IMG/VR virus record: IMGVR_UViG_3300028603_000001
Location: 1-64,000 of that record
Direction: 5' to 3' (one strand)
DNA length: 64,000 nt
DNA from: a virus
Lineage: Duplodnaviria > Caudoviricetes
Numbering within the stretch: the first letter of the stretch is position 1; each line of letters opens with the position of its first letter. The notes below the pieces were generated by a model. The model ran no database searches and was not told the origin of the DNA. It saw nothing but the letters and a program-made list of their open reading frames with translations. Positions 1 through 64,000 of this stretch are shown piece by piece. Made by a program: the position numbers and the translations under genes.

Positions 1-6
1 TATAAA

Positions 7-24
7 TAAGGGATTACCCCTTTT
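7..24 (-). terminator. Probable intrinsic terminator after the tRNA cluster
   Basis: Minus strand AAGGG-GTAAT-CCCTT hairpin followed by ATTT, just after the last tRNA. Confidence 0.45.
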
Positions 25-28
25 AAAT

Positions 29-102
29 TGGAAGTATAGGCGAGAATTGAACTCGCACTCTCACATTGGCAATGTGAAGTTCTACCATTAAACTACTACA
101 CC
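29..102 (-). tRNA. tRNA-Gly(GCC)
   Basis: Cloverleaf; anticodon arm TCACA-TTGCCAA-TGTGA; T-loop TTCAATT; U discriminator; encoded CCA. Confidence 0.9.
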
Positions 103-105
103 ATA

Positions 106-180
106 TGGAAGGGATAGTCGGCAACGATCCGACAACACCGACTTGGAAGGCCAGTATTTTGCCAATTAAACTATATCCCC
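106..180 (-). tRNA. tRNA-Gly(TCC)
   Basis: Acceptor GGGGATA/TATCCCT; anticodon loop CT-TCC-AA; encoded CCA; slightly atypical T-loop. Confidence 0.85.
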
Positions 181-190
181 ATATTTTGAA

Positions 191-264
191 TGGTCAGGGT
201 GAGAGGTTTCGAACCTCTGCTCAAAGCGTCCAAGGCTTTGCGACTACCATTATCATACACCCTG
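191..264 (-). tRNA. tRNA-Pro(TGG)
   Basis: Acceptor CAGGGTG/CACCCTG; loop CT-TGG-AC; GGTTCGAAAC T-arm; CCA. Confidence 0.92.
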
Positions 265-273
265 ATAATATGG

Positions 274-326
274 CCCACCCTAGTATACATTGTTAAGAGG
301 TCTTGGTGGGATCTATTTTAAATAAC
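274..326 (-). ncRNA. Candidate minimal HDV-like (theta) ribozyme in the 3' trailer of tRNA(CAT); possibly degenerate
   Basis: G1 directly follows the tRNA CCA; P1 GTTATT/AACAAT with G1-U wobble; P2 CCCACC/GGTGGG; short P3/L3 AA-GACCTC-TT; J4/2 ACTAG; no P4. Confidence 0.4.
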
Positions 327-401
327 TGGTGGACCCGGCTGGATTCGAACCAACAACCACCCCGTTATGAGCGGGGAGCTCTGCCATTAAGCTACGGGTC
401 C
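327..401 (-). tRNA. tRNA-Ile2/Met(CAT)
   Basis: Anticodon arm CCCCG-CTCATAA-CGGGG; GGACCCG acceptor resembles Firmicutes tRNA-Ile2; CCA. Confidence 0.9.
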
Positions 402-407
402 ATTAAA

Positions 408-484
408 TGGCACGCTTAGCATGATTCGAACACGCATCATTCTGTTTCGAAGACAGATACTTTATCCAATTAAGCTATAAGCGC
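408..484 (-). tRNA. tRNA-Arg(TCG)
   Basis: Anticodon arm TCTGT-CTTCGAA-ACAGA; GTTCGAATC T-loop; GCCA end. Confidence 0.9.
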
Positions 485-584
485 ATTTTATGGTTGATTA
501 TTATTTTCTTGTATCTGTATTTGTGTTCGTATTTATGTTTCTTTTGCTTCTTTCCTCGCGCACAAAACAAACATATACATATGA

Positions 585-659
585 TGGCAAGGGTAAGAGG
601 AATTGAACCCCTATCAGTAGTTTTGGAGGCTACCGCTTTACCTTTTAAGCTATACCCCT
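585..659 (-). tRNA. tRNA-Trp(CCA)
   Basis: AGGGGTA acceptor; loop CT-CCA-AA; GCCA end. Confidence 0.92.
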
Positions 660-886
660 ATTTAAAATTAAAATTAAATATTAATCTCTTTTCTCTTTAA
701 GTTTAAATTGTATGAAATAGAAGGTGATAGGTTTGTATTTTTTGTGCTACCTATCAAAACACAGGTAAAGATAATAAACTAATAATTATCTATTTACCAA
801 TCTATCTTCCGTCCCCTTTTAATGTGTTTAGAGAGAGATTAAATATAGCATAACTTAATAATTCTATACATTTCTCTCACATATAT

Positions 887-897
887 ATTATACAATT
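887..897 (-). promoter_or_regulatory. AATTGTATAAT promoter-like motif upstream of the tRNA cluster
   Basis: Member of the recurring AATTGTAT motif; contains TATAAT. Confidence 0.55.
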
Positions 898-1008
898 AGT
901 TTAACAAATTATAACTTTCTACATAAAATAAAATAAAAAAATATATGTATGTAACCTTCTTCTAACGCACGCATATATACGCATATATAAATATAAATAC
1001 ACGCGATT

Positions 1009-1038
1009 ATTATAGCCTCTAATTAATTAAAAAATCAA
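1009..1038 (-). promoter_or_regulatory. Sigma70/sigmaA-type promoter TTGATT-N18-TATAAT
   Basis: Near-consensus -35, perfect -10, oriented toward the tRNAs. Confidence 0.55.
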
Positions 1039-1479
1039 CTTTTTTCTATTATCTGCATAAATAAATTAAATGTGTGGAGAAATAAAATACTTTTACATAC
1101 AAATATAAATATAACTATAGAACATATTCAACCTTAAGCAGTTAAGCATTCAAGAGAGTAAGCGTTCAATGGTTCAATATTATTTCTCTCACCATAATAT
1201 AAAAATAAAATAAAAATAAAAAAAGTCTTACACAGAATAAATAAGTAAGATTTTTTATTTTCTCCCCTCTATATGAAGAGTCTATTAGCTATTACACGTT
1301 ACACGCTATATGTAAGCGCATATTTAAAAAATCAACGCGCTATGCGCTAACTCTCATCTTGCATCTTGAAAGAAGCGTCTATCTGAGAGAGAACATGCAA
1401 GAATATGCGATGTCCTGTGCAGTCGGTCTATGAGTCAATGCTCACAGAATTTAGCTATGGTGTATTATTATATTTTTTT

Positions 1480-1770
1480 TATAGTTTTTACAGCTTCTAC
1501 ATACTTCTACCTATAGCTCTCACATGCTTTACATACATTGCATAGCTTTTACATATACTTCTACGTACCACATACATCTACGTACACTTTACACATAATA
1601 CATATACTCCACATACTTTTACAGCTCTCACAGCTTCTACTACTCTCATATGGCTCTTCTATAGCTTTTACATACATTGCATAGCGCACATATCTCACAC
1701 ATCGCATACTTTCATAGCTTTTACATATCATATATAATGTGCACATAACTTTTATACCTACTGCACAGCT
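1480..1770. repeat. Degenerate short-period (~9 nt) tandem repeat (catagcttt/cacagcttc/tacatactt)
   Basis: Many imperfect copies; exact duplication of gcttt(t)acatacattgcatagc. Confidence 0.6.
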
Positions 1771-1771
1771 T

Positions 1772-1987
1772 TTACTTCTTTTTCCTATCTAATATTATTC
1801 TACCATATGCCCAGTGATAAATTAACTTATCGCATCTAACACATCTTTTAGCAATCTCAACTGGACTTACTACACCGTGTACCTCTTCATTATACACTTG
1901 TGTAAGTATGATGTGTCCTAATATTAGACAACCCAATCTCTTAAATAGGTTTAATATCTTTTTAAATATGCTCTTTTTTAAAAACAT
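1772..1987 (-). CDS. Hypothetical protein (CxxC)
   Basis: ORF at the end of the operon. Confidence 0.5.
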   Translation of the reverse strand: MFLKKSIFKKILNLFKRLGCLILGHIILTQVYNEEVHGVVSPVEIAKRCVRCDKLIYHWAYGRIILDRKKK

Positions 1988-2008
1988 TCTTATATCTCTT
2001 TCTATTGT

Positions 2009-2299
2009 CTATTGTTCTCCGATGATATGAACCAAAGAATGATGGTAAGATACAATTTCAACATAATAACTATATACGATTTTATCTTTATATTGTTCTG
2101 TTAAATCATATAGATCGTAATGTGGAATTACACCTTCGAAGTCTTCACTTAGATGTAGAGCAATATAATTAGGATTTGTGTCTGTGTCATCATAAATAAC
2201 TTTATTATTAAAAGTGATTTTTATCGCACCTAATCCTTCAATAACATCTTTTACTGTTATTTTACTGTCGATTCTTGAAATTAATTTATTCTTATTCAT
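2009..2299 (-). CDS. Hypothetical protein
   Basis: ORF with AAAGGA SD. Confidence 0.7.
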   Translation of the reverse strand: MNKNKLISRIDSKITVKDVIEGLGAIKITFNNKVIYDDTDTNPNYIALHLSEDFEGVIPHYDLYDLTEQYKDKIVYSYYVEIVSYHHSLVHIIGEQ

Positions 2300-2341
2300 T
2301 TCATTTGTCCTTTCTTTTACATGTAAATATGAATGCCCTTT

Positions 2342-3259
2342 TTATTTTAAGAATTTTTCGATATATTCTCTATTATCTTTAAAAACCGGAATATCGTAAT
2401 CAATACCCCACCTTCTTCTTGTAAACTTTATTTCCTTTTCTTGACCTTTTACTACAATTGTTTTTACTTCCTCTACAGGCTCTAATCTAGTTACTACCGA
2501 ACCTCTTCTTTCGGAAGTTGAATACCCTAATTCAAAATCAACCGATTTATCTTCTTTCATTCTCTCAATCATCTGTTTACCATTTAGACCTTGTAATGAT
2601 TTATGACTGAATAAAGATTGAGCTACCATGGATATAGAGTTCTTTATTGCATCTTGTTGTCTCCAAATGAAATAATTTATTACCTCATCTTCTGGTAAAA
2701 CAAAAGCTCTTGAGTCGAACAATGCCCCTTTAGTTGATGCAATCATATGCGAATTTCTTATGTTTCTTATAACACTTAACTCTTCTAGGGTTGGAATATC
2801 TGGAGGTGATTTTTCCCATTCACTAGATGCTTTACTAAAACTAAATGCTTGGTTAAATTTTAGTGTTGCCATAGATGCGGTAATTGAAACAAGTTTGTTT
2901 AGGTTGTTGTCAAACCACGCAGATTGTTCTGAGTTATTCAACTTAAAAGGTGTCACTAAAACTGATATTTCATCTGATTGGTGATACGCCATTTGTGCAC
3001 CGGGTATATTCTCTACTAAATACTTTGCTGTTTCTTCCATACAGGATTTCAGTAGTCTATCAAAAGGCTTCTTAAAACCCCTAGTAAAAGTATGAAACGC
3101 ATTTCCATCGATCCTTATTATAATGCAGTTATCTTTAGGGAGGTAGAATCTAGTCAGATTTTCATATTCCTTCATTCTGTTTCCTAAAGATTTTGTTTCG
3201 TCCATTACATTAATTTTTTCTAGTTCCTTATCTAGATTTAAGATGTTCTTCTTAATCAT
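2342..3259 (-). CDS. thg1: Thg1-like tRNA(His) guanylyltransferase / 3'-5' RNA polymerase
   Basis: Motifs RMKEYE, IRIDGNAFHTFT, QSDEIS, FDSR, YFIWRQQDAIKNSI. Confidence 0.93.
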   Translation of the reverse strand: MIKKNILNLDKELEKINVMDETKSLGNRMKEYENLTRFYLPKDNCIIIRIDGNAFHTFTRGFKKPFDRLLKSCMEETAKYLVENIPGAQMAYHQSDEISVLVTPFKLNNSEQSAWFDNNLNKLVSITASMATLKFNQAFSFSKASSEWEKSPPDIPTLEELSVIRNIRNSHMIASTKGALFDSRAFVLPEDEVINYFIWRQQDAIKNSISMVAQSLFSHKSLQGLNGKQMIERMKEDKSVDFELGYSTSERRGSVVTRLEPVEEVKTIVVKGQEKEIKFTRRRWGIDYDIPVFKDNREYIEKFLK

Positions 3260-3285
3260 ATTTTGTCTCCCTCTTTGTTAATGAC

Positions 3286-3489
3286 TCAGACTTTAATCGT
3301 CGATTTCTTTATTTTCTTCAAAAACTTCTTAACGTCACTACCATTTATATCAGTAGAATTAATTTGTTTCTGTGAATGTTTTTTGGGTGCCACCATAGAT
3401 TTTTCAATAGCTTTTACAAATTTTTTTACAGATTTACTGTCAGAAAATATAATATTTTCCATTATACTTTGTGTTGCCATATCATTCAC
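3286..3489 (-). CDS. Hypothetical basic protein
   Basis: ORF with GAGGTG SD. Confidence 0.6.
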   Translation of the reverse strand: MNDMATQSIMENIIFSDSKSVKKFVKAIEKSMVAPKKHSQKQINSTDINGSDVKKFLKKIKKSTIKV

Positions 3490-3536
3490 CTCTTTATATT
3501 CTTATTTCTTTATTTAGTTAATGTTTTTCTTTTTGT

Positions 3537-3764
3537 TTATCTATCTATATCTGTTTTATTTTCTTGTTTTCCTAAATCGTATATTGAATTGATAAAATCT
3601 AATAATATTGGTTTCTGAACGTTTTCTATGTAACCTTTTTCTGCACCGTAATTGTAAATATAATTATAGAGAGTTTCTGCTTCATATTGGCCTAAATTTT
3701 CTACCTCTTCAATGGTTTTAAATCTGCTGTTTTCTGTTATATGTGCTTTCATATTATTTGTCAT
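3537..3764 (-). CDS. Hypothetical protein
   Basis: Co-oriented ORF with SD. Confidence 0.65.
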   Translation of the reverse strand: MTNNMKAHITENSRFKTIEEVENLGQYEAETLYNYIYNYGAEKGYIENVQKPILLDFINSIYDLGKQENKTDIDR

Positions 3765-3767
3765 TAT

Positions 3768-4028
3768 CTATTCAACCTCTACTAATTCATAATAGACAGA
3801 ATCATTTATACTATTAACTATTTCACGAATCACATCATCTTCACTATCATCAACATCAAACTCATTCCAGATATATTCTAACCACTCACCGTGGTCAATT
3901 CCGTCTTGAATTCTATCTTCTAGTGTGTTAATAATATCTTTAACTGTAAAATATTTATTTTTCTTTAATTTAGTTTCATCAATTGTAATAATAATTTTTT
4001 TCATCTTATAACGCTCCCTTAAAACCAT
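3768..4028 (-). CDS. Hypothetical protein
   Basis: Co-oriented ORF. Confidence 0.65.
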   Translation of the reverse strand: MVLRERYKMKKIIITIDETKLKKNKYFTVKDIINTLEDRIQDGIDHGEWLEYIWNEFDVDDSEDDVIREIVNSINDSVYYELVEVE

Positions 4029-4077
4029 TTATACCAAATTGCTTTTAATGTTCTTTTCCATTCACCATTCTTATTTA

Positions 4078-4911
4078 TTATACTCGTACTACATTAAACA
4101 TATCTTTAATATCACTCATCAAATCATATCTATCAACAGCTGTTGATGACCTAGCAAATTTCTTTTCTACAAGGTCTGCGTACATAGTTGCAGCTCCGTC
4201 ATCTCCCATGTAAAATTCGTTCCATTCTTTGGTTGATAAAATATCTTTTACACACAATTGTTTAATAGCTAAGTTATCAAATGATACAACATCAAACCAG
4301 TTTTCATCTAAAATATTTATTAAGTTATTTTTTAGTATGGAAATTTTAGCTTCAATTTCATCTGAAAGCTTCTTATATAAATCAGCACCGCGTCTAAACA
4401 CTTTGTACCCTAAGATTAAAATCTTAAAATTATTGCCAGATAATTTTTTTAAATCTTCAATATTAATTAAGCCAGCTATAATATGAAGTACTGCGTTTGG
4501 AAATTGTTTTACTTGTTCTATAAATTTATCATCAATATGCATTACAGATATGCCTAAGCCATAAATTAATTTATTATCAACTAAATGCTTAACAAAATCT
4601 AAATTTTTTTGTAAATGAGTTTGGTTGATAGTCATTGAAGGAATTAATTTTAATTTTTTACATTTCTCTAGAAATGAAATTAGGTCTGGGTGTTCTAATG
4701 GATTACCTCCGCCAATAGCTAATTCTGTAAAAGGATGTAATCTGTCAATAAATTCTAGATTCATAATATCGCCATGTAATCCATCTTTTGTTGAATTTTC
4801 ATGGCAATTACTGACTAACACACCATTGCAGAAATAGTTATGGTTATCAGCCACTTCTACATTGTATACATAACCATTATAATCAACTTCTGTTATTGTT
4901 TTAATTTTCAT
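4078..4911 (-). CDS. Radical SAM protein, C-terminal part, preceded by a 35-aa split-intein C-half (IntC, 4807-4911)
   Basis: Starts MKIKT at 4911 with AAAGGA SD; intein blocks F/G VYNVEVADNHNYFCNGVLVSN|C; then CHENS and the GGGNPL SAM-binding motif. Confidence 0.9.
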   Translation of the reverse strand: MKIKTITEVDYNGYVYNVEVADNHNYFCNGVLVSNCHENSTKDGLHGDIMNLEFIDRLHPFTELAIGGGNPLEHPDLISFLEKCKKLKLIPSMTINQTHLQKNLDFVKHLVDNKLIYGLGISVMHIDDKFIEQVKQFPNAVLHIIAGLINIEDLKKLSGNNFKILILGYKVFRRGADLYKKLSDEIEAKISILKNNLINILDENWFDVVSFDNLAIKQLCVKDILSTKEWNEFYMGDDGAATMYADLVEKKFARSSTAVDRYDLMSDIKDMFNVVRV

Positions 4912-5857
4912 TTTGTATATCCTTTCTAAACTGACGGAAATGTTGATCGACTTCCGCGTGACATCTTTCACAAAGAACTTGGGCTAAATCGGTGTTTTCT
5001 TCATGATATTTTCTTAATTCATATATTAAAGAATCGAATTCTGCAGTGCCTACCCTTAGCTTAGATGGGGCAGTTCCAATTTTACGGCAACATTCAAAGA
5101 AAATATCTTTATATTTTCTTTTATGGTGATGAACCATCAATTTACCCTTATCATCGCCACATAATTCGCATTTGAAGTGAGCTCGTTTAAGCTCGCGGTC
5201 TTTCCATTTATATAGATATACTCTTGCAACTTCTTTGATATTAATATAAGCTTTCTTTGGTAGGTTGAATCGATTCTTCTTGCGGGTCTCTATGCTCTTT
5301 AAAACTACTTCTGGGCGCTTCATTGGATTATTAGCTAACATTTTATCTGATAGTAATTTTGAGACCTCTTCTTTAGTTCTTTTTGGACGAGATCTTTTTA
5401 ATAATATCTCAGCTTGTCGTTCTGGTGTAAGGCGTGCTTGTGATGGATTATTCAATTTCATTTTATTAGCGATATTTTGAAAATGTTGTTTTTTACATTC
5501 ATCGCAAGTTTTATACTTAATTATTTTAGATGTTTTTGTAACTTTAGCTTCTCTAGTGCCCAATAATTTGCTGCAACGTCTACATACTAATTGTTGAGTT
5601 ATAATTTGATATTTTGGTCTGCGCAACTCCATTTTGCATTTATGGCACATATTATGGTATTCACCTTGTTGTTGCTTACTTATTTCATAGGAGTCACCGC
5701 AACGACTGCAAACACGAACTTCTACTTTATTATAAAGTTCTCGACTTTTAAATAAGCGATGTTTGTGCCGACATTCTGGTTTAGTGCAGCTAACATTATC
5801 TTTTCGTGTAGCTTCATATTCTTCTCCACAATAGCGACATATTCTTATTTCTTTCAT
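4901..5857 (-). CDS. Free-standing HNH homing endonuclease with N-terminal Zn-finger repeats
   Basis: Multiple CxxC; C-terminal CELCG...LMVHH...VLCERCHAEV. Confidence 0.85.
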   Translation of the reverse strand: MKEIRICRYCGEEYEATRKDNVSCTKPECRHKHRLFKSRELYNKVEVRVCSRCGDSYEISKQQQGEYHNMCHKCKMELRRPKYQIITQQLVCRRCSKLLGTREAKVTKTSKIIKYKTCDECKKQHFQNIANKMKLNNPSQARLTPERQAEILLKRSRPKRTKEEVSKLLSDKMLANNPMKRPEVVLKSIETRKKNRFNLPKKAYINIKEVARVYLYKWKDRELKRAHFKCELCGDDKGKLMVHHHKRKYKDIFFECCRKIGTAPSKLRVGTAEFDSLIYELRKYHEENTDLAQVLCERCHAEVDQHFRQFRKDIQNEN

Positions 5858-5858
5858 A

Positions 5859-6305
5859 TTAAATAGTTAGTAAATCATCATCTAATGTTAATTTTGCAGC
5901 TTCTACATAACCCCTGTTTTGAGTAAATATTTTATGGTTAGGTGTGCACTCTATAGTGCGATTATCTGCTAAAGTAATTTTTATTAGTTTTCCGCTATAT
6001 TTTCTTTTATACGTTTTAACTACTTCCTTTATTTCCAAATCTGCTTTCTCTTCATTATAGGATAATAGCTCAAGACCAGGTTGAATACCGCGAATAGCTT
6101 TTGATTTACTGTCTCCTTTAATTAATTTAGCATTAGGAGGGAAACAGAATATACACCCCATATCACATTTATTTGTAATTTTTAGATCCATTGATTCTGG
6201 AAAATCAGCTCTAAAATGATCTAAATCATTTTCTCTGATTTTTGTCCCATCTGAAAATAGTGTTACTGTATAATTACCATTTTTATATTTTCCCAATAAC
6301 TTCAT
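5859..6305 (-). CDS. Radical SAM protein, N-terminal part, fused to a 95-aa split-intein N-half (IntN, 5862-6146)
   Basis: KITNKCDMGCIF|CFPPNAKL (block A) ... IECTPNHKIF (block B TxxH) ... AAKLTLDDDLL*. Confidence 0.9.
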   Translation of the reverse strand: MKLLGKYKNGNYTVTLFSDGTKIRENDLDHFRADFPESMDLKITNKCDMGCIFCFPPNAKLIKGDSKSKAIRGIQPGLELLSYNEEKADLEIKEVVKTYKRKYSGKLIKITLADNRTIECTPNHKIFTQNRGYVEAAKLTLDDDLLTI

Positions 6306-6330
6306 TGTTTCCTCTTTAATACTTTTTTAA

Positions 6331-6675
6331 TTATCCATCATAACCATATTTAGCGACTGCTTTTATTACATCACCACCTGGTGTTTCATATTCATATGTG
6401 TCAACTTCAAGACTGTCTGTATCTATAAATTCATCATAAGTACAGAACGAATAAGTATCTCTCTCATAATCAATTTTTTCATAATATGCATCTACTACAT
6501 CTTTCGGATAGAAATTTCCTGTTTTAAAGCCAGCTTCTCTTATTTGTCCATAAGAACTTTGACAGTAATAGGTAGTACCATCTTCCCATTTGTTAAAATC
6601 ATTTGCAATTGCCATAACCAAGCTGTGTGTGCTTGAACTGTTTGTTTCAAAAACATTATGTCTGATTTGTCTCAT
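6331..6675 (-). CDS. Conserved phage protein with FETNSSSTHS motif
   Basis: MRQIRHNVFETNSSSTHSL N-terminus; start reassigned to 6675 (AAAGGA SD). Confidence 0.75.
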   Translation of the reverse strand: MRQIRHNVFETNSSSTHSLVMAIANDFNKWEDGTTYYCQSSYGQIREAGFKTGNFYPKDVVDAYYEKIDYERDTYSFCTYDEFIDTDSLEVDTYEYETPGGDVIKAVAKYGYDG

Positions 6676-6837
6676 TTTTTTTATTTTTCCTTTCTTTTTT
6701 TTAACTTTAATCAAATAAAGCTTCAATGTTTTTTTCTTTTATCTTCCGCTCAACTTAATTCAACTCAATTCAATATTAAGCGTCCTATAAAAAGTATTCA
6801 TATGTATGTCCATTTTCTAAAGTATGTATATATATCT

Positions 6838-7125
6838 TTATTTAGTTAATGTTTCTCTTAGAGCTGAAAATAATTCATTCATACCATTTTCTAATGTAGG
6901 TCGAGAGTTTAAAGATGTAATTATAAGTTCATCAACAAGATCAATCAAATAATCTAATTGTCTATCTCTTTTATTATCAGAACATTTACTTAATTCTCTT
7001 ATATACATTAACCTTGGTTTTAACCACTCTAAAAACGCAACATCTATATTTTGTCCTTCATAATGTAACCATTTTTTCTCAAATTTTGCTTTTTCTTTAT
7101 AATATTTTCGTTTGTTTAATTTCAT
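6838..7125 (-). CDS. Hypothetical protein
   Basis: ORF downstream of AATTGTAT motif and SD. Confidence 0.65.
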   Translation of the reverse strand: MKLNKRKYYKEKAKFEKKWLHYEGQNIDVAFLEWLKPRLMYIRELSKCSDNKRDRQLDYLIDLVDELIITSLNSRPTLENGMNELFSALRETLTK

Positions 7126-7151
7126 TACATTATACTCTCCCTTCTATTTAA

Positions 7152-7160
7152 TATACAATT
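7152..7160 (-). promoter_or_regulatory. AATTGTATA promoter-like motif
   Basis: Recurring motif; upstream of the rSAM/Thg1 operon. Confidence 0.55.
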
Positions 7161-7196
7161 TATATTTTCTTATAGCTATTTTTCTCTAAAGAAACT

Positions 7197-7412
7197 TTAT
7201 ATCCATCCTTCTTCTTTCATATACAATGTTATGGCTTCATAATCTGCAGTAAGAAGATGTTTTTTTCGAGTACAAGAAACCCAAAACTCTTTCTCGTCGT
7301 TGTAAAATACTATATGCCTTCCATCGCAAATAAAATGTGTTTCTTTTCTTTCAAAACCAATTTCATAATAGTCATAACCTAATTTTTCAAACATTTTTCT
7401 TGCGTTTAACAT
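7197..7412 (-). CDS. Hypothetical protein
   Basis: GGAGG SD. Confidence 0.7.
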   Translation of the reverse strand: MLNARKMFEKLGYDYYEIGFERKETHFICDGRHIVFYNDEKEFWVSCTRKKHLLTADYEAITLYMKEEGWI

Positions 7413-7481
7413 TTTATTTATCCTCCATTTATACCATTTTAGTTTGTTATTAACTTCATAACAAACATATTTTAAATATTA

Positions 7482-7922
7482 TTATTTATATACTACCGTT
7501 ACTCTATCATCTAATAACTCTTCAATAGCAAACTTAACTGTATTAAAATCTAATTTACCATTACCAACACCCGGCATATTTAACAGCACACTCTTTACAT
7601 CATGCTTGTTTATAATATCCATTAGTTCTTTACAACTTTTTCTTATTAGGTTAATATCTGCTTCTTCATACCAATTGTGTTTAACAGGAAATGCACATAG
7701 TATAGTGTTTCTTATTTTATCAATAGATTGCACCTTATTACCATTCTCCTTTAGTTTATCACCTAACATAGTAGGTAATTGAGGATACTTAATAGCAGCC
7801 TCTTTAGCAATTCCACGTCCCATTACAGCATCACCATTTTTCTTAACAAAACCATTAGTAGTTATGCAAGCAACTTCAAACTCATCTATTATTGACCAAA
7901 AGTCTTTTCTAATTAATTTCAT
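7482..7922 (-). CDS. Macro domain (ADP-ribose binding/hydrolase) protein
   Basis: ITTNG...VMGRGIAKEA, FPVKHNW, PGVGNGKL motifs. Confidence 0.85.
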   Translation of the reverse strand: MKLIRKDFWSIIDEFEVACITTNGFVKKNGDAVMGRGIAKEAAIKYPQLPTMLGDKLKENGNKVQSIDKIRNTILCAFPVKHNWYEEADINLIRKSCKELMDIINKHDVKSVLLNMPGVGNGKLDFNTVKFAIEELLDDRVTVVYK

Positions 7923-8001
7923 TATAATTTTTCCTTTTTTATTTGTATACTACAGTTACTTTTTACATCAGTTATTTTGTCTTTCTTAGCTGTAATGTAA
8001 C

Positions 8002-8601
8002 TTACTCTTCTTCTTTAAACAATTCTTTTGCTTCTTCTCTAGTAATTACATTACCTTCTTTGTCTAAATAGACATATTCAGGTTCTAGTGGAACTTTAAA
8101 TGGGAATGTAACTGGAACAGAACTTCCGCCTTTGCCATACCATGAACGACCACCATTATTACTAAATACTTTTCCATCATTATAATGAGCTGTAGAATTA
8201 TCGAAGTTTTCTCTAAAAACAGCACTGCATCTTTTATTTTGTTGAAGTTTTCTTTCTTTGTCCCATTCTTTAACTTCAGACCACTCATCATCTTCACCAG
8301 TTAACGGCTTAATAGGTTTATAAGCTAACAATCTTTTAATCAAGTTTAGTGTATAACTAGCACTGAAACCGCTATGCCCCTCATTACAAAACTCTTTAAC
8401 TATGTTCATAACATTGTTAGTTATTGATTTTTGCATCATCAGTTCGTCTTTATCTTCGCATCCGACTTCTAAAAGTTCTAATTCTCTTCTAGCCCATTTT
8501 TCCATCTCACTGGGTTGTTTTCTCAATTTACGAAGTTGCCACCAACTTTTAATTCTTTTAAATAAATTTTGTTTTTTAGGTTTTAATTCACCACAGTTCA
8601 T
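8002..8601 (-). CDS. Conserved phage hypothetical protein (EGHSGFSA motif)
   Basis: Recognisable phage family motifs GHSGFSA, PLTGEDDEW, QNKRCS. Confidence 0.75.
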   Translation of the reverse strand: MNCGELKPKKQNLFKRIKSWWQLRKLRKQPSEMEKWARRELELLEVGCEDKDELMMQKSITNNVMNIVKEFCNEGHSGFSASYTLNLIKRLLAYKPIKPLTGEDDEWSEVKEWDKERKLQQNKRCSAVFRENFDNSTAHYNDGKVFSNNGGRSWYGKGGSSVPVTFPFKVPLEPEYVYLDKEGNVITREEAKELFKEEE

Positions 8602-8769
8602 ATTATTTTTTCTCCTTAATTTCTCTAGCTTTACGCTTTAATACCTTCTTTGTTTCTTTTCTTGTTAGAGGGAAAGATTCAAAATAATCATTTCCTTCAA
8701 CAAACAACACACCTGCATCTCTAACTGTTTTTACAATATTTTTAAACTGTAATTTGTATCTGTCAGATG

Positions 8770-9036
8770 TCATAATAATTCACTCCGAACTAGTGTTTGT
8801 CCACAATAAGGACAATATTTAAAATCTTTTTTTAGGTATCTAGCGATTTCACAACTTGGGCATACTTCTAAAACCTCAACATAACCATTTAAACTCGGTA
8901 CACATAAAGCGACTTCTTTTGGTGTTTCTTTATCTACAAGTTCTTGTAAAGTTTTTAAATCATCTTCAAACATAGAGTCTTTGTTTACACCAGAATATTT
9001 TAGTGTTCTATCTAATGCTTCTTGATATTTATTCAT
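8770..9036 (-). CDS. Zn-ribbon protein; paralog of 15978-16343
   Basis: MNKYQE, QELVDKETPK, CPxC...YCPxCG. Confidence 0.75.
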   Translation of the reverse strand: MNKYQEALDRTLKYSGVNKDSMFEDDLKTLQELVDKETPKEVALCVPSLNGYVEVLEVCPSCEIARYLKKDFKYCPYCGQTLVRSELL

Positions 9037-9056
9037 TTGCTTTCCTCTTGTTCTTT

Positions 9057-9434
9057 CTATTCTTCTTGTTTTTTTGCTTGCTCTTCTAACAGATAGTCTT
9101 GATACAAATCATCAATAACTCTAACTATAGTGTCATAACCAAACTTATTTATTAGGTCTTGAGATATGTCATCACTAAGATAATAAAACACACTTAAATA
9201 GTTTTTATTTTCAATATCTTTTTTTAGAGGGCTGTTATACTCCCGTCTTATTTCTTTACTAAAACTTGTCTTAACATCAAACACTTCTTTAGCGCATACA
9301 AACTTTATATTTTCAATTTCTTTTTTAAGGCTTTCATTCTCTTGTTTTAAAAATTCAGTTTCACTCATAGAAGCAATTGTACCTCTAGGCATACAGTCAT
9401 CAATATCTTTTATATGTGGTCTATTATTTGTCAT
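9057..9434 (-). CDS. Hypothetical protein
   Basis: GGAGG SD. Confidence 0.7.
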   Translation of the reverse strand: MTNNRPHIKDIDDCMPRGTIASMSETEFLKQENESLKKEIENIKFVCAKEVFDVKTSFSKEIRREYNSPLKKDIENKNYLSVFYYLSDDISQDLINKFGYDTIVRVIDDLYQDYLLEEQAKKQEE

Positions 9435-9435
9435 T

Positions 9436-9477
9436 TTATATACCTCCTAACCTTTCTCTAATTCTTTTTAGTTTCAT
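9436..9477 (-). pseudogene. 13-aa minigene remnant MKLKRIRERLGGI
   Basis: ATGA overlap with the upstream stop; contains the SD of the next gene. Confidence 0.45.
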
Positions 9478-9656
9478 TCTTTAACCTCTATCATCCATCC
9501 ATCATTTGTAGCATAGCCTAAACAGTTCATTTCTTCTTCAGTTAAATTATCACAATCTAAATACCAGCCACTCTTTAAAGTGGCAATTAACTCAGCATCA
9601 CTATGAGTTAGTAACCTTTCTATAAATTTTCTTACACTAAATACTTTTTTTGTCAT
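9474..9656 (-). CDS. Small protein; paralog of 10445-10633
   Basis: KKVFSV...W..CD.LTE.EM...WMIEV. Confidence 0.75.
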   Translation of the reverse strand: MTKKVFSVRKFIERLLTHSDAELIATLKSGWYLDCDNLTEEEMNCLGYATNDGWMIEVKE

Positions 9657-9779
9657 TTATCTTTTTTACCTTTTTCTTTCTCACTTTCTAGTGCCCATTT
9701 ACCATATTCTTCAAAAGCCAATCTTTTCATTTATTCTACTGTTAAACTTTTACACTCGGTTTTCCATATTTACTCTTTG

Positions 9780-10103
9780 CTAATTAATATCACCAATTTT
9801 AACAAGAGGCTTACTTGCCTTAGTTTTCTTTTGTTTTGGAGGATTTTCTAATTCTTTAACAAGTAAGTTGCCGGTTTCACTTTCTTCAACTAACTCAACA
9901 TTTTTTTCTTTAGTACGCCAACTTTCCCCACGAAAAGGGTTTTGTAATTCTTTAACTACTAAACACGTTTCAAATACTCCCATAACTCTTGCTAGTTTAC
10001 CCTTTGTTAATTTAACTAATCCTTCATCTTCTAATATTCTAACAATATCACCAACTTTAATTTCTTTTTTCATTTTCTCGCTCATATTCTTTAGCTTTTT
10101 CAT
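9780..10103 (-). CDS. Hypothetical protein (SH3/KOW-like)
   Basis: IKVGDIVRI motif; true start may be 10073-10085. Confidence 0.55.
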   Translation of the reverse strand: MKKLKNMSEKMKKEIKVGDIVRILEDEGLVKLTKGKLARVMGVFETCLVVKELQNPFRGESWRTKEKNVELVEESETGNLLVKELENPPKQKKTKASKPLVKIGDIN

Positions 10104-10245
10104 AATAATACTCTAGCGTTTCAATCTCAAATAAGCCTACTAAAATTAAGTCACCAGTGTGATACTCTACTTTTATTCTTTCAATAGCATCTTCAAATTG
10201 TTCTAAAGTAAATGGAATAACTATTTTTCTGTTGTCTTCTTTCAT
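10057..10245 (-). CDS. Hypothetical protein
   Basis: Coupled ORF. Confidence 0.6.
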   Translation of the reverse strand: MKEDNRKIVIPFTLEQFEDAIERIKVEYHTGDLILVGLFEIETLEYYYEKAKEYERENEKRN

Positions 10246-10247
10246 AT

Positions 10248-10448
10248 TTATTTCCTTCCTTGTTTATCTATCATACACTGAGTTATTGAGACTATTTTAG
10301 AATATCCATTATCTAAATCTATAATTTTCTTATTTTGTTTTTGTTTTGAATTTTTAGATTTTTTAATAGTTGAATGAACCTTGTCTAAATTAGGGTTTGC
10401 AATATACTCTCTTGAAGCACGAATGTTTGAAAATTCAACTTTTTTCAT
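10248..10448 (-). CDS. Hypothetical protein
   Basis: ATGA overlap. Confidence 0.6.
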   Translation of the reverse strand: MKKVEFSNIRASREYIANPNLDKVHSTIKKSKNSKQKQNKKIIDLDNGYSKIVSITQCMIDKQGRK

Positions 10449-10633
10449 TTTATTTCCTCAACTTCTATCATCCAATCGTTACGAGTAGAACAACGTAAAT
10501 TTCTCATTTCTTTTTCTGTTAAACCATCACACTCATTAGCCCAACTTTCACAAAAATCATTAATCATTTCTTCTGTATAATCAGCTTCTTTACAATCTTT
10601 TTTATACCTTTCTACACTAAACACTTTTTTCAT
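10445..10633 (-). CDS. Small protein; paralog of 9474-9656
   Basis: Shared motifs; ATGA overlap. Confidence 0.75.
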   Translation of the reverse strand: MKKVFSVERYKKDCKEADYTEEMINDFCESWANECDGLTEKEMRNLRCSTRNDWMIEVEEIK

Positions 10634-10935
10634 TTGTACCCTATTTTCTTTCTTACATTTTTTGTATAACTATTCCTACATTCCTGTGAGCAGAAGTCTA
10701 CCCATATGCCATCAAATATAGTTACTATCCAACCATCTTCTTTTAATTTCTTATTGATGATTGTATAACTCTTAAACATATGTTGTTCTTTTCTTCTACA
10801 AGAATCGCATTCGACTGTATGACCTATTACATCAGCATTTCTTCTTGATTCCAAAATGTTTTGAAAACTAATATCTGCTGGGTGGTCATAACACATCTCA
10901 CCGTTAAATTCTTCATATATAGCACTTTTACTCAT
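10630..10935 (-). CDS. Zn-binding hypothetical protein
   Basis: CDSC...FCSQEC. Confidence 0.7.
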   Translation of the reverse strand: MSKSAIYEEFNGEMCYDHPADISFQNILESRRNADVIGHTVECDSCRRKEQHMFKSYTIINKKLKEDGWIVTIFDGIWVDFCSQECRNSYTKNVRKKIGYK

Positions 10936-11088
10936 GATTACTTCTCTAAAGTATTGGCTAGTTTATAAATTTCAACTTCCAGCCAATCCCAATCGTCTAT
11001 AGTTATTTCATACATTTCAAGTGACTCTATTAAATCTCGTTTTGAAAATTCATGTTCAATTATGTTCCACAATTCCAATAATTTTTCT

Positions 11089-11280
11089 TTAGTCATATAA
11101 TTTCACCTCTAAGTCTTTATCACATTTATCACACACTGGTGGGTCAATAGGCCAACCATAACAACCACACATACGACCATCACAACAGTATTCAGAGTTT
11201 TTAAAATAATATTCTATTTCTTCTTTAGTGAGTATATTTTGACATACAAAACATTTTATATCTTCTTTACTCATTTCCAT
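11089..11280 (-). CDS. Cys-rich small protein
   Basis: CxxC...CCDGRMCGC...PVCDKC. Confidence 0.7.
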   Translation of the reverse strand: MEMSKEDIKCFVCQNILTKEEIEYYFKNSEYCCDGRMCGCYGWPIDPPVCDKCDKDLEVKLYD

Positions 11281-11474
11281 TTTCCTCTTGTTTTCGTTCT
11301 TGTTTCAATGTAGATAATTCTATTAATCATATATGCTCTATACATCAATAACCACAATTCCACTTTTTCAATTCCTGCGTTTCCAGTAAGTTCATCATAT
11401 GTTTCACAACGTTCTAATTCTTTATTCATTCTTTTACCTACTTTCGTGCAGGCTTTAAGAATATTTCTAAACAA
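11271..11474 (-). CDS. Hypothetical protein
   Basis: Coupled ORF; probable start at the internal MNKELE. Confidence 0.5.
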   Translation of the reverse strand: MFRNILKACTKVGKRMNKELERCETYDELTGNAGIEKVELWLLMYRAYMINRIIYIETRTKTRGKWK

Positions 11475-11653
11475 TCTTTTTCTTCATCAAGTTTAAAATC
11501 AATAACTATATCATTTTTATATAAATTAAAATATTTATGTGCTAATAATGAACCTAAATAGCCAATATAAATTGCAAAATCATTTTCTATATAGAATAAT
11601 TTAACATTATTTATTTTATGATTATATTCTCTTAATAACTCTTCTAATATCAT
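11438..11653 (-). CDS. Hypothetical protein
   Basis: Coupled ORF. Confidence 0.65.
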   Translation of the reverse strand: MILEELLREYNHKINNVKLFYIENDFAIYIGYLGSLLAHKYFNLYKNDIVIDFKLDEEKDCLEIFLKPARK

Positions 11654-11721
11654 TTAATCACCATTTCATTTAAATCAATAATTCTATTATTATTTAACAA
11701 CACATATCTTTTTAATCTCAT
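11650..11721 (-). pseudogene. 23-aa truncated paralog of 17222-17620
   Basis: MRLKRYVLLNNNRIID vs MKLKRYVLLDNNRIYD; ATGA overlaps at both ends. Confidence 0.6.
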
Positions 11722-12068
11722 ACATCCACCTCAATAAAAGTTTGATAAAACCACATATTATATAATTCTTTATATTCATCTTCAAGAATGAATTTACAAC
11801 TAGTTATTTTGTTATTGTAAATTTCGACTTTTAATTGACTAGGAATGTGATTTCTCGGTTCTTCAACACAATCTTCTAATATTTGAATATAACTACCATC
11901 AGTAGGTTTTCTAACTTCGTATGTTAAATGCCACATCAAATTTCCTTCATCATCTTGTAATAGACTATCATTCTTTGCTTTATTTTCTAAGTATTCAATT
12001 ATTTCACTCAACTTCACTTTTTTAGGTACTCTAATAAATGTGTAGTCTTTTTCTTTAAATATTTCCAT
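11718..12068 (-). CDS. Hypothetical protein; paralog of 13833-14195
   Basis: DYTFIRVPKKVKLS ... IEVDV*. Confidence 0.75.
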   Translation of the reverse strand: MEIFKEKDYTFIRVPKKVKLSEIIEYLENKAKNDSLLQDDEGNLMWHLTYEVRKPTDGSYIQILEDCVEEPRNHIPSQLKVEIYNNKITSCKFILEDEYKELYNMWFYQTFIEVDV

Positions 12069-12375
12069 TTGCTACATCCTCACCTTTCTCAACTAAACCT
12101 GCTTGGATTAAGTCAAAGACATCATTTAACGAGTCTTCTTCTATTGCGTCAAGGTCATCGATATATATAACTCTATCCAATATAGGAGAGAAACCTCTTT
12201 GTACTCTTGTTTTATTTGCATTTTCTGCGCCACCTGGAAAGTCATACCAGCAGTCATAGAAAATAGTTACTCTTCCTCTTCGATATCTTGGCATCACCAT
12301 TTGTGTCTTATCAATATGAATGAAGCCAAACTTTTCTAATTCTTTTAAATCTACATTATCTTTAATTTTTAACAT
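12055..12375 (-). CDS. Conserved phage hypothetical protein
   Basis: MLKIKDNVDLKELEKFGF...DLIQAGLVEK. Confidence 0.75.
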   Translation of the reverse strand: MLKIKDNVDLKELEKFGFIHIDKTQMVMPRYRRGRVTIFYDCWYDFPGGAENANKTRVQRGFSPILDRVIYIDDLDAIEEDSLNDVFDLIQAGLVEKGEDVANGNI

Positions 12376-12378
12376 TTG

Positions 12379-12651
12379 CTACTCTTTTGTTTTTCTATAT
12401 TCTTTTTTAAACTGTTTATATTCTTTTCTAAATTGTTTAGAATATTTGAACAGTATATCTTCTAATGCTAATTGAGTTACTTGGCTATGTCCTAAAGGGT
12501 CAACAACATGCCAATCATCTCCTAGCAAATATTTAATAGCAATTCTAATAAACTCAGCATCAGATATGCCTGTACAAAATATGTTATCTTTATCTTTTCT
12601 TTGTGCTTCTTTATTACGAATAAAATTAATATATGTATCATTATTACTCAT
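12379..12651 (-). CDS. Hypothetical protein
   Basis: Coupled ORF. Confidence 0.7.
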   Translation of the reverse strand: MSNNDTYINFIRNKEAQRKDKDNIFCTGISDAEFIRIAIKYLLGDDWHVVDPLGHSQVTQLALEDILFKYSKQFRKEYKQFKKEYRKTKE

Positions 12652-12877
12652 TCTCTATCACTCCTAACTTATATATATATTCTAATGGTATATGATAATG
12701 AGAAATATAATGCCCTTCATAATTTTTGGAAAATACATTATATTTTTCTAAATCAATAACATATATTGTGCTACCATACTTTAATGCAATTTCTAGATCA
12801 TCTGTAAAATATGTTCCACTGACTAGAAAATCATCTAGTAATTTTGCATTTGTTCCATGAAATATATATTTACTCAT
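12644..12877 (-). CDS. Small protein with ADP-ribosyltransferase-like motif
   Basis: IFHGT...GTYFT...ALKYG pattern. Confidence 0.4.
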   Translation of the reverse strand: MSKYIFHGTNAKLLDDFLVSGTYFTDDLEIALKYGSTIYVIDLEKYNVFSKNYEGHYISHYHIPLEYIYKLGVIENE

Positions 12878-12880
12878 TTT

Positions 12881-12934
12881 TTAAACCCTTTCTAAGTCTT
12901 TTAAATCAACAATGCCTTTAATTTTTAGTTTCAT
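12881..12934 (-). pseudogene. 17-aa truncated paralog of 12055-12375
   Basis: MKLKIKGIVDLKDLERV vs MLKIKDNVDLKELEK. Confidence 0.55.
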
Positions 12935-13104
12935 ACACTATCCCCATTAGTAAAATTGCCATAAATTATATTATCTTCCAACTCAACACTATCACTTTCT
13001 AAATAACCCATACTTTTACTGTTGCTATAACTAATTTGTATAACTACTTTTTGCTCTTTATCTTCATATTCGTTTAACAAGTCAATTAATTCTCTTATTG
13101 TCAT
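12931..13104 (-). CDS. 57-aa hypothetical protein (not in ORF track)
   Basis: MTIRELIDLLNEYED...; ATGA overlaps on both sides. Confidence 0.65.
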   Translation of the reverse strand: MTIRELIDLLNEYEDKEQKVVIQISYSNSKSMGYLESDSVELEDNIIYGNFTNGDSV

Positions 13105-13319
13105 ACATCCACCTCAAATTCTTTACTACATTTATCACATACTGGAAGGTCAATATTCTTTATAGGAATTATTATTGTAAAGTCTATCAGGTTTCCCTTT
13201 TCATGATAACACTCATATTCATAATATTCTTTTGGTAAATCTACACCCTTTATTCCAAGAACATTATCCCCTTCCCATAAAATAGAGCAATTAGGAATGT
13301 TTTTAACTTTTAGTTTCAT
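13101..13319 (-). CDS. Hypothetical protein
   Basis: Shares the PVCDKCxKxxEV tail with 11089-11280. Confidence 0.7.
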   Translation of the reverse strand: MKLKVKNIPNCSILWEGDNVLGIKGVDLPKEYYEYECYHEKGNLIDFTIIIPIKNIDLPVCDKCSKEFEVDV

Positions 13320-13582
13320 ACATCCACCTCAACCAACTTTTCTTCAAACAATGTTTTAAATAATACGATGGTTTCAATATCTAAATCACCACGTATCCAG
13401 TCGCCATTGTCATTCATTGTTAGGTCTGTATGTGGGTGATAAATATTCCCGAAGTTATTATCTACAAAATAATCACTCCGATCAAATGTTCCATCACCGA
13501 AAATTTTACTTTCATCAGTTATGAAACCCAATTCATTCCATCTATTTTTATTTTCTTTTGTTAAGTTTATTTTTAGTTTCAT
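13316..13582 (-). CDS. Hypothetical protein
   Basis: ATGA-coupled. Confidence 0.7.
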   Translation of the reverse strand: MKLKINLTKENKNRWNELGFITDESKIFGDGTFDRSDYFVDNNFGNIYHPHTDLTMNDNGDWIRGDLDIETIVLFKTLFEEKLVEVDV

Positions 13583-13836
13583 ACCCCAACTCCTATAATT
13601 AGCAAGCCAAATGATTCACAACTTTTTTCTTCGATAATTCCATTTCCGTTATCAATTTCTTCAAAATCCAACGCAATACATTCTGTAATTTCGACATCAC
13701 GGTTTAAATATTCTGCAACATCTCTATACTTTATGTCACCAACATATTTCTTTCTAACTATTGGATTGTTTTGGTTTCTCATATCAAAAATACTAACTTT
13801 ACCTTTATGTACGTCTAACAAATGTCTTAATTTCAT
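13579..13836 (-). CDS. Hypothetical protein
   Basis: ATGA-coupled. Confidence 0.7.
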   Translation of the reverse strand: MKLRHLLDVHKGKVSIFDMRNQNNPIVRKKYVGDIKYRDVAEYLNRDVEITECIALDFEEIDNGNGIIEEKSCESFGLLIIGVGV

Positions 13837-14195
13837 ACATCTACCTCAATAATAGTTCCTGCAATCCAATATTGATAGAGCCATTTTGGAAAAAACTTTA
13901 TTTCCCAAACATCTTGGTTTTCTATCTCATTAATTTTGTTTTCTTTAATTCCTATACATTTAAAATCTTCTTTATCATTTTCAATAAGAATGCCTAAACA
14001 TTTTTCGTACCATACATCATATTCTTTTGGTAAATATTCTTCTAAACGCTTTAATATTCCACTCAACTTAACTTTCTTAGGAACTCTAATAAATGTGTAG
14101 TCTTGTTGTGCTTCATCAATTAAATGTAACACCCTTACAGGGACAGGTATACCTTTATTTATTAATTCCTTTATCTCTTCTTTAATCTTTTCCAT
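13833..14195 (-). CDS. Hypothetical protein; paralog of 11718-12068
   Basis: Shared DYTFIRVPKKVKLS and IEVDV. Confidence 0.75.
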   Translation of the reverse strand: MEKIKEEIKELINKGIPVPVRVLHLIDEAQQDYTFIRVPKKVKLSGILKRLEEYLPKEYDVWYEKCLGILIENDKEDFKCIGIKENKINEIENQDVWEIKFFPKWLYQYWIAGTIIEVDV

Positions 14196-14197
14196 AA

Positions 14198-14419
14198 TTA
14201 CTCCTTATTACTCAATAGCCTTCTTATTCTTCTAGTTAAACATTCTTTCTCATATCCATTTAATTCAGTATTGCTAACCAATCTTATAGTTACATCATAT
14301 TGAGGATACTCACTACCGTCTTCTCGTATATGTCTAAAGTCAGTAGATTTCTTTCTTTTAGGCATATAAACACCATCTACATTTACCTCGATTTCTTTAC
14401 CATTAACTGTTATTTCCAT
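14198..14419 (-). CDS. Hypothetical protein
   Basis: Coupled ORF. Confidence 0.65.
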   Translation of the reverse strand: MEITVNGKEIEVNVDGVYMPKRKKSTDFRHIREDGSEYPQYDVTIRLVSNTELNGYEKECLTRRIRRLLSNKE

Positions 14420-14801
14420 TTTCTATCACTCCTTTGAAAAACTTACCAACAAGAACTACTAAATCGTGAGGTAAATCATATTCAAATCTTATATTACCTC
14501 CATTTTTCCAAACAACTCTACCTGAATAAGCATAAATATTATTATTAGGGTTTATAAATATAAATGCTTTTGACCTATTGTAAACAACTTCTTGTCTAAA
14601 ATACTCACTTAACGCTTCACATACTTGTTCTTGGGTAGGTGTTTTTTTTAATTCTTCAAGTTCTTCAAGTGCTTTCTTTAATAATTTTATCTCTTCCAAA
14701 CTTCCTTCAAAGTGATTATCTATCTTATCACAAACACTATTTTTTTCTATAAATTCATAATCAATTTTAATTCCATCTAACGCTTCTAATTCTTTACTCA
14801 T
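14403..14801 (-). CDS. Tandem paralog 3 (PTxExVCxALS family)
   Basis: Shared motifs with 14794-15156 and 15149-15538. Confidence 0.75.
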   Translation of the reverse strand: MSKELEALDGIKIDYEFIEKNSVCDKIDNHFEGSLEEIKLLKKALEELEELKKTPTQEQVCEALSEYFRQEVVYNRSKAFIFINPNNNIYAYSGRVVWKNGGNIRFEYDLPHDLVVLVGKFFKGVIENGNNS

Positions 14802-15156
14802 TCTCCATCACTCCCTCATAAAATCTACCTATTAAAATTATTATTTTAGGTGATAAAACTACATTAAAATGCACATCATCATCAAACAAATAAACAACTG
14901 CCTCATACTCATTAGGTGTTCCTATATAAAAACAACCATTTTCATACCACACCTTTTCATCTAAATACTTACTCAACGCCTTACAAACTTCTTCTTCTGT
15001 AGGTGGAGTTAGTGCTTGTTCCAAATCGTTTAGGCATAGTATTTTAATTGCAGTACTATCTACGCCATTATGAAGCAACACAAGTTTACTATGTAGATTC
15101 ATATTTTTATACCTCTTAAAGTCTTGCTCGCTTAATGCTTTTTTATATCTATCCAT
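14794..15156 (-). CDS. Tandem paralog 2 (PTxExVCxALS family)
   Basis: ALTPPTEEEVCKALS...LIGRFYEGV. Confidence 0.75.
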   Translation of the reverse strand: MDRYKKALSEQDFKRYKNMNLHSKLVLLHNGVDSTAIKILCLNDLEQALTPPTEEEVCKALSKYLDEKVWYENGCFYIGTPNEYEAVVYLFDDDVHFNVVLSPKIIILIGRFYEGVMENE

Positions 15157-15538
15157 TCCCTAGCACTCCCTCATAAAATCTGCCTATTAAAGTTATTAAA
15201 TGTGGTGGTAATGCAGGCATAGCCTTTTTGTTATTAAATCTAACATTTTTATTTTTAACTTCTTGCTCAACAATTATAATAGGTTCATACCTTTTAACTA
15301 TAACAAAACAATTGTGTTGTAAGTAGAATTTTACAGGTAAATTATAATAATCACTCAACGCTTTACAAACTTCTTCACTTGTAGGTGGGGTTAGTGCTTT
15401 TTCTATAAAAGCAGACATAAGTTTCAAAGACCACTCATTTTTATCAGCAAAATTTTTAATTTCTCCAATAGCCCATTCTTCATATTTGTCTACAATATTC
15501 TTGGAGTTCTTTATCAACACTTCTAATTCTTTATTCAT
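15149..15538 (-). CDS. Tandem paralog 1 (PTxExVCxALS family)
   Basis: ALTPPTSEEVCKALS...LIGRFYEGV. Confidence 0.75.
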   Translation of the reverse strand: MNKELEVLIKNSKNIVDKYEEWAIGEIKNFADKNEWSLKLMSAFIEKALTPPTSEEVCKALSDYYNLPVKFYLQHNCFVIVKRYEPIIIVEQEVKNKNVRFNNKKAMPALPPHLITLIGRFYEGVLGNG

Positions 15539-15692
15539 TAATTTCTCCCATTTTTACTTTGTTACCAGCAGGACAAATTTCTAAGTTGTTGTCTTTTTTA
15601 TAATCAATATAAAATTGACTAATAATACAACGCTCTTCACCCATCTCATCACATTTTTTAACAACACATTTAAATACTTTTTCTGTCATTTG

Positions 15693-15944
15693 CTACTCCT
15701 TTGGCATTTCATAAGTGTTGCCTACAAAATCAGAATTTTCTTTGCCTAAAAACACAGAATACTCGTGTTTGTTCTTTGCTTCCATAAATTCTTGAATAAT
15801 CTCTAATGCTCTTTCTTCACTTTTATATTGACCTAATGAAAAATCATTACCGCAAATAAAATAATCTTCGAATATATCAAGTTTTTTGATATAAACTGCA
15901 CTAACTTTGACTAACGCATTTTTAGCTTGACTTAATACCCACAT
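15693..15944 (-). CDS. Conserved phage hypothetical protein
   Basis: MWVLSQ...LGQYKSEERALE...YEMPKE. Confidence 0.75.
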   Translation of the reverse strand: MWVLSQAKNALVKVSAVYIKKLDIFEDYFICGNDFSLGQYKSEERALEIIQEFMEAKNKHEYSVFLGKENSDFVGNTYEMPKE

Positions 15945-15977
15945 ATTAACTCCTTATTAATTTTCTTTTCTAATTCT

Positions 15978-16343
15978 CTACTCATGTTTAAAATCCAATC
16001 TTCGACCACATTCAGGGCAGTAATTTACATTAAATTCATCACTAACGAAATCATATCTTTCATTAAATGCTTTTAAAATATCTTCGCTATTTGGATCTTC
16101 AACATTTATATCATTATCACCAGCTCTTATTAATTCAGTTTCACAACTAGGACATTTAAGACCGTATATGTTTTCATCGGTGTATTGGTTGTACCCCACA
16201 TCTTCTGCTAACACTCTCTTTGGCGTTTCTTTATCTACAAGTTCTTGCACAATATCTTCAAGGGTTCTATAGTTAGCCTCTTGTTGACTATCACTTGATT
16301 TTAAAGTTTTTATAAACTCTATCGTTTCTTGATATTTATTCAT
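15978..16343 (-). CDS. Zn-ribbon protein; paralog of 8770-9036
   Basis: MNKYQE, QELVDKETPK, CPSC, YCPECG. Confidence 0.75.
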   Translation of the reverse strand: MNKYQETIEFIKTLKSSDSQQEANYRTLEDIVQELVDKETPKRVLAEDVGYNQYTDENIYGLKCPSCETELIRAGDNDINVEDPNSEDILKAFNERYDFVSDEFNVNYCPECGRRLDFKHE

Positions 16344-16490
16344 TTTCTTTCACCTCATCATATTGTTTCAACACAGCATCATTAGTTAGTAAATCAATAA
16401 CTAAATCATAAGCCCAATAAGCATCACCTTTTGCATCTTCCTTTAACTGATATAAAATATCTTCTATTTTGTCTAGTCTTTCTTCTGCTG

Positions 16491-17225
16491 TCATAAGCCT
16501 AACTCCTCACGTATTTTCTTTTCATATATATAATAATTCTTACTCACTCTATCAAGATACTTTTTCAACTTCAATAAATACTCTACTCTATTCTTATCAT
16601 AATAAGAACTACTTTCATTCGCATCTTTTACACATTCTAAAACATTATCAACATAGTAGTCATATATAGCATTAATACCTCTGTTAGACAAAGCGTCATT
16701 AATTAAATTCATTATCTTTAGTTCATAATTCAATTTTGCTGATTTCTTCTTTAAAATAACTCCATTGCGACTATTATGATAATTCCAAAACTTCACTCGT
16801 CTAAAAACATCTTCTTTGTCATAATATCTTGCTTCTTCTTCTCTGACCACAATACAATCTTCTAAATTAACCAACAAATCAAATGCTTCAATACTACTCT
16901 CTGTAATTAATACTCTAGCAGAGTAATAATAATCGAAAGGCATATTAGCATAATACGAATTAGGATAATGCGAATTATTTGTCGGCTCTCCAAGAGATTT
17001 CAAAAATTCTACCATTTTGTCATAGTCCTTTTGATACTCATAAGGCATCTCAAATTGATATGTGTCTACCATATAGATATCGTCAGAACCATCTTCTTTA
17101 ACAACCCTTACAGGAAACCAATAGCCTTGCTTTTGGTCATTAAGACGTTCATAATATCTTGGCAAATATTTTTCTAAATTACTATTATGTTCATAAATAC
17201 CACCGAAAATAATTTTCTCTATCAT
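16491..17225 (-). CDS. Hypothetical protein
   Basis: Start reassigned to MIEKI (ATGA overlap). Confidence 0.75.
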   Translation of the reverse strand: MIEKIIFGGIYEHNSNLEKYLPRYYERLNDQKQGYWFPVRVVKEDGSDDIYMVDTYQFEMPYEYQKDYDKMVEFLKSLGEPTNNSHYPNSYYANMPFDYYYSARVLITESSIEAFDLLVNLEDCIVVREEEARYYDKEDVFRRVKFWNYHNSRNGVILKKKSAKLNYELKIMNLINDALSNRGINAIYDYYVDNVLECVKDANESSSYYDKNRVEYLLKLKKYLDRVSKNYYIYEKKIREELGL

Positions 17226-17620
17226 AGTCCTAACTTTTCCTCCTTTTCCCATACGCAAATATAATCTTTACCTATTAACTTATAGATTGCAGTTGCTTTA
17301 TCTTTTGAAAAAGCCCACCCATCGCAACATATAGTGCCATGTGTTGTTATATTTAATACCCTATGTAGTGTTCCTTCTTCATCAGCAATATAGTCATCAG
17401 TAAACGTATCTTCTTTTAGACCACCCATTGCCGAACATCGAACTAAATCAAATACATCATCACTTGTTGCTACTAATTGTCTGCATAGATTTTCAGTTTC
17501 ACCATTTTCTATTGCCTCAAAAATAGTAGACATTAAAGAGTCATAAGAACTTGTTGGATCTAATTTTTCTCTATCATATATTCTATTATTGTCCAACAAC
17601 ACATATCTTTTTAGTTTCAT
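17222..17620 (-). CDS. Hypothetical protein
   Basis: ATGA-coupled. Confidence 0.75.
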   Translation of the reverse strand: MKLKRYVLLDNNRIYDREKLDPTSSYDSLMSTIFEAIENGETENLCRQLVATSDDVFDLVRCSAMGGLKEDTFTDDYIADEEGTLHRVLNITTHGTICCDGWAFSKDKATAIYKLIGKDYICVWEKEEKLGL

Positions 17621-18204
17621 TCTTTTACCTCAACATATTGCCAACTTTGAGGTGCGCGTGTGAGTGTTTTAGATTTACAATAAGATATTTCTTCTGTGCA
17701 TCTAATTGTATTTTTCTTATCACAACCATCACAAGAAGAAAAGAAATGCCTCAACTCTTTTGGATAATCAAATATTTCTAGGTTTTTAATGTGCCAAGCG
17801 TAAAGGTCTTTGCCTTTACCATAATCAAGCATTTGTTCATAACTCAATTGTAATTTGTTAAGATAAAATGAATCAATCAATCCATTACTTAAAGTTTTAC
17901 CATGGCACCAAACATATTCATTTTCTATATAAATAATGTCATCATACCCATCATACTCATCAAACCAAAATCTTGCTACTACTTTGCTGTTTAAGACTTC
18001 TACACAATCTGTAAAAGTAAGATAATGCTGTGTATAATACTTGTCTTTATATTTATATAAAATATCTTTTATACCTTTCGTACAATACAAATAAACCCAA
18101 CCAACAAACCCTTTAGGTATTGATTTTCTAATCTCTTTAGTCTTTTTGCCATTTAAAATATTTACCAAATGCTTCGCTTGTATCGACATTAATATTGCTT
18201 TCAT
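17617..18204 (-). CDS. ASCH/PUA-like domain protein
   Basis: ILMSI...ILNGKKTKEIRK...YAWHI...RAPQSWQYV. Confidence 0.85.
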   Translation of the reverse strand: MKAILMSIQAKHLVNILNGKKTKEIRKSIPKGFVGWVYLYCTKGIKDILYKYKDKYYTQHYLTFTDCVEVLNSKVVARFWFDEYDGYDDIIYIENEYVWCHGKTLSNGLIDSFYLNKLQLSYEQMLDYGKGKDLYAWHIKNLEIFDYPKELRHFFSSCDGCDKKNTIRCTEEISYCKSKTLTRAPQSWQYVEVKE

Positions 18205-18218
18205 TATTTATCACCCCT

Positions 18219-18458
18219 TTATGGTTTAATATGTATAATTATTTCTATATCTTTAAACTGAATGTTATATCTAAATTTTATAGAATGAACTTTTTTATTC
18301 TTAATTTTTTTATCAAGTATTAAATTTTCTGTATAATCTGCTAATTCTAAATTAGCATAATCAATATTATCTTTATTAAAACTATGCACACAAATATATA
18401 ACCCATCTTGTTCTTTAAGTTTACTTATTAGTTTTTTAAGTTTCATAATCAAACACAT
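18219..18458 (-). CDS. Hypothetical protein
   Basis: Co-oriented ORF. Confidence 0.6.
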   Translation of the reverse strand: MCLIMKLKKLISKLKEQDGLYICVHSFNKDNIDYANLELADYTENLILDKKIKNKKVHSIKFRYNIQFKDIEIIIHIKP

Positions 18459-18508
18459 CCTGCTCTTTTTTCTATAAATTACGATTTAATACCTTCTCAT
18501 AAATTTTT

Positions 18509-19246
18509 TCAAATAATCGGTATAATATCATACTCTTCTTCCTGACTTTTTTCATTCAAATAATCAGCATATTTTTGTGCTTCTCCTTTATTGGTGAAGT
18601 ATGTATAATATATACTTTTAGGCAGATTATCGATATCAAATTTATCAAGTATAATTCCTTTGGTTTTAATTTCTGCATCACCGAATCCAAATATATTTGT
18701 GCTTGAAAAGTCACTGTCTTCTTTTCTTAAAGCCATCCAAAAATTATTATCTCTTTCACTTTTTTGGATATAAAGGTTTAAATTTGCTTTTTCAGCGATG
18801 TATTTAGTTTTTGTAATAGTACACTTACATTTTACTTTATATTCTCTACCTGAGTCATCTTTTAATATAATATTTCTATTTGAATCACATAAGTCACATT
18901 TTTTGCTTTTTACTTCTTTATCATTAACCTGATATAAAGTTCTTGCTTCAAATGCCTTTTCTAAAAAGTCTTTTAGCTTATCATCATAAAAGTCACTTCT
19001 AACAATATTAATGTTTTGTTTTTTTTGTGTTTCTAGTTCTCTAATTTTAGTTTTTAATTCATTTTCAAGCGTATTCCAATTTCTTTTAACTTCTTGTAAC
19101 TTTGCATTTTCTTCTCTTAACTTTGCAATTTCTTTTTGATGCTCTTCTTTTACACTTTTAATTAAACTTTGCTTAAATTTTTCTATTTGAGCATCAAATT
19201 CATTATAATTATCATAATAATCATCGTAATCATATGTACTACTCAT
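18509..19246 (-). CDS. Coiled-coil and Zn-finger hypothetical protein
   Basis: Heptad region then CDLC...CKC. Confidence 0.75.
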   Translation of the reverse strand: MSSTYDYDDYYDNYNEFDAQIEKFKQSLIKSVKEEHQKEIAKLREENAKLQEVKRNWNTLENELKTKIRELETQKKQNINIVRSDFYDDKLKDFLEKAFEARTLYQVNDKEVKSKKCDLCDSNRNIILKDDSGREYKVKCKCTITKTKYIAEKANLNLYIQKSERDNNFWMALRKEDSDFSSTNIFGFGDAEIKTKGIILDKFDIDNLPKSIYYTYFTNKGEAQKYADYLNEKSQEEEYDIIPII

Positions 19247-19481
19247 ATTCTTTCTCTCCTATTTTATTTTTATATATCCCAACCAAGGTTTTTATTTCAT
19301 TATCAATTTCATCAACTCTAATAACCACATCAATACCAGCCCTCCACCACTCATCTTCTTTGGTTAATGTGTACATTTCTTTAACTAGATTAAAAAAATG
19401 CGTTAGTTTTTTATTTTCTTCACGTAAATTCAATATTTCCAACGACATATCATTAATTAGATTTTTTTCTTTATTAGTCAT
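19239..19481 (-). CDS. Hypothetical protein
   Basis: Coupled ORF. Confidence 0.65.
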   Translation of the reverse strand: MTNKEKNLINDMSLEILNLREENKKLTHFFNLVKEMYTLTKEDEWWRAGIDVVIRVDEIDNEIKTLVGIYKNKIGEKEYE

Positions 19482-19906
19482 TTTGTTCCCTCCAATAATT
19501 CTTTGTTATCATGTATGTTGCCAATTACTTCAATAAGCATGTCGTGCTTATATGCACTTCCTCTAGATCTATGACCTAATCTTATATCAAGACTTTTATA
19601 AACTACTACATAACCCAGTTCTTGCTGTAAAAATAATGTATAACCAACATTACCTTGTTTATCTATCAATATATCTCCTTCATAAATACCTTTATTGTTC
19701 TTATCATAAAGTCTGATAAATTGTCCTACTGTTTCAGGAATGACTTCATACCATTCAATAGCATATAACTCTATACCATCTCTGAAATTACCTGAGACTT
19801 CAATTTCTGATATAATATAAGATTTATCACCTCGCGCAACCAAATACCCATATACCCATTTGCCATCTCTTTTAGATTTACCTCTAAACTCAATTTCTCT
19901 AACCAT
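19478..19906 (-). CDS. YopX family protein
   Basis: REIEFRGK...WVYG...ETVGQF...IYEGDI...EVIGNIHDNKELL. Confidence 0.9.
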   Translation of the reverse strand: MVREIEFRGKSKRDGKWVYGYLVARGDKSYIISEIEVSGNFRDGIELYAIEWYEVIPETVGQFIRLYDKNNKGIYEGDILIDKQGNVGYTLFLQQELGYVVVYKSLDIRLGHRSRGSAYKHDMLIEVIGNIHDNKELLEGTK

Positions 19907-20008
19907 TTTCTTTCACCTCTTGTTATCTTTGAAATTTCTATTTCTGAACTGTGTCTTTTTGTAATTCTTTTATAGATTATTTAATTGTTTTACTTCTAAT
20001 CATATTAA

Positions 20009-20017
20009 TATACAATT
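20009..20017 (-). promoter_or_regulatory. AATTGTATA promoter-like motif heading the small-gene array
   Basis: Recurring motif immediately downstream of a terminator. Confidence 0.55.
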
Positions 20018-20034
20018 TATATTAAAGATAACAG

Positions 20035-20065
20035 AAAAAATCTTAATATTTTATTATTAAGATTT
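20035..20065 (-). terminator. Intrinsic terminator
   Basis: AAATCTTAATA/TATTAAGATTT hairpin with T-run. Confidence 0.6.
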
Positions 20066-20116
20066 GATGTTTATATTCTTTATAATATATATATCATTTA
20101 TTTGTTATGATATTTG

Positions 20117-20419
20117 TCATATGTTTTTTTCTTTTTTAATAGTTTCTTCAAGTCTGGTATAAATATCCCTTGTTTTATTAGACTCGACAATAACTGCATT
20201 CTGTATAGCGGCTATTTCTGCATCACTCAATTTATTTTCACCTTTTTGTCGCTCGTCTAAGAATGCATTCATAATTGAAATTATTATATTTAATGCTTCT
20301 GTTCTAGCTAGTAAACTTGTTGTATCTACAGTTGTATTATAATTAAATTCAAACTTTTTAGCTGCTTTTTCAGCTACTCTTTCATCAAAACTTTTCGTAT
20401 CTTTTTTATTATCTTCCAT
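20117..20419 (-). CDS. Hypothetical protein
   Basis: ORF with SD. Confidence 0.7.
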   Translation of the reverse strand: MEDNKKDTKSFDERVAEKAAKKFEFNYNTTVDTTSLLARTEALNIIISIMNAFLDERQKGENKLSDAEIAAIQNAVIVESNKTRDIYTRLEETIKKEKNI

Positions 20420-20452
20420 TACTCTATTATCCTTTCGATTTATATTTTATGT

Positions 20453-20797
20453 TTATTTGTTTAATAGATTACCTAGTTCAGGTGTATCAAAATCTAGAAC
20501 GCTTTTTATTCCGATAGGTATTTTCAAAAACTTTCTAATATGATATCTTAACTTGTAAATATCTTCTTTTGCTTGGTCAATGCTTGAATATTTTTTTGCT
20601 AGTCTAATATCTTTAGTTCCATATAATAATTCATTCTCATTATAACAGACTGCATCAACATCTGCTATATTTCCCAAGAACATTATCTCCTTATTTGTTG
20701 GCTCAATAAAAAATATTATATATCTTTCAAAATTGTCTGTATCATTATTTTGTTGATTTATCATTAATATGTTCCAGCATTTTTTGATGATTTTCAA
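20453..20797 (-). CDS. Hypothetical protein
   Basis: Co-oriented ORF; start uncertain. Confidence 0.6.
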   Translation of the reverse strand: MKIIKKCWNILMINQQNNDTDNFERYIIFFIEPTNKEIMFLGNIADVDAVCYNENELLYGTKDIRLAKKYSSIDQAKEDIYKLRYHIRKFLKIPIGIKSVLDFDTPELGNLLNK

Positions 20798-21218
20798 AGT
20801 CAGTTACAACAACATACTCAGTAGTATTTTTTACTGTCATATCTTCTAAATGCTTAGCTAAATTTTCATCTTTTTTAAGAGCTTTTTTTAGCGCATTTTT
20901 ATCAAGGGATTCTGTAATTTTTGTTTTAATGTAGTTAGCTTGATATTTTTCTTTTAAATAAGCTATAACGGCAGCTTCATCTGAATATCCAACGCTTTCT
21001 CTAGAAAACTTCTGTGCAACTAATTTTTTATCTAGTATCTCATATTGTGTTTCATTGATATTATTTAATTCTAAAAGTAATTCTTTTGATAAGTTTTCAA
21101 TTTGCTCTTTATCTTTAGAAACATTCTCTTTCATACTATCTAAAATAATTTCGTTCGATTTTACCTTTGTTTTTAAATTAAAAATGTCTTCGATTAACTG
21201 ATCTATTTTTGATGTCAT
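20745..21218 (-). CDS. Gam/Gp157-like coiled-coil protein
   Basis: Coiled coil then YIKTKITESLDKNALKKALK. Confidence 0.55.
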   Translation of the reverse strand: MTSKIDQLIEDIFNLKTKVKSNEIILDSMKENVSKDKEQIENLSKELLLELNNINETQYEILDKKLVAQKFSRESVGYSDEAAVIAYLKEKYQANYIKTKITESLDKNALKKALKKDENLAKHLEDMTVKNTTEYVVVTDFENHQKMLEHINDKSTK

Positions 21219-21284
21219 TATTTTACTTTCCTCCTAAAATATTATACTCTACCTAATTCTCAAAAAGATTGGTATTCTTTTGCT

Positions 21285-21881
21285 TTATGATAATTTTTCT
21301 TTATTAGCTGTTAGAGACCTATTGAAACTAGCAGGTTTTAATTCTTTCAATTGTTCTCTGTTATATATAAGCTCACCGTTTAAATATATTTGCTCACCAT
21401 GCATTAACACTTCGTCTTTATGTATTGGTAAAACATAATCATTAAGAAAGTTAACTTTTATACGTCCTTCTTCACAGTAATATTTTTCAGGTTCTATTGG
21501 TTCTCCTGTAATACATAATTGATTAAACAACACATGCGGATTTTTAAACACTTGATTTTCAAATACAAACATTACTGGTTCTTTAACAACAAAAACATCT
21601 TTCCAGTAACTATATCGCTCTTTAATTTTTTCTATCATTAACTGCGTTTCTACCAAATTTGCTGGTAGACTATCACATACGACCTTCCAATTATCACCGT
21701 AGCTCTCTTTCACATAAAGAGTTCCCTTAAAACCAGACCTTATCAGCTCATGTTCTTCGGCATCAAACCAAATATCGCTATCAACTTCTCTAAAACGGTA
21801 TGTATCCTCTAACACAATTTTAAATAAAGGGAAAATTTCTTTATTTAAGAGGTTAATAGATTTTTCTGTTAACTTTCTCAT
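21285..21881 (-). CDS. Hypothetical protein
   Basis: ORF with SD behind AATTGTAT motif (21916-21924). Confidence 0.75.
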   Translation of the reverse strand: MRKLTEKSINLLNKEIFPLFKIVLEDTYRFREVDSDIWFDAEEHELIRSGFKGTLYVKESYGDNWKVVCDSLPANLVETQLMIEKIKERYSYWKDVFVVKEPVMFVFENQVFKNPHVLFNQLCITGEPIEPEKYYCEEGRIKVNFLNDYVLPIHKDEVLMHGEQIYLNGELIYNREQLKELKPASFNRSLTANKEKLS

Positions 21882-21924
21882 TATATATTTCCTTTCTAGT
21901 TGTTTGTTATAAAAATATACAATT

Positions 21925-21952
21925 AAAAAAGAAGTGTTTTTGTAACACTTCG
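21925..21952 (-). terminator. Intrinsic terminator
   Basis: GAAGTGTT-ACAAA-AACACTTC followed by TTTTTT. Confidence 0.8.
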
Positions 21953-21966
21953 TTTCTTAGTTTAGT

Positions 21967-24006
21967 TTATTTATCTCTTTTATATTTTCTTGTTTTTTGC
22001 GTTTCACGATATTTAGAAGTTTTATATTTTTTACTTCTTCTTCTAACATCACGCATCAATTTATTTCTATTATCTTTATACCATTTGATTCCTTTTTCGC
22101 CAGCTTCTTTTCTGGCTTTAATAGCTTTAGCTTTTGATGTAAAGTCTCCTAAATATGTTCTAACCCCATCTATTTCAATATAAGCTCTCCATTTGTTATA
22201 AGGCTCACCCTTAAAGGTCTTAACAAACGAAACGCCTGTATATCCTGAAGTATTATTTGATAATTTCTTTTTACCTGAGTATAAATCTTGGATATTATCT
22301 ATTTTAGCTTCTATGTTTGTGTCACTGCAAACACATGAACCATATTTATCTGGATCATTTATAAGATTTGATAAAAATACTGTCTTTTCTCTTCCACAAT
22401 TAATACACACTGTATGGGCAAATAATCTTTTCTTACCATATTTTTTACGTCTAAAAATGTTGTCTATCTTTTGAATATTATGCACATCACCAATCATATC
22501 ATCTAATTCTTCTTTAGAATATTTCTCTTCAATAATTTCTGCAGTTAGCGCAGATTCAGTTAAGCGCTTAGTTGTCAAGCTATAATCGGTTTGATCATTA
22601 TACATATAATATTTGCCGCTCTGATTATCATATAGCATAGTATCTATTTGAATATGCTTTCCAAATTTTTTATAATATTTATCGATAACATTATTAAACT
22701 CTCTTGAGCTTCTTGGAATGCTAATAGAATTATTTTCAGCTGTTTCTTCTTCTAATGTTTTTCCTTCTTCTGCGTCCTTTTCCATTTTAACTAATCTATC
22801 ATAATAATCTGAAAATTCAACTAGATGATCCATCGCTATTTTTTTAGCATGTTCTGGATCAGATGTATGTTCTTGTTCAATTTGGATCCCAATTTCAAGC
22901 TGTTTTTCTATATCTTCTACAGTCACATTATGTTTTTTAGCGATATCTTCAACAGTCATTCCATTTGCTTCTCCGCCAGCTGTTTCTGTTAAATCAGCAG
23001 CTTTAACGTCTTTAGCAACAGTATCATGAAAAACTAAATTACCGCAATATTTTTGTTTAAAATCTTCAACATCTTTATTAGACATTTTTTCACCTCGATA
23101 AACATTCGTACCAGCGATAACTGTAAAATTATCTTCTGTTATATTATATTTTGAAATATAATCTTGAATAATATTAACAACATATGGTTTATCTGGATCG
23201 CTAAATGATCTACTATAAGAAGCATTATATCCATAACGGTATGAATTTTTAAGCATTAACTTACCATCTTTAAATATAGATATATCTATACCATCCGCGT
23301 TTAAACCACTCCCAACAGAAATTTGTAACCTATAGTTGTTGTCGTTGTTATTGTTATTATTATTATCAGTAAGCGATTCTTTTATATCCATTTGATTTTG
23401 AATAAGAGGTAAACCAAATTCTTTATCAAGGGTGTGAGCAAAATCAACAATCTCTTGATTATCAGTATATAAACCAGCATCATGATATTTTTTATCTGTA
23501 TAAATTTTTTTAAATGCTTTTTTTAAATCTTCATATGATTCTTTATCACCAAAATCGTCTAAGCATTCTTCTTTTGATTCACCATCGGGCCAGATATATA
23601 ACCAACCAGTACCATAATAAGCTTCTTCATTATCCATAGCAGCGATAATTTCAGCTAATTTCCATGAAAGCTCACCATAAGAAGGTTTAAAATCTTCATC
23701 TAAATCGCTACTCTTTATGCGCCTGATATCAGCAAAATCGATACCTTTTGTGTCTTTAACCCATTTTTCAAACTCATTCCATTTATCTTCTAGAAAAACT
23801 ATGTCTGCAGGTGTATCAAACCCATTAGGATAAAAAGTTTTCATAAAGCCTTTTCGACCATAAACTAATTCTGCTAAATCTACATTATAAAAATCACTTA
23901 AATCTTGATAAATATCTCTAATCTCAGATGATTGCGATTCATCTAATACTTCTTCATCGATATTTTCCATTCTAAGTTGCTTTAAAGCTTCTTCAATTGT
24001 TTTCAT
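21967..24006 (-). CDS. Multidomain probable virion-internal polyprotein (DUF5661-like domain; C-terminal Zn ribbon and AP2-like DNA-binding domain)
   Basis: GIQIEQEHT...IAMDHL.E..DYY; NNTSGYTGVS...KWRAYI...YLG.F; (L/I)xE motifs at domain borders. Confidence 0.7.
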   Translation of the reverse strand: MKTIEEALKQLRMENIDEEVLDESQSSEIRDIYQDLSDFYNVDLAELVYGRKGFMKTFYPNGFDTPADIVFLEDKWNEFEKWVKDTKGIDFADIRRIKSSDLDEDFKPSYGELSWKLAEIIAAMDNEEAYYGTGWLYIWPDGESKEECLDDFGDKESYEDLKKAFKKIYTDKKYHDAGLYTDNQEIVDFAHTLDKEFGLPLIQNQMDIKESLTDNNNNNNNDNNYRLQISVGSGLNADGIDISIFKDGKLMLKNSYRYGYNASYSRSFSDPDKPYVVNIIQDYISKYNITEDNFTVIAGTNVYRGEKMSNKDVEDFKQKYCGNLVFHDTVAKDVKAADLTETAGGEANGMTVEDIAKKHNVTVEDIEKQLEIGIQIEQEHTSDPEHAKKIAMDHLVEFSDYYDRLVKMEKDAEEGKTLEEETAENNSISIPRSSREFNNVIDKYYKKFGKHIQIDTMLYDNQSGKYYMYNDQTDYSLTTKRLTESALTAEIIEEKYSKEELDDMIGDVHNIQKIDNIFRRKKYGKKRLFAHTVCINCGREKTVFLSNLINDPDKYGSCVCSDTNIEAKIDNIQDLYSGKKKLSNNTSGYTGVSFVKTFKGEPYNKWRAYIEIDGVRTYLGDFTSKAKAIKARKEAGEKGIKWYKDNRNKLMRDVRRRSKKYKTSKYRETQKTRKYKRDK

Positions 24007-24048
24007 ACTTTAATTTCTCCTGTATATCTTACATGTATTTTATCATAT

Positions 24049-24057
24049 AATTTAGCA
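24049..24057 (-). promoter_or_regulatory. Putative late promoter TGCTAAATT
   Basis: Recurring motif upstream of virion genes. Confidence 0.7.
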
Positions 24058-24100
24058 AAATGATTATAGATTATTAATTTGATATTATATTTTTTTAATA

Positions 24101-24631
24101 CTATTCTTTTTCTATTATCTTATCAGATACATCTGATAGAAGTAAAGCTGTTAATTTTGCAGATTCTATTTTTTCATCAAATTCTTGTATCTTATTTTTA
24201 TATAATTTGCTTTCTGTTATATCTTTTAAATATTCTTCATTAAACTTTTCAAGAGTTATCTTAAAATCACCTTTTTGAATCAAATGCAAAAATCTATCTA
24301 AACTCATATATGTTTTCTTTCTGCGTCCTTTAACATCTATCATAATTGTTAGGTATATATTTCCATTTGAGTTCTTAGCATCATCAACAACACATACCTT
24401 TTTCTTCGCATTCAGAAACCATAGCTTATAATTAGTTTTTCCATGTGTAAAGATAATTTTTTTAATTTCTGGTTTTGGGTAATCTGCTTCAAAAGAATAT
24501 AAAGTTCTGGTAAAAGTTTCACCTTTAATTGTTGTGAAAGTTTTTGTCCTAGGGAAATTCGCAATAAATTTTGCTTTTTCTTTTTTTAACTCAAGAACTT
24601 TTTGAGCAGAATTATGAAGCTCTTTTTTCAT
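24101..24631 (-). CDS. Hypothetical basic protein
   Basis: ORF; start lacks an SD and may be a frameshifted continuation of 24648-24767. Confidence 0.6.
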   Translation of the reverse strand: MKKELHNSAQKVLELKKEKAKFIANFPRTKTFTTIKGETFTRTLYSFEADYPKPEIKKIIFTHGKTNYKLWFLNAKKKVCVVDDAKNSNGNIYLTIMIDVKGRRKKTYMSLDRFLHLIQKGDFKITLEKFNEEYLKDITESKLYKNKIQEFDEKIESAKLTALLLSDVSDKIIEKE

Positions 24632-24846
24632 GCTAATATCTTTAAATTCATTGATATTGGCTTTTTTCTGTTTGATCTGCTGTGTTTACTGCGCTATTAA
24701 AGCGCTCATTAATACCATTATCATTAAATAATTTGCTTCTTTTTGTTGCTTCTTTTATTGTTATCATATGTGAAATATTACTCCTTATGTTTTATTCTTC
24801 AAACTAATATACAATAAAATTGTTATAAAGAAATAAAAAAAGCAAA

Positions 24847-26379
24847 CTAATTGCTTTCTTTCTTCCATAAATATTTTTTTGAACCTGCTCCATATAATCT
24901 ATAATCAATTAAATTTTTAATTTCTTTATATCTGTGCGGCTGTCTCTTAACAATTTTTCCATTTATTATATATTTCAAATCTGGACCTGTAATCCCTATT
25001 AACTTCATTCCTAGCTGCTCATAAGAGTTACCATTAAATTTATTAAAATCACAATAACTAAATACATTATCTGGATTATAATCTCGAACAAAATGTGTAA
25101 ATAATTTTGAGACTCCACCAACAACAATATTATTAGACCCCGGACATCCTCTTATAATTTCCCAACTATTATCAGTTTTTAGGTTTTTATTATATCGCGT
25201 CTTACTAAAACTCATTAATTGAACTAATTCATCATTATAAAATAACCCATAAGTAATCTGAGCATTTCGATGGTTTTGTAAATGGTTTTTATCATTAAAC
25301 TCTCTAGCTTCTTTGTTTGTTATTTGTTTTATAGTACAATTTCTAGCAAAAACTTTCGTGCTATACTTACCTAATGCTATTTTAAAAAGTGTTTTTATTT
25401 TATCCTGCATCTCTAACCATTCATGCTCATATATATGAATTAATCTAATATTTAAAAGAGATGCTTCTATACTTTTTTGTTGATGATAATTATTATGTTT
25501 GAATAGATCTGAATGCCAATAATCACCATTAAATTCAATTCCTATTTTAGCATCTTCTATATATATGTCTATCTTTTTATTCTTTAATACATCAGTGACA
25601 TTTCTGCGGATGTTTGTAATACCAATAGATTCTAAAAACGCTACTATTTCATTCTCATAATTAGATTTACCATCAAATTTATAATTTATATAATCTTTTA
25701 GTCCCATTCTAGTTACCCAATTTTGAATAGTATAATATGGGGCGTTAAAAATTTTTACTAAATCGAAATAACTATAGTTTTTAGATTTTAAAAAGGCAGC
25801 AGCTTTTTGCTTATCTTCATACAAATCTTTAAAAATATCTGAATAATTGCTTTTATTTAAAATATTATTAATTATTGTATTTTTTGTCTTTTTAAGTTTA
25901 AAGCTGTTGTCTTCACCATAAAGGTTAAGCATGGTATCTTTATATTTTTCGCGATTGTTATAGTTTTCATTATTATATTTTATTTTTTTTGTTAATTTAT
26001 TTTGTTCTACATTATTGTAATTTTCATCACCATATTTTTCTAATTTTGTGCGTTTTCTTTTTTTTATGGTTTCTTGTAACTTGCATGGATGTTCCACTCC
26101 ATATTTTTCTATATTAGAGTTTACAATTTTCTCTTTAATAGCTGGAGATGATGCAGAATGCTCATACCCATATCTATCAAGGCATGTTTTTTTTCGCATT
26201 TCTAAAATAAGACTTTTATCTTTTTTTATATTGTATTCTCGCATTAATTTAGATAAATACCACATAGAAATATTTAATATTTTAGCTGTATCCTCTTTTG
26301 TATTATTTTCTTCAATATAAACGCGCAATATTTCAGTATATAATTTATCTTCTATTATATTATCTTTTTGGTTACTCAT
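24847..26379 (-). CDS. Hef-like (Vsr / PD-(D/E)xK) homing endonuclease
   Basis: KTxLxKYG repeats; IDIYI...GIEFNGDYWHS; IHIYEHEW; FNDKNHLQ; free-standing next to the capsid gene. Confidence 0.8.
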   Translation of the reverse strand: MSNQKDNIIEDKLYTEILRVYIEENNTKEDTAKILNISMWYLSKLMREYNIKKDKSLILEMRKKTCLDRYGYEHSASSPAIKEKIVNSNIEKYGVEHPCKLQETIKKRKRTKLEKYGDENYNNVEQNKLTKKIKYNNENYNNREKYKDTMLNLYGEDNSFKLKKTKNTIINNILNKSNYSDIFKDLYEDKQKAAAFLKSKNYSYFDLVKIFNAPYYTIQNWVTRMGLKDYINYKFDGKSNYENEIVAFLESIGITNIRRNVTDVLKNKKIDIYIEDAKIGIEFNGDYWHSDLFKHNNYHQQKSIEASLLNIRLIHIYEHEWLEMQDKIKTLFKIALGKYSTKVFARNCTIKQITNKEAREFNDKNHLQNHRNAQITYGLFYNDELVQLMSFSKTRYNKNLKTDNSWEIIRGCPGSNNIVVGGVSKLFTHFVRDYNPDNVFSYCDFNKFNGNSYEQLGMKLIGITGPDLKYIINGKIVKRQPHRYKEIKNLIDYRLYGAGSKKYLWKKESN

Positions 26380-26464
26380 TATAAATTCTCCACTTCTTAG
26401 ATATTATATTATACAATTAATTTAGCTTGTATAACAACGTAAAACCTAATATATGCTAAGCAAT

Positions 26465-26495
26465 AAAAAAAGAAAGCTTATTTCTAAGCTTTCTC
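26465..26495 (-). terminator. Intrinsic terminator after the major capsid gene
   Basis: AGAAAGCTTA-GAAA-TAAGCTTTCT followed by T-run. Confidence 0.85.
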
Positions 26496-26516
26496 TATTT
26501 ATAATATATTAATTAA

Positions 26517-27854
26517 TTATTCACCTGATTCAGGAAGATCGAACACGATTGGATCAAGAGCTTCATCAACAACTGTTCCTTTAACTAATAAGTATGGATT
26601 TAACATCTTTAAATCATAAAGAGTACTGAATCCTTGACTCATGGCACCGTCTGAGAAACCAAGTAATTGTGTAGGAACGATTGCCATATATGGAGCATAA
26701 ACAGCAGCAGATGTTAACATATCTCCACCATTATATCCTAATACGAACGTACCAGCAGCAACAGCAGGGCTAATATAAACTTTAATTCCATTTAATTCAC
26801 CAGCGAAGTATGGACCATTGATTTTAGCGCTTGAAGCAGCTTTCCAACCATCCATTAATGTTAAGATTGGTTTTAATGAACTTGATGCGATCATGTAGTT
26901 AGCAGCATGTTTTTTAGTAGCATCATAGATGTGTTGTGAACCTAATTCGATAATTTCTGCGAAACCAGCATAATGATCACGTTTAGAAACACCGATAGGT
27001 AATCTCTTGTTCCATGTCATATCAGCATGAGAAGCGTTTGCGTTTGTAACCAATAGGTTAACAACTTCAGTATCTATTTCATAACTTAATTCAGCACAAG
27101 CTTGTGTAGCTAGGATTTCACCTAGATCAACACCCATTTCTGTTTTAGCTTGGAATGCAGCTAATTGTGAATAATAAATACCAACTCTACGAGCTTTAGC
27201 AGCTAATTCAATACCTTCTAAGCTAGCAGTTAATTGTGGAACATCGTTTTGCGGAATTACCACGTTATCATATTGATATTTAATCTTGCTATAAAGACCA
27301 GCAGCAACTGTAACTGAACCACTAGTTAAAGTTAATTCAACTTCTTCTCCATCTGCAGCTTTGATACCGATAACTTTTCCACCAACTACAGGTGTCCAAG
27401 CTGGGGTAATAGTTGTTTCTAGTGCTCCAACAGCTTCTACAACATGAGCAGCAGTATAATTTTGACGGCTTTCATTCATATCACCTAATCTGAATGGATC
27501 ATTGAATAGGTCACCTTGATTTACTCCACCTTTATTTGAACCTGCTTTGAATTGAAGGTATTGGATATATCCAGTTCTTGATTTCATTGGGTACACGATA
27601 ACTAAATCATTAGCGATTAAGCTAGGTAATGCAACAGTAGTTAAATCTAAGCAGAATTTTTTAAATGATTTCATGTTAGCGAATTGAGTTCCAACACTAT
27701 TTTCAAATGCTTCTGTAATATACTCAGATGTATTTGCTAATACACGAGCTATTGCGATTTTTTTACTTTCAGATAATGGTCTTCCACCATGTTCTTTTTC
27801 ATACACTTTTTCAGAAATTGATAATTTCTTTCTAAAAGCTTCAACTATATTCAT
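26517..27854 (-). CDS. Major capsid protein (T4 gp23-like)
   Basis: LIANDLV.V.PM, AKARR, ELSYEIDTEV, AVYAPY; strong codon bias; follows the protease. Confidence 0.92.
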   Translation of the reverse strand: MNIVEAFRKKLSISEKVYEKEHGGRPLSESKKIAIARVLANTSEYITEAFENSVGTQFANMKSFKKFCLDLTTVALPSLIANDLVIVYPMKSRTGYIQYLQFKAGSNKGGVNQGDLFNDPFRLGDMNESRQNYTAAHVVEAVGALETTITPAWTPVVGGKVIGIKAADGEEVELTLTSGSVTVAAGLYSKIKYQYDNVVIPQNDVPQLTASLEGIELAAKARRVGIYYSQLAAFQAKTEMGVDLGEILATQACAELSYEIDTEVVNLLVTNANASHADMTWNKRLPIGVSKRDHYAGFAEIIELGSQHIYDATKKHAANYMIASSSLKPILTLMDGWKAASSAKINGPYFAGELNGIKVYISPAVAAGTFVLGYNGGDMLTSAAVYAPYMAIVPTQLLGFSDGAMSQGFSTLYDLKMLNPYLLVKGTVVDEALDPIVFDLPESGE

Positions 27855-27894
27855 ATTTTTCTCCTTATTTAATTTTAATTTCTAGTTTTCTTAT

Positions 27895-30102
27895 TTAATC
27901 AGTAAAATTTGCTAATCTAAGTAATGATTCATCAACGTCGTCATCTGTAAAGCTTTTTTGTTTAATTACATTTAACGCGTTACCTCTTGATTCATTAACT
28001 CTTACTGCGACTTGTCTATCTAGACTAAATGGTAATTTGCTAACATTTAGCTGATATTGTTTTAGATCTTCACATACTTGATCAACATCTTCCAGTGTAT
28101 AAGATTCTCCTAACTTACGTTTAATATCAGTTGAAGTTAATCCTAAAGTTTCAGATTTGATCTCAATGTATTTGTTAACTGCTTTATTTGCTAATTTACG
28201 ATAACTTTCTTTTATATTAGTCATCTTATTAACATTTTCAGTTAAAGCTTTGATCTTACTTTCAGTTTGACTTTTACTTTCATTTAGTTGATTATTTAAA
28301 GCAGTAATTTGTTTTGAGTACTCAGCCTTTGTTTCTTCTAACGATTCATTTAGTTTTTTAATTTCAGCTGTTTTTGCGACTACATCTTCAGTAAGCTTAC
28401 TCTTTTCAACCATACTGTTACTACTTTCTGCTAATCTCGCAATTCTTACTTTTTGTGTTTGAATCACAGCAGTTTTTTGTTTTAAAGACTCTTCCAATTC
28501 AGACATTTTCTCTTTTAAATCTTTTGATGATTTAGCTAATAGTGATAATCTAGCAACGGCTTCTTTATACTTGTTGCATTCTTCATTGATTTCATTAACT
28601 TTAGCATCGCTAACTGCTAATTTCTCTTGAAGAGATTTCACATTATTTTCCAAATCAGATTTAATTTTAAGAGTTTCCTTTAAGCTGTTTACTAGTGTTT
28701 TTGATCCATCATCAATAGCTTCTTCAACAGGTTCTTCAACTTCATTGGTTTCATCTTGGTCAACATCTATTTCTTCTTCAGGAGTTTCCTCCTCTTTAGA
28801 AGCATCATTATCAACAGATTCTTCATCTGTTTCATCATTTTCAGGTGTGTCTTCATCACCTTCTATTTCTATATTTAATAATTTACATACTTTTCTAACT
28901 TGATCTTCTTCAAAATTGCTCGCTAAGAAATCTAAAAATATTTGTTCTTCATCAATTTCACATTCTTCGCTATCAACTTCTTCTTCTTTATCTTCCACTT
29001 CTTCTTCTTTATCTTCCACTTCTTCTTCAGGGGCATCAATTTCTTCTTCAGGTTCTTCAAGAGATAAATCACTCAAGCTTAATTCGTTTTCTTCTTCGGA
29101 GATTTTTTCTTTTTCAAGATCTAAATCGCTGTCTTTATCTTCTATTAAAGATTCATCAATTAATTCAACGTCATTTAGGGTAACTAGAATATTAACACCT
29201 ACATTTTTATCATAGACATCAAAAGGACCATATATTGTTCCATCTGATTTTATTCCAAAACATACAGATTTATCACCTTTTTTATAGACATATAAATCCA
29301 TATTTTTATTAAACATTTCAAAATATTTTTCGCCTACATTAACACCTAAAGAATCATCTGAACCAAAAATCCACTTAGCACCTAATTCTTTTGTAATTTC
29401 AGATGCTTGTTCTGCAGAAGTTAATTTAATGCAATCAGATAATTTAATCTCTGGTCTAATTTCTTCTGTTAGATTTAATGTTTCTATTGTTTCTATCATT
29501 ACTTTTCTTTCACTTTCATTTGCGTTTTTTAGTGACTCTGCTAAAACTGATTTCAGGTTTAATTTTTTATTCGGTTTATAATCTTCTGTTACATATTTTA
29601 ATCTTGCAGCTTCAACTCCAGGGACGATTACAGCATCAAAACACTCACATTCATAAGTATTTGGATCAACACTATTATCAAACTCATCAACATCACCTTG
29701 ACCTCTAGAGCTTATTCCTATCTTACATCCATAATCACATAAAGCTTTTAAAATCTTCCCATTTGGTGTGTTTAATATATCAAAAACAGCATACAACTTT
29801 CCATCAGCTCCTTTTTTAGGGAACTCTGCTAAGTTAATAGCTATTTTTTCCATATCTACCGACGAGCGATCTTCTGGATGACCTAATTCACCGAAGCAAC
29901 ATTTATTCGCAATCTTTTCTTTCATAATAGGATTAGAAAAAACATTATCCCATAATTGTTCAACATATCTTCTATCATTTCTGGTAGGATTTTTAAAATC
30001 AGCGCATGGCCCAATTAATCTTCCTAAAATCCCGCGAGTTTTTTGTTCTTCTTCAGTAAGCTTTCTATATTCGAATTCTTTGCCTTGTAATTTCTCTAGC
30101 AT
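27895..30102 (-). CDS. Prohead protease (T4 gp21-like) fused to acidic/coiled-coil scaffold
   Basis: NRY..LW, FGELGHP, ILNTPNG, GISSRGQG, FDAV..PG; long coiled coil. Confidence 0.9.
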   Translation of the reverse strand: MLEKLQGKEFEYRKLTEEEQKTRGILGRLIGPCADFKNPTRNDRRYVEQLWDNVFSNPIMKEKIANKCCFGELGHPEDRSSVDMEKIAINLAEFPKKGADGKLYAVFDILNTPNGKILKALCDYGCKIGISSRGQGDVDEFDNSVDPNTYECECFDAVIVPGVEAARLKYVTEDYKPNKKLNLKSVLAESLKNANESERKVMIETIETLNLTEEIRPEIKLSDCIKLTSAEQASEITKELGAKWIFGSDDSLGVNVGEKYFEMFNKNMDLYVYKKGDKSVCFGIKSDGTIYGPFDVYDKNVGVNILVTLNDVELIDESLIEDKDSDLDLEKEKISEEENELSLSDLSLEEPEEEIDAPEEEVEDKEEEVEDKEEEVDSEECEIDEEQIFLDFLASNFEEDQVRKVCKLLNIEIEGDEDTPENDETDEESVDNDASKEEETPEEEIDVDQDETNEVEEPVEEAIDDGSKTLVNSLKETLKIKSDLENNVKSLQEKLAVSDAKVNEINEECNKYKEAVARLSLLAKSSKDLKEKMSELEESLKQKTAVIQTQKVRIARLAESSNSMVEKSKLTEDVVAKTAEIKKLNESLEETKAEYSKQITALNNQLNESKSQTESKIKALTENVNKMTNIKESYRKLANKAVNKYIEIKSETLGLTSTDIKRKLGESYTLEDVDQVCEDLKQYQLNVSKLPFSLDRQVAVRVNESRGNALNVIKQKSFTDDDVDESLLRLANFTD

Positions 30103-30161
30103 TTTTTTCCTCCATTTTTTAACTTACTAACTAATTTTTAAATACAAAATCTTTATCATTT

Positions 30162-30170
30162 AATTTAGCA
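30162..30170 (-). promoter_or_regulatory. Putative late promoter TGCTAAATT
   Basis: Recurring motif upstream of protease/capsid. Confidence 0.7.
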
Positions 30171-30187
30171 TACAAAGATACTATGAT

Positions 30188-31519
30188 TTAACTAGAAAAA
30201 CTGGTGAAATCTATAATATCAGCTAATTCTGCATCCATTTCTTTTTTATTTGCAGCTGCTATATTTGCTTTTTTTGTAGCTGTTCGAGGTCGTAAAGTAG
30301 CAATTAGTTCTTCTGCTTTTTTTATTTCTTGCTCTATATTTGATATTACTGTTAAATGATTATCAATTTCTTTTTTTCTATAATCTTCAAGGTCAGATAA
30401 TACTTTCTGCAATTCACTTGAGTTCAAATCATTATTACTATCAGCTTTTACTTCACCATCTGTGATACGCTGATCATCTACTCTTTTAGCATCATTTTCA
30501 AGATCATCAATTGCTTTTTTAAGTTTATATTTTAAGTTGCTATGTGTGTTCCTATAATCGTTTTCAGGTGCAACTGATGTTAAGAGTTCTTCTAATCTTT
30601 TCTTTAAATTATAAGCATGCGTTAAAGCTGTTTGAATTTTACTAGCATACTCCTTTATTTTCTGGTTGAATTTATAAACACTTAGCGGTATCTCTTTAAT
30701 TTTTCGAATATTTTTAATTCGATATGCTTCTAATGCATCGTTATATTCTTTTAATGCTTGTTTCTTAATATTTTCAAGCCTGTCTTTAATTAAATTATAC
30801 TCTTCTTCATCATATAAATCTTTTTCTGACTCTAATTTTCTAACTGCTTTCCTTGCTAAATCGTACGCATTATATAATATTTTCCGTTCATCACGCCATT
30901 GATGTGCTCCTGTGTCTGGTATTTCTTGAACGGAATAAGATTTGCCGTAGAAGAAATTATCATAAGGTTTATGTGGATTATAACCACTATCACCTGGTCT
31001 CAGTGGTTCAAAGAAACGTATCTCACTATTTCTGTTAGCGCGATCTTGCCATTTTTCTCGGGATATTAATTGATCATACTCATCAGTCCAATATATTTTT
31101 TCAGCTGCTTGTATGACTTTTATCCATGGAGCATAACCAACATTTTTATAATCTACACCTCCTAAAGTGATAGGTTCCAAAGAGCGGTAAATAGCATAGA
31201 TAGATCCATTGTTCCTTACTTCATATTCAACTAAATTGCCTTCAAAAATAATTCTTAAATTTTGTATCTCTTCTTTGTTATTTCTAACCATTCTAATAGC
31301 TTCTTCTGGAGAAATAACTTTATATTTAGCTTTTCCGTAATCATATGTAGCAAATCTTCTATTACGTGCAGAGCCAACTTCGCTGTGATATGTATCTGGA
31401 TTTTTATGTGAACTATATGGTTGTGTGTTACGGTAGAGCTTAACAAGGTCGCGAGGGATGTTTTCATCTAAAAAAGCTTCGTCTATATATAAAGTATCAT
31501 GTTTTTTATTAATAAGCAT
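30188..31519 (-). CDS. Hypothetical protein, probably virion-associated
   Basis: In head module; N-terminal IDEAFLDE. Confidence 0.7.
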   Translation of the reverse strand: MLINKKHDTLYIDEAFLDENIPRDLVKLYRNTQPYSSHKNPDTYHSEVGSARNRRFATYDYGKAKYKVISPEEAIRMVRNNKEEIQNLRIIFEGNLVEYEVRNNGSIYAIYRSLEPITLGGVDYKNVGYAPWIKVIQAAEKIYWTDEYDQLISREKWQDRANRNSEIRFFEPLRPGDSGYNPHKPYDNFFYGKSYSVQEIPDTGAHQWRDERKILYNAYDLARKAVRKLESEKDLYDEEEYNLIKDRLENIKKQALKEYNDALEAYRIKNIRKIKEIPLSVYKFNQKIKEYASKIQTALTHAYNLKKRLEELLTSVAPENDYRNTHSNLKYKLKKAIDDLENDAKRVDDQRITDGEVKADSNNDLNSSELQKVLSDLEDYRKKEIDNHLTVISNIEQEIKKAEELIATLRPRTATKKANIAAANKKEMDAELADIIDFTSFSS

Positions 31520-31540
31520 AAAATATTTTCCTCTTTACTT

Positions 31541-33136
31541 TCATTGATTAACAGTTATTAATTGAACATGCGAAGATATCCAATCTTTATCTATAATATC
31601 AAACTTAATTTTTGAAGCACGCGCCCTATTTATTTTTAATTTGCATTTATTTCTAGCAAAAGCTCTTGTTCTTATCTCTTTAACATTATCAGGAATTCTT
31701 ATAGATCCTGTTAATTGTAAGCAATTCATAAAAGCTTGTTTTCCTATAATCTCTAAAGATTCTGGTAATTTTAAATCTTTTAATTTCACACAATTAATAA
31801 AAGCTTGAGCACCAATTTCTACAACTCCCTCCTCAAACGTAACTTTCTCTAAAGCGATAAAATTAGCGCATATGCTGCTAGGAATCTTATTAATTTTAAA
31901 TATAACTTCATTACACACGTTTTCAAGGTTACTTACTATTAAAAGTGAGGCTTTTTCTATACTATCAACGACAAAGGGTTCTTTTGCATATTTAGACGCC
32001 AGTTCAACTTCTTTTATTACAGCTAATTTGTCAAATGGATCTTTATTTTTTATTGCATTAAATATATCTAAATGAGCGGTTAGAAAATTTTTAAATGATT
32101 CTTCTGCAGAATCTCCGGGAAATGTTCGATCATCATTACCATCTAGAAACTCTAGAACAGAATTATTCCTAATTTGAACTTGCCAATTAAATGTCCTATT
32201 TTGTGAGCCTCTGTTCTTTGTTTTATGCATAAAACAAAACAATCTTCCGCGTCCGTTTGTATATCTTCTCCAATACATATCTGAATCAGGATCTCCAGTG
32301 CACCATTTCATATTATTTGAGGTAGAGCGCCCACCACTTATAGCTACAGAAGCTGCGTGAGATAATGGTTCAATTATATCATACTCTAATGTTGATCCAA
32401 TTAGTTTAAAGCTATCTTTAACAGCAAATCCAGTTTCTTCATCAATTTCTTCATTCTCTTTAAGTTCTGTAACTAAATTAGACTCAGGTCCAGATGACAT
32501 ATAATCAACAAATTCTGCAACTGATTTATATGAAGTTAATTGCTGTTTTTCTTTAGGTAAAGTATTTTTAATCTCATAATAATTTTTGCAAGCTTTTGCT
32601 ACTTCTTGTTTATTGTTTAGTATATTTTCTTTTTTTCTATAAGCACCTAAAAGCAGATTCTTTGCTATTTCTCCTATTGATGTTTTTGTTGTTTTTTCAT
32701 CTAAAGAGATAATCGCATCAAAATCTTCTCTAGAAATATCTGTGTAGTATTTATCATATATCTGTGTTATAGGATCTACTTCTTTATCATCTAAATCTAC
32801 CTGTGCTGTATCTGGGTTTTCTACATAGGTTATAAAATCAGCAACTGATCTATAGCTTGTTACTTTTGGGTACTTAGCGATATTGCTATAGAATTTTTCT
32901 AAAGCTTTTTCTAATCGGTTAAGATCACTCATAAAATCTTTTTCACCATCTCTATATTTTGGTAATATTAGCTGTTTTGTAACAAACCCCATAGATCTAA
33001 CTTCATCACCACTATATGTTGTTTTTGGATCTGTTTTTACGATGGCATCAAAAGTTTCTCTGTCGATCATGGACCAGTTCCTGTTATATTCATCATCTAT
33101 CTTTGCTTCATTTAAAATATCTAGTAAAGTTATCAT
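31541..33136 (-). CDS. Repeat, KWC-motif domain and BspA-type LRR protein
   Basis: Two ~100-aa N-terminal repeats; KWCT; VEIGAQAF..C..L...LP.SL..IGKQAF. Confidence 0.8.
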   Translation of the reverse strand: MITLLDILNEAKIDDEYNRNWSMIDRETFDAIVKTDPKTTYSGDEVRSMGFVTKQLILPKYRDGEKDFMSDLNRLEKALEKFYSNIAKYPKVTSYRSVADFITYVENPDTAQVDLDDKEVDPITQIYDKYYTDISREDFDAIISLDEKTTKTSIGEIAKNLLLGAYRKKENILNNKQEVAKACKNYYEIKNTLPKEKQQLTSYKSVAEFVDYMSSGPESNLVTELKENEEIDEETGFAVKDSFKLIGSTLEYDIIEPLSHAASVAISGGRSTSNNMKWCTGDPDSDMYWRRYTNGRGRLFCFMHKTKNRGSQNRTFNWQVQIRNNSVLEFLDGNDDRTFPGDSAEESFKNFLTAHLDIFNAIKNKDPFDKLAVIKEVELASKYAKEPFVVDSIEKASLLIVSNLENVCNEVIFKINKIPSSICANFIALEKVTFEEGVVEIGAQAFINCVKLKDLKLPESLEIIGKQAFMNCLQLTGSIRIPDNVKEIRTRAFARNKCKLKINRARASKIKFDIIDKDWISSHVQLITVNQ

Positions 33137-33147
33137 ATAATTTCTCC

Positions 33148-34242
33148 TTAATTATATTTGGAATTATGTATGGAATTATATCTGGCTCCATTTTGTAATG
33201 TCCCGTAGAATATATTTTTTCCTATTTTGCAATCTAATGGAATTTTTATTTTTTCCTTTAAATTCATGAGTGCAAAAGCTCCTTTTCCTATTTCTTTTAT
33301 TGAATCAGGTAAATATATTTTATCTATGTTTGGATTAGCATAAAAAGCAAATTGAGCTATCTTAGTAACAGGTATGTTATCTATAGTGCTTGGTATGGTT
33401 AACGTCCCCTCGAAAGATGGGTTTATTCCTAGAATCGCTATTCCTTCTCTTTCTTTTCTGTATTTTAAATTTCTAATTAATGCTTGACGCTCTTGCTCAA
33501 TTCTTCTGTTTTCATCTTCTTCAGCTTCTTTTTTTCGCCTAGTGATCTCATCTTGATGGATATAAGTTATTTTTTCTAACTCTTTCCCATGCCAAGAATC
33601 ATGCCAACCACTTGGTTTTTCAATCCAATCTACACTAATAGATTGAACATTGCTAAAAGCATTTTCAGGTACAGTTTTAACATCTTCACCTATTTTAAGA
33701 TTAATAACAGTCATAAAATCAAAAGCTCCCTTTTTAATAGCTGTTATCTGCGGAAACTTTGTTAGATCTAGGTCTGTAATTATGTCATCAGCTGTTAGTT
33801 GGGGTAACACTGCTTCTAGAACATTATTTCTAATTATTAAATTACCGATAGCGCCATCAACCTTGATATTGGGAATCAAGAATAAAGGAATTATTTCTTT
33901 TTGCGGGTGAGCTTCAAAAAGAAAATTGGTATAAAGTTCTACCTCTCCTTCGCTGCTTTTTATAGTTATTCTAGATGAAGCTTGGGAAATACTGACTGCT
34001 CCAGCATATACGTTTCGAGTATTTTCTTTTGCGAAAAAATATAGTTTTTGGTGTTCATTTATATTAGAATTAAATGTAGCTTCATTTCGAACATATGCTT
34101 GACCAGCTCGCGTATCTGAATTACCATTAAAAAATTCTTGTGCTGCTTCGTAAGTTAAGATATCAAATAGATCATACCCTTTAGCTGTTCCTATATGGAT
34201 AGCATTTTCAATATTTACCGCTTCTTTTAAATTTTTAGGCAT
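33148..34242 (-). CDS. BspA-type LRR protein
   Basis: LTIPSTIDNIPVTKIAQFAF...LPDSIKEIGKGAF. Confidence 0.8.
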   Translation of the reverse strand: MPKNLKEAVNIENAIHIGTAKGYDLFDILTYEAAQEFFNGNSDTRAGQAYVRNEATFNSNINEHQKLYFFAKENTRNVYAGAVSISQASSRITIKSSEGEVELYTNFLFEAHPQKEIIPLFLIPNIKVDGAIGNLIIRNNVLEAVLPQLTADDIITDLDLTKFPQITAIKKGAFDFMTVINLKIGEDVKTVPENAFSNVQSISVDWIEKPSGWHDSWHGKELEKITYIHQDEITRRKKEAEEDENRRIEQERQALIRNLKYRKEREGIAILGINPSFEGTLTIPSTIDNIPVTKIAQFAFYANPNIDKIYLPDSIKEIGKGAFALMNLKEKIKIPLDCKIGKNIFYGTLQNGARYNSIHNSKYN

Positions 34243-34278
34243 AATATATCTCCTTGTATTTATAAATCATTATCATCT

Positions 34279-34287
34279 AATTTAGCA
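34279..34287 (-). promoter_or_regulatory. Putative late promoter TGCTAAATT
   Basis: Recurring motif. Confidence 0.7.
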
Positions 34288-34288
34288 A

Positions 34289-34319
34289 AGAAGCTTTCAA
34301 CTATATATTGAAAGCTTCT
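34289..34319 (-). terminator. Hairpin / terminator
   Basis: 12-bp perfect inverted repeat AGAAGCTTTCAA/TTGAAAGCTTCT. Confidence 0.7.
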
Positions 34320-34336
34320 GTATTTAACAATATAAT

Positions 34337-35584
34337 TTAAAATAAAGATGTTCCTTTGTTTCCTATCATATAAATCTTCTTCAAATAGAAATTTAATGGC
34401 TGAGCAGCAGAAACGATCTCTCTTCCATCTGGACCTAACTTAACCCTATCTTCTCTTCCATTTAATAAATCATTTTGTCTTGAAGGAGTCAAATATTGAG
34501 CAACTTCCTGTTTTGTCGCTTCTTTTAATTCACCACCATCAATACTTATGAAATATTTATTTCTAGCTCTGCTATTTCTAGCTACTAATGGTACTAAAAC
34601 TAAGTCACCACTGGCTTTGCTTCTAAATAAGCTTCGATGTTCACCTGTATGTTCTAACCAAGAAGGTGTGGATCTCTTAGGCTCAATTTCAAACTCTGGA
34701 TTTTCTCTATAACTAGTCATTTGTTTATTATGAGCTTTTGTTTTTTTAGAATCTTGATATCTTTCTAAATAAAGTCCAGTTATTTCAGAACATTTAACAA
34801 TTTGAACTGTTGGGTTAGCTTCTCCTGTGGTTTTATCTATATGATCTCTGCTTCCCTCTTTAAATTTACTAGCAACAGGAATTTCAGTTACAAATCCGAT
34901 AGTGAATGTTAGTGATGCTGGGCCTCTATCTTTTGTTGCTTTTGGTACTGAGTCGATAAAATCTAAAATTTCTTTCTCATCTAGTATTTCTACAGGTGAT
35001 GGAAAATCAATATTCTCTGTTAAAGATTCAGTTACTGATAGTGTTCCTAGATAAAAAGGTGAAACAGGTAAGTCGTCTAAATCTTCCTCATTTTCAATAG
35101 CTATCTTCTCTTTATACTTATCAGGAATAAGGTCAAAATATACTGGCTCTCCTTGTGGAACAATAATATTAAAATATACTATATCACCTTGTCGTGTCTT
35201 AAAATATTGAAGGCCATATTTCTCGGCAACTCTTTTAGCTTCTGCGAAAAAAGTATCTTCTTTTATATTCTTTGGATCTCTGATTCCAGTCTTATCATAT
35301 CTAACCTTTATAATACTGTCAGAATATTTTGTTCTTCCTAGTTTTGTTGCTATCTGATCTGGGTTATATTTTCCTTTTTTACCATCGTTACAAATAGCAA
35401 ACATTTCATTATCACCAACATCAACTAATGTGCAATAAACTTGGTCCCATAAATCTTCTAATTTTTTAAGTTTTGGGCGAGCTGCTGTAACGCTTTCAAC
35501 TACGCCTCTTTTATGTTTACGATTGCGCATTTTATTCGTATCGCTAATTCGTAATTTTCTCATTGCTTCTTGAATTGAATCCAT
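34337..35584 (-). CDS. Two-domain hypothetical protein, probably virion-internal
   Basis: MDSIQEAMRKLR N-terminus; VTESLTE linker; late motif at 35619. Confidence 0.7.
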   Translation of the reverse strand: MDSIQEAMRKLRISDTNKMRNRKHKRGVVESVTAARPKLKKLEDLWDQVYCTLVDVGDNEMFAICNDGKKGKYNPDQIATKLGRTKYSDSIIKVRYDKTGIRDPKNIKEDTFFAEAKRVAEKYGLQYFKTRQGDIVYFNIIVPQGEPVYFDLIPDKYKEKIAIENEEDLDDLPVSPFYLGTLSVTESLTENIDFPSPVEILDEKEILDFIDSVPKATKDRGPASLTFTIGFVTEIPVASKFKEGSRDHIDKTTGEANPTVQIVKCSEITGLYLERYQDSKKTKAHNKQMTSYRENPEFEIEPKRSTPSWLEHTGEHRSLFRSKASGDLVLVPLVARNSRARNKYFISIDGGELKEATKQEVAQYLTPSRQNDLLNGREDRVKLGPDGREIVSAAQPLNFYLKKIYMIGNKGTSLF

Positions 35585-35618
35585 ACTTATCTCCTTTTGT
35601 TATAATTATATTACAAAT

Positions 35619-35627
35619 AATTTAGCA
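35619..35627 (-). promoter_or_regulatory. Putative late promoter TGCTAAATT
   Basis: Recurring motif. Confidence 0.7.
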
Positions 35628-35633
35628 ATGAGA

Positions 35634-36095
35634 TTATCTATGACCACTTATATGTTCAAAAGCTACTAAATCTGCTTTTATAAGTTTTAATAATTTTAAA
35701 CACGGGATTAGATCATAAGTTTTATAATAAGTATTCAGCACTCTAGTTATTTCTTCTGCTCTACTGTGTTTTAAAAACATCTTATTATCATCTAATTTTT
35801 TAGCAAAAAGTAAAATTTGTAAATTTAAAGATGATAAAGTTATTAAAGCTTCAATTGGATTAGTTAATTCTTCTTTTACTAGATTAATATATAAATTAGA
35901 TCTTTTTTTGTTATAATTTTTGCGTAATAATTCATAAAAAACTGATACATCAAATTGCCGATTATCATTTATATATTTTAATACATCATATGGAATTACT
36001 TCTGATTTTAGTAGTTTAGCTATATATGTATCAACATTTTTTCCGCTTTCTTCTATATCAGCAAGCAATAATACTAAATCGTTTTTTGTTAGCAT
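35634..36095 (-). CDS. Hypothetical protein downstream of portal
   Basis: ORF with SD. Confidence 0.75.
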   Translation of the reverse strand: MLTKNDLVLLLADIEESGKNVDTYIAKLLKSEVIPYDVLKYINDNRQFDVSVFYELLRKNYNKKRSNLYINLVKEELTNPIEALITLSSLNLQILLFAKKLDDNKMFLKHSRAEEITRVLNTYYKTYDLIPCLKLLKLIKADLVAFEHISGHR

Positions 36096-36124
36096 TCTTT
36101 TGTTTTGTCCTTTCTTTTCAGATA

Positions 36125-38002
36125 TTAGTCTTCAATACTATCTAACCCTAGCTCTTCAGGAGTTGGAAGGTAAGAATCTTCTTCTTCATCTTCGGCTGTT
36201 TCATTTAAAAGGTCTTTAGTTTCTTCTTGATGGAAAGATTCTAATGGTGCTAGTTCTGCTTCAGGTTCAGATAAGTCTAATCCTGAATCTGATTCAAAAT
36301 CAATATCTTCTGAGTTGTTATCATCAGCTTTTTCATTATTTTCTTCTTCTTTAGCTTTTAATATATCAATATAATCATGAATATAACTAATTACTTCTGG
36401 GTTACCAATAACGTCTCCTAATAATGATTTAAGTATTTCTAATCTTATAATTTTATCTTCAATATCACTGAGTTGTTGCATTATATCACTAATATATCTT
36501 AGTCTATTATCATTATTAGCTCTTCTATCTAATTCTTCTTGTGTAACAGGTGCTTGCATTCTAACTCTAAACTTATTTACATAGCTATCTAAGCCTCTGT
36601 CGATTAAGAATAGGTTTATAACATCAATCATCATTTGGCATAAAATATTTTGAATATTTTTTATTGATTTACCATATCGGCTAGATAATATTGTCAAAGA
36701 TGTTCCACCGTTAAATCCAGCACCGTCATCTGTGAACCCAAAGAATTGTTTTGGAACTTTTAAATTACCGAATAATTTGTCTCTGAAATATTCAATATCA
36801 ACTAAAGATTTAGGATCAAAATCGCCACCAAGTGTTGTCGCACTTATTGTTCCCTGTGTTCCATGAACTGGTACATATATGGTATTTTCAATAGGTGCTG
36901 GGTTAGTATATTCAGCCATTCCTGTTCCTACATCTAAAGCAGTTTTTTGTTCTAGCTTATCTTTTAATCTTTGCATAAATACCTGAACTTGATTTTTAGG
37001 CATATCACCTACATCTACGGTAATTATACGTGTTACTGCTGATTTTGTAACTCGGTTTAGTAAAGCAGACATCTCGAGTAATGTTAGTTGTCGCCAATTT
37101 CTAAATGAATTATATAGAATTGATTGACCTCGTTTAACACTGTATGTGCTTGTCATACTATCACTTTTATTTTGAGCTTCTTCTGACAATGAGTCTAAAA
37201 ATATATCTACGGTTTCGGGTTGACGTTGACTAGTTGTTTCTAAACATCCATGAACAAAAGACATAGCATCAAATATCTCAACATCGCTTTGTTTCATCTT
37301 GTATCGCGTTATGTAATTAAACATATTATCATTATGTTGTTGAATAACTCGTGTTGCTGCTTTTATATATCCTTGTGTTTTACCAAATTTTTGTAAATCA
37401 AACATCTCTCCTGGATTATCAACCATTTGAATATAAGGAATGTATTTGTCATTATCTCCATATAATTTTAATTTAACCTCTTCTGTTAAAGGTTCATTGG
37501 TTTTACGAATAATAGATTCATTTAATTTATTCGTTTTAGGGTTATTTTTAAACAATAAATCTTCTTCAACATCGGATTTTCGGAATAAGCGTAAATAAAC
37601 ATCTCCATAGGTAACTAAACAATACGCCCATTGATATAGATGCTTATCAACATTTAATGATTCAAGTAACCATGAAGTATAATTTAAAACTCGAGCATCA
37701 TTAGCTTCTATCCACATTATATCACCATTATCATTTGTTTGCACAACATCTTCAGCATAAGTTTCAAGAACAGCAGCAATAATTGTGTCTTGAGTCATGG
37801 CGTCTATTAGTTGATAAGCTTGTTCTCTGTTTTGCGCACTTTGGGTTAATGCGTCTATAGATGATAAATCTAATGTTCCAACTTGCGCAGAATCAAGAAT
37901 ATTGTCTATAAATGTTTTCTCTGTATCAATACCAATTTCTGGGGTTGTTGCAGATATTGGTTTAACTTTAACTTCATTTAAATTAATTTTATTATCGTTC
38001 AT
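36125..38002 (-). CDS. Portal protein (T4 gp20-like)
   Basis: GQSIL...WRQL.LLE...R...VDVGDMP; DIEYFRDKLF..LKVPK; adjacent to terminase. Confidence 0.92.
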   Translation of the reverse strand: MNDNKINLNEVKVKPISATTPEIGIDTEKTFIDNILDSAQVGTLDLSSIDALTQSAQNREQAYQLIDAMTQDTIIAAVLETYAEDVVQTNDNGDIMWIEANDARVLNYTSWLLESLNVDKHLYQWAYCLVTYGDVYLRLFRKSDVEEDLLFKNNPKTNKLNESIIRKTNEPLTEEVKLKLYGDNDKYIPYIQMVDNPGEMFDLQKFGKTQGYIKAATRVIQQHNDNMFNYITRYKMKQSDVEIFDAMSFVHGCLETTSQRQPETVDIFLDSLSEEAQNKSDSMTSTYSVKRGQSILYNSFRNWRQLTLLEMSALLNRVTKSAVTRIITVDVGDMPKNQVQVFMQRLKDKLEQKTALDVGTGMAEYTNPAPIENTIYVPVHGTQGTISATTLGGDFDPKSLVDIEYFRDKLFGNLKVPKQFFGFTDDGAGFNGGTSLTILSSRYGKSIKNIQNILCQMMIDVINLFLIDRGLDSYVNKFRVRMQAPVTQEELDRRANNDNRLRYISDIMQQLSDIEDKIIRLEILKSLLGDVIGNPEVISYIHDYIDILKAKEEENNEKADDNNSEDIDFESDSGLDLSEPEAELAPLESFHQEETKDLLNETAEDEEEDSYLPTPEELGLDSIED

Positions 38003-38011
38003 ATTTCTCCT

Positions 38012-39517
38012 TTATAGTATGATTATATCATCATACATAAAATAATCTTCAGTTTTCTTTTGGGCATCCGATGGGTGCATCCGATCTGGTTTTAATCTCC
38101 CATTAATCATTTTTAACTCTTCTTCCATGTTTAATGTTAATTGCTTAATATCATCTGAGAAACTATTATCTTCATTTATCTGCAATAACTGTTCAGCGCT
38201 TTCACCATATTCATAAGCGAACTGTTCAGCATGCTTACTTGCGTTAAATATTGATCCACAAACAGCATCGCAGACATCTTTCGCTCCACCGCTCGGGTGA
38301 TCTATTTTACCAGTATTGATATTACGCTCTAGATTAATTATCTGATGTATAAGCATCCTGTCATCGTACATCTCTAATCTTTTTTCATATATAGTTGATT
38401 TGAAATATTGGTAAGGAACACACACATGGTTTGTATCAACACGATCGACCGATAACACAGAATATGGATAACCTTTAGCTCTTAACGTCTCACCAGTATC
38501 ATAAGATTGATATGTATCTGTTGTTATCCCTCTTATATTAAAACCTTTGCTTTTTAACCAGTAAATAAAGTTTCTATTTTTTTCAAAACTTATATGTCTC
38601 CCTCTTGGAGCTTTAATACTAACACTAAAAGCTAAAGAATAAAACAAATCTTTACTTTGGTCTAAATCTATTTGAGAATGTTTTTTTCCTCGTATAAATA
38701 TTCCTGCGATTCCAGTCATATCTCCTGAATAAGACATATCTAAATGTATAAATAGTGGTTTATATCTTAAAGCTGGGTCAATTTTATCTAGATCAAAGAA
38801 ATTATAATATTGAACTTCTGCATCATCTGGTCCATCACCGATTTCTAATATTTCACGACTGAATGGATTTTTAATTCTGTCTGTTACATTTTCAACCGCA
38901 GCAGCTCCGTTTATATATTTAGAAATGCTTGATGCTGAGATACCTGCAAAATCACATAAAGCTCTATCTATATCATCTAGAAAATCTGGTTTAAAATCTA
39001 TTGGTACATTGATTATTTCACTATACCCTTTTTCTCTATATGCCTCAATATCTTCATCATCTTTCATTACAACAGAATCTAAAAATTTATTTCCTAAAGC
39101 AACTCTAAATGTTGTTTCTGAATAAGTTCCAGGTGGTTTAACTTCCCAAACACTTCCTTCTGAAATATAAACATTATCTTTCTCTGAAATAAGTTTTTTT
39201 CTCATATGTTCTTCAAGAAAAGATTTATCGCTTCTTTTTGATGAAGCCAAGACTAGTAAGGTAGGATTTTTACCACGGTGTACAAATCTTGTTTTCATAC
39301 CTCCGATAGCTGTATCAATCATGTCATTGGCTTTTTTCTTTTGTTTTTCGATATCTTGATTTCTTTGGAATGAAACCTCGTCAAAAAAGCAGTTATGTGA
39401 ACATATATACGCAGTATTTGTTTTGATAAAGAAGTTGTTAAATGGATTAGCATTTATAACATCATAATATTTTTTAGGGGCATCTAAGTGATTTATCTTT
39501 ATACTTTTAATTCTCAT
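38012..39517 (-). CDS. terL: Terminase large subunit, C-terminal part, preceded by a 42-aa IntC (39392-39517)
   Basis: MRIKSIK...YYDVINANP.NNF...SHN|CFFDE (Walker B); nuclease motifs HLDMS..GD and KIDHP..GAKDVCDAV. Confidence 0.9.
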   Translation of the reverse strand: MRIKSIKINHLDAPKKYYDVINANPFNNFFIKTNTAYICSHNCFFDEVSFQRNQDIEKQKKKANDMIDTAIGGMKTRFVHRGKNPTLLVLASSKRSDKSFLEEHMRKKLISEKDNVYISEGSVWEVKPPGTYSETTFRVALGNKFLDSVVMKDDEDIEAYREKGYSEIINVPIDFKPDFLDDIDRALCDFAGISASSISKYINGAAAVENVTDRIKNPFSREILEIGDGPDDAEVQYYNFFDLDKIDPALRYKPLFIHLDMSYSGDMTGIAGIFIRGKKHSQIDLDQSKDLFYSLAFSVSIKAPRGRHISFEKNRNFIYWLKSKGFNIRGITTDTYQSYDTGETLRAKGYPYSVLSVDRVDTNHVCVPYQYFKSTIYEKRLEMYDDRMLIHQIINLERNINTGKIDHPSGGAKDVCDAVCGSIFNASKHAEQFAYEYGESAEQLLQINEDNSFSDDIKQLTLNMEEELKMINGRLKPDRMHPSDAQKKTEDYFMYDDIIIL

Positions 39518-41387
39518 TTTTATATCCCCATATTAAATTTTCAATTATATATTTAAATTTTTTAATTGTGCGTTTAGAATATCCTTTATTTTCAATATTT
39601 CTAATGGCTGAACCTGAAATATCGGGGTAACCATTCTCTTTTAGATATGTTACTAAATCATTTCTACACTCAAATCTAATATTATTAAAAATATAATATT
39701 TGGTAGCGTTAGTGTTATTACCACCGGTTCTTAAATAACCTTTTCCATACATTGAATTTTTACAACCCTTGTGTGCTTCTGATTTACGCAACATAGCATC
39801 TTTATCATTATAATAATTGGTCATATTGTGAGCTTTTCTAGCTGTAATATTTCCTTTTTCCCATCCATTGGGTATCTCTAAGGATTTATCAATAAATTTT
39901 ACTAGCTCACCATTGTTTATTGCTATTTTATCTTTAAGTGTCTGATATCCGCTATGATTTAGCTTTTTAGCTGATGAGCTCATCTTTGTTTTTGTTTCAT
40001 CAGACAATATTTTACCTCTATTCCCAACGCTTATTTTAGCTTTAGTGTCAGGGCTCAAACGCTTGCCTCGGTTTATATCAGATAATTTTTTACGGTGTCC
40101 AGCTGTTTTAGGTCTTCCTTTAAGCGCAGCACTAATGCGAGCTCTTGAAACCTCACCTAGATCCCCACCTTGTCCACCATCTGCAATATTATATCCGATA
40201 GTAGAATCATTAGAATTGAACTTTTTAATATATTCCTTCTCACCGTTATTTAAATCATTTTTGGAAGCATAAAGCTGCAGAATTTCGCATTTGAAATTAT
40301 TTATACCATATTTTTTTACGGCTTTATTTAAAGCAAAACCACTTCCTAAATAATTTGAATCTAAAAATGCTTTTTTATGTTGACCGATATATATCTTTCC
40401 ATTAATCAAATTTGTTGTTTTATAGACATACCCATATGGGATAAAATCTAATATCTCATCTGCTTCAGTTAACTTTTGAGCTTCTTTATAAGAACCATCT
40501 ACTAACCTAAATCTATGAGTTGGGGTGCATTTTATAATGCTACCATCTTCTAGTTCTATTTCATATTCGATGCTAGATTCTGCTGTTTGTTTAACGGTAC
40601 ATTCATCGCTTATTATAAATTTATGATCATCTGATAAAGTGGGAACTTTAATTTTCTTGTCTAATAAATCCTCAATTTTGAATGTTCCATTTGTTGTTAA
40701 AATTTCGGTGTTTCCTTCAAGACAAAAATATATAGGCAAACCAATTAAATCATCAGCTTGTGAACCTATTTTAATATCAACAGCTTCTTGGTTATTGAAT
40801 TTTTGTGGTACCCATACTTTATTTGTTCTTCCTTCAATTGTTCCATGCTTTAAAAACCAAGGACTAGATTGAATAGTGTTTTGAAATTTAGCTATACCTA
40901 TTTCTTCTGCTAAGTCTTTTTTGATATTCATAAACGCAAAAACAAGCTTTTCAGTAGGTTTTAAGTGAAAATAAGCTATTGGATCTTTTAAGCATAATAC
41001 CCTGTGGAGAAGATAAGCAGCTATTAATACAGCTATCTCTGTTTTTCCACGACCACGAGACCCAGAGAGGATAGCGTTATTGATTGAAGTTGTCAAATTA
41101 TCTGGGAATATTTTTACTAGCTCTTCTCTCCAATATGGGTATAATTTAGATTTACCTTCACTATCATGCCATGCGTTTCCTAAATATTCATAATTATCTA
41201 CAAAGGTTAAGATATCAACCGGAATTTCATTGTAATCTTCAAGTAATAGTTTGTTTAACTGCTCTGATGTACCTTCTTTAGAATACTCTTCTAAAATAGC
41301 AAGAGCTAACTCTTTTTCTTCTGGTGATAATGATTCTAGCAAAGATAGATCCAGATTTTGGTTATTTATATTTGTTTTGCTGACCAA
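39507..41387 (-). CDS. terL: Terminase large subunit, N-terminal part, fused to IntN (from 40724) and an in-frame GIY-YIG/NUMOD3 endonuclease
   Basis: Walker A GSRGRGKT; IYF|CLEGNTEI; IKCTPTHRF; then GYVYKTTN...IYIGQH, YLGSG, GYNIADGG, ETKxKMS repeats. Confidence 0.9.
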   Translation of the reverse strand: MVSKTNINNQNLDLSLLESLSPEEKELALAILEEYSKEGTSEQLNKLLLEDYNEIPVDILTFVDNYEYLGNAWHDSEGKSKLYPYWREELVKIFPDNLTTSINNAILSGSRGRGKTEIAVLIAAYLLHRVLCLKDPIAYFHLKPTEKLVFAFMNIKKDLAEEIGIAKFQNTIQSSPWFLKHGTIEGRTNKVWVPQKFNNQEAVDIKIGSQADDLIGLPIYFCLEGNTEILTTNGTFKIEDLLDKKIKVPTLSDDHKFIISDECTVKQTAESSIEYEIELEDGSIIKCTPTHRFRLVDGSYKEAQKLTEADEILDFIPYGYVYKTTNLINGKIYIGQHKKAFLDSNYLGSGFALNKAVKKYGINNFKCEILQLYASKNDLNNGEKEYIKKFNSNDSTIGYNIADGGQGGDLGEVSRARISAALKGRPKTAGHRKKLSDINRGKRLSPDTKAKISVGNRGKILSDETKTKMSSSAKKLNHSGYQTLKDKIAINNGELVKFIDKSLEIPNGWEKGNITARKAHNMTNYYNDKDAMLRKSEAHKGCKNSMYGKGYLRTGGNNTNATKYYIFNNIRFECRNDLVTYLKENGYPDISGSAIRNIENKGYSKRTIKKFKYIIENLIWGYKNEN

Positions 41388-41457
41388 GTTATTTCTCCTG
41401 CCTTTCTCTAAAATTTTTCAAGTTTTTCACTAATATCATACAATTTTAATTGTATAA

Positions 41458-42285
41458 TTATTTTCGGTCTTTTTCAGATCTTTCTTGTTGAGCTACAGGA
41501 TTCTTATTGCTTCCTTTTTTAATTCTACCTCTAACTTTACCTAAAGCGTTTGATAAATTAATCAAAGACTCATCTGACTCTAATTTGTTTTTTACGGTTC
41601 CTTTTTCATCATAGTCAAATATACTTAGTTGAACTGCTTTATCATAAGTCATTCCATATATTTTAGGGAATATGAATCTACTGTAATTAAATTCCATATG
41701 ATCTTTGCAATAGTTGATATAGTTATTTATTACAGAAGATATTTTTTTTATCCATTCTGCGTTATTTAAAACGTTTAGTATATGCTTACAAGCTGCTCCT
41801 AAATTATCATGAGGGTTAGTTATCTTAGCTTCTCTTTTTTCTTCTTTACCTGTGTTATAATTATTTTTTGTTGCCCATACTTTAAATCTAAATTTAAAAT
41901 CAGGGCAAGAACAATCTACTTTTACATCACTGCTATTTAAAGCTTCAACTAAAGAATCATATATTATTTTCAAAGAAAGTTTATTTTTATTTTCAATTAT
42001 TCTTTTCTTTATTCTATCAAGGACTTTTGTGAATTCCACGGTTACGTTATAATTGTCTGTTTCACCTTTTATATTTATTCCGAAATTAAGAATATCTTTT
42101 TTCCAAAAAGTGTTCATATCTATCTTATTATATTCTTTTACAGTATTTGCTATGTAAACTTGTTTTTTAGCATCCCATCTATTACCTTTTTTGCTTTTAT
42201 ATTTTTCACCCTTTCTGGATTTCAAAAGCAAATCTCTTCTGGTTGCTTCACTTAAACTATATCTAACAACTCTATTTTTTTCCAT
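41458..42285 (-). CDS. SWIM-type Zn-finger protein
   Basis: CSCPDF...ACKHI. Confidence 0.7.
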   Translation of the reverse strand: MEKNRVVRYSLSEATRRDLLLKSRKGEKYKSKKGNRWDAKKQVYIANTVKEYNKIDMNTFWKKDILNFGINIKGETDNYNVTVEFTKVLDRIKKRIIENKNKLSLKIIYDSLVEALNSSDVKVDCSCPDFKFRFKVWATKNNYNTGKEEKREAKITNPHDNLGAACKHILNVLNNAEWIKKISSVINNYINYCKDHMEFNYSRFIFPKIYGMTYDKAVQLSIFDYDEKGTVKNKLESDESLINLSNALGKVRGRIKKGSNKNPVAQQERSEKDRK

Positions 42286-42327
42286 ACATCTAATCCTTAA
42301 ATACCTTTTAATTTTTGTTTATCATAT

Positions 42328-42336
42328 AATTTAGCA
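42328..42336 (-). promoter_or_regulatory. Putative late promoter TGCTAAATT
   Basis: Recurring motif, just after terminator hairpin 42343-42367. Confidence 0.7.
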
Positions 42337-42369
42337 GCAGATAAAAAAGGATGATATTAAAATCACCCA

Positions 42370-42855
42370 TTATTTTTCAACTTTTTTTGTTTTTTTACTT
42401 TTGCGATATTCTTCTTCAGATGGTAAAGATTCCATTTCTTGTTTCCATTGATCTACATAAGCTTTAAAATGATTTCCACCCATTAATTTATATGTATTAT
42501 ATAACTCTTTCCAATTAGCTTTATCTGAGGACGATGCCCATTTCTGTTTTCGACAAAAGTTCAGAGATGTTTTCATTCTATCTCGAAGAAGAGTTAATGT
42601 TCCAGTTGATGTCACAGATGTTTGAGCTTCTATTTGCTCAATTTTAGTGATCAAAGGCTGTATTTCTTCTCGAAGGACTTCTCTTGTTTCTTCTTGCTTT
42701 TCTTCTTTTGCTCGTCTTTTTGCTTCTTCTGTGTTCTCTTTTCTTTTAGCTCGCTTATCTTCCCAGAAATACTTCATTACTGCGCCAAAACCAAATAATG
42801 ATAAAAATGATATTATAATGGTTGCTATATTATACCAAGTATTTATATTTTCCAT
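42370..42855 (-). CDS. Holin-like membrane protein
   Basis: Single N-terminal TM helix, coiled coil, Y..Y..MGGN motif. Confidence 0.6.
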   Translation of the reverse strand: MENINTWYNIATIIISFLSLFGFGAVMKYFWEDKRAKRKENTEEAKRRAKEEKQEETREVLREEIQPLITKIEQIEAQTSVTSTGTLTLLRDRMKTSLNFCRKQKWASSSDKANWKELYNTYKLMGGNHFKAYVDQWKQEMESLPSEEEYRKSKKTKKVEK

Positions 42856-42945
42856 TTCTTCTTCTCCATTCTAATAAACTTTAATGTGAAAGTTACAGAT
42901 ATTTACTTAAAAATTTATGTATCTTTAAACTTCTTTATTCATTAA

Positions 42946-42954
42946 AATTTAGCA
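42946..42954 (-). promoter_or_regulatory. Putative late promoter TGCTAAATT
   Basis: Recurring motif. Confidence 0.65.
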
Positions 42955-42957
42955 CAA

Positions 42958-43827
42958 TCATTTTAAACTTAATTCATTAGTTTTAAGTTTTAAGCGCAAA
43001 TTTTTTAATTTTTCTAAATATTTTAAACGGCGTATTTCTTTAAATACCAGATTATTAAAACCGAACTCACCTTCATTTTTTATAGATGTAATTCTTATAT
43101 CATATAAATCATCTATATATTTATCTACATTTTCTATCGAAGGGTTTTTTATGACGTCAAGATACCTTGCTTCCCATTCAGCTACAGCTTCTTCGAATTT
43201 ATCTTCATCTATATCAGGAAAAACAATTTCTGAAGGATCTTTTATCCATCCTTTATTTAAACTATATACTCCAGTTGATATGTTAGTCATATTGTTGATA
43301 TTTTCAACATATATTTCAACATCTATCCCATTAATTTCTATTCTATATTTATTATTAAAAAGTGTTTTGTATGCGTTATATATTATCTGCAAATGCTTGT
43401 CGCTGCAATCAAAAGAATCATTAGCTATTATATGTATGTCTAAATCACTTTCTTCAGTGTAATTATAATTTGCATTTGAGCCTAAAATATATATGTCGTC
43501 AATTTCAAGTTTAACTCCATCTTCCATTAGTTGATTTTTAAATTCATCAACAATTTCATATATTTTTTCTTCCACATCTTCTAATAAATTATTATCTTGG
43601 TCCCAAATTTTCGGATTTAATGTTTTATGTATCTCAAGTTTCTCTTCAAAAGCATCTTCTCGTAATATACCGCTTGTATAGTAACCTTTTAAAGCTTTTT
43701 CTATTTTCGCTGTATTCAAATCTTTTGCAGCTTCAAACAACCTATATGAAGGTTTTAATCCACCAATAAATGCCCATTTATCGAAATTAAATTTATTACG
43801 TACGCTCATATTAAATCTCACATTCAT
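42958..43827 (-). CDS. Pol-beta superfamily nucleotidyltransferase
   Basis: ILGSNANYNYTEESDLDIHI (GS...DxD); third acid VEIYVE; GEFG..NLVFKEIRR. Confidence 0.85.
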   Translation of the reverse strand: MNVRFNMSVRNKFNFDKWAFIGGLKPSYRLFEAAKDLNTAKIEKALKGYYTSGILREDAFEEKLEIHKTLNPKIWDQDNNLLEDVEEKIYEIVDEFKNQLMEDGVKLEIDDIYILGSNANYNYTEESDLDIHIIANDSFDCSDKHLQIIYNAYKTLFNNKYRIEINGIDVEIYVENINNMTNISTGVYSLNKGWIKDPSEIVFPDIDEDKFEEAVAEWEARYLDVIKNPSIENVDKYIDDLYDIRITSIKNEGEFGFNNLVFKEIRRLKYLEKLKNLRLKLKTNELSLK

Positions 43828-44968
43828 TTAGGTGATTAGCTAGCAAATCACAATAAATTATTTCACCAGCATATTTTGAATACTTCTCAACGTTTTCTTT
43901 AGAAAACCAATCACACCAATCTTTATATGAATTAAATTTTTTACCTGTATGTAATGATAATGGAATTATTACACATATTTCAATAAATGGCTGTAACGCG
44001 TAAATCAAATCATCAAGATTATTTGCTTTAATTATATTATTATCGCTGTATAAATCTTTAGCTGTTAAGATTCCGTTGTTATCTCTGGTTACTTCGAAAC
44101 CTATAGTATCAAAAACTTCATATAACATCTTAGTGTAGTTTTTAGGGTTTAGATTTTCGCCCATACCACCACCAGATGCTTCACCTGATCCAGCAGATGC
44201 TCCAGTTGATATCAAACCGCTATCTGATGTAGAATTTATAATAGATGATGTCCCATCAGGGTTACCCATTGCTGAATCAAAGAAGGAATGTTCTTTTTCT
44301 ATATTACCAATAAAATGGAAACCCATTCCCATAGCACCTTTTTTATTTGATTTAGCATGCTTTTTCTGAAGATCTCGTAATTGATTCTGCAAACTACCTT
44401 CTTGATCTTTTCTTTTTTTCTTAGTCTCAACTAATTCTTTTTCTTCATTATCAAGTTCTTCAGCATATTTTTTAGTTAATTGTTTCCAGAAATCGTCTTC
44501 TAAGTTGGTTACAGTTACTTTTTTTGAATTAAACATACTGGTACTTTCTTCATCTAAGATTAAGCCTTTATCAGCAGTATCATCTTGATCATTGATGTCT
44601 TCATCATCACTAAATAAAGATTTATTTTTTACTATTGTTGAAAAAGATTCATCATCATCTTCTGTATCATCACCATATTTGCATTCCATATCAATCTCAT
44701 TGTAACCACTAACTGTTTCAGAATTAATTACAGGACTATTGTTATCAGCAGCATTCATAATAGTTACTGGTTTATTTGATGGGTGCTTTTTAATATTAAT
44801 ATCTAAATCATCTTCATCATTAAAATTAATTATTATACCAGTTTTAACTGGAGACCTATTATCCTCAATATTTTCGGATATACTTCCAAAAGATGTATCA
44901 TCATCTTCTTCATGACCAGAAAATGACATATCTATTTGATTAATATTTTCAAGATTTTTCTCGTTCAT
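43811..44968 (-). CDS. Acidic hypothetical protein
   Basis: Start reassigned to MNEK (AAGGAG SD). Confidence 0.7.
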   Translation of the reverse strand: MNEKNLENINQIDMSFSGHEEDDDTSFGSISENIEDNRSPVKTGIIINFNDEDDLDINIKKHPSNKPVTIMNAADNNSPVINSETVSGYNEIDMECKYGDDTEDDDESFSTIVKNKSLFSDDEDINDQDDTADKGLILDEESTSMFNSKKVTVTNLEDDFWKQLTKKYAEELDNEEKELVETKKKRKDQEGSLQNQLRDLQKKHAKSNKKGAMGMGFHFIGNIEKEHSFFDSAMGNPDGTSSIINSTSDSGLISTGASAGSGEASGGGMGENLNPKNYTKMLYEVFDTIGFEVTRDNNGILTAKDLYSDNNIIKANNLDDLIYALQPFIEICVIIPLSLHTGKKFNSYKDWCDWFSKENVEKYSKYAGEIIYCDLLANHLNECEI

Positions 44969-44969
44969 C

Positions 44970-45968
44970 TTATTTCTCCTTCTTGGTTTTAGGTGCTCCA
45001 CCTATAATATAACCTTCTTCTAATAATTTAGCAAATAAGTCGTTATCTTCTTTATGAATGTATCTAGTTTTATTTTCGCCTGGTTTATGCAAAGCTATTC
45101 TGCCTTTATTGGCTGCGCTTACTTTTTGTATTGTTTCTTGGGAGCGAATATACTTTTTCGTCATTCCTTTATAATACCCTATTTCTAACCATCTTTGAAG
45201 GTCTTTTTCGTAAATAGATTTATTATTAATACCATCTGTAATCCTAATACGACCTTTATGCGCTAAACCGTTTTTTAACCTTGCCTCTTCTGATCTATGA
45301 GTCCCTTTAAGTTTTGTACCTTTATACCAACCATTATTAATGTAATTATTTAACTCTGATTCACTGATAAATTTCTGTTCTAAAGTATCTTTATTAGTCA
45401 CTGCAATTTTTCCTAATCGATTAGCGCTTATAGCAGCACACCACTTTTCATCATGAATTTTTTTACCTTTATTATTAGTATTACCTAATTTTGATAATCT
45501 TATCTTTTCCCGCACTTCGGGTCTTTTAGCTGGATTTAAATCACCAACTAATTTTCCTTTTGTTATGCTTGAGTGATATGCGAACTGTTCTTCTTTTAAT
45601 GCTTGATACGAATCTAAATTTTCTATAAATTGATCTATATTTTCTTGATTCATTTTTTTATTAAATCCAATTATATGTTGAATTGCACTTATGCTGCTAT
45701 ATCGTAAATAATCATCTTTTGTGCACATTGCTATATAATAATGAGCTAATGCATGATCTCTATGTGAAAGATTTATTACACCACTTTTTGAATTATCTAC
45801 TTTTATACCTAGTTTTTTACAAAAAGATTTTGGAATAATATGATGACTAGCGGTTTTAAATTTTATTTTTTCGGTATCTCTATTTGTTTCTAACAAATAA
45901 ACGTATTTTTGAAAAAATTCGTTATTTTCAAATATGTTAAGCTTTAATAATTTAGATTGAATATCCAT
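44970..45968 (-). CDS. HNH/NUMOD3 homing endonuclease
   Basis: HHIIPKS...NLSHRDHALAH; NPAKRPEVREK; repeated I.(V/I)TDG...GWYKG units. Confidence 0.85.
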   Translation of the reverse strand: MDIQSKLLKLNIFENNEFFQKYVYLLETNRDTEKIKFKTASHHIIPKSFCKKLGIKVDNSKSGVINLSHRDHALAHYYIAMCTKDDYLRYSSISAIQHIIGFNKKMNQENIDQFIENLDSYQALKEEQFAYHSSITKGKLVGDLNPAKRPEVREKIRLSKLGNTNNKGKKIHDEKWCAAISANRLGKIAVTNKDTLEQKFISESELNNYINNGWYKGTKLKGTHRSEEARLKNGLAHKGRIRITDGINNKSIYEKDLQRWLEIGYYKGMTKKYIRSQETIQKVSAANKGRIALHKPGENKTRYIHKEDNDLFAKLLEEGYIIGGAPKTKKEK

Positions 45969-45971
45969 AAT

Positions 45972-46009
45972 AAAATCTCCTCTTCTATATAATTTAGCAG
46001 AGGAGTTTT
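45972..46009 (-). promoter_or_regulatory. RBS-sequestering hairpin enclosing late promoter TGCTAAATT
   Basis: CTCCTCT pairs with the SD AGAGGAG; promoter lies between the arms. Confidence 0.75.
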
Positions 46010-46037
46010 GATAGTATTTGGGTAAAAATGTGTACGG

Positions 46038-46787
46038 TTAATCCAAAGGAAAAAACATTGAAGAATTAAGGCGCAATATTTCTCTTAATTCTTTAATCTC
46101 TTCATTTCCTTCAGCAAGCATTGTTTCACCATCTTGCATCCATAAAGCGTTACTTTGTGTAAATCTTGTTCTGATTCTTCCTAATATTCTTTTTGTGTAA
46201 GCTAGAGATAATCTTTTAGCTATATCTAACCAATACTCATCTGTAATTTGTTCAATTTTTTTTATTGCTGGTATAAATTCAATTGTTATGTTATCTGGAT
46301 TTTCATATGTGCTATTAATATATAATTTTCTACCTATTTTGTCTTCTTTAAAAGCTAAATCTGTGCTTATATTATTTCTAATTTGCTGTAAAGTTGAGTA
46401 TGACATATAATTAAGAAGATAATTTTCTAGATTATGGTTCATTCCTCCACTTGAAAAAGCTAACCATTGCTGTGCATACATAGGATCTATATTGCTCGCT
46501 TGATTGCCTATAGCATTTCCAGTAAAACCTCTGATTCGATATAATTTAACAATAGAAACAGGTTCAAGCTTATATGGATTATGATCAGAATCAATTAATG
46601 TATCGAAACTGATACAATTTGAAAATGGAACTGTAACAAATATAGATTGATCATAATATCTACATATTTCAGTTATTGTTGCATCTATAATACTTCCTAT
46701 ATTATCATCTGAAAGTTCAAGCTCTAATATATTTCCACCTAAATCTAATTTGATAAAATTTATACAATCTTCTTTGGTCATTATCAT
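46038..46787 (-). CDS. Neck protein (T4 gp13-like)
   Basis: LGG..LELEL; LAYTKRILGRIR..F; DGETMLAEG.EE. Confidence 0.75.
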   Translation of the reverse strand: MIMTKEDCINFIKLDLGGNILELELSDDNIGSIIDATITEICRYYDQSIFVTVPFSNCISFDTLIDSDHNPYKLEPVSIVKLYRIRGFTGNAIGNQASNIDPMYAQQWLAFSSGGMNHNLENYLLNYMSYSTLQQIRNNISTDLAFKEDKIGRKLYINSTYENPDNITIEFIPAIKKIEQITDEYWLDIAKRLSLAYTKRILGRIRTRFTQSNALWMQDGETMLAEGNEEIKELREILRLNSSMFFPLD

Positions 46788-46789
46788 AA

Positions 46790-47317
46790 TTATTCCTCCT
46801 TGCCAGTTAAATCAATAACTTCTGCTTTTCCCAGTAAGTGGCTTCCATATTCATCGTAAACTGTTTTGGTTGCGCATCTTGGTGCAGCTATAACTATTTT
46901 TTCAAAAGTATTTGCTAATATTGAATATATATTATACCCTAATATTTTGGCATCATATATTATCTCTTCAACTGGAATATTTTCAATTGATGCTATTTTA
47001 TCAACAAAAAACCATGAATCAATTTTTTCACCATCTAAATCTTCTAGATAAACATAATTTTTAATATAATCATCTATCTTTTTAGCTGGTTCTTTTTCTT
47101 CATGTAGCATTTCACTTGTACTTGCTAACTCTAAATTATCTTTATTAACTATCTGAATAACTGGTTTATTATCATCAAATAAAATTTTAACTACATAATA
47201 TACTGTTTCTTCAGATATCTTATCGTTATCAAAATCAGCTAAAATTATACCTTCTTTATTATTCCAAATATCATCTGTATTAGATAATATAACTCTATCA
47301 TTTTTTTTAAATGCCAT
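46790..47317 (-). CDS. Hypothetical protein (N-terminal SH3-like)
   Basis: FKKNDRV; late motif at 47357. Confidence 0.7.
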   Translation of the reverse strand: MAFKKNDRVILSNTDDIWNNKEGIILADFDNDKISEETVYYVVKILFDDNKPVIQIVNKDNLELASTSEMLHEEKEPAKKIDDYIKNYVYLEDLDGEKIDSWFFVDKIASIENIPVEEIIYDAKILGYNIYSILANTFEKIVIAAPRCATKTVYDEYGSHLLGKAEVIDLTGKEE

Positions 47318-47356
47318 AATGTTCTCCTATTTATCAATATATCTAATTATCTAAAT

Positions 47357-47365
47357 AATTTAGCA
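47357..47365 (-). promoter_or_regulatory. Putative late promoter TGCTAAATT
   Basis: Recurring motif. Confidence 0.7.
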
Positions 47366-47383
47366 ATTATTTTAAAGATATTA

Positions 47384-47410
47384 AAAGCAGATTGAAAAAT
47401 CAATCTGCTT
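47384..47410 (-). terminator. Intrinsic terminator
   Basis: AAGCAGATTGA/TCAATCTGCTT hairpin ending in a short T-run. Confidence 0.75.
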
Positions 47411-47450
47411 AATAATAAATATATCTGTTACTTTTTTAATACAAAGTATA

Positions 47451-47608
47451 ATACAATTTTTTTTATCAGAATAATCATACTATAAGATTTTTTTAGCGAA
47501 AAAACATAATTTTATCGAGTTTTACCTCGAAGAGTAAAACTCCTAATAACCTTTCGTTATTTTTAAATATATCAATATATTTATACAATTTTTTTTATCA
47601 AAATAATC
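47451..47608. repeat. 26-bp direct repeat (47451-47476, 47583-47608) flanking two hairpins
   Basis: atacaattttttttatca(g/a)aataatc twice. Confidence 0.75.
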
Positions 47609-47609
47609 T

Positions 47610-48128
47610 TCATCTGTTATTGAAAATATTATAAGCAACAGCTAATCTTTGTTTTTGATTAGGAAATTCTTTGATTGTTCTTTCATTAGAAACAAATCTA
47701 GAAACAAATTCTTGTTCTGTCTCATCTTTTTTCGGTTTAATTAAAGCTTCAGCTAATTCAGGGTCACTTAAAATCTGTTCAACTTTATCTTCACCTATAT
47801 CAAGAAGTTGTAATCTTCGTTTATTCATCATACTAGCTACTTTTTGTAAAACACCTATATTTATAGTAGCATCATCAACAACAACATTTAGAATTTCAAT
47901 AATGTCATCTTTTAATTCATCTTCATAATTAACTGCTAAAGTAGCTATTACAGATTTAGCATCAGATATAAAATCCCAAGACTTTTGAATTAAAATATTT
48001 ATAGTTTCTTCAGAAGCTATTTTAACTGTTTCTTCATCTATCTCTGGTGCGTCTTCTACTTGTTGATTTTGTTCAGTATTCGGTATTGGTGTAACTTTTG
48101 TTTGGTCTTCATTTATTAGTTTAAGCAT
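47610..48128 (-). CDS. Hypothetical protein with small C-terminal phage domain
   Basis: PKKDETEQEFVSRF...EFPNQKQRLAVAY. Confidence 0.7.
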   Translation of the reverse strand: MLKLINEDQTKVTPIPNTEQNQQVEDAPEIDEETVKIASEETINILIQKSWDFISDAKSVIATLAVNYEDELKDDIIEILNVVVDDATINIGVLQKVASMMNKRRLQLLDIGEDKVEQILSDPELAEALIKPKKDETEQEFVSRFVSNERTIKEFPNQKQRLAVAYNIFNNR

Positions 48129-48142
48129 ATTTAAAACCTCAA

Positions 48143-48487
48143 TTATTTCTTATTTATATCATTTACAAACTTTATTGTTTGATCGATATAAGCACTTAAT
48201 TCATCAATAAATGTTGATATATCTAAATTAGCAGCATCGCAACCAGCTTTGATTGAAGCAATAACCATTTCTTTCTTTTCAACACCATTTTTACCACTTC
48301 TTTCAGCTTCTTTCATAGCAGCATCAGCCATAGACATCACTAATGCCCAAATTTCATTTTTATTTTTTTCTTTCAATACTTTGATGAAGTTTTTTATAGC
48401 AAAGAAAGCACCTATACCAGTTCCAACAAGTCCAATTAACCCAGTAATTAAAGCTATTAGACTCTCAAATGTTGTAATCCATTCCAT
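48143..48487 (-). CDS. Holin-like protein (LL-H-like)
   Basis: N-terminal TM helix; AAMKEAE...GVEKK. Confidence 0.6.
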   Translation of the reverse strand: MEWITTFESLIALITGLIGLVGTGIGAFFAIKNFIKVLKEKNKNEIWALVMSMADAAMKEAERSGKNGVEKKEMVIASIKAGCDAANLDISTFIDELSAYIDQTIKFVNDINKK

Positions 48488-48527
48488 TTCATATTCTCCT
48501 TGTTCGATTTGATTTTATATGTCATAT

Positions 48528-48536
48528 AATTTAGCA
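48528..48536 (-). promoter_or_regulatory. Putative late promoter TGCTAAATT
   Basis: Recurring motif. Confidence 0.7.
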
Positions 48537-48600
48537 CATTTATAATAAAACCATTATAGTGTGTTATTAATTATCATTTTCTTGATCTATTTTCCGCTTC

Positions 48601-48867
48601 TTACAAATATTTTTTCAAAGCTGCAGGCAAAACTGGATAATCTTCATATGAAGTCAGTTCTGTTATTGTATCAGGGAAGTCTAACATCTCTTGATACCAA
48701 GTCATAACATCTTGATCATCTGTTTCCCTGCCTCTTAGTACTGCACGTTCCCAAATATCAAATGCTTTGAATTGTTGTTCTCTTAATATTCTAAAATAAA
48801 TGAACCTTCTTTCAAGCAATTCTTCCTTAGTTATTTTGTTTTGTAAATATAAATTCTTAAGCAACAT
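48601..48867 (-). CDS. Probable tail-fibre assembly chaperone
   Basis: Follows fibre; R..R...D...WYQ..LD.P pattern. Confidence 0.6.
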   Translation of the reverse strand: MLLKNLYLQNKITKEELLERRFIYFRILREQQFKAFDIWERAVLRGRETDDQDVMTWYQEMLDFPDTITELTSYEDYPVLPAALKKYL

Positions 48868-48870
48868 AAT

Positions 48871-50541
48871 CTACCTCGCATAAACTACAACATAATTTTT
48901 TGATGCACCACTAATGCTCCATTCAATGCTAATGGAGTTGGTGTTACAATTAATAATAGAAGAACCCACATGTCCTGGTAAAGTCATTCCATTTACTAAA
49001 CTAACAGGTCCATACACAACCTCTGTCATATCTGAATATTTTCCAGTTGATAAGTCGGTGTAAATTACCATATATTCACTAACGTTTTCTGGAGAAAATG
49101 ATAGTCCACCATCATTACGCGGAGCGCTACCAAGATATGTCCATTGTTTTATATCTGATATAAAAGCTACTTCTCCAGACTTACCTGCAGGAAAGAGTAT
49201 ACTGTCGTTTAATGGAGTTGTTATTTCCACATCTGAGCCAGTACTAGTTATAGCTACACCATTTATTTTAGCTGCTATGCTTCCACCTTGTTGTGCTTGA
49301 ATAATATCATATTCAGCGCTCCCATCACCTAATTTATACCAAGAATTTGTTCTATTGTTATTTAATTTTTTCTGAGCCCAAATGTATTCTTCATTAGGAG
49401 CGCTAGAAGCAACATCGGTAGGAAGATGTAACGTAGCTGATGTCCCTGAAAGTGGTTTTGGCATATATATTTGAGTTTTAGTTGTAGCGCTATTATCCAC
49501 TATAAACTCTACTGGATGGATAGTACCTGAAGTTGAACTTTCTATAGATATGTTTCCTAGTTTTATTTCCGAACTCTTGATAGTTATTCCTTTACTATTA
49601 CCTAAATCTATTTTTGAACCAATTGGAATAGTAACTTCGCCAGTCATATTTACCAGGTTTGTACCAGTTAGTAATCCACCAACGCCAATAGTGAGATCAC
49701 CATCAATATCAACATCTCCATCTATCTCTATAGGTTTTGTACCAGTTAGTAATCCACCGCTGCCAATAGTGAGATTACCATTAATATCAACATTTCCGTC
49801 AATATCAATAGTTTTATCATCTTCTGTTTTAATATTTTTATCAATTGTTATTATAACTCCTGCATTCTCAGCTGTTATAGTAGAAACTTTAAGTTGATCT
49901 GTTTGCACTGAGTCAGCTGTAATATCTCCGCTAGTTATAGAATTGCTCTGCACATTACCGGCAGATATTGTTTCTGATACAGATATGTTATCAGCGTTTA
50001 TTTCCTCTGCGAGTATTGCAGTTGTCGTTAATTCTTCTCTGATAGATCTATTTGTATTTTTATTTCTTATTTCATCACTAGTTAGTTTTAATTTTTGCTC
50101 TATTATCTCTCCATTTTCATCTCTAACCTTTAAGCCATAATACTTTACTATTAACTCACCGTTATCATATTCATCATCAGGAATAGTTGCATCAAAACCT
50201 AACCCAGTAAAATTATCAGATTCATCATCTAAAGCACTTGCAGGTATTGCAGATAATGTCCACCCCACTCCAACTTTTTCTAGTTTAATGTATGCAAATA
50301 AATTATTTCCTAGTGGTATACTTGTTTTTAAACACCTAAACCAATATCCGTGAATATTAAATATTACATAATCTGAATCATCTGGGTCGGTAAACATTTG
50401 TTCTAAATTCTCATCTGATGAACTTAAGCGATTAAATTTAATCAGATTTTCTTCAGTTGTTCTCTTTGCTTCTGCATCACCATTTCTAAACGCCGATGGA
50501 AACACTTTTATATCAGTTGTTCCAATATATTCTATTGCCAT
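48871..50541 (-). CDS. Tail fibre / receptor-binding protein
   Basis: Beta-helix-like repeats; end of baseplate operon. Confidence 0.7.
   Translation of the reverse strand: MAIEYIGTTDIKVFPSAFRNGDAEAKRTTEENLIKFNRLSSSDENLEQMFTDPDDSDYVIFNIHGYWFRCLKTSIPLGNNLFAYIKLEKVGVGWTLSAIPASALDDESDNFTGLGFDATIPDDEYDNGELIVKYYGLKVRDENGEIIEQKLKLTSDEIRNKNTNRSIREELTTTAILAEEINADNISVSETISAGNVQSNSITSGDITADSVQTDQLKVSTITAENAGVIITIDKNIKTEDDKTIDIDGNVDINGNLTIGSGGLLTGTKPIEIDGDVDIDGDLTIGVGGLLTGTNLVNMTGEVTIPIGSKIDLGNSKGITIKSSEIKLGNISIESSTSGTIHPVEFIVDNSATTKTQIYMPKPLSGTSATLHLPTDVASSAPNEEYIWAQKKLNNNRTNSWYKLGDGSAEYDIIQAQQGGSIAAKINGVAITSTGSDVEITTPLNDSILFPAGKSGEVAFISDIKQWTYLGSAPRNDGGLSFSPENVSEYMVIYTDLSTGKYSDMTEVVYGPVSLVNGMTLPGHVGSSIINCNTNSISIEWSISGASKNYVVVYAR
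49658..49813 (-). repeat. 78-bp tandem duplication within the fibre gene
   Basis: IDG.VDI.G.LTIG.GGLLTGT twice. Confidence 0.8.
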
Positions 50542-50562
50542 TTAAATTTTCTCCTTTTGTTG

Positions 50563-51063
50563 TTATTCTGAAACCGGATTCATAAATTTTAGATCCCAAT
50601 ATATCAGTAAAGATGCCGCGACATCCGTGTCTATTCTATCAGTTCCTTCTAAATCTAATGTCGCACAGATATCCTCAGATTCATTTTTTAATTGTAATTG
50701 GGTTATCTGCTTATCAGGAATTAAAGAGCTAACTGGTACAACAAATACGTATCTAATAATGTTATTTTCTGATCCAGAACTTATCGCACTATCATTAAAA
50801 TACATAATATCTTGAACAGCTGCTTTATAATAGAAACAAGGTGATTCAGGATCTCCAGTAGCATCAACGCCCATCAAATATTTAGGCATGTATTTTTTAG
50901 CATCATCGAATCTTCCACCTAAAGCTTGTGTTATGGCAGTAAAAAGTGCTATCTTTCCTTCATTGTGCTTCTTTATTTGTTTAGTTTTTTTCCCATATTT
51001 ATATTGAATATAAACTTCTCCATTATAGAAAACAGCGTCATTAGTTTTTATATTTTTTTTCAT
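50563..51063 (-). CDS. Baseplate / fibre-attachment protein
   Basis: Position in operon; ends LLIYWDLKF. Confidence 0.55.
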   Translation of the reverse strand: MKKNIKTNDAVFYNGEVYIQYKYGKKTKQIKKHNEGKIALFTAITQALGGRFDDAKKYMPKYLMGVDATGDPESPCFYYKAAVQDIMYFNDSAISSGSENNIIRYVFVVPVSSLIPDKQITQLQLKNESEDICATLDLEGTDRIDTDVAASLLIYWDLKFMNPVSE

Positions 51064-51851
51064 TATGAATTTCCTCCATCAAACACAGTTCCAGTTATTA
51101 TTGTTCCTATATGTTTATTTTTTTCTTTTTTATAATAAGAACCTGGTGAATATTCTGATTCTTCATTCAAAACAAAACCACTTCCTTCACTATAAACATA
51201 ATAATCACCATAATTAGTACCCCAATTAGCGGGTTCCTCAGTTAACAACACAAACACATAACCCCCATCAGGATCAGATAATATTTGAGATGTATCTTGA
51301 TTAATACTGTAAGCATGCTCTGTATCAAAATCTGGATTAACTTCTAAATACTTAGCATCAGAAGGTTCAACTTTTGTAAATTTGTATAACATTCCAGCTG
51401 GAAGAATATAATCAAATAAATCTTCTAGTAATACGGTCCCTGTTAGCTGAGCTGGGATTTTTAGATCTAAAATAAATTGATTTTCTCCTGTTGTTGGAAT
51501 TGTACCAATAAAATCAACAATATTATTTATTTTTATTTTTTGACTGTTGATAAGTAATCTTATAGCTGTATTAATAGCTTCTTTTGTTCCTTTTTTCTTA
51601 ATTAAGTCTGAAAACGAGCTGATTATATAAATCAAATCTCGTGTTGTATATTTATGCTTAGATTCGAAACCAAGCGTTAATGCCAGAAGCTCAATTGTTG
51701 TAGCATCAATGTCTGGGGAGTCTCGATTAAACATTACAGAATCAGCCCCTGTTTTCATATAATTAAATAATACTTCAAATAATCTACCAATATAACTAAA
51801 ATCTCTTGATTGACTGTAATAAACCTCTGGAATTAATTTTTCAACTTTCAT
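51063..51851 (-). CDS. Baseplate wedge protein (P2 gpI / T4 gp7-like)
   Basis: LLALTLG, KKKGTKEAI, YILPAG. Confidence 0.75.
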   Translation of the reverse strand: MKVEKLIPEVYYSQSRDFSYIGRLFEVLFNYMKTGADSVMFNRDSPDIDATTIELLALTLGFESKHKYTTRDLIYIISSFSDLIKKKGTKEAINTAIRLLINSQKIKINNIVDFIGTIPTTGENQFILDLKIPAQLTGTVLLEDLFDYILPAGMLYKFTKVEPSDAKYLEVNPDFDTEHAYSINQDTSQILSDPDGGYVFVLLTEEPANWGTNYGDYYVYSEGSGFVLNEESEYSPGSYYKKEKNKHIGTIITGTVFDGGNS

Positions 51852-51864
51852 CTTGTCATTACCT

Positions 51865-54800
51865 CTATTTCATAGAACTTTTAGCTATTCTTATTTTATC
51901 TTTACTTGCTGAAAAATCAATCTTAGGCAAAACCCATTTGTTAGCTATATTGTTACTATCGTAAAATGCTTGTGCTGTATTTAAAGTCACTGTTTCTGAT
52001 AATTCAATTTCTTTGCTTGGATCAAGATCTGCAAAAGGATAGAATTTCTCGTATTGCTCTCCAAATTCAGTTTCTAAATATGTAATAAATGTTGCCAAAT
52101 CAGATTTTAAACCTAATAATGGATTTATCCCTTTTACATATTTAAGAGGACTCATAGTAAATGATTGCTCTGGTTCCAATCGATTTAAAATCCAATAAGC
52201 AGCTGTTGGTGCGGTTAATGTTAATTTTAATATATTTATTCCATTATTTAGTTCCACATCATTTCCTATAGGGTTACTATCAGAATCATAAGCTTGCAAA
52301 GTAGGTTTAGCTACCTCACCGATATCATTACCATAAATCATAACATAACAATCAACATCAGCAACATCTGCAGCATAAAACTTAGCTTCACCAGATCCAT
52401 CAAAATTTGGTCCATACATGCCGTTTTCTAATACCTGTATTGCGCAATCAGTAGCTTTGCTTATTTTCAATAATGTTGGGTAAACGAAATCTTCTAAATT
52501 AGCTAAAGTAAAAACCCCTAAATTTATATTTTTTCCACCACCTTTTTGAATTAATGTATTAGCTTTTAAAACGAAACCTTGCTCTAATACACCATCATAA
52601 GTACCTGAATCTTCTGTGTCTATGGCGCTATCATCTATGGAATAATAAATCTTTTGGTTAGAAACCAATACCTGTTCTAAATTAGGCCCACAATTGATAT
52701 CTAATATTGAGCGGCAACTCCAATCAGCATCAGGAACAAGAGACTTATCAGGCAGATCTTCTCTATCTGATGTATTCGCATATTGGTAAGATATCTTAGT
52801 TCCATCGTCAATAAGAGTAAAATCATTATCTGTAATAGTCAAAGAAGGAGAACCACTACCAATATATATTGTATCACCAGCAGTAAATGTTTTTATCTCA
52901 TTTTCAGTTATCTCTAAATAGTTTTCACTAGTAAAAACAACGGTTTTAAATGAATCTCTAAGCGCATATAATCCTTCTAAATTAATATCATCTATATTTA
53001 TATCAGCATCACATTCCCAATTCCAATTAGACATTCCAGAAGTTCGTTTTAACTTAGTTCCTGAACCAAAAGCGTAAAGAGATGTTAAGTTAGGATCTGA
53101 ATAGAAGAAGTATTCGTTTTCTTTGAGAGTATAAACATCACCTTCCCATTTTATTTCATTTTTAGGTTCATTTGTTATCCAATAACATTTTTTTTGTATT
53201 ACCAATTTTTCAGAATTTATTTTTTTAATCTCTATTTGTTCATCTGGGCCTAAATAATAAACAGGATATGTTTCACTATTAATCGTTGGATTTTTATCTG
53301 GTGATTTACTATTAGCGGTATGACCTGCTTCTGTGTATAAAATATTTTTAGAATTAATTATTTTCCCTGATGTTATAAAATCATAAGTCCATTTATTATC
53401 CTTGAAATAATATAAAAGTAATGTTTCTCCTGATTTAAGTAAATAATCTGTATTTGCTGGGATGTCTGTTCCAGAGTTTAATTCTAAATAATATAAAACA
53501 CCAGCAGCATAGATATTTTCTGATATGATATTAGGCGCTATAAATTGAACAACTTCATTATCTTTAAGAGTATAAGAATTTCCTCCATCTATTGTATCAA
53601 TATTACATTCAGTCGTTATTCTCTTCACACCAGTTATTTTTTCAACCTCTTCATAAGAATAATCAGGGGTAAAATCATTATCATATTCAAATAAAGGTAC
53701 TCTTCCACCTAACACATTCTTAGCAACAATTTTTTTAAATTCATCACTGTCGGTACTAGAATCTATATAAATATCATGCTCATCACCGTCTTTTGTGATT
53801 ATTTTAGGAGTTTGCTCTGGTTCTTGTAAACTAACAGCTTTTATTCTTGCATCTGCGTTTTTCATAACATCTATTAATTTTTCAAAAGGAATTTCATAAC
53901 CGAAGTTTAATTTTCGAGCGTTGAATTCCTTAGCTAAAGCACTATACACATTAGCTATAATATCTGATTGTTCTAATATGTTAACTTTTGCTGTAGTACT
54001 TATAGTTGCAGTTAGATCATAACAAAGTTGAATAGAAACTATATCTTCATTAGCTAACGTCTTATATGTATGTGATAAATTTTTATATAAGTTTGTATTT
54101 GTTTCAATTTGTGCTGTAATAGCATTTATTTTATTTTGCGGTAAAAGCTTAAATGAATTATTATAACCATCTGTGTTTGAATTTATAGCCGAAAAGGTTG
54201 TATTTGTAATTGGCCTAAATGGATAAATAGTTAAGTCAAAAGGTGTTATAGCAGCTTTTGGGATTGACTCAACAATTGAACCAGCTGCAACATCATACGT
54301 CACAACATCGCAAGCATAATTTATATCAGTTCTTCTATCAGCTACTTGAACATTTGATACTAAAGGTGTACCTGTTGTTTGGTTAAGCATATTATAGATA
54401 ACATTAGCATAATCTCTGCAAGTAACTAATGTATCAAAAGTACCAATGATTTTTTTAAAACCTAGGTAAGATTGATCTAAAGTTTCTGGGTTAGATCCTG
54501 ATACTGCAGCAGATAAATTAGTCACTCTAATATCAGCATTATCTATTCCATCATCAATAACTTGCCCATCTTGAATTACTGTTCTTTTTTTAATATTTAT
54601 TAATTCTTTAGCTGCAACATTTCCAATTTCACCTTGTGTAACAACATAATCAACAGTTAAACCATCGCCTATAATATCTGATACCCACTCTGGGAATTCA
54701 ATATAAGGAAGATTTCTTTTTGAATCAAAACCAAACTTATAACAAGGAGACCCATAAATTTGAGTATTTAGATTATCAACTTTTTCCCATAAAGAGCTTC

Positions 54801-55407
54801 CATATAAAGAGTTTGATATAATAACACCATTTTCAGCAACCATAACCTCTGGAAAATAAAGTCTATTATTAGATGTAAGATTTTCAAGTTGTATCAAATT
54901 ATTGCCTAAAACCGATAGGTGTTGAATTTTTCCCTGAATAACTGATATTTCACCTGAAGTGTTTGTAGTTTTTGATATTTCTGCATTCTCCATTGTTACA
55001 TAAGCTATTTTAGATGAAGATTCAATTACTGAATACCTAGGAATTACGATATTTGAAATCAATTCCTCCGGTTTCTTGTAGCTACATACAACAGTTGTTT
55101 GTGCAGCTACATAGTAATGCATATGATATCCCAGAGATTCAGTTAATTCTCGCATCGATTCTTCTTGCGTACAACTAGAAATAAACATCTCTAATATATT
55201 CTTATCAATATTATAATTTACTTTATCTGCTACAAACGCAGCTAATTTAAGCAGAACGACAAATGGGTCGGTTTCAACAGCAGTTGTTGGTGAAAATCTA
55301 TTACTTATTTTTTCCGCGTATGTTAATAATTCCTCATAAATAGCTGCAAAATCTTTATTTGTATAAGATTTATTAGATATTTCTAATTCTCTTTCGGTGA
55401 ATGCCAT
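51865..55407 (-). CDS. Baseplate wedge protein (T4 gp6 / baseplate J-like)
   Basis: SYTNKDF, LGY, VTQG..GNV, GSNPET, TLVT.RDY. Confidence 0.88.
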   Translation of the reverse strand: MAFTERELEISNKSYTNKDFAAIYEELLTYAEKISNRFSPTTAVETDPFVVLLKLAAFVADKVNYNIDKNILEMFISSCTQEESMRELTESLGYHMHYYVAAQTTVVCSYKKPEELISNIVIPRYSVIESSSKIAYVTMENAEISKTTNTSGEISVIQGKIQHLSVLGNNLIQLENLTSNNRLYFPEVMVAENGVIISNSLYGSSLWEKVDNLNTQIYGSPCYKFGFDSKRNLPYIEFPEWVSDIIGDGLTVDYVVTQGEIGNVAAKELINIKKRTVIQDGQVIDDGIDNADIRVTNLSAAVSGSNPETLDQSYLGFKKIIGTFDTLVTCRDYANVIYNMLNQTTGTPLVSNVQVADRRTDINYACDVVTYDVAAGSIVESIPKAAITPFDLTIYPFRPITNTTFSAINSNTDGYNNSFKLLPQNKINAITAQIETNTNLYKNLSHTYKTLANEDIVSIQLCYDLTATISTTAKVNILEQSDIIANVYSALAKEFNARKLNFGYEIPFEKLIDVMKNADARIKAVSLQEPEQTPKIITKDGDEHDIYIDSSTDSDEFKKIVAKNVLGGRVPLFEYDNDFTPDYSYEEVEKITGVKRITTECNIDTIDGGNSYTLKDNEVVQFIAPNIISENIYAAGVLYYLELNSGTDIPANTDYLLKSGETLLLYYFKDNKWTYDFITSGKIINSKNILYTEAGHTANSKSPDKNPTINSETYPVYYLGPDEQIEIKKINSEKLVIQKKCYWITNEPKNEIKWEGDVYTLKENEYFFYSDPNLTSLYAFGSGTKLKRTSGMSNWNWECDADINIDDINLEGLYALRDSFKTVVFTSENYLEITENEIKTFTAGDTIYIGSGSPSLTITDNDFTLIDDGTKISYQYANTSDREDLPDKSLVPDADWSCRSILDINCGPNLEQVLVSNQKIYYSIDDSAIDTEDSGTYDGVLEQGFVLKANTLIQKGGGKNINLGVFTLANLEDFVYPTLLKISKATDCAIQVLENGMYGPNFDGSGEAKFYAADVADVDCYVMIYGNDIGEVAKPTLQAYDSDSNPIGNDVELNNGINILKLTLTAPTAAYWILNRLEPEQSFTMSPLKYVKGINPLLGLKSDLATFITYLETEFGEQYEKFYPFADLDPSKEIELSETVTLNTAQAFYDSNNIANKWVLPKIDFSASKDKIRIAKSSMK

Positions 55408-55409
55408 AT

Positions 55410-55784
55410 TTATTCACTCCCTTCTATTTTAAATAAAACCAGAGAGAACATATTCGTAATAAATGTTTCTTGATTTTTATATATAATATTTGCTACAAGT
55501 TTACTTCCATCAATAAATATTTTTATATCTCTTCTTTCAATATAAATTTGTGGGCAATAATCTACTATTTTTGTGTATATTTCATCAATTAAGATATCTC
55601 TTAATATAACATTATTCTGTTCAAAAAAATATCTTTTCAGGTGTATCCCAAAATCTGGATCACCAAAAAATTCGCCGCATTCAGAACTTACAAGTAAGCG
55701 AATGCTTTGTTTTGTGGCTTCATCTCCATATTTAACAGAAGTAGAATTACCATTAAATATTTTAGGAAAACTTATAGTGTTCAT
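55410..55784 (-). CDS. gp25/GPW-like baseplate (sheath initiator) protein
   Basis: GEFFGDPDFG..LKRYFFE. Confidence 0.88.
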   Translation of the reverse strand: MNTISFPKIFNGNSTSVKYGDEATKQSIRLLVSSECGEFFGDPDFGIHLKRYFFEQNNVILRDILIDEIYTKIVDYCPQIYIERRDIKIFIDGSKLVANIIYKNQETFITNMFSLVLFKIEGSE

Positions 55785-55820
55785 TAATTTTCTCCTTTTA
55801 AGTCATTTAAAATATCATTA

Positions 55821-55829
55821 AATTTAGCA
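55821..55829 (-). promoter_or_regulatory. Putative late promoter TGCTAAATT
   Basis: Recurring motif. Confidence 0.7.
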
Positions 55830-55863
55830 CAAATACTGATATTTTTATTTTACATAAATAATT

Positions 55864-55948
55864 CTGAGGTAAACATGCATTATATGCTCGATAACCGAGC
55901 GTAGTCATAATTACTGCTAAAGGCAGCAAACTCATAAGCTCACCCCAG
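55864..55948 (-). ncRNA. Candidate structured RNA (three-way junction)
   Basis: GC-rich island; 11-bp closing stem and two inner stems with many G-U pairs that work only on the minus strand. Confidence 0.55.
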
Positions 55949-55957
55949 TTATTTTTG

Positions 55958-56998
55958 TTATTTAATCAAGGTATATAACCATGAAGTATTTATCTTGTAA
56001 TCATCGTTAACTTTATACGGTAATTTTCCTTCAATTGGGTCATAAAACGACATTATATCTTTTCTAAATCCCATATGTAGTGTTTCACTAGATAAACTTA
56101 TTAAATTTCCTTGCGCATCAACCAAACCAAATTTAATTTTTAATGAACCTGTAAAATCTCTTCCACTGTTCCTTTTACCACTTCCATAGAATAAAGTAAA
56201 ATCATCTGTTTCTTGATCGTAAGAGATTAGAGGTAACCAGTCAATGCGATAATCAATACGTATAAAGCCATCATCTATATGTTGCTGTGTTATTTCCCAT
56301 TCTGTTTTAATTAAACCGTTATTAGGCATCCATACTGGGACATCAGGATTAATCGCTCCATCTAAACCTTGGTTTTTATTTGCAATATATCCATAACCAA
56401 AAGATGCAACACCTATATTTAAATTATTTGGATCTGATGGATGCTGATATCCTTTCTTGGATTGTCTACGTCTAGTTGTTCGGTATAAAAAAATTCTTGA
56501 TCCAATATCTGAAGCAGTAAAATTATTCAAACATATGTAAATATTATCAATGTCTTTTTTGATAGTGATCACTTTATTAATTTTATTTTCAAGATATGTG
56601 ACTTTTTCTTGCAACATTTCATTTTGCTGGATTGTTGATTGTATATCATTAAAAGATATATCACCAATAAAAGTATTTTTAGATAATTCTGTATGTCCAG
56701 TTACAGATAATCCTTTTAATTTGAGTTTTCCATTACTCTTATTATCTAAACCTTGATATATTTTCCCTAAAATTATCGGCAAAGATTTATTATTATTTAA
56801 AAATCCTACATAAACAACATCACCTATAGCATAGGAATCATATAAGCCAGGAATAGTTGAACAGTTAGCTACATATGTGTAATTACTTTTATTATCATCT
56901 CCAGGTATTTGAAATATATTCAATTCGACTTTATATGCGTTCCCAACGAAATTTCCTTTATTTATTCCTATTTCTCTTATTATGCCTGCTGTGATCAT
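55958..56998 (-). CDS. Baseplate spike-like protein (gp5/gpV OB-fold) with an extra C-terminal domain
   Basis: GDVVYVGF...PIILG; follows the hub gene. Confidence 0.7.
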   Translation of the reverse strand: MITAGIIREIGINKGNFVGNAYKVELNIFQIPGDDNKSNYTYVANCSTIPGLYDSYAIGDVVYVGFLNNNKSLPIILGKIYQGLDNKSNGKLKLKGLSVTGHTELSKNTFIGDISFNDIQSTIQQNEMLQEKVTYLENKINKVITIKKDIDNIYICLNNFTASDIGSRIFLYRTTRRRQSKKGYQHPSDPNNLNIGVASFGYGYIANKNQGLDGAINPDVPVWMPNNGLIKTEWEITQQHIDDGFIRIDYRIDWLPLISYDQETDDFTLFYGSGKRNSGRDFTGSLKIKFGLVDAQGNLISLSSETLHMGFRKDIMSFYDPIEGKLPYKVNDDYKINTSWLYTLIK

Positions 56999-57020
56999 AT
57001 GTTTCTCCTATAATTTTAAT

Positions 57021-58229
57021 TTATTCATCGCCTATTCTTTGTAGGTTTAATGTAGTTTTGTAACCATCACCGTCTATTCTATCTACTTGTTTTGTTATAA
57101 TATATAGTCCTGAATGTATATGTCTTTTTCCGAATAGTATTATATTTACTCTAACATATGTCATTAGTATAGCTGGTCGTAATAATCCCCTAATAGTTAA
57201 ACTAGCTTTTATTGGAAATTGTGTTATCTTATTCCACCAGGTCATGTCATCATTTCTTGTTTCATATAACGGGTTGTTACTAGAAATAACTGGTGCGTAA
57301 ATTTCCTCATATTCTCCATTTGCATTTATTCTTGAAACATATTCTTGAGGGTGTAATTCTTTTTGATAATTATAGAGAATTGAGTAATTTTCATCTTGCT
57401 CCACTGCAAAATTAAACACATAATTTGATCCTGGGTAGCCTATATCTAGCTGATATGCCTCAGGATGTAATATTTTATTATCAACTAAAACGATTTTAAA
57501 ATATGATCCTCCAAAAACCCCAGTTGTATCATCAACTATAGTCAAGACATAAAAAGCACCATTTGATACACCTCTATTAACATCTGGGGTCATAAGAGAT
57601 ACTAATTCATTTAAATAATCCAATACTGAGATATTATCATACTGTCTTATTGATACTTCCATATCTGTATTAGGAATTAATCCAGCGTTTGCAACTAATG
57701 TTAAATTTCGCATACCAGGGAATAAGTCTTGGAGACCATACTTTTCATTATCTTTTAATATATCCCAAATACGCATACTTGGTTGTACTGTTTCAGCTGG
57801 AAAAGGATATCCTCCGCTTAGTCCTAAAGAAGCTTGACTAACAGCTGTTATAGTATACTCTATAATAGCGCCATCTAAAAATCTTGAAGTTGTTTTTGTG
57901 ATAATTCCTACTTCATTTCTATATATGAAATTAGGCATAGAAGCATCACCATAGGTAAATTCTATCTTACGTGTTCCAGATACGCTTGAAAGGACTTTTT
58001 CAAAATAATTTGGGTCATTAAATTGGTTTATAACATAGACTAATGATAACACGTAAGTATTAACTTTTCCATTTACTTTTGTCACCTCTAATGACTTGAC
58101 ATAGTTTGGATATTGTTGAAACCCTGTTTTTTCATCTTTTTTATATACCCCAAAGCTATACTCACCAATATTCACTTGAACAACTGGAACCTGAACATAT
58201 ACCGGAGCTGTTATTAAACTTTGCGACAT
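57021..58229 (-). CDS. Baseplate hub protein (gp27/gpD-like)
   Basis: SGLYIIT...D.I...GYKTTL.L.R C-terminus; synteny. Confidence 0.75.
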   Translation of the reverse strand: MSQSLITAPVYVQVPVVQVNIGEYSFGVYKKDEKTGFQQYPNYVKSLEVTKVNGKVNTYVLSLVYVINQFNDPNYFEKVLSSVSGTRKIEFTYGDASMPNFIYRNEVGIITKTTSRFLDGAIIEYTITAVSQASLGLSGGYPFPAETVQPSMRIWDILKDNEKYGLQDLFPGMRNLTLVANAGLIPNTDMEVSIRQYDNISVLDYLNELVSLMTPDVNRGVSNGAFYVLTIVDDTTGVFGGSYFKIVLVDNKILHPEAYQLDIGYPGSNYVFNFAVEQDENYSILYNYQKELHPQEYVSRINANGEYEEIYAPVISSNNPLYETRNDDMTWWNKITQFPIKASLTIRGLLRPAILMTYVRVNIILFGKRHIHSGLYIITKQVDRIDGDGYKTTLNLQRIGDE

Positions 58230-58233
58230 ATTA

Positions 58234-58554
58234 TTATTCCCTATATTCCATAGAAGTGAGAGATGGAATTTTCAATGTTGTGTGATAATCACTTAATTTA
58301 ATAAATGGATCTCTGATATCATTAAAATCAGCTATAATCCAAAAATAATCAGGTCTTCCATAATATTTATTAGCTAATATATCTAGCGTATCTTCTTGTT
58401 TAACAGTAACTTTAACATATTGAATATTTTTTGATAAATGCCCTGTCAAACCATACATATATTTTTTATCTAAACTGTGATAATAAAAAGGAAAAGAAGC
58501 ATATCTAGATATATGTTCATATGATATTTTAGATTTGTTTTTTAGTACATCCAT
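58234..58554 (-). CDS. LysM-domain baseplate protein (gp53/gpX-like)
   Basis: DTLDILANKYYG....WIIADFN...LKIP. Confidence 0.85.
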   Translation of the reverse strand: MDVLKNKSKISYEHISRYASFPFYYHSLDKKYMYGLTGHLSKNIQYVKVTVKQEDTLDILANKYYGRPDYFWIIADFNDIRDPFIKLSDYHTTLKIPSLTSMEYRE

Positions 58555-58574
58555 AATTAAATCTCCTTCTAACC

Positions 58575-59177
58575 TTAATTATTTATAGCTTTAATCTTTT
58601 TTTCTATGTCTGAGGTAATACCTCGCAGACTTCCTAATTTTCCTACTGAATCTGCATCATATGGTTGAATTTCAGAAACAGTGAAAGATATTGTTGCTTG
58701 TGCATATTTATTGTTAACTAGTATTGGCAAATCATAAACAACACTGACACCGCCCTGTACAATACCTTTTATAAATACTGTATCACCAAATCTTACAGCA
58801 ACCATCGGTGGATTAACTAATTTATCACTTGCTTTATATCTTGGTAAAGCTATTGACTGTAATTTTTTAATTAATAAATCAACATAATCATCGTTATTTA
58901 TTCGAGTTTCAATATCACCATCTGCTGTATTATATTTGATTCTAGCAGCTCCAGTGTTAAAATTATTCATCATATCTCTATGTAGCTTCAATGTTATCTG
59001 TATTGATCTAGGCCCTGAGTTATTATATGAGTATACTGGGGCGGTTCTAGATAAAGCATTTTGGCTGCTGAAGTTTGAGTCTAGTTGATCTTGTAACGTA
59101 TCAGGGTATTGAGGTAAGATGAAATACTCATCTGTGTGGTATAAATATATATAACACTCTGGTAATTTGTAATTCAT
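58575..59177 (-). CDS. Tail tube initiator-like protein
   Basis: SR..P...Y..SGPR.I; NPP.V..RFG; synteny. Confidence 0.7.
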   Translation of the reverse strand: MNYKLPECYIYLYHTDEYFILPQYPDTLQDQLDSNFSSQNALSRTAPVYSYNNSGPRSIQITLKLHRDMMNNFNTGAARIKYNTADGDIETRINNDDYVDLLIKKLQSIALPRYKASDKLVNPPMVAVRFGDTVFIKGIVQGGVSVVYDLPILVNNKYAQATISFTVSEIQPYDADSVGKLGSLRGITSDIEKKIKAINN

Positions 59178-60280
59178 TATTTATCTTCTCCCATTCTAAA
59201 ATCAAACTGTACCTGGTCAAACTCTAGATTAGCTATCAGATATTTTTCAATATCTTTATCTACATAACCTAAGAAATCATATTTAATTAAACCATGAGAT
59301 ATAGCTATATATTTAATAATTTCAACATCATGGTTGTTCCAGATACCATATTTTCTGTTATTGCTTTGTAATTTCTCTAGCATTTTTTTCCCCACAAGAA
59401 AATTATCTAAAATAATTTGTATTCTTTTAATATCATATGGCTCGCTTAGTTCGTATATAACGTTCCCTGTTAAATATTCAACAATACGGTCAGCTAGCAA
59501 ATAATTACCTCTTGTGTTTTCTGTTGATAGAAGTTGTGCAGCTATTTTAATATCTACATTATCAATTTCACCAATAATTAAAGGATTTAAATTTAAATAT
59601 TTATCATAATATTTACCTTCAAGAACAACTATCGAGTTATTAAAATCTCTAGGTACCTTTAATAATAGAAATAAATCATTAGAAACTTCAGTATCTATTT
59701 CACCAACTTCATAGTGAAATAAATTATTTATCTTGATTTTTCTATATGTTTTTTTACTCAACGTTAAACCACTATCTTTTTCATCATATAAACACAATTC
59801 GATATTCTTTGTGTTGTGTATTGAGATAGAATACGTTGGTACTAATGAGATTGGAATTTTATAGCTTATAAAACCATTACTATTTGATTCAAAATTAATA
59901 TCAAAATCTCCTATATTGAATTTTATATCATAATCTAAGAATCTTTCATCAAAACAGTTATACATAGACATAAGATTTATCTTTTTAAAATCACGCATAA
60001 ATCTTAGATATTTTCCTAAATATTCATGAGTATACCTATCATAAATTAAATTTTCTATTTTTAGATTATCTGTTATATTAAGATACGGGTAATCATAAAT
60101 ATAATCAAAACATTTCTTACTTGAACCATTTGCGTTTTTATAATAGATATTATTGTTTTTGATGTAGTATGAATTAGGCATAAGATTATCATCACCAACT
60201 CGACATAAAGGGAGATTAAAATCTTTTAATATTTGTTTTATTTGTCCTACAAATATAGATGTATTATTTAATGAAATCAT
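59177..60280 (-). CDS. Hypothetical tail-region protein
   Basis: Long ORF in the tail operon. Confidence 0.7.
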   Translation of the reverse strand: MISLNNTSIFVGQIKQILKDFNLPLCRVGDDNLMPNSYYIKNNNIYYKNANGSSKKCFDYIYDYPYLNITDNLKIENLIYDRYTHEYLGKYLRFMRDFKKINLMSMYNCFDERFLDYDIKFNIGDFDINFESNSNGFISYKIPISLVPTYSISIHNTKNIELCLYDEKDSGLTLSKKTYRKIKINNLFHYEVGEIDTEVSNDLFLLLKVPRDFNNSIVVLEGKYYDKYLNLNPLIIGEIDNVDIKIAAQLLSTENTRGNYLLADRIVEYLTGNVIYELSEPYDIKRIQIILDNFLVGKKMLEKLQSNNRKYGIWNNHDVEIIKYIAISHGLIKYDFLGYVDKDIEKYLIANLEFDQVQFDFRMGEDK

Positions 60281-60291
60281 TTAATTTCTCC

Positions 60292-62796
60292 TTAAGCTCG
60301 TCTATTTACTTGAGTAAGACCTTCAATTAAAGTGCTACTTACTCCTAAGCTTGATGGTATTTTTCTATTTATTTCTGCTATATTTTCAACTATTGATTTA
60401 AAATCATCGATAAAGTTTATTTTATCTAAATACTCTGTAACAGGTGAAGCTGAAGAGACTGTTGTTACGCTTGTTAAATTGCTAGAAATCAAAGTGTTTT
60501 CAGAGCTAAATAATGGCATAACCGCTGTTTTATCGAAGATTTTACTTCCAAAATTAACAGAAGCTGTGCTATTTATAGCTGGAATAACCTTTTCTAGAAT
60601 ATTAGTATTTAAGGTAGTTAAAGCAGTTATAATATTAGTTGATTCAGTACTTATTTTATTTAACAGTTCGTATTTATTTGTTGCAGCAGCTGTTAGAGCT
60701 ACAGCAGTTCCTTTTAGGTCTACATCCTCTGCTAAATATTTTAATATTTTTAATGTTGGGTTATTTTCTTCTTGGCTAGATATTTCTTTTTGTAATTCTT
60801 TATCAGATTTACTTTTTTGTTGTGCTATTGTTGCTTCATGGTAGGAATCAGAATCTTCTTGACCGATATATGTTATCTGTGATGTCCCTGAACCACTTGT
60901 TCTCGCAGCACCTAAGTTTAATCCAGGTCCGAAAGTTTTGAAATTACCACTTCCTGCACTTATCTGTAATTTATCTAAAAGAACTTCTCCAGAACCAATA
61001 GATCTCATTCCATTTACTATGTTACCAATATTACCTAACATATTAACACCAACTAAACCAAGTTTCATTAAGTTTTCAACTGTTGTGTTAAGGTCAATTC
61101 CAGTTCCTAAAGCAGTGATAAATGGTATATTAATTCCACCAGTAACTCCTTGAATTAAATCAGTTATCTTCCACATAGCAAATGAAACAGGATTTGCAGC
61201 TATACTCATACCTGTTTGATATGTTAAATTGCTAAATAAGTTTTCTAATATATTTGCAATACCCATTCTAGATGGTAATTGATTAAATTGATTTCTCAAG
61301 CTTGTATACATTCCTGTATAAGATAATAGATCATCATTTATAGCTCTTATATCTGATTGCTGCATTTTTGCAACAGCAACTAAATCACTTATTGAAACAC
61401 CGAAAACTTTAGCTAATTCAGCTTTTGTTACATTGGTACCTGTATCAGCTAATGTTTGCAGATAACCAACCATCGACATTAACAATTTATTTGTTGTTGC
61501 TGCATCTAACCCCTCATTGAGAACTTCACCAATGTTTATACCAATAGCGCTTGCAGACATCGTAAGTAATTTTCCTATGTCATCTGTTAATACATCAACG
61601 TCTCCAGCACCTAATCTACCTAAAGCTGTTGCTATACTTTGTGCTGTTTGGTCACTTAAACCGATTCCAGTTAAAGTTCCTAACCATTTTTGAACAACAT
61701 ATTCAAACTCAAGAGAAGCTCCAACTCCGCTAGCTCTACCTAAAACAGCGCTTGCTTCTAATAAACTGCTTGCAACATTATCAAATGTGCTTTGTAAATA
61801 TTCTGTATTTTCAACATAGACATTTAAAAATCTAGTTAAATAACTCTCCATCCCTAAACGAGCTGCTGTGCTATCATTTCGTTGTATACGAATTATTCTA
61901 TTTAAAGACTCTGAGGTTGCATCAAATGTTGTTGATATGCCGTCCTTTATGGTAGCAAAGAATGCTCTTTGAGCTACATTAGTAACAATACCTTGATTAA
62001 CTAAATCATTCAAGTTAGAATATAAATTAGACGCAGAAATTAGGGGAGAAAAAGCTACTTCATCTAATGTATCAACTAGTTCACCAAAAGTTGTTCTTCC
62101 TTGTAATCTAGCGTTTATCGATGTTTGATATTTAGCATAATCAGAAATAGTTCTATTAATAACATTCAAACCTTCTGTTATCGCTTTTCCAACAGATTTA
62201 AGTGAGTTTATCATAGCTTTTTCTGCAGATCTTTGAGCAGCATTTCCTAAAGCTATTTCATCTGTTAATGGTTGAAAAAGCTGTTCTTTAAGAGCATCTC
62301 CAAATTCGTATCCTGCACCTTCTTGTTGCAACTTTTCTTTTCTTGCTTGCAACTCACCTTCTTTTTTAAGCTTAGCTAGTTCTTTTTCAACTTTTTTAGC
62401 TTCGCTATTTTGACCTTTACTCTTAAATACAGCAACCTCTTTTTCTTTCTTTAGTATATCTAACTGTTTTTTACGTTTATCTTCTTCTGTTTTGCTGAGA
62501 TTTTTTAAATTCTGGATCTCCGCTTCTAACTTATCTTTTAAATTTTCATCTTGCAGTCTTTGCTCATATTTCGCTACCTGCTCAGCTGTTTCAAAACGGT
62601 TTTGCAATATAGCTTCCATTACTTGTTTTTGTATATATTCTTGCTGTATGCGTTCTTGATCTTCTAACTTCGCTAGAGCATCACTACGTAATTTTAAAAA
62701 GTCAGCAGCTTCTTTTTTAGCTACTTCTTCTAATTTTTTGCTATATACTTCAAGAAGCTTTTGTATTTCTTCATATTCTTTGTTATTATTTGCCAT
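60292..62796 (-). CDS. Probable tape measure protein
   Basis: Coiled-coil, Ala/Gly-rich helical; between chaperone and tube initiator. Confidence 0.7.
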   Translation of the reverse strand: MANNNKEYEEIQKLLEVYSKKLEEVAKKEAADFLKLRSDALAKLEDQERIQQEYIQKQVMEAILQNRFETAEQVAKYEQRLQDENLKDKLEAEIQNLKNLSKTEEDKRKKQLDILKKEKEVAVFKSKGQNSEAKKVEKELAKLKKEGELQARKEKLQQEGAGYEFGDALKEQLFQPLTDEIALGNAAQRSAEKAMINSLKSVGKAITEGLNVINRTISDYAKYQTSINARLQGRTTFGELVDTLDEVAFSPLISASNLYSNLNDLVNQGIVTNVAQRAFFATIKDGISTTFDATSESLNRIIRIQRNDSTAARLGMESYLTRFLNVYVENTEYLQSTFDNVASSLLEASAVLGRASGVGASLEFEYVVQKWLGTLTGIGLSDQTAQSIATALGRLGAGDVDVLTDDIGKLLTMSASAIGINIGEVLNEGLDAATTNKLLMSMVGYLQTLADTGTNVTKAELAKVFGVSISDLVAVAKMQQSDIRAINDDLLSYTGMYTSLRNQFNQLPSRMGIANILENLFSNLTYQTGMSIAANPVSFAMWKITDLIQGVTGGINIPFITALGTGIDLNTTVENLMKLGLVGVNMLGNIGNIVNGMRSIGSGEVLLDKLQISAGSGNFKTFGPGLNLGAARTSGSGTSQITYIGQEDSDSYHEATIAQQKSKSDKELQKEISSQEENNPTLKILKYLAEDVDLKGTAVALTAAATNKYELLNKISTESTNIITALTTLNTNILEKVIPAINSTASVNFGSKIFDKTAVMPLFSSENTLISSNLTSVTTVSSASPVTEYLDKINFIDDFKSIVENIAEINRKIPSSLGVSSTLIEGLTQVNRRA

Positions 62797-62837
62797 AATT
62801 TATCCTCTTCTTATATAATTATAATAGGTAGTTTTTT

Positions 62838-63071
62838 CTAATTTTTCTTATTAGCTAAGCTTTCTTGTCTAGCTTTATCTAACATAGCTGCCCTCTGTTC
62901 CGCTTCTTTTATCAAAAATCTGATTATGTAATTACGTTCCGTCGGTGATATCTGTAAGACATCATTATAAGGGGTATTTAAATTTTTGCTTATTATGCAG
63001 CATTCATCAATTATTTCTTTATATCTAATAGGACCATATGGCTTACCATCTTCAGTCAGTTGTTGGTCCAA
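62838..63071 (-). CDS. Tail chaperone C-terminal part (gpT / gp51-like)
   Basis: Small ORF before tape measure; TTG start without SD; ISPTER. Confidence 0.6.
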   Translation of the reverse strand: MDQQLTEDGKPYGPIRYKEIIDECCIISKNLNTPYNDVLQISPTERNYIIRFLIKEAEQRAAMLDKARQESLANKKN

Positions 63072-63801
63072 AAAATTCAGATGTGATGCGAAAGGGAGTT
63101 CTCATTTCTGCACCACAATTAGCACATTTAATTGTAATTTCATTGTCAACACCAACAGCATTAGATAATTTAGTTGCTTGATTTAATATATAATTAGCGT
63201 CCCTACTTGGGAGATTTTTTATAAACTCTTCAACTGAAATTGGATCTAATATTTGACCATCAACCTTTTCTACTAGAGAGACTAATGTATATAAAACACT
63301 ATAATCGATATTTTGCTTTGTTTTCTTTTTCATTTCAGCACTTAAATATGCGATTTGATCTAAATCATGTGGTGTTTGAAACCTTAAAAGAACCTGTCTA
63401 TTAGTTTTAGGTAAAGTAATCATTTTTTGTTTTATTATATCTGGTGTATACTCATTTACAGCTAAAGAGTCAAGATTAGCTATCGATTCAGTAACAGCAT
63501 CACAATGGTTACATTTAATCAGCATTTTATATTCTGGTCCATATGTAACAACTCTTAACTTATGTAGTAAAAATTGATAATCACCAAGAGCCATATTATA
63601 AACATGAATTGAAGGCTTTTCTTGCATACATGCTTCAATTATATCGCTCATAACCTTATATGGTGTATCAGTTGGGCTTAATCTTTTCATTTCCTCTAAA
63701 GTAGTCATACTTCTTAAAGTTACTCGAGGATTAACCTCTTTGTCGTATATTAATCCTTTCGATGGTAAAGTAAAACTTTCAAATATAGTTGCATTATTCA
63801 T
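63052..63801 (-). CDS. Tail/baseplate hub assembly chaperone (T4 gp26-like)
   Basis: LPSKG..Y, R.MT..EE, LR..TYG, CxxC twice, EFF end. Confidence 0.8.
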   Translation of the reverse strand: MNNATIFESFTLPSKGLIYDKEVNPRVTLRSMTTLEEMKRLSPTDTPYKVMSDIIEACMQEKPSIHVYNMALGDYQFLLHKLRVVTYGPEYKMLIKCNHCDAVTESIANLDSLAVNEYTPDIIKQKMITLPKTNRQVLLRFQTPHDLDQIAYLSAEMKKKTKQNIDYSVLYTLVSLVEKVDGQILDPISVEEFIKNLPSRDANYILNQATKLSNAVGVDNEITIKCANCGAEMRTPFRITSEFFGPTTD

Positions 63802-64000
63802 TTATTTATTTTCCTTTCGTATTTTTAATTTTAAATCATATAAAATTTCTAAACCATATGCTTTCGCAACAGTATGCTCAATGCGACATCCGCGAGCATT
63901 TTCCCAACCCTTGATAAAATAAACAGCATCACATAAAGACATATATTCTAACGATTTTGCTAAATATGCTACTGATTCTTGTTTTGTGGCAGAGGTGATA
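63802..64000 (-). CDS. DUF4406-like (nucleoside deoxyribosyltransferase-fold) protein, partial
   Basis: Translated by hand: YLAKSLEYMSLCDAVYFIKGWENARGCRIEHTVAKAYGL. Confidence 0.8.
   Translation of the reverse strand, partial: ITSATKQESVAYLAKSLEYMSLCDAVYFIKGWENARGCRIEHTVAKAYGLEILYDLKLKIRKENK

Follow-up and report, generated by a model that had tools for sequence, protein, structure and literature searches.

A probable fractured radical SAM gene in a phage: a split intein and a free-standing HNH-like nuclease gene interrupt the CxxxCxxC motif

How can a phage obtain a whole radical SAM enzyme from a gene whose two parts are separated by another open reading frame (ORF)? The question is raised by a 64,000 nt stretch of Caudoviricetes DNA (positions 1 to 64,000 of IMG/VR record IMGVR_UViG_3300028603_000001; hereafter the window), on the minus strand of which three ORFs are tightly packed: an N-extein fused to the N-terminal half of an intein (IntN), a zinc-ribbon HNH-like ORF, and the C-terminal intein half (IntC) fused to the C-extein. 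The original prediction had described just such a three-part fracture, with a 95-aa IntN whose stop ends at 5859, a free-standing gene and a 35-aa IntC with a Shine-Dalgarno sequence and ATG of its own, and all of these ORFs and coordinates were recovered. The features, from 5′ to 3′ along the coding strand, are as follows.

6331..6726, minus strand: upstream neighbour gene with the N-terminal motif R..VFETNSSSTHS
6308..6317, minus strand: Shine-Dalgarno-like AAAGAGGAAA, 5′ of the N-fragment start, as read from the sequence
6305..5862, minus strand: N-fragment, 148 aa (53-aa N-extein plus 95-aa IntN); ATG at 6305, TAA at 5861-5859
6147..6305, minus strand: N-extein of the radical SAM enzyme, 53 aa, ending ...KCDMGCIF and bearing cluster cysteines 1 and 2
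5862..6146, minus strand: IntN, 95 aa, with Cys1 (CFPPN...), block B TPNH and the end ...DDDLLTI
5859..5861, minus strand: TAA stop of the N-fragment, one base before the ATG of the middle ORF (TAAtATG)
4901..5857, minus strand: middle ORF, free-standing endonuclease, 318 aa plus stop; ATG at 5857, stop at 4903-4901
4920..4927, minus strand: Shine-Dalgarno-like AGAAAGGA, 8 nt 5′ of the IntC ATG and within the end of the HNH ORF, as read from the sequence
4911..4081, minus strand: C-fragment, 277 aa (35-aa IntC plus 242-aa C-extein); stop at 4080-4078
4807..4911, minus strand: IntC, 35 aa, MKIKTITEV...VYNVEVADNHNYF...VLVSN, with its own ATG at 4911
4078..4806, minus strand: C-extein, 242 aa plus stop, beginning with Cys+1 (CHENSTKDG...)

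The middle ORF (coding 5857..4904) is read in a different frame from the N-fragment, and its end overlaps the start of the C-fragment by 11 nt, again in different frames. Over its whole length the N-extein can be aligned with the N-terminal part of intein-free homologues, and the C-extein holds the GGGNP SAM-motif region and the remainder of the barrel. A promoter/terminator scan found no terminator-like sites on the minus strand inside the locus, and promoter-like sites were rarer than in shuffles. The neighbour with the R..VFETNSSSTHS motif lies outside the mobile element; in almost all of some 90 related loci such a gene adjoins that of the radical SAM enzyme, frequently in several paralogous copies, and its product is likely a client or partner of the enzyme. 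A near-identity DNA search of GenBank phages with the locus returned no match.

Joined at the predicted splice point, the exteins read CDMGCIFC, the junction lying directly before the third Cys of CxxxCxxC. Across the same position the sequences of intein-free homologues are CDMGCKYCHESS, CREMCQFCYEG and CDMGCNMCHENS, and the three motif cysteines are invariant in 40 such homologues. The proposed join of CDMGCIF to CHENS, with the third CxxxCxxC ligand supplied by Cys+1, thus agrees with the homologues, whose sequences abut exactly at the predicted junction. Two details of the original prediction had to be changed. The predicted spliced product is 295 aa long, not about 296 aa. In addition, the motif had been said to exist only after trans-splicing, whereas the unspliced N-fragment already contains a CxxxCxxC string, because intein Cys1 directly follows CDMGCIF and completes it with the two extein cysteines (26/26 aligned N-fragments). 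Before splicing it is only the enzyme context of the motif that is missing, not its letters.

The comparison with intein-free homologues proposed at the outset fixed the boundary to the codon. Among 80 related IMG/VR loci found with the C-fragment, 79 carry both exteins with 0-6 nt between the alignment ends and without any intein or HNH match, the 80th (L081) being truncated; the exteins likewise abut without an intein in LMM01 gp128 and Lak-A2. One empty allele (L089/P0039), with the uninterrupted site at about 735-770 of L089, is 98.1% identical in DNA over the joined exteins, with 98.3% for the C-extein. Of the 17 differences from it, six are no more than 14 nt away from the insertion point (P about 2e-7).

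That intein-free alleles are so much commoner would fit a dead gene, destroyed by the insertion and left as decaying pieces, yet we hold this to be very improbable. All three ORFs are intact, changes away from the junction are few relative to the empty allele (11 in 867 nt, 5 of them amino-acid changing), and the exteins of five fractured alleles keep 36/36 of the residues invariant in the 40 intein-free homologues. The layout also persists over deep divergence: it occurs in at least 15 loci across many divergent phage contigs, the five-part arrangement recurring in L083-L088, L090, L093-L098, L101 and L104, as well as in a second radical SAM subfamily (L091, L092, L096). The N-fragment family comprises at least 25 clusters at 90% identity. 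One IntN pattern searched against 185,579 species genomes found no fractured radical SAM gene; its matches were related inteins in other genes only, e.g. NrdJ in Solirubrobacterales MAGs.

As to the interrupted enzyme, the C-extein matches PHROG 16999 'Fe-S oxidoreductase' (E 5e-35). On the empty allele the radical SAM family PF04055 reaches 28.5 bits, just short of its curated cut-off of 29.5 (E 2e-6). The NCBIfam matches, to a large number of radical SAM families, were weak and all well below the cut-off, and Atlas look-ups returned only the labels 'viral radical SAM' and 'hypothetical'. The structure model of the empty allele (pLDDT 94.4) was matched by Foldseek to SuiB, CteB, SkfB, anSME, viperin and MoaA with a probability of 1.00, a best E of 3.6e-7 and TM by query of 0.5-0.64 for the radical SAM matches. 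The radical SAM assignment made originally is thereby upheld at the level of the modelled fold, a partial TIM barrel common to the solved members.

Both intein halves are recognised by Pfam Intein_splicing (PF14890): the N half scores 41.6 bits over profile positions 12-92, where the cut-off is 35.8, and the C half has an E of 5.7e-5 over positions 122-155. The closest solved intein to IntN is NrdJ-1 (E 4e-14), itself an intein of a fractured gene. Conservation was assessed in 26 N-fragments and 5 C-fragments sharing a mutual identity of only 45-60%. Cys1 (N-fragment residue 54), placed directly after the N-extein, and block B TPNH(K) are invariant in 26/26 aligned N-fragments; blocks F and G, the terminal Asn and Cys+1 (...VSN-C, the hyphen marking the junction) are invariant in 5/5 C-fragments, and (S/H)N-C stands at the intein C-terminus in 15/15 occupied loci. 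The predicted IntN+IntC complex scored 0.75 versus 0.01 for the best control, with runs agreeing in 96% or more of their contacts and a partner pLDDT of no less than 75. It thereby passes a mark attained by 58 out of 80 solved complexes and by 2 out of 110 mismatched pairs, although this success may stem from its resemblance to split inteins of known structure.

Two residues depart from the usual class-1 pattern, in which an Asp in block F and a penultimate His are common, not universal. In block F, Asn (VYNVEV) takes the place of the Asp carried by most class-1 inteins, and Ser replaces His as the penultimate residue. Such substitutions speak for halves that serve only as a non-covalent dimerisation module, so that the enzyme pieces would assemble like a heterodimer with no peptide bond between them; a precedent exists in a fragmented phage ribonucleotide reductase with mobile-element interaction domains (PMC3045599). 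We nevertheless consider this improbable. The residues needed for splicing alone (Cys1, TxxH, terminal Asn, Cys+1) are invariant across these 45-60% identical lineages, and if no splicing took place, the cluster-binding loop would be left carrying a 130-aa intein. Both substitutions are invariant in the 5 radical SAM-subfamily C-fragments, the SNF2 intein of the same genome and a cellular NrdJ intein also carry the block-F Asn, and the two substitutions therefore look like lineage traits and not decay. His does occupy the penultimate position (VHN) in other fractured loci.

The middle ORF shows three CxxC..CxxC zinc ribbons, two RMKxNNP(M/S) repeats and a C-terminal HNH-like domain, and its family counts 145 clusters at E≤1e-30. 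C230, C233, H243, H244, H285, C296, C299, H300 and D304 are invariant in 56 family members (pattern CxxC..HH..CxxCH..D). In the model (pLDDT 91), VIA-align superposed residues 204-308 on T5 SciA with Z 7.1, a value in the middling range by that program's own scale (rmsd 3.2, 93 aligned), on the GVE2 HNH with Z 6.5 (rmsd 5.6, 79 aligned) and on EcoKMcrA with Z 5.4 (rmsd 2.4, 65 aligned); these were the only structural matches with Z of 5 or more and all three are HNH nucleases. Sequence searches returned little: Pfam HNH families had no match on the middle ORF of this locus, with PF01844 found in 2/56 and PF13391 in 1/56 of its relatives at E≤0.01; NCBIfam and PHROGs gave no usable match on it, its alignment profile run against PDB sequences gave zinc-finger noise only, Foldseek with the whole model gave nothing at E≤0.001, and hhalign against one Pfam-positive HNH protein gave nothing. 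The gene had been called HNH, and HNH-like is what the invariant signature and the top three structural matches bear out. The same nuclease family is encoded directly downstream of an uninterrupted radical SAM gene in L099. In several related loci the middle ORF is apparently interrupted, which may point to ongoing decay of the nuclease in some family members.

If the HNH segment were removed by an intron or bypassed by frameshifting, a contiguous intein would result and splicing would occur in cis. Partly fused forms lend this some substance, IntN and the HNH domain being one ORF in L091 and L092, but we regard it as scarcely credible. The ORFs abut or overlap (TAAtATG; 11 nt) and therefore leave no room for an intron core, and no Rfam family, introns included, matched 3900-6800 even at E≤1. 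Every locus examined keeps HNH and IntC on ORFs of their own. A contiguous intein form, which would rank first among longer proteins, was absent from them; the top matches were all intein-free enzymes of 290-315 aa.

What has been observed directly is the anatomy, the precise junction, alleles with and without the element, and catalytic residues that are conserved. Because the junction is exact, an empty allele exists, the layout recurs and catalytic and extein residues are kept, we read the locus, on sequence evidence, as very probably a live 'fractured gene' in which a split intein and a nuclease gene interrupt a radical SAM gene that is repaired by protein trans-splicing. A mobile element of 1,340 bp (6146..4807), consisting of a split class-1 intein with a free-standing zinc-ribbon/HNH homing-endonuclease gene between its halves, would have been inserted directly before the third-Cys codon of CxxxCxxC. 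The three ORFs are probably co-transcribed, and translation would yield the 148-aa N-extein-IntN, the 318-aa nuclease and the 277-aa IntC-C-extein, the nuclease probably at a low level through translational coupling at TAAtATG. IntN and IntC would then associate and trans-splice via Cys1, the TPNH block, the terminal Asn and Cys+1, joining ...CDMGCIF to CHENS... in a 295-aa enzyme with Cys+1 as the putative third [4Fe-4S] ligand. The nuclease, in turn, would cut intein-free alleles at the insertion site in co-infecting relatives and in this way may spread the whole element.

The layout itself has precedents. Fractured genes in which split intein halves flank an endonuclease ORF inside an enzyme gene were described by Dassa 2009 (PMC2677866), and the present locus shares with them the order N-extein-IntN / endonuclease ORF / IntC-C-extein, the overlapping frames, a mainly phage origin and a split at the canonical endonuclease-insertion site (95 + 35 aa here). 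The nucleases published there are GIY-YIG or Vsr-like, HNH genes fracturing other genes being predicted only (PMC2677866). Our case differs in its radical SAM host, in its triple-zinc-ribbon HNH-like nuclease and in a site inside a metal-ligand motif. The original prediction of a new natural split intein in a radical SAM host stands in so far as the gene is truly fractured and its split intein a natural one; the claim of novelty is narrower than proposed, the layout being known (PMC2677866) and a redox-switch intein in the radical SAM enzyme MoaA being published (PMC3922620, PMC10663303). That splicing is obligatory, and might respond to redox or metal status, as was also proposed, stays at the level of inference. 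In the searchable literature we found no inteins in radical SAM hosts beyond MoaA and no fractured gene with a radical SAM host or an HNH-type nuclease.

Cyanobacterial DnaE split inteins (Ssp, Npu) have the same relative split position together with Cys1 and Cys+1, and their IntC ends ...ASN-C, with a penultimate Ser as in the IntC described here. Unlike the present halves, those of DnaE are encoded at distant sites in the genome and do not flank an endonuclease gene, and their host is a cellular replicative polymerase. Phage free-standing homing endonucleases (mobE/HNH between nrdA and nrdB) resemble the locus in that an HNH-type gene is tied to one target. The pieces of Aeh1 split NrdA reassemble non-covalently (PMC3045599), and both these systems differ from our locus in having no intein.

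The P. abyssi (Pyrococcus abyssi) MoaA intein offers a parallel to the junction. As described in PMC3922620 and PMC10663303 (Callahan et al. 2011), its host is an oxygen-sensitive radical SAM enzyme and a disulfide between extein Cys-3 and Cys1 blocks splicing until conditions become reducing. The C(-3)-x-x-C1 geometry is the same at our locus, and from the CxxxCxxC spacing the MoaA insertion would likewise precede the same motif cysteine; as described in these sources, that intein is contiguous, archaeal and cis-splicing, whereas the phage intein is split. Given that Cys1 completes CxxxCxxC in the precursor, it could be held there in a Cys-3/Cys1 disulfide or in a metal/Fe-S complex, and by this analogy we tentatively raise the rather unlikely option that trans-splicing is gated by redox state or iron. 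If so, an oxygen-labile enzyme would be assembled only in a reducing, iron-replete host cell, and the phage, whose genome has three distinct split inteins (radical SAM, TerL, SNF2), would possess in this one a split intein whose activity is naturally conditional.

The locus would extend fractured genes past DNA-metabolism enzymes to a radical SAM enzyme, and would add an HNH-type family (about 145 clusters) to the two nuclease types described for this layout. It would also open up a large and varied collection of naturally split NrdJ-1-clade inteins, a type wanted as orthogonal protein-ligation tools. With Cys+1 acting as both nucleophile and cluster ligand and Cys1 mimicking the ligand in the precursor, the system may serve as a natural test bed for redox- or metal-conditional trans-splicing, and the near-identical empty allele with its altered target site would make homing directly testable.

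The radical SAM split-intein element is real, widespread and mobile. Its source virus record spans 180.8 kb with direct terminal repeats, and within the first 64 kb, which form the window, ORF reading gives the following features:

6305 to 4078, minus strand: three closely packed ORFs
6305..5862 (TAA 5861-5859), minus strand: ORF 1, 148 aa, 53 aa ending ...KITNKCDMGCIF and then 95 aa
ATG 5857 to 4904, minus strand: ORF 2 (middle ORF), 318 aa, in a different frame from ORF 1
from ATG 4911, minus strand: ORF 3, in the third frame, with AGAAAGGA upstream of its start
6331-6726, minus strand: FETNSSSxHS-family gene, upstream neighbour of the radical SAM gene

One base separates the ORF 1 stop from the ORF 2 start (TAAtATG), and ORF 3 shares the final 11 nt of ORF 2. 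The 95-aa portion of ORF 1 (IntN) starts with CFPPN and includes TPNH, while ORF 3 is made of 35 aa ending VLVSN (IntC) and 242 aa from CHENSTKDG.... Both halves match the Pfam intein splicing domain, the N half with 41.6 bits, above cut-off (profile positions 12-92), and the C half with E 5.7e-5 (positions 122-155), so the original prediction had located and described the split gene correctly; the predicted spliced product is 295 aa instead of the ~296 aa proposed. An Rfam scan of the locus returned no family match, intron or otherwise, and a scan of its minus strand no terminator-like site. The G+C of the inserted element (window 4807-6146) is 0.31-0.35, slightly above the 0.26-0.30 of the flanking extein DNA.

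The predicted splice junction is exact. The C-fragment, i.e. the ORF 3 product, matches PHROG 16999 ('Fe-S oxidoreductase', E 5e-35), and comparison with intein-free homologues confirms the junction, since Microcystis phage LMM01 gp128 (...CDMGCKYCHESS...) and its Prevotella phage Lak-A2 counterpart (...CREMCQFCYEG...) are continuous across the splice point. None of 80 related IMG/VR loci examined has an intein or HNH match; both exteins are found in 79 (L081 is truncated), and in all 79 the gap between the end of the N-extein match and the start of the C-extein match is 0-6 nt. An empty allele on a metagenomic contig (L089, protein P0039) shares 98.1% DNA identity across the joined exteins, and its flanks align with window 6765..6152 and 4806..3765, thus bounding a 1,340-bp insert at 6146..4807. 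It differs from the window at 17 of 888 nt, and six of the 17 differences fall no more than 14 nt from the insertion point (AAC ATG / TGT CAT GAG versus ATA TTC / TGC CAT GAA, with the slash, here and below, at the insertion point), a clustering with P ~2e-7 at the background rate. Such clustering fits homing, which predicts that an occupied allele has a changed recognition site or that a short tract has been co-converted.

As to what the split gene encodes, Pfam Radical_SAM gives the empty allele 28.5 bits, one bit below cut-off, and many radical SAM families of NCBIfam match it weakly; its model (pLDDT 94.4) matches SuiB, CteB, SkfB, anSME, viperin and MoaA (Foldseek probability 1.00, best E 3.6e-7). 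Nearly all related loci (L002-L088) have, upstream of the radical SAM gene or beside it, a family with N-terminal R..(V/T)FETNSSSxHS, often as 2-4 divergent paralogues per locus. Pfam, NCBIfam and Atlas gave no name for these proteins, which on the basis of gene linkage are likely candidate clients or partners of the radical SAM enzyme.

Splicing residues are invariant throughout the fractured-gene family in alignments of the N- and C-fragments from fractured loci, and five fractured alleles with exteins joined in silico retain 36/36 of the residues conserved without exception across 40 intein-free homologues. Complex prediction of IntN with IntC passes with a score of 0.75 (best control 0.01) at a mark attained by 58/80 solved complexes and 2/110 mismatched pairs, a pass that indicates likeness and not binding because split-intein complexes have already been solved; runs share at least 96% of contacts, with partner pLDDT of at least 75. 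Two intein positions are atypical, Asn for Asp in block F and Ser for His preceding the terminal Asn, and both are fixed in 5/5 C-fragments of the window's radical SAM subfamily; at other fractured loci His precedes the terminal Asn. The block-F Asn recurs in this genome's SNF2 split intein and in an NrdJ intein that is cellular and contiguous, and DnaE split inteins likewise end Ser-Asn.

Sequence profiles give no HNH call for the middle ORF. An exhaustive profile search shows its family to be large, with 145 representative clusters at E<=1e-30 rising to 2,970 at E<=1e-3, and 56 members keep invariant both six CxxC pairs forming three zinc ribbons and a C-terminal pattern, C230/C233 ... H243 H244 ... 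H285 ... C296/C299 H300 ... D304. Residues 204-308 of its model (pLDDT 91) match three HNH nucleases, phage T5 SciA (Z 7.1, rmsd 3.2, 93 aligned), phage GVE2 HNH (Z 6.5, rmsd 5.6, 79 aligned) and EcoKMcrA (Z 5.4, rmsd 2.4, 65 aligned), the only matches with Z >=5 in 48,161 chains; more HNH domains appear farther down the list. The middle ORF is likely an HNH-like homing endonuclease.

The arrangement recurs as a family and is no accident. About 25 homologous N-fragment clusters (146-161 aa, 45-59% identical) each stop ~95 residues past Cys1, the first intein residue, with C47, C51, Cys1 and TPNHK invariant. The contexts of several N-fragment homologues and middle-ORF relatives repeat this five-part order, in L083-L088, L090, L093-L098, L101 and L104, one of which (L095) sits on a 554-kb contig. 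Another radical SAM subfamily, clearly distinct from the first (L091, L092, L096), has an intein and nuclease of the same lineage in the same place (junctions ...YCREGCDF/CFLED... and ...VLVHN/CYTSAK...). In L091 (3001-5563) and L092, IntN is joined in frame with the HNH nuclease as a single 563-aa ORF (P0207) and IntC is separate, an arrangement midway between the three-ORF form and a contiguous intein that bears its own endonuclease. A fully contiguous intein, which would rank above every listed match among longer proteins, did not turn up there. At L099 (124-2047), a free zinc-ribbon/HNH family member lies immediately 3' of an unbroken radical SAM homologue with the motif CSGNCFDVC (CxxxCxxxC spacing), possibly a precursor state of the fractured arrangement. 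One metagenomic N-fragment (P0027) has a longer pre-intein spacing, CDMASVCVY/C (Cx5CxxC), and its IntN is extended by 13 aa at the C-terminus. The middle-ORF frame appears broken (table 11) in L083/L084, L094/L098, L095 and L096, which could reflect endonuclease decay or an alternative genetic code.

Two further genes of the same genome are fractured:

window 41387..38012, minus strand: large terminase, GIY-YIG nuclease fused with IntN
G000:C1:106154-109415 (L107 655-3916), outside the window: SNF2 helicase, split at motif II

The 626-aa terminase ORF joins an N-extein (Walker A GSRGRGKTE), IntN (CLEGNTE...CTPTHRF) and an in-frame GIY-YIG/NUMOD3-like nuclease, and an overlapping 501-aa ORF holds IntC (...AYICSHN/CFFDE) and then the C-extein. 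The SNF2 gene is split at VVDEVHK/CFSGDT..., with a 372-aa GIY-YIG gene separating IntN from IntC (...NNILVHN/CKNKSS). The three inteins share 24-38% identity in IntN and 32-47% in IntC, and within the genome the radical SAM intein has its closest paralogue in the SNF2 one (38% and 47%, respectively). The terminase shares ~36% identity with its counterparts in large phages of Bacillus, Listeria and Streptococcus, which together with a G+C of ~28% suggests a low-G+C Gram-positive host.

This layout is that of the fractured genes of Dassa et al. 2009 (PMC2677866), who foresaw HNH genes acting likewise and whose NrdJ-1 is the closest solved intein to the radical SAM one. Among the papers searched for inteins in radical SAM hosts, none besides MoaA came up. 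The original claim that splicing alone creates the Fe-S motif goes too far: Cys1 itself follows CDMGCIF, and the N-fragment alone reads CxxxCxxC in 26/26 homologues. The unspliced N-fragment thus has the CxxxCxxC string and lacks the barrel. Redox or metal control of splicing, also proposed originally, is a reasonable hypothesis, and its closest precedent is the P. abyssi MoaA intein, also in a radical SAM enzyme; as described in PMC3922620 and PMC10663303, a disulfide between an extein Cys at -3 and Cys1 stops splicing there until conditions are reducing. The unusual insertion site leaves conditional splicing open to testing, and three co-expressed split inteins raise the question of how orthogonality is kept.

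Follow-up and report, generated by a model that had tools for sequence, protein, structure and literature searches.

On the minus strand of this 181-kb phage, the gene for the packaging enzyme is present as two overlapping ORFs, A and B, which lie in different reading frames (Table 1). The arrangement is very probably explained by a 1333-bp selfish class-1 intein insert that carries a nuclease fused on one side only, with the large terminase subunit (TerL) produced by trans-splicing and the insert spread by homing. The window, i.e. the whole 64,000-nt stretch analysed, had previously been annotated in an earlier note, whose description of ORF A as a 221-aa N-extein, IntN and a GIY-YIG/NUMOD3 nuclease in a single ORF that stops is borne out by the ORF listing and by the Pfam matches in this ORF (SegE_GIY-YIG, NUMOD3, and Intein_splicing). 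The coordinates agree equally with its assignment of a 42-aa IntC, with a GGGGA Shine–Dalgarno sequence, and the C-extein to a separate ORF in another frame.

Table 1. Features of the split terminase locus, numbered from the first nucleotide of the window.
Feature	Position	Strand	Description
ORF A	39507..41387	-	626 aa, TAA stop; TerL N-extein, IntN and homing endonuclease in a single frame
TerL N-extein	40725..41387	-	Residues 1-221; Walker A GSRGRGKT at ~108-116; ends in IYF, the first half of the Walker B strand
IntN	40443..40724	-	Residues 222-315, ~94 aa; block A Cys222 (CLEGNT), block B Thr288-x-x-His291
Putative homing endonuclease	39510..40442	-	Residues 316-626 of ORF A; 311 codons, intact frame
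GGGGA Shine–Dalgarno sequence for ORF B	39525..39529	-	ATG 7 nt further downstream; lies inside the nuclease's conserved Trp-Gly codons
ORF A/ORF B overlap ATGAGAATTAA	39507..39517	-	11 nt; the TAA of ORF A lies within the Met-Arg-Ile-Lys codons of ORF B
ORF B	38012-39517	-	501 aa; begins MRIKSIK; IntC, then C-extein
IntC	39392..39517	-	ORF B residues 1-42, ending in SHN; block F Asp19, block G His41-Asn42
TerL C-extein	38012..39391	-	459 aa and TAA stop; Cys+1 of CFFDE, rest of the ATPase domain, nuclease domain
Whole putatively mobile insert (IntN, endonuclease and IntC)	39392..40724	-	1333 bp; missing from empty-site alleles (L006, L008, L036)
Portal gene, T4-like	36125..38002	-	Directly downstream of ORF B; Pfam Portal_T4, E 1e-39

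The DNA at the junction between IntN and the nuclease contains neither a stop codon nor an in-frame ATG, GTG, or TTG. The 11-nt overlap of the two ORFs is also found in L027, L028, L029, L030, and L032, being kept in relatives at 35–62% identity, and GGGG, GGAGG, or GGGAG occupies the place equivalent to the Shine–Dalgarno sequence in relatives. Between the two ORFs, the coding strand showed no terminator-like site, and a promoter scan returned as many sites as it did in shuffled sequence and is hence uninformative. A reading at the RNA level, in which a group I or II intron carries the nuclease, was unsupported: Rfam families, including those of introns, gave no match in 36000–43000 at E <= 0.1, and the loci of SP-15, LIS04, and HSE3 gave none at gathering score.

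The host gene is a large terminase, consisting of an ASCE ATPase with Walker A and B motifs and a C-terminal RNase H-like nuclease. The N-extein has a PHROG TerL match. ORF B has no Pfam or PHROG match of its own, and its identity as the TerL C-extein rests on tblastn matches to annotated terminases together with the fold of a relative. The tblastn search recovered 348 phage records, of which the best ones listed are mostly annotated as terminase large subunit, and the AlphaFold model of the intein-less relative P0209 resembles HK97 TerL (E 5e-13), T4 gp17, and D6E TerL over both domains; P0209 matches no Pfam family, and a sequence search of the PDB with intein-less TerL gave no match. When the whole locus was compared with GenBank phages by blastn, only short GIY-YIG fragments matched, and there is therefore no close cultured relative. 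The predicted splice product comprises 680 aa (221 + 459) joined at IYF-CFFDE. Intein-less relatives (L006, L036, and P0209–P0215, 676 aa) read IYFCFFDEVSF in one ORF. The earlier placement of the intein in the Walker B motif of TerL holds. In the TerL alignment, neither the Walker A residues nor D224-E225 vary, and D46 and E47 of ORF B, the Walker B Asp-Glu, are invariant in 42 sequences.

Within the intein, C222, T288, and H291 are invariant in the IntN alignment of 42 sequences, and D19, H41, N42, and C43 of ORF B are likewise invariant in 42. In a wider alignment of 52 sequences, the block B position is Thr in 49 (Ser in the others) and the His is present in all 52. The end of IntN was placed from the stop positions of the IntN ORFs in L010, and Foldseek matched IntN to the Npu DnaE IntN chain (4qfq_A, E 1.3e-4). 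The predicted complex of IntN (212–318) with IntC (1–55) scored 0.65 against 0.00 for the best control, a mark that 58 of 80 solved complexes attain, as do 2 of 110 mismatched pairs, and this pass may reflect likeness to the solved structures that exist for split inteins. The prediction runs shared at least 90% of contacts, the partner pLDDT was at least 67, and all 42 residues of IntC lay within the predicted IntN interface. The reading of the insert as a genuine class-1 split intein, placed within the Walker B strand of TerL, is supported. Because IntN is fused to the nuclease in ORF A and IntC is encoded with the C-extein as a separate ORF, functional TerL should need protein trans-splicing, in line with the earlier suggestion that DNA packaging depends on it.

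It is very improbable that the intein halves do not splice and act instead as a non-covalent clamp that holds the TerL fragments together. Such non-covalent assembly is documented, according to PMC3045599, for the fragmented NrdA of the Aeh1 ribonucleotide reductase, whose gene was split by a homing endonuclease. In the terminase, however, all of the class-1 splicing residues (Cys1, TxxH, block F Asp, His-Asn, and Cys+1) are invariant, the break interrupts the Walker B beta-strand in the ATPase core, which would have to accommodate ~450 extra residues, and contiguous minis of the same intein exist that must splice to yield TerL.

The nuclease portion of ORF A, which has a PHROG homing endonuclease match (E 8e-39), is composed of a GIY-YIG catalytic region (~318–405), NUMOD3 helices (~410–475; 25.3 bits against a Pfam cut-off of 20.4), and a C-terminal, presumed DNA-binding domain (~560–622). 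Residues Y322, Y333, E383, and N400 align with Y6, Y17, E75, and N90 of I-TevI and are at least 95% conserved over 52 sequences. The position of I-TevI R27 falls in an alignment gap; positions 339–341 are variable, with Lys among 339–340, and a semi-conserved patch of His, Lys, or Arg follows the YIG motif. The catalytic head resembles the I-TevI catalytic domain (1ln0/1mk0) with a TM score of 0.69–0.71 by Foldseek and an E value of 0.0016 by sequence alignment. The C-terminal domain was modelled at a pLDDT of ~88–92, with a pTM of 0.40 for the whole model, in which the placement of domains is unreliable.

Codon comparison of the closest pair gave 16 synonymous and 18 non-synonymous differing codons in the nuclease, as against 11 and 1 in one extein and 11 and 2 in the other. 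Constraint on the nuclease thus appears to be relaxed but not neutral, and it evolves faster than the exteins, as is expected if some copies are decaying. Two relatives are clearly decayed, with L010 carrying stop codons in an HNH head and L009 retaining only a vestige. L010 was also considered as a case of a free-standing nuclease, which was rejected: the 186-aa ORF represents the last part of an HNH-type nuclease that has decayed, with stop codons upstream of it. That splicing is real and this copy of the nuclease inactive, either decaying or kept for the start signals of IntC in an element that is fixed and no longer mobile, is unlikely but deserves more weight than a clamp. The relaxed constraint, the decayed relatives, and the lack of an identified canonical Arg all fit such a loss, but the frame is intact over its whole length, the four aligned catalytic residues are present and conserved, and alleles with and without the insert are intermingled among exteins that are nearly identical, all of which speak against it.

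The earlier note had been concerned that an indel might have created the two ORFs, and this was checked by comparison. An A5 run lies at 39517–39521, and with one A fewer, the frames of ORF A and ORF B would join into a single ORF encoding a contiguous intein with an inserted GIY-YIG nuclease. Such a homopolymer error of sequencing or assembly is nonetheless barely credible. An independent assembly from another sample, 97.97% identical over 4081 nt (83 mismatches and 0 gaps), shows exactly the same junction of two ORFs, and the layout recurs in dozens of clusters with the ATG and Shine–Dalgarno sequence of ORF B conserved. It is kept at junctions that lack an A run, namely AAC AAG GAT GAA in L030, TAATG in L010, and TAA-t-ATG in L034. 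No contiguous intein with a full nuclease between IntN and IntC was found among the relatives' proteins of at least 1097 aa, the only contiguous forms being minis and one deletion derivative. One relative, L033 (P0002, 94% identical), was left out, its contig being full of short ORFs and probably error-rich or decayed. Since both the independent assembly and the relatives free of the A run keep two ORFs, an indel error is excluded, and on these comparisons the layout is real and not an assembly error.

The same run could in principle be read in another manner. In the window, L028, and L032, the junction is TAT AAA AAT G, which would permit a +1 slip of tRNA-Lys, and programmed frameshifting or transcriptional slippage would then give a contiguous, cis-splicing precursor, with the separate IntC ORF of secondary importance. 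As the main route to TerL this is very unlikely: L030, L010, and L034 keep the layout with no slippery run, the Shine–Dalgarno sequence and an ATG at the first residue of IntC are conserved in at least 46 clusters, and the A-rich stretch is accounted for by dual coding of Lys-Asn-Glu-Asn-stop in one frame and Met-Lys-Ile-Lys in the other. In this phage, a minor cis-spliced product may arise through a +1 slip on the A5 run.

The split layout, with separate initiation of IntC, is found well beyond this phage. Among 120 listed clusters, IntN is followed in a single ORF by a GIY-YIG nuclease in 83 and by an HNH nuclease in 9, with no IntC thereafter (at least 92 in total), and at least 46 clusters of ~500 aa begin with a 42-aa IntC. 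The architecture of ORF A is kept down to ~32% identity; the nuclease head may be GIY-YIG or HNH, and the insert occupies two sites, the second of which lies 9 residues downstream. The layout persists across lineages with different genetic codes. GenBank relatives have their halves annotated as "hypothetical," "intein splicing region protein," or "putative terminase." Because the architecture is conserved to this depth in so many clusters, at two sites and with two head types, the one-sided layout looks like a stable and widespread design. The earlier description of the locus as an intermediate between contiguous and fully fractured inteins therefore holds for its form but not for a fleeting state.

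Different allele states were found between near-identical flanks: L034 carries the split intein with nuclease, L035 a 444-bp contiguous mini, and L036 an empty site. Between split and mini alleles, a cassette of ~920 bp is replaced by ~29 unrelated nt, with the flanks 96–99% identical. The view that the 148-aa contiguous minis (P0123, P0124, and L035) are deletion products was dropped, as the DNA comparison shows only this replacement, which fits gain of the nuclease as well as its loss. P0121 retains half a GIY-YIG domain that runs in frame into IntC, and it clearly arose from the split form by an internal deletion. On a C-extein tree of 115 rows, 48 of them empty, the allele states require 32 changes or more, and exteins that are nearly identical differ in their state. 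Because empty, mini, and nuclease-bearing split alleles are interleaved on this tree among near-identical phages, the distribution of the insert points to active homing.

Fractured genes were described as split inteins with an intervening free-standing homing endonuclease (Dassa, London, Stoddard, Schueler-Furman, and Pietrokovski 2009, PMC2677866), a later example being the AceL NrdHF split intein, which has a GIY-YIG gene between its halves (PMC7891396). Two classical fractured genes occur in the same phage genome. The same overlap design as at the terminase locus is seen in the fractured radical-SAM-like gene of the window. The terminase locus resembles the published cases in that the break in a phage gene falls where endonucleases are canonically inserted into a class-1 intein, giving two adjacent ORFs with an IntN (~90–100 aa) and an IntC (~35–50 aa), between which lies a nuclease that can be GIY-YIG with NUMOD motifs and whose 3' end overlaps the start of IntC (by 6–69 bp in PMC2677866 and 11 here); terminase is also among the reported hosts (PMC2677866). 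It differs from them in that their nuclease has a gene and a start of its own, the stop of IntN being supplied by the invading element, whereas no free-standing endonuclease ORF follows an IntN stop here and the fusion is found in at least 92 clusters. The model of Dassa 2009 predicts capture in frame through loss of the flanks (step IIIa, PMC2677866), and the present form corresponds to half of this step. No report of the one-sided, half-captured state was found in PMC2677866, nor one of a covalent IntN–nuclease layout in the literature searched. The earlier note had set the nuclease type apart from the usual LAGLIDADG or HNH enzymes of inteins; GIY-YIG enzymes were already known beside split inteins in free-standing form (PMC2677866, PMC7891396), so what is new is the covalent GIY-YIG fusion, as a variant of the Dassa 2009 fractured gene.

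Canonical LAGLIDADG and HNH inteins likewise have the nuclease within the intein precursor, between blocks B and F and under the signals of the host gene. They are, however, a single cis-splicing chain with the splicing domain, the endonuclease, and both exteins in one polypeptide, whereas ORF A terminates behind the nuclease and a second polypeptide carries IntC. A statement of 2006 has it that inteins lack GIY-YIG enzymes (PMC1564403), and the non-canonical nucleases in a 2025 survey of actinophage inteins were HNH, Vsr-like, EndoVII-like, and antisense LAGLIDADG. The nuclease shares its two-part build (a catalytic domain, NUMOD3 helices, and a separate C-terminal domain) with the I-TevI and Seg GIY-YIG enzymes of T4-like phages, which differ in being intron-encoded or free-standing rather than fused to an intein half, and of which the Arg27 equivalent was not found here. 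Terminase ATPase motifs, including Walker B (site TerL1-e), are also targeted by mycobacteriophage TerL inteins, which unlike this one are contiguous (Kelley et al. 2016, PMC5050341). Natural split inteins of TerL are also known (PMC2677866); AceL-TerL and GOS-TerL have an atypical split after block A, with a short IntN and a long IntC, whereas the split here is the canonical one of 94 + 42 aa.

We infer the splicing, the coupling, and the activity and target of the nuclease as follows. The N-extein, IntN, and the GIY-YIG/NUMOD3 endonuclease would be translated as one 626-aa protein, and IntC with the C-extein separately, probably by translational coupling, from an ATG and Shine–Dalgarno sequence within the 3' end of the endonuclease frame. 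IntN (~94 aa) and IntC (42 aa) would assemble into a HINT fold, in which Cys222 would undergo an N–S acyl shift, the N-extein would be taken over by Cys+1, and Asn42 would cyclise to release the 680-aa TerL with its IYF-CFFDE strand restored. The by-product would be the IntN–endonuclease with IntC bound. Either in this form or already as the precursor, the endonuclease would cleave terL alleles that lack the intein in relatives infecting the same cell, and the insert would be copied in full into the cut allele during repair, which constitutes homing. The earlier claim that splicing frees the homing nuclease would apply to its release from the N-terminal domain of TerL; it would be freed as an IntN–nuclease, presumably still with IntC. 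[quoted passage not shown]

As a result of the fusion, the nuclease would need neither its own promoter nor its own ribosome-binding site and would be made only along with TerL. A tentative reading is that the one-sided fusion has evolved as a self-sufficient, three-part mobile element and is not a stage of decay, the C side having stayed open for elongated nucleases; we would guess that two-part GIY-YIG or HNH/NUMOD enzymes of this build cannot be tied at both ends as a loop insertion. On this reading, the fusion would spare the nuclease its own signals, and the 3' end of the nuclease would supply the ribosome-binding site and start codon of IntC. Hints of this are that the layout is kept with swapped heads (GIY-YIG and HNH), at a second site, and under different genetic codes.

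The locus supplies a missing piece of the accepted model for the joining of homing endonucleases and inteins, in that the half-captured state, predicted in outline, corresponds to a large, conserved, and apparently mobile family. In this family, GIY-YIG and HNH/NUMOD nucleases are attached covalently to an intein, an arrangement not reported in the literature searched. Dozens of natural split inteins, diverged from one another and canonically split (94 + 42), are possible orthogonal tools for protein ligation, and the nucleases of the family are possible new site-specific enzymes. The empty, mini, and nuclease-bearing alleles in almost identical phages provide a natural system in which to study the homing cycle. 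For the phages themselves, a clade of ~80–215 kb, the packaging motor, an essential late enzyme, would be reliant on protein trans-splicing, which matters for the annotation of their genomes.

The large terminase (TerL) of this phage was found to be divided between two ORFs by a split intein, with a homing-type nuclease joined to the N-terminal intein half (IntN). The source virus record is complete (180.8 kb, direct terminal repeats, ~30% G+C), and the window is its first 64 kb. ORF A opens with the N-terminal ATPase part of TerL, including the Walker A loop, which ends ...IYF at residue 221. Intein block A (Cys222) and block B (Thr288-x-x-His291) come next, and after an IntN of ~94 residues the ORF continues into a GIY-YIG domain, NUMOD3 helices, and a C-terminal domain; inspection of the IntN/nuclease junction revealed neither a stop nor an in-frame start codon. 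ORF B (N terminus MRIKSIK...) begins with the C-terminal intein half (IntC), containing blocks F and G and ending His41-Asn42, after which Cys43 opens CFFDE, with the Walker B Asp-Glu, and the remainder of TerL. The two ORFs overlap by 11 nt, with the TAA of ORF A inside Ile-Lys codons of ORF B, and a GGGGA lies 7 nt 5' of the ORF B ATG, within Trp-Gly codons of the nuclease. No terminator-like site was found on the coding strand of the ORF A-ORF B interval, and an Rfam search of the locus returned neither an intron nor any other family. The anatomy described in an earlier note was thus borne out by the ORF, domain, and junction sequence, with all of its coordinates and lengths correct.

Coordinates of the TerL locus and of two further fractured genes of the same phage
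Feature	Position	Strand	Length or remark
ORF A (TerL N-extein, IntN, nuclease)	39507-41387	minus	626 aa
ORF B (IntC, TerL C-extein)	38012-39517	minus	501 aa
T4-type portal gene	36125-38002		directly downstream of the ORF A/ORF B pair
Radical-SAM-like fractured gene	4078-6305	minus	
Radical-SAM-like N-part ending in IntN	5859-6305	minus	
Free-standing HNH-type endonuclease ORF	4901-5857	minus	318 aa
IntC and C-part of radical-SAM-like gene	start ~4911	minus	MKIKTI...
SNF2-like helicase fractured gene	L031:1655-4916 (genome 106154-109415)	plus	outside the window

Because ORF A and ORF B would be brought into one frame if a single A were lost from an A5 run, a homopolymer error at the junction was considered, and it was rejected by comparison with relatives. 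Both ORFs and the overlap are present as in the window on a contig assembled from an unrelated sequencing run; the two sequences align over 4081 nt at 97.97% identity (83 substitutions, no gaps). The 11-nt overlap is also seen in the more diverged loci L027, L028/L029, and L030 (ORF A identity 35-62%), the last of these without an A-run, and alternative junctions occur in L010 (TAATG) and L034 (TAA-t-ATG), so that a separately initiated IntC ORF is kept across three different junction solutions. Protein relatives were searched for in a collection of 5.8 billion proteins. Among the best 120 clusters, 83 contained IntN and GIY-YIG in one ORF of ~610-650 aa with the C-terminal tail W-x-x-K-[ND]-E-[ND] and without IntC, and at least 46 clusters of ~500 aa open with a 42-aa IntC beginning MKIK. 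Since the near-identical contig, the diverged relatives, and both kinds of cluster agree, the junction is not an error.

Intein-less alleles read ...IYFCFFDEVSF... in a single ORF, as in L006 (83% identity), L008 (Ser at +1), and many proteins of 667-702 aa. The AlphaFold model of an intein-less relative matches the HK97, T4, and D6E large terminases across both domains and places the insertion point within the strand ending in the invariant Asp-Glu, which justifies the earlier description of the gene as split at Walker B. Walker B of TerL is an already known intein site (PMC5050341). A contiguous mini-intein version of the same intein (~148 aa) was found in TerLs of ~824 aa, and three states can be seen in nearly the same phage: L036 is empty, L035 carries a 444-bp mini-intein, and L034 carries 1336 bp of split intein plus nuclease, with flanks 96-99% identical and the mini and split forms differing by a ~920-bp cassette. 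Degraded forms were also found, with the nuclease tail of L009 reduced to a vestige and L010 containing a decayed HNH version. The protein P0121 is a deletion derivative of the split form, because half a GIY-YIG domain is still joined in frame to its IntC. On a tree of 115 C-exteins, at least 32 changes among the three states were counted, and different states sit on almost identical exteins, a pattern indicating gain and loss of the element, i.e. homing.

Other insertions were noted in related TerLs. A LAGLIDADG intein occupies the Walker A loop (GRGK|...|TE) of P0006, P0010, and P0046, and a contiguous mini-intein interrupts the C-terminal nuclease domain of TerL at ...HPDGG|C in L006 (3983-6502) and L008 (620-2740); the TerL of the window contains neither. 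In Bacillus phage SP-15 (L001:1708-3199) and Listeria phage LIS04 (L002:1769-3892) the N-terminal TerL part has an additional interruption, an endonuclease ORF (307-314 aa) located within the N-extein in the former and within the IntN coding region in the latter. An Rfam intron search of both loci found none, and their TerL pieces are annotated as unrelated genes. Among GenBank phages, SP-15, LIS04, and HSE3 carry a TerL split at the same position as in the window but lack the nuclease seen here.

An HNH motif replaces the GIY-YIG head in nine more of the best 120 clusters (P0052, P0055, P0057, P0077, P0081, P0089, P0097, P0113, and P0115), which stay homologous in the NUMOD region, C-terminal domain, and IntC-overlapping tail, which suggests modular exchange of heads on a common scaffold. 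A homologous IntN-GIY-YIG fusion was also found nine residues further downstream, at a second site that follows ...DELNF just beyond Walker B, in P0116, P0095, and P0122, metagenomic relatives of the HSE3/SP-15-type TerL. In P0095 and P0122 a contiguous mini-intein occupies the Walker B site itself, so these TerLs have two inteins a few residues apart. The term intermediate, as used in the earlier note, is apt for the form but not for a passing stage, since the fused state is stable and widespread, having survived head swaps and moved to a second site.

Two classical fractured genes accompany the fused TerL in the same phage. At the radical-SAM-like locus the nuclease has the C terminus ...QNEN-stop, and its overlap with the IntC ATG spans 11 nt (N-E-N-stop / M-K-I-K), identical to TerL. 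In the SNF2-like helicase, a split intein breaks the gene directly after the DEVH box, and the halves are separated by a free-standing GIY-YIG endonuclease ORF of 372 aa that has its own ATG and whose stop overlaps the IntC ATG. This locus has the classical layout of Dassa et al., whereas TerL of the same phage has the fused one. Separately, L027, L034, L035, and L036 were seen to read TGA as a sense codon, with TGA at 6-7 of ~7 Trp positions in TerL genes, the conserved nuclease-tail Trp among them, and with approximately twice the coding capacity under code 4. In contrast, only TGG is used in the TerL genes of the window, L028, L030, and L032, and TGA ends 7 of 44 long ORFs of the window; the genetic code therefore varies within this phage clade.

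The intein and nuclease both bear signs of function. Cys1 and TxxH of IntN are invariant in 42 aligned sequences, and so are the block F Asp, His-Asn, and Cys+1 of ORF B in an alignment of 42. The nuclease head aligns to the I-TevI catalytic domain by sequence and matches its fold (TM 0.69-0.71), with Tyr, Tyr, Glu, and Asn at least 95% conserved in 52 sequences; the canonical GIY-YIG Arg was sought in the head and could not be placed. Differing codons in the closest pair (16 synonymous/18 non-synonymous in the nuclease, 11/1 and 11/2 in the exteins) show that constraint on the nuclease is relaxed, as is usual in homing nucleases, yet not neutral. IntN has a fold like that of its counterpart in the split Npu DnaE intein. 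The predicted complex of IntN (residues 212-318) with IntC (1-55) scored 0.65, whereas the best control scored 0.00; of 80 solved complexes 58 attained the 0.65 mark, as did 2 of 110 mismatched pairs. Because solved split-intein structures exist, this score is a likeness and not proof. The runs share at least 90% of contacts, with partner pLDDT of at least 67 and 42 of 42 IntC residues in the interface.

Beyond the observed anatomy with its conservation and the series of alleles, we infer a scheme of splicing, coupling, and cleavage. ORF A and ORF B are probably carried on one late transcript, with the 11-nt overlap probably coupling their translation, and IntN and IntC would associate after translation. 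Class-1 trans-splicing of 221 and 459 residues would then yield a 680-aa TerL with the Walker B strand intact, and the dependence of TerL on trans-splicing, as claimed earlier, is supported. The claim that splicing frees the homing nuclease holds for release from TerL, but the product would be IntN-nuclease with bound IntC and not the nuclease by itself. This by-product, or already the precursor, would cut empty terL alleles of relatives infecting the same cell, and the 1333-bp insert would be copied in during repair.

In the fractured genes described by Dassa et al. (2009, PMC2677866), the two halves of a split intein are separated by a free-standing endonuclease gene of the GIY-YIG or Vsr-like type, whereas in the window TerL the nuclease is fused to IntN. 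The overlap of the nuclease 3' end with the IntC start is common to both (6-69 bp in fractured genes, whose hosts include a terminase, and 11 nt here), and the model of that study contains in-frame capture via loss of nuclease flanks as step IIIa (PMC2677866). A GIY-YIG gene also intervenes in AceL NrdHF, a fractured gene described later (PMC7891396), and according to a 2006 survey GIY-YIG enzymes were unknown in inteins (PMC1564403). No report of the one-sided fused state was found in PMC2677866 or in the other literature searched, which was of limited coverage. The feature is real and well supported, as a variant of a known element and not a new category. It is of solid interest to those working on inteins and homing endonucleases and helps the annotation of phage genomes.

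Follow-up and report, generated by a model that had tools for sequence, protein, structure and literature searches.

Central spikes are trimeric, a state established for gp5, gpV and VgrG. The late mRNAs of T7-like and T-even phages carry stabilising hairpins at their 3' ends and RNase III processing sites. To our knowledge, no structured RNA dedicated to a phage tail or host-range module has been described, and the pRNA of phi29 is the sole RNA that works with a phage structural machine; a search of the literature turned up no RNA described in connection with phage tail or receptor-binding genes. In prophage genomes, hammerheads flank individual genes or short gene blocks, and one documented arrangement places the hammerhead beside a tail gene; variation in the core is tolerated, and the hammerheads are thought to cut long late transcripts into gene-length mRNAs (PMC3088659).

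The window analysed here is the first 64 kb of an IMG/VR record of 180.8 kb that has direct terminal repeats and 29% GC. A first-pass annotation of the window had proposed that a domain appended to a spike gene and a structured RNA directly behind it form a protein-plus-cognate-RNA module.

The spike gene and its tip domain

All genes around the spike locus lie on the minus strand, and their baseplate order is P2-like: tape measure, a LysM baseplate protein, a 402-aa hub-like protein, the 346-aa spike, a gp25/gpW-like protein and an 1180-aa protein. The same gene order around the spike is found in L003, L014-L018, L022 and L033-L035 (L numbers are our locus labels). The features of the locus are as follows.

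55958-56998, minus: central baseplate spike gene P0001, 346 aa (ORF, translation, OB-fold matches)
56574-56998, minus: N-terminal OB-fold and start of the helix, residues 1 to ~142, the conserved part that is not swapped (DNA identity to L003)
55961-56548, minus: C-terminal tip domain, residues 151-346, ~195 aa, predicted beta-sandwich (alignments, AF2 model)
55813-55829, minus: late-promoter-like box TGCTAAATTTAATGATA of the gp25-like gene, outside the cassette (recurrent motif and conservation)
55410-55784, minus: gp25/gpW-like baseplate wedge gene, downstream neighbour of the spike (phrog_261, E 1.5e-14; PF04965 weak)

The gp25/gpW-like gene also matches phrog_43. The late-promoter-like box ahead of it lies 35 nt downstream of the RNA element described below. 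The motif (TGCTAAATTAWATGATA), in a relaxed form, occurs 15 times on the minus strand and twice on the plus strand of the genome, and each copy precedes a Shine-Dalgarno sequence and a start codon. The box at the gp25-like gene is conserved in position in L014, L015, L016, L018, L022 and L034. Several other boxes in the phage are preceded by terminators made of a plain hairpin and a run of U6-8.

Residues 1-160 of P0001 form an OB-fold followed by a helix (116-158) in the AF2 model. The best Foldseek matches of the OB-fold part are central spikes of contractile injection systems, CIS (Streptomyces CIS, Pvc8, Afp8 and VgrG, E 9e-4 to 2e-2), with Anabaena CIS and the baseplates of phages phi812 and P1 also among the matches; a profile search of PDB sequences matched VgrG at E 0.014. 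With both an N-terminal OB-fold and a baseplate neighbourhood, P0001 is a central spike of the gp5/gpV/VgrG type. The first-pass annotation had described a C-terminal domain of ~200 aa after the OB-fold and a coiled coil, and the motifs it quoted are all present in the translation: LYRTTRRRQSKKGYQHP at residues 171-187, FGYG at 200-203 and VPVWMPNNGLIKTEW at 220-234.

The AF2 model of this tip domain is a beta-sandwich (pLDDT 88). An exhaustive HMMER search gave relatives in 68 representative clusters (E <= 1e-3, clusters at the 50% identity level), and across them the domain is invariably C-terminal, preceded by N-termini of three kinds or more (those of OB-fold spikes, a second type from Clostridia prophages, and collagen-like fibres). 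Positions conserved in the homolog alignment are H186-P187, G201-Y202, P218, P221, W223-M224-P225, G228, T232-E233 and G272. The domain belongs to no Pfam or PHROG family, has no match in GenBank phages (blastn, tblastn) and gave no usable match in the ESM Atlas; PDB and BFVD held no convincing fold relative, the hits being generic Ig/FN3-like sandwiches (Foldseek E > 0.1, VIA Z <= 4.7). It represents a sizeable family without annotation, whose 68 clusters are spread over myophage spikes and fibre-like proteins of Clostridia prophages.

The net charge of the tip domain averages +1.3 over 49 homologs (range -11 to +9). At three positions only, R173, R176 and K289, do 60% or more of the homologs have a basic residue, and the basic residues at 173 (61%) and 176 (78%) are located in a conserved L-Y-R-T-x-R-R segment. 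Neither fold nor sequence gave a match to an RNA-binding family, which does not by itself rule out binding. The domain is probably a carbohydrate- or receptor-binding tip and not an obvious RNA binder.

The 85-nt RNA and its close copies

The spike gene ends in TAA, and the element starts 9 nt after this stop codon. The spacer and the parts of the element, in the 5' to 3' direction of the minus strand after the entry for the whole, are as follows.

55864-55948, minus: the whole three-way-junction RNA element, 85 nt (folds; covariance model CM R1, 90.9 bits)
55949-55957, minus: A-rich spacer CAAAAATAA, 9 nt, from the stop codon to the closing stem (sequence)
55938-55948, minus: 5' strand of closing stem P1, CUGGGGUGAGC (pairs with 55864-55874; 96% of cells paired in four variants)
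55930-55937, minus: linker J1/2, UUAUGAGU, bearing the recurrent AUGA/UGA motif (fold, UGA enrichment)
55911-55929, minus: arm P2, UUGCUGC-CUUUA-GCAGUAA (fold, variants)
55901-55910, minus: linker J2/3, UUAUGACUAC (fold)
55886-55900, minus: arm P3, GCUCG-GUUAU-CGAGC, 8 bp in relatives (fold, variants)
55875-55885, minus: linker J3/1, AUAUAAUGCAU (fold)
55864-55874, minus: 3' strand of P1, GUUUACCUCAG, which is also the 3' edge of the divergent cassette (fold, comparison with L002)

The minimum free energy (MFE) fold consists of an 11-bp closing stem that encloses 63 nt, the UUGCUGC/GCAGUAA arm extended by UUAUGA/UUAUGA, and the GCUCG/CGAGC arm. The MFE of the sense strand is -31.4 kcal/mol (z -4.1), with 0 of 200 shuffles as good, against -19.2 kcal/mol (z -1.3) for the antisense strand. 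Among ~12,000 sliding windows of 90 nt over the 180.8-kb genome (mean -10.5, sd 4.2), the element is the most stable outside the tRNAs. It is present in a single copy in the genome, where CM R1 scores it 90.9 bits, and all three linkers share an AUGA/UGA motif. At 44% GC in a genome of 29%, it is GC-rich in relative terms only.

Rfam 15 gave nothing at gathering score for the element, twister, twister-sister, pistol, hatchet, pRNA and tRNA-like models included. The only matches in the window at that score are the six tRNAs; lowering the threshold to E <= 10 over 55700-56100 added snoRNA-type and other chance matches only. ARAGORN located 12 tRNAs in the genome and none at the element, which is negative for both tRNA and tmRNA. 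The fold drawn in the first-pass annotation, 85 nt long, 9 nt past the stop and with the stems it named, is recovered by MFE at 55864-55948 on the minus strand; it is specific to the sense strand as had been claimed, has no U-tail and is no canonical terminator (0 terminator-like sites in 55300-57100), and the absence of a known family holds for both partners (Rfam for the element, Pfam and PHROG for the tip domain).

Several other identities were tried and rejected. For a hammerhead, the three permutations were mapped by hand; the linkers UUAUGAGU, UUAUGACUAC and AUAUAAUGCAU contain no CUGANGA/GAAA/UH core and Rfam gave no match. A canonical intrinsic terminator would be a simple hairpin and not a three-way junction, and the tail AAUUAUUUAUGU has no U-tract, in line with the empty scan of 55300-57100. 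The ends of the element read CTGGGGT...TTACCTCAG and lack the RYYYAAC...GTTRRRY core of an integron attC. For a DGR target-site hairpin, the genome has no PF00078 match and no repeat of 55850-56600 elsewhere. For a small ORF through the element, close relatives show frame-breaking indels of 1-2 nt and non-conservative changes, and L021 and L022 leave it only 7-10 codons.

Close copies of the element are found in three metagenomic contigs (L002, L019 and L020). Standard pairs occupy 94% of the 120 pair cells in the four copies, and the P3 pair at columns 48/65 is U-A, G-C or C.A depending on the variant. Variable columns are fewer among the paired (13 of 60) than among the unpaired positions (14 of 28; Fisher p 0.012). 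The copies diverge at 15-21 of 88 positions, at or above the local dS of 0.12-0.22, and linkers J2/3 and J3/1 vary freely among near-identical phages. Variable sequence with protected pairing fits selection on shape rather than on sequence.

In L019 the domain gene is truncated to its last ~110 aa and in L020 to its last ~78 aa, with unrelated genes upstream, and the remnants have none of the invariant motifs. The RNA behind both remnants is intact, with stems that are longer and more G-C-rich. The dN/dS of the remnants, 0.5-0.8 compared with 0.3, is somewhat relaxed. Together with the fold and charge of the tip domain, the intact RNA behind the remnants lowers, without eliminating, the odds that the RNA needs the domain. 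The element is a genuine, strand-specific and selectively maintained three-way-junction RNA.

The borders of the exchanged region are sharp. Counted per 90 nt against L002, the gene upstream and the greater part of the spike gene show 0-8 differences, mostly 1-3 in the former and in the N-terminal portion of the spike. The count climbs to 9-15 across the final ~100 codons and the element, and drops to 2 just beyond 55864. L003 shares 96.7% DNA identity with the window down to 56574 (residue ~142, inside the helix) and none after it. In its N-terminus, P0001 shares 52-94% identity with 18 spikes that bear other C-termini, but only 31-42% with the N-termini of other spikes that have the same tip domain. 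These patterns indicate that the tip domain and the RNA moved as a unit. By sequence comparison they appear as one recombination unit of ~710 nt, from 55864 to ~56574, which nearly coincides with the range that the first-pass annotation had marked (55864-56580). Three different upstream junctions (L003-type, L019 and L020) share the downstream region. A recombination unit so sharply defined is useful for studying tail mosaicism.

Elements behind the tip domain in other lineages

Besides that of the window, there are four AT-rich lineages in which the flank of the domain gene is readable, and each carries a multi-stem element that begins 7-18 nt behind the stop codon: L022, L033, L034/L035 and L021, whose tip domains are 44%, 40%, 45% and 36% identical to that of P0001. 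Nine of 10 lineages have a spacer of 6-11 nt between stop and element; in L033 it measures 18 nt. The elements of the four lineages have 35-62% GC in loci of 28-32% GC. By sliding-window stability, no window of the L033 and L034 loci surpasses the element; it comes second in the L022 locus and falls within the top 2-4% of that of L021. L033 is a phage with TGA recoded to W, and L021 has a different N-terminus.

As a post-stop statistic, we used the best long-range duplex that nt 4-36 downstream of the stop can form with nt 56-150, with 187 gene ends as the null. The element of the window ranks 1 of the 187 gene ends of its own genome. Ranks against these gene ends are 1 for L034, 4 for L022, 20 for L033 and 23 for L021, and 64-184 for four control spikes with other tips; by our own arithmetic the Fisher-combined p is ~8e-4 for four independent lineages. 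No such element follows the spikes with other C-termini in L014, L015, L016, L018 and L003. Relatives that lack it have a simple hairpin or nothing at that spot; the post-stop region has a 19-bp stem with a U-run in L016 and a weak hairpin in L014, both just upstream of the same late promoter.

Outside these lineages the picture is uneven. L027, a prophage in a Clostridia MAG, has a strong element, which exceeds all other sense-strand windows of its locus in stability (z -4.2). Among the GC-rich Clostridia prophage homologs, L025 is marginal, and L024 and L028 are no better than background. The L023 contig ends 44 nt after the stop, and this stretch begins GC-rich.

The helices in the distant lineages were assigned by hand. 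The junction of L033 is four-way, not three-way, and L022 also admits an alternative 13-bp hairpin. CM R1 and nhmmer, built on the four close copies, recovered none of the L021, L022, L033, L034 or prophage elements, either with filters off or on the L022 flank alone, and the distant elements were not alignable with MAFFT. The one local match that stands out joins L019 and L022 (GGGTG-GCTTATGA-TCGCT-CC, 20/24, at the same stop offset; p ~0.007, uncorrected). UGA is the most over-represented of the 64 trinucleotides in the post-stop elements (26 seen, 11.5 expected, z 4.4) and is placed, by the manual assignment, in the strands between helices. The elements have in common their position, a multi-stem fold that is usually closed by a long-range helix, and UGA-rich linkers. 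Homology between the elements of different lineages was not demonstrable, and they are not shown to form a single conserved RNA family.

Searches of wider collections returned few loci. The DNA pattern CTGGGGTGA-N55-80-TTACCTCAG gave 10 loci in IMG/VR (L004-L013), all chance and 0 matched by CM R1, and a stricter 25-base DNA pattern gave 0 loci. A protein-based locus search found no relative in IMG/VR, 1 locus in JGI metagenomes and 5 in GTDB genomes, with no further loci in 399 Clostridia-class genomes; GenBank phages gave no match by blastn or tblastn.

Function of the element and comparison with known systems

Ahead of a protein-bound cognate RNA and the other rivals, we tentatively favour an mRNA element, in the 3'UTR or between cistrons, that acts in cis and moves along with the tip cassette; this seems quite possible, if short of probable, and the role would be that of a stabiliser or a processing site. 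The element would form the 3' untranslated end of the spike transcript within the late baseplate operon. Its compact fold would start just outside the footprint of a ribosome on the stop codon, where it would either block decay in the 3'-to-5' direction or mark a 3' end produced by processing or by non-canonical termination. The level of spike mRNA would then be set separately from the gp25 operon, whose own promoter follows 35 nt downstream. The long-range stem, strongest of the 187 gene ends, in the top non-tRNA window of the genome argues for such an element, as do its position, with a start 6-11 nt behind the stop codon in 9 lineages out of 10, and the pairing maintained across the four variants. 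The stretch from the element to the late promoter contains no other terminator, and the element is kept behind the truncated domain remnants of L019 and L020. Multi-stem elements follow the domain gene in L022, L033, L034/35 and L021, and the controls are without them.

Some observations fit a cis-acting mRNA element less well. A generic stabiliser leaves the restriction to this domain family unexplained, linkage or hitch-hiking being the sole account offered, and the UGA-rich linkers suggest a more specific junction or ligand than a block to exonucleases. The post-stop regions of L024, L025 and L028 are not more structured than background, and the elements of different lineages are not demonstrably homologous. 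Were the RNA only a cassette-borne mRNA stabiliser, it would still be a clean natural case of a 3'UTR that travels with a swapped receptor-binding module.

A larger claim, which we consider possible but rather unlikely, is that the post-stop elements constitute a novel phage RNA class with a functional coupling to a single family of spike or fibre tip domains. The coupling could take the form of a UGA-linker junction recognised by the trimeric tip (autoregulation, assembly cofactor or virion RNP) or of a cassette-specific cis regulator; the latter, if real, must move with the receptor-binding module when host range is swapped. Were there a functional tie between element and tip domain, anyone engineering or annotating a host-range cassette would need to include its RNA, and the RNA class would be new.

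The cognate RNA-protein module put forward in the first-pass annotation would have the trimeric tip bind the pseudo-threefold junction for autoregulation, co-translational assembly or a baseplate RNP. Its genetic half is sustained: domain and element travel as one cassette and co-occur across lineages and N-terminal contexts, with elements behind the same domain in AT-rich lineages and not behind other C-termini. The linkers share the AUGA/UGA motif and are enriched in UGA, the L-Y-R-T-x-R-R segment offers conserved basic residues, and spikes of this kind are trimeric. A protein-bound RNA fares worse, as the beta-sandwich has no RNA-binding relative and is near-neutral (mean charge +1.3), the RNA is intact behind the two remnants without invariant motifs (~110 aa in L019, ~78 aa in L020), the junction of L033 is four-way, and CM R1 and nhmmer retrieve none of the elements of other lineages. 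The 3' flanks of domain homologs, to which the annotation had looked for a conserved structure, give a divided answer: structured elements in the AT-rich lineages, a weak or absent signal in the GC-rich prophages, and no demonstrable cross-lineage homology. We regard the module as unlikely.

That the element has no function of its own, as a GC-rich remnant or hitch-hiker of the cassette, is distinctly unlikely. Divergence at or above the synonymous rate and the undetectable homology across lineages are what this reading predicts, but pairing is preserved and paired columns are protected, the stems of L019 and L020 are stronger and not decayed, and independent AT-rich lineages keep a fold of 43-62% GC in genomes of 32% GC. 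The variant in which a short peptide is encoded (ATG at 55933, 42 codons) draws on the +1 frame, which stays open across the element.

Cleavage of the late polycistronic transcript between its spike and gp25 cistrons, by a self-cleaving ribozyme of a new kind or at a dedicated RNase site, appears improbable. A three- or four-way junction with short conserved linker motifs between two cistrons would suit it, in parallel to the hammerheads that flank single prophage genes (PMC3088659), and J1/2 reads C-UUAUGA where the hammerhead has CUGAUGA. Even at E <= 10, however, no hammerhead, twister, twister-sister, pistol, hatchet or HDV model matched, GAAA and single-nucleotide UH linkers are absent, and J2/3 and J3/1 vary freely among near-identical phages, unlike a catalytic core.

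No better placed is a non-canonical, branched terminator of the spike transcription unit, whether factor-independent or Rho-assisted. The element occupies the spot of the plain hairpin in L016 and L014, and a U-rich run follows the closing stem in L033, L024, L025 and L028; the window, L022, L034 and L027 have no U-tract, the terminator scan is empty, and the phage's own terminators before other late promoters are simple hairpins with U6-8. A closing stem around 63 nt is also kinetically poor for intrinsic termination.

Least probable of all, and very improbable, is a DNA-level element (an attC-like folded single strand, or a replication or recombination hotspot) that promotes exchange at the 3' border of the host-range cassette: the divergent patch ends with the element, three upstream junctions (L003-type, L019, L020) share one downstream region and, as in attC, structure is conserved over sequence directly after the cassette ORF, but the element is single-copy with no partner site in the genome, inspection found no R''/R' core (RYYYAAC / GTTRRRY), and homologous crossover in the conserved promoter region explains the sharp border equally well.

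Set beside known systems, P0001 resembles the spikes P2 gpV, T4 gp5 and VgrG in its N-terminal OB-fold, a trimeric helix or beta-helix and a variable tip, and in its position before a gpW/gp25-like gene; it differs in the tip itself, a beta-sandwich of ~195 aa whose family is absent from Pfam, PHROGs, PDB, BFVD and GenBank phages. With the late mRNA sites of T7-like and T-even phages the element shares an intercistronic structure directly after the stop, and like them it would define or protect an mRNA 3' end without a canonical U-tract. Those structures are single long irregular hairpins that are not tied to one protein domain, whereas the element is a branched junction with stems of 5-13 bp, too short for RNase III. 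Integron attC sites are likewise imperfect inverted repeats after a cassette ORF, with a strand-specific fold that is conserved in structure but variable in sequence, and sometimes branched; the element lacks the R''/R' core sites and occurs only once. The prophage hammerheads (Perreault et al. 2011, PMC3088659) are also small three-way-junction RNAs between phage structural genes, but the element has no catalytic core (no G5, GAAA or single-nucleotide UH linker) and its linkers vary among close relatives. The pRNA of phi29 is larger (~120-174 nt), has its own promoter, binds the portal and not the tail, and constitutes an Rfam family of its own, whereas the element has no Rfam match; both are phage three-way-junction RNAs, the pRNA works with an oligomeric structural machine, and by analogy it would be the only precedent for an RNP at this baseplate.

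A small ORF through the element

A short reading frame runs through the 85-nt RNA element that follows the spike gene.

Window 55816-55933, minus strand: 42-codon ORF, ATG at 55933, in the +1 frame through the element

The N-terminal start of this ORF is hydrophobic (MSLLPLAVIMTTLGY). The frame is not conserved, because indels of 1-2 nt shift it in both L002 and L019, metagenomic contigs with close copies of the element. In our reading, the GC-rich fold gives rise to the ORF incidentally.

Relatives of the tip-domain gene

The C-terminal (tip) domain of the spike protein, or its gene, recurs in several related loci.

L019:131-487: short ORF, 118 aa, 3' remnant of the tip-domain gene
L020:577-924: short ORF, 115 aa, 3' remnant of the tip-domain gene
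L021:11-1054: domain-bearing gene, followed by a structured element and then a second gene
L021:1181-1795: second gene, with the N-terminal motif MNIYIEK, as in P0029
L033:2501-3589: domain-bearing spike gene, readable only with TGA as Trp (code 4)

The genes upstream of the two remnants are unrelated, that of the L020 contig encoding a fibre-like protein, and both loci look like cassette replacements in which the old gene end and the RNA were left in place. In L021, an AT-rich lineage, the two genes resemble a pair of tandem paralogs that differ in their tips. As the spike of L033, also AT-rich, is encoded only under TGA = Trp, a stop-codon-recoded relative is present in the phage group. The post-stop RNA of L033 still retains UGA-rich linkers. 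The tip domain is also found in prophage-like regions of GTDB MAGs (L024, L025, L026, L027, and L028), which belong to Eubacteriales, Lachnospiraceae, Oscillospiraceae, and other Clostridia. This distribution may point to Firmicutes of the gut type as the family's host range.

tRNA genes and a late-promoter-like box

Window 29-659 and genome 179711-180748, minus strand: array of 11 tRNA genes spanning the record ends
Genome 89765-89839, plus strand: lone tRNA-Met
Window 55813-55829, minus strand: 17-nt box TGCTAAATTAWATGATA, a recurrent conserved motif
Window, minus strand: further boxes, including 24056, 30169, 34286, 42335, and 48535
Beyond the window, minus strand: boxes including 64371, 66308, 69170, and 129666

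Besides the site at 55813-55829, the genome holds at least 14 more minus-strand copies of the box, nearly all sites lying on one strand (15 versus 2). Structural genes have the box 25-45 nt upstream of their SD and start, and related contigs keep it at the same position. It is not sigma-70-like and is probably the late promoter of the phage group.
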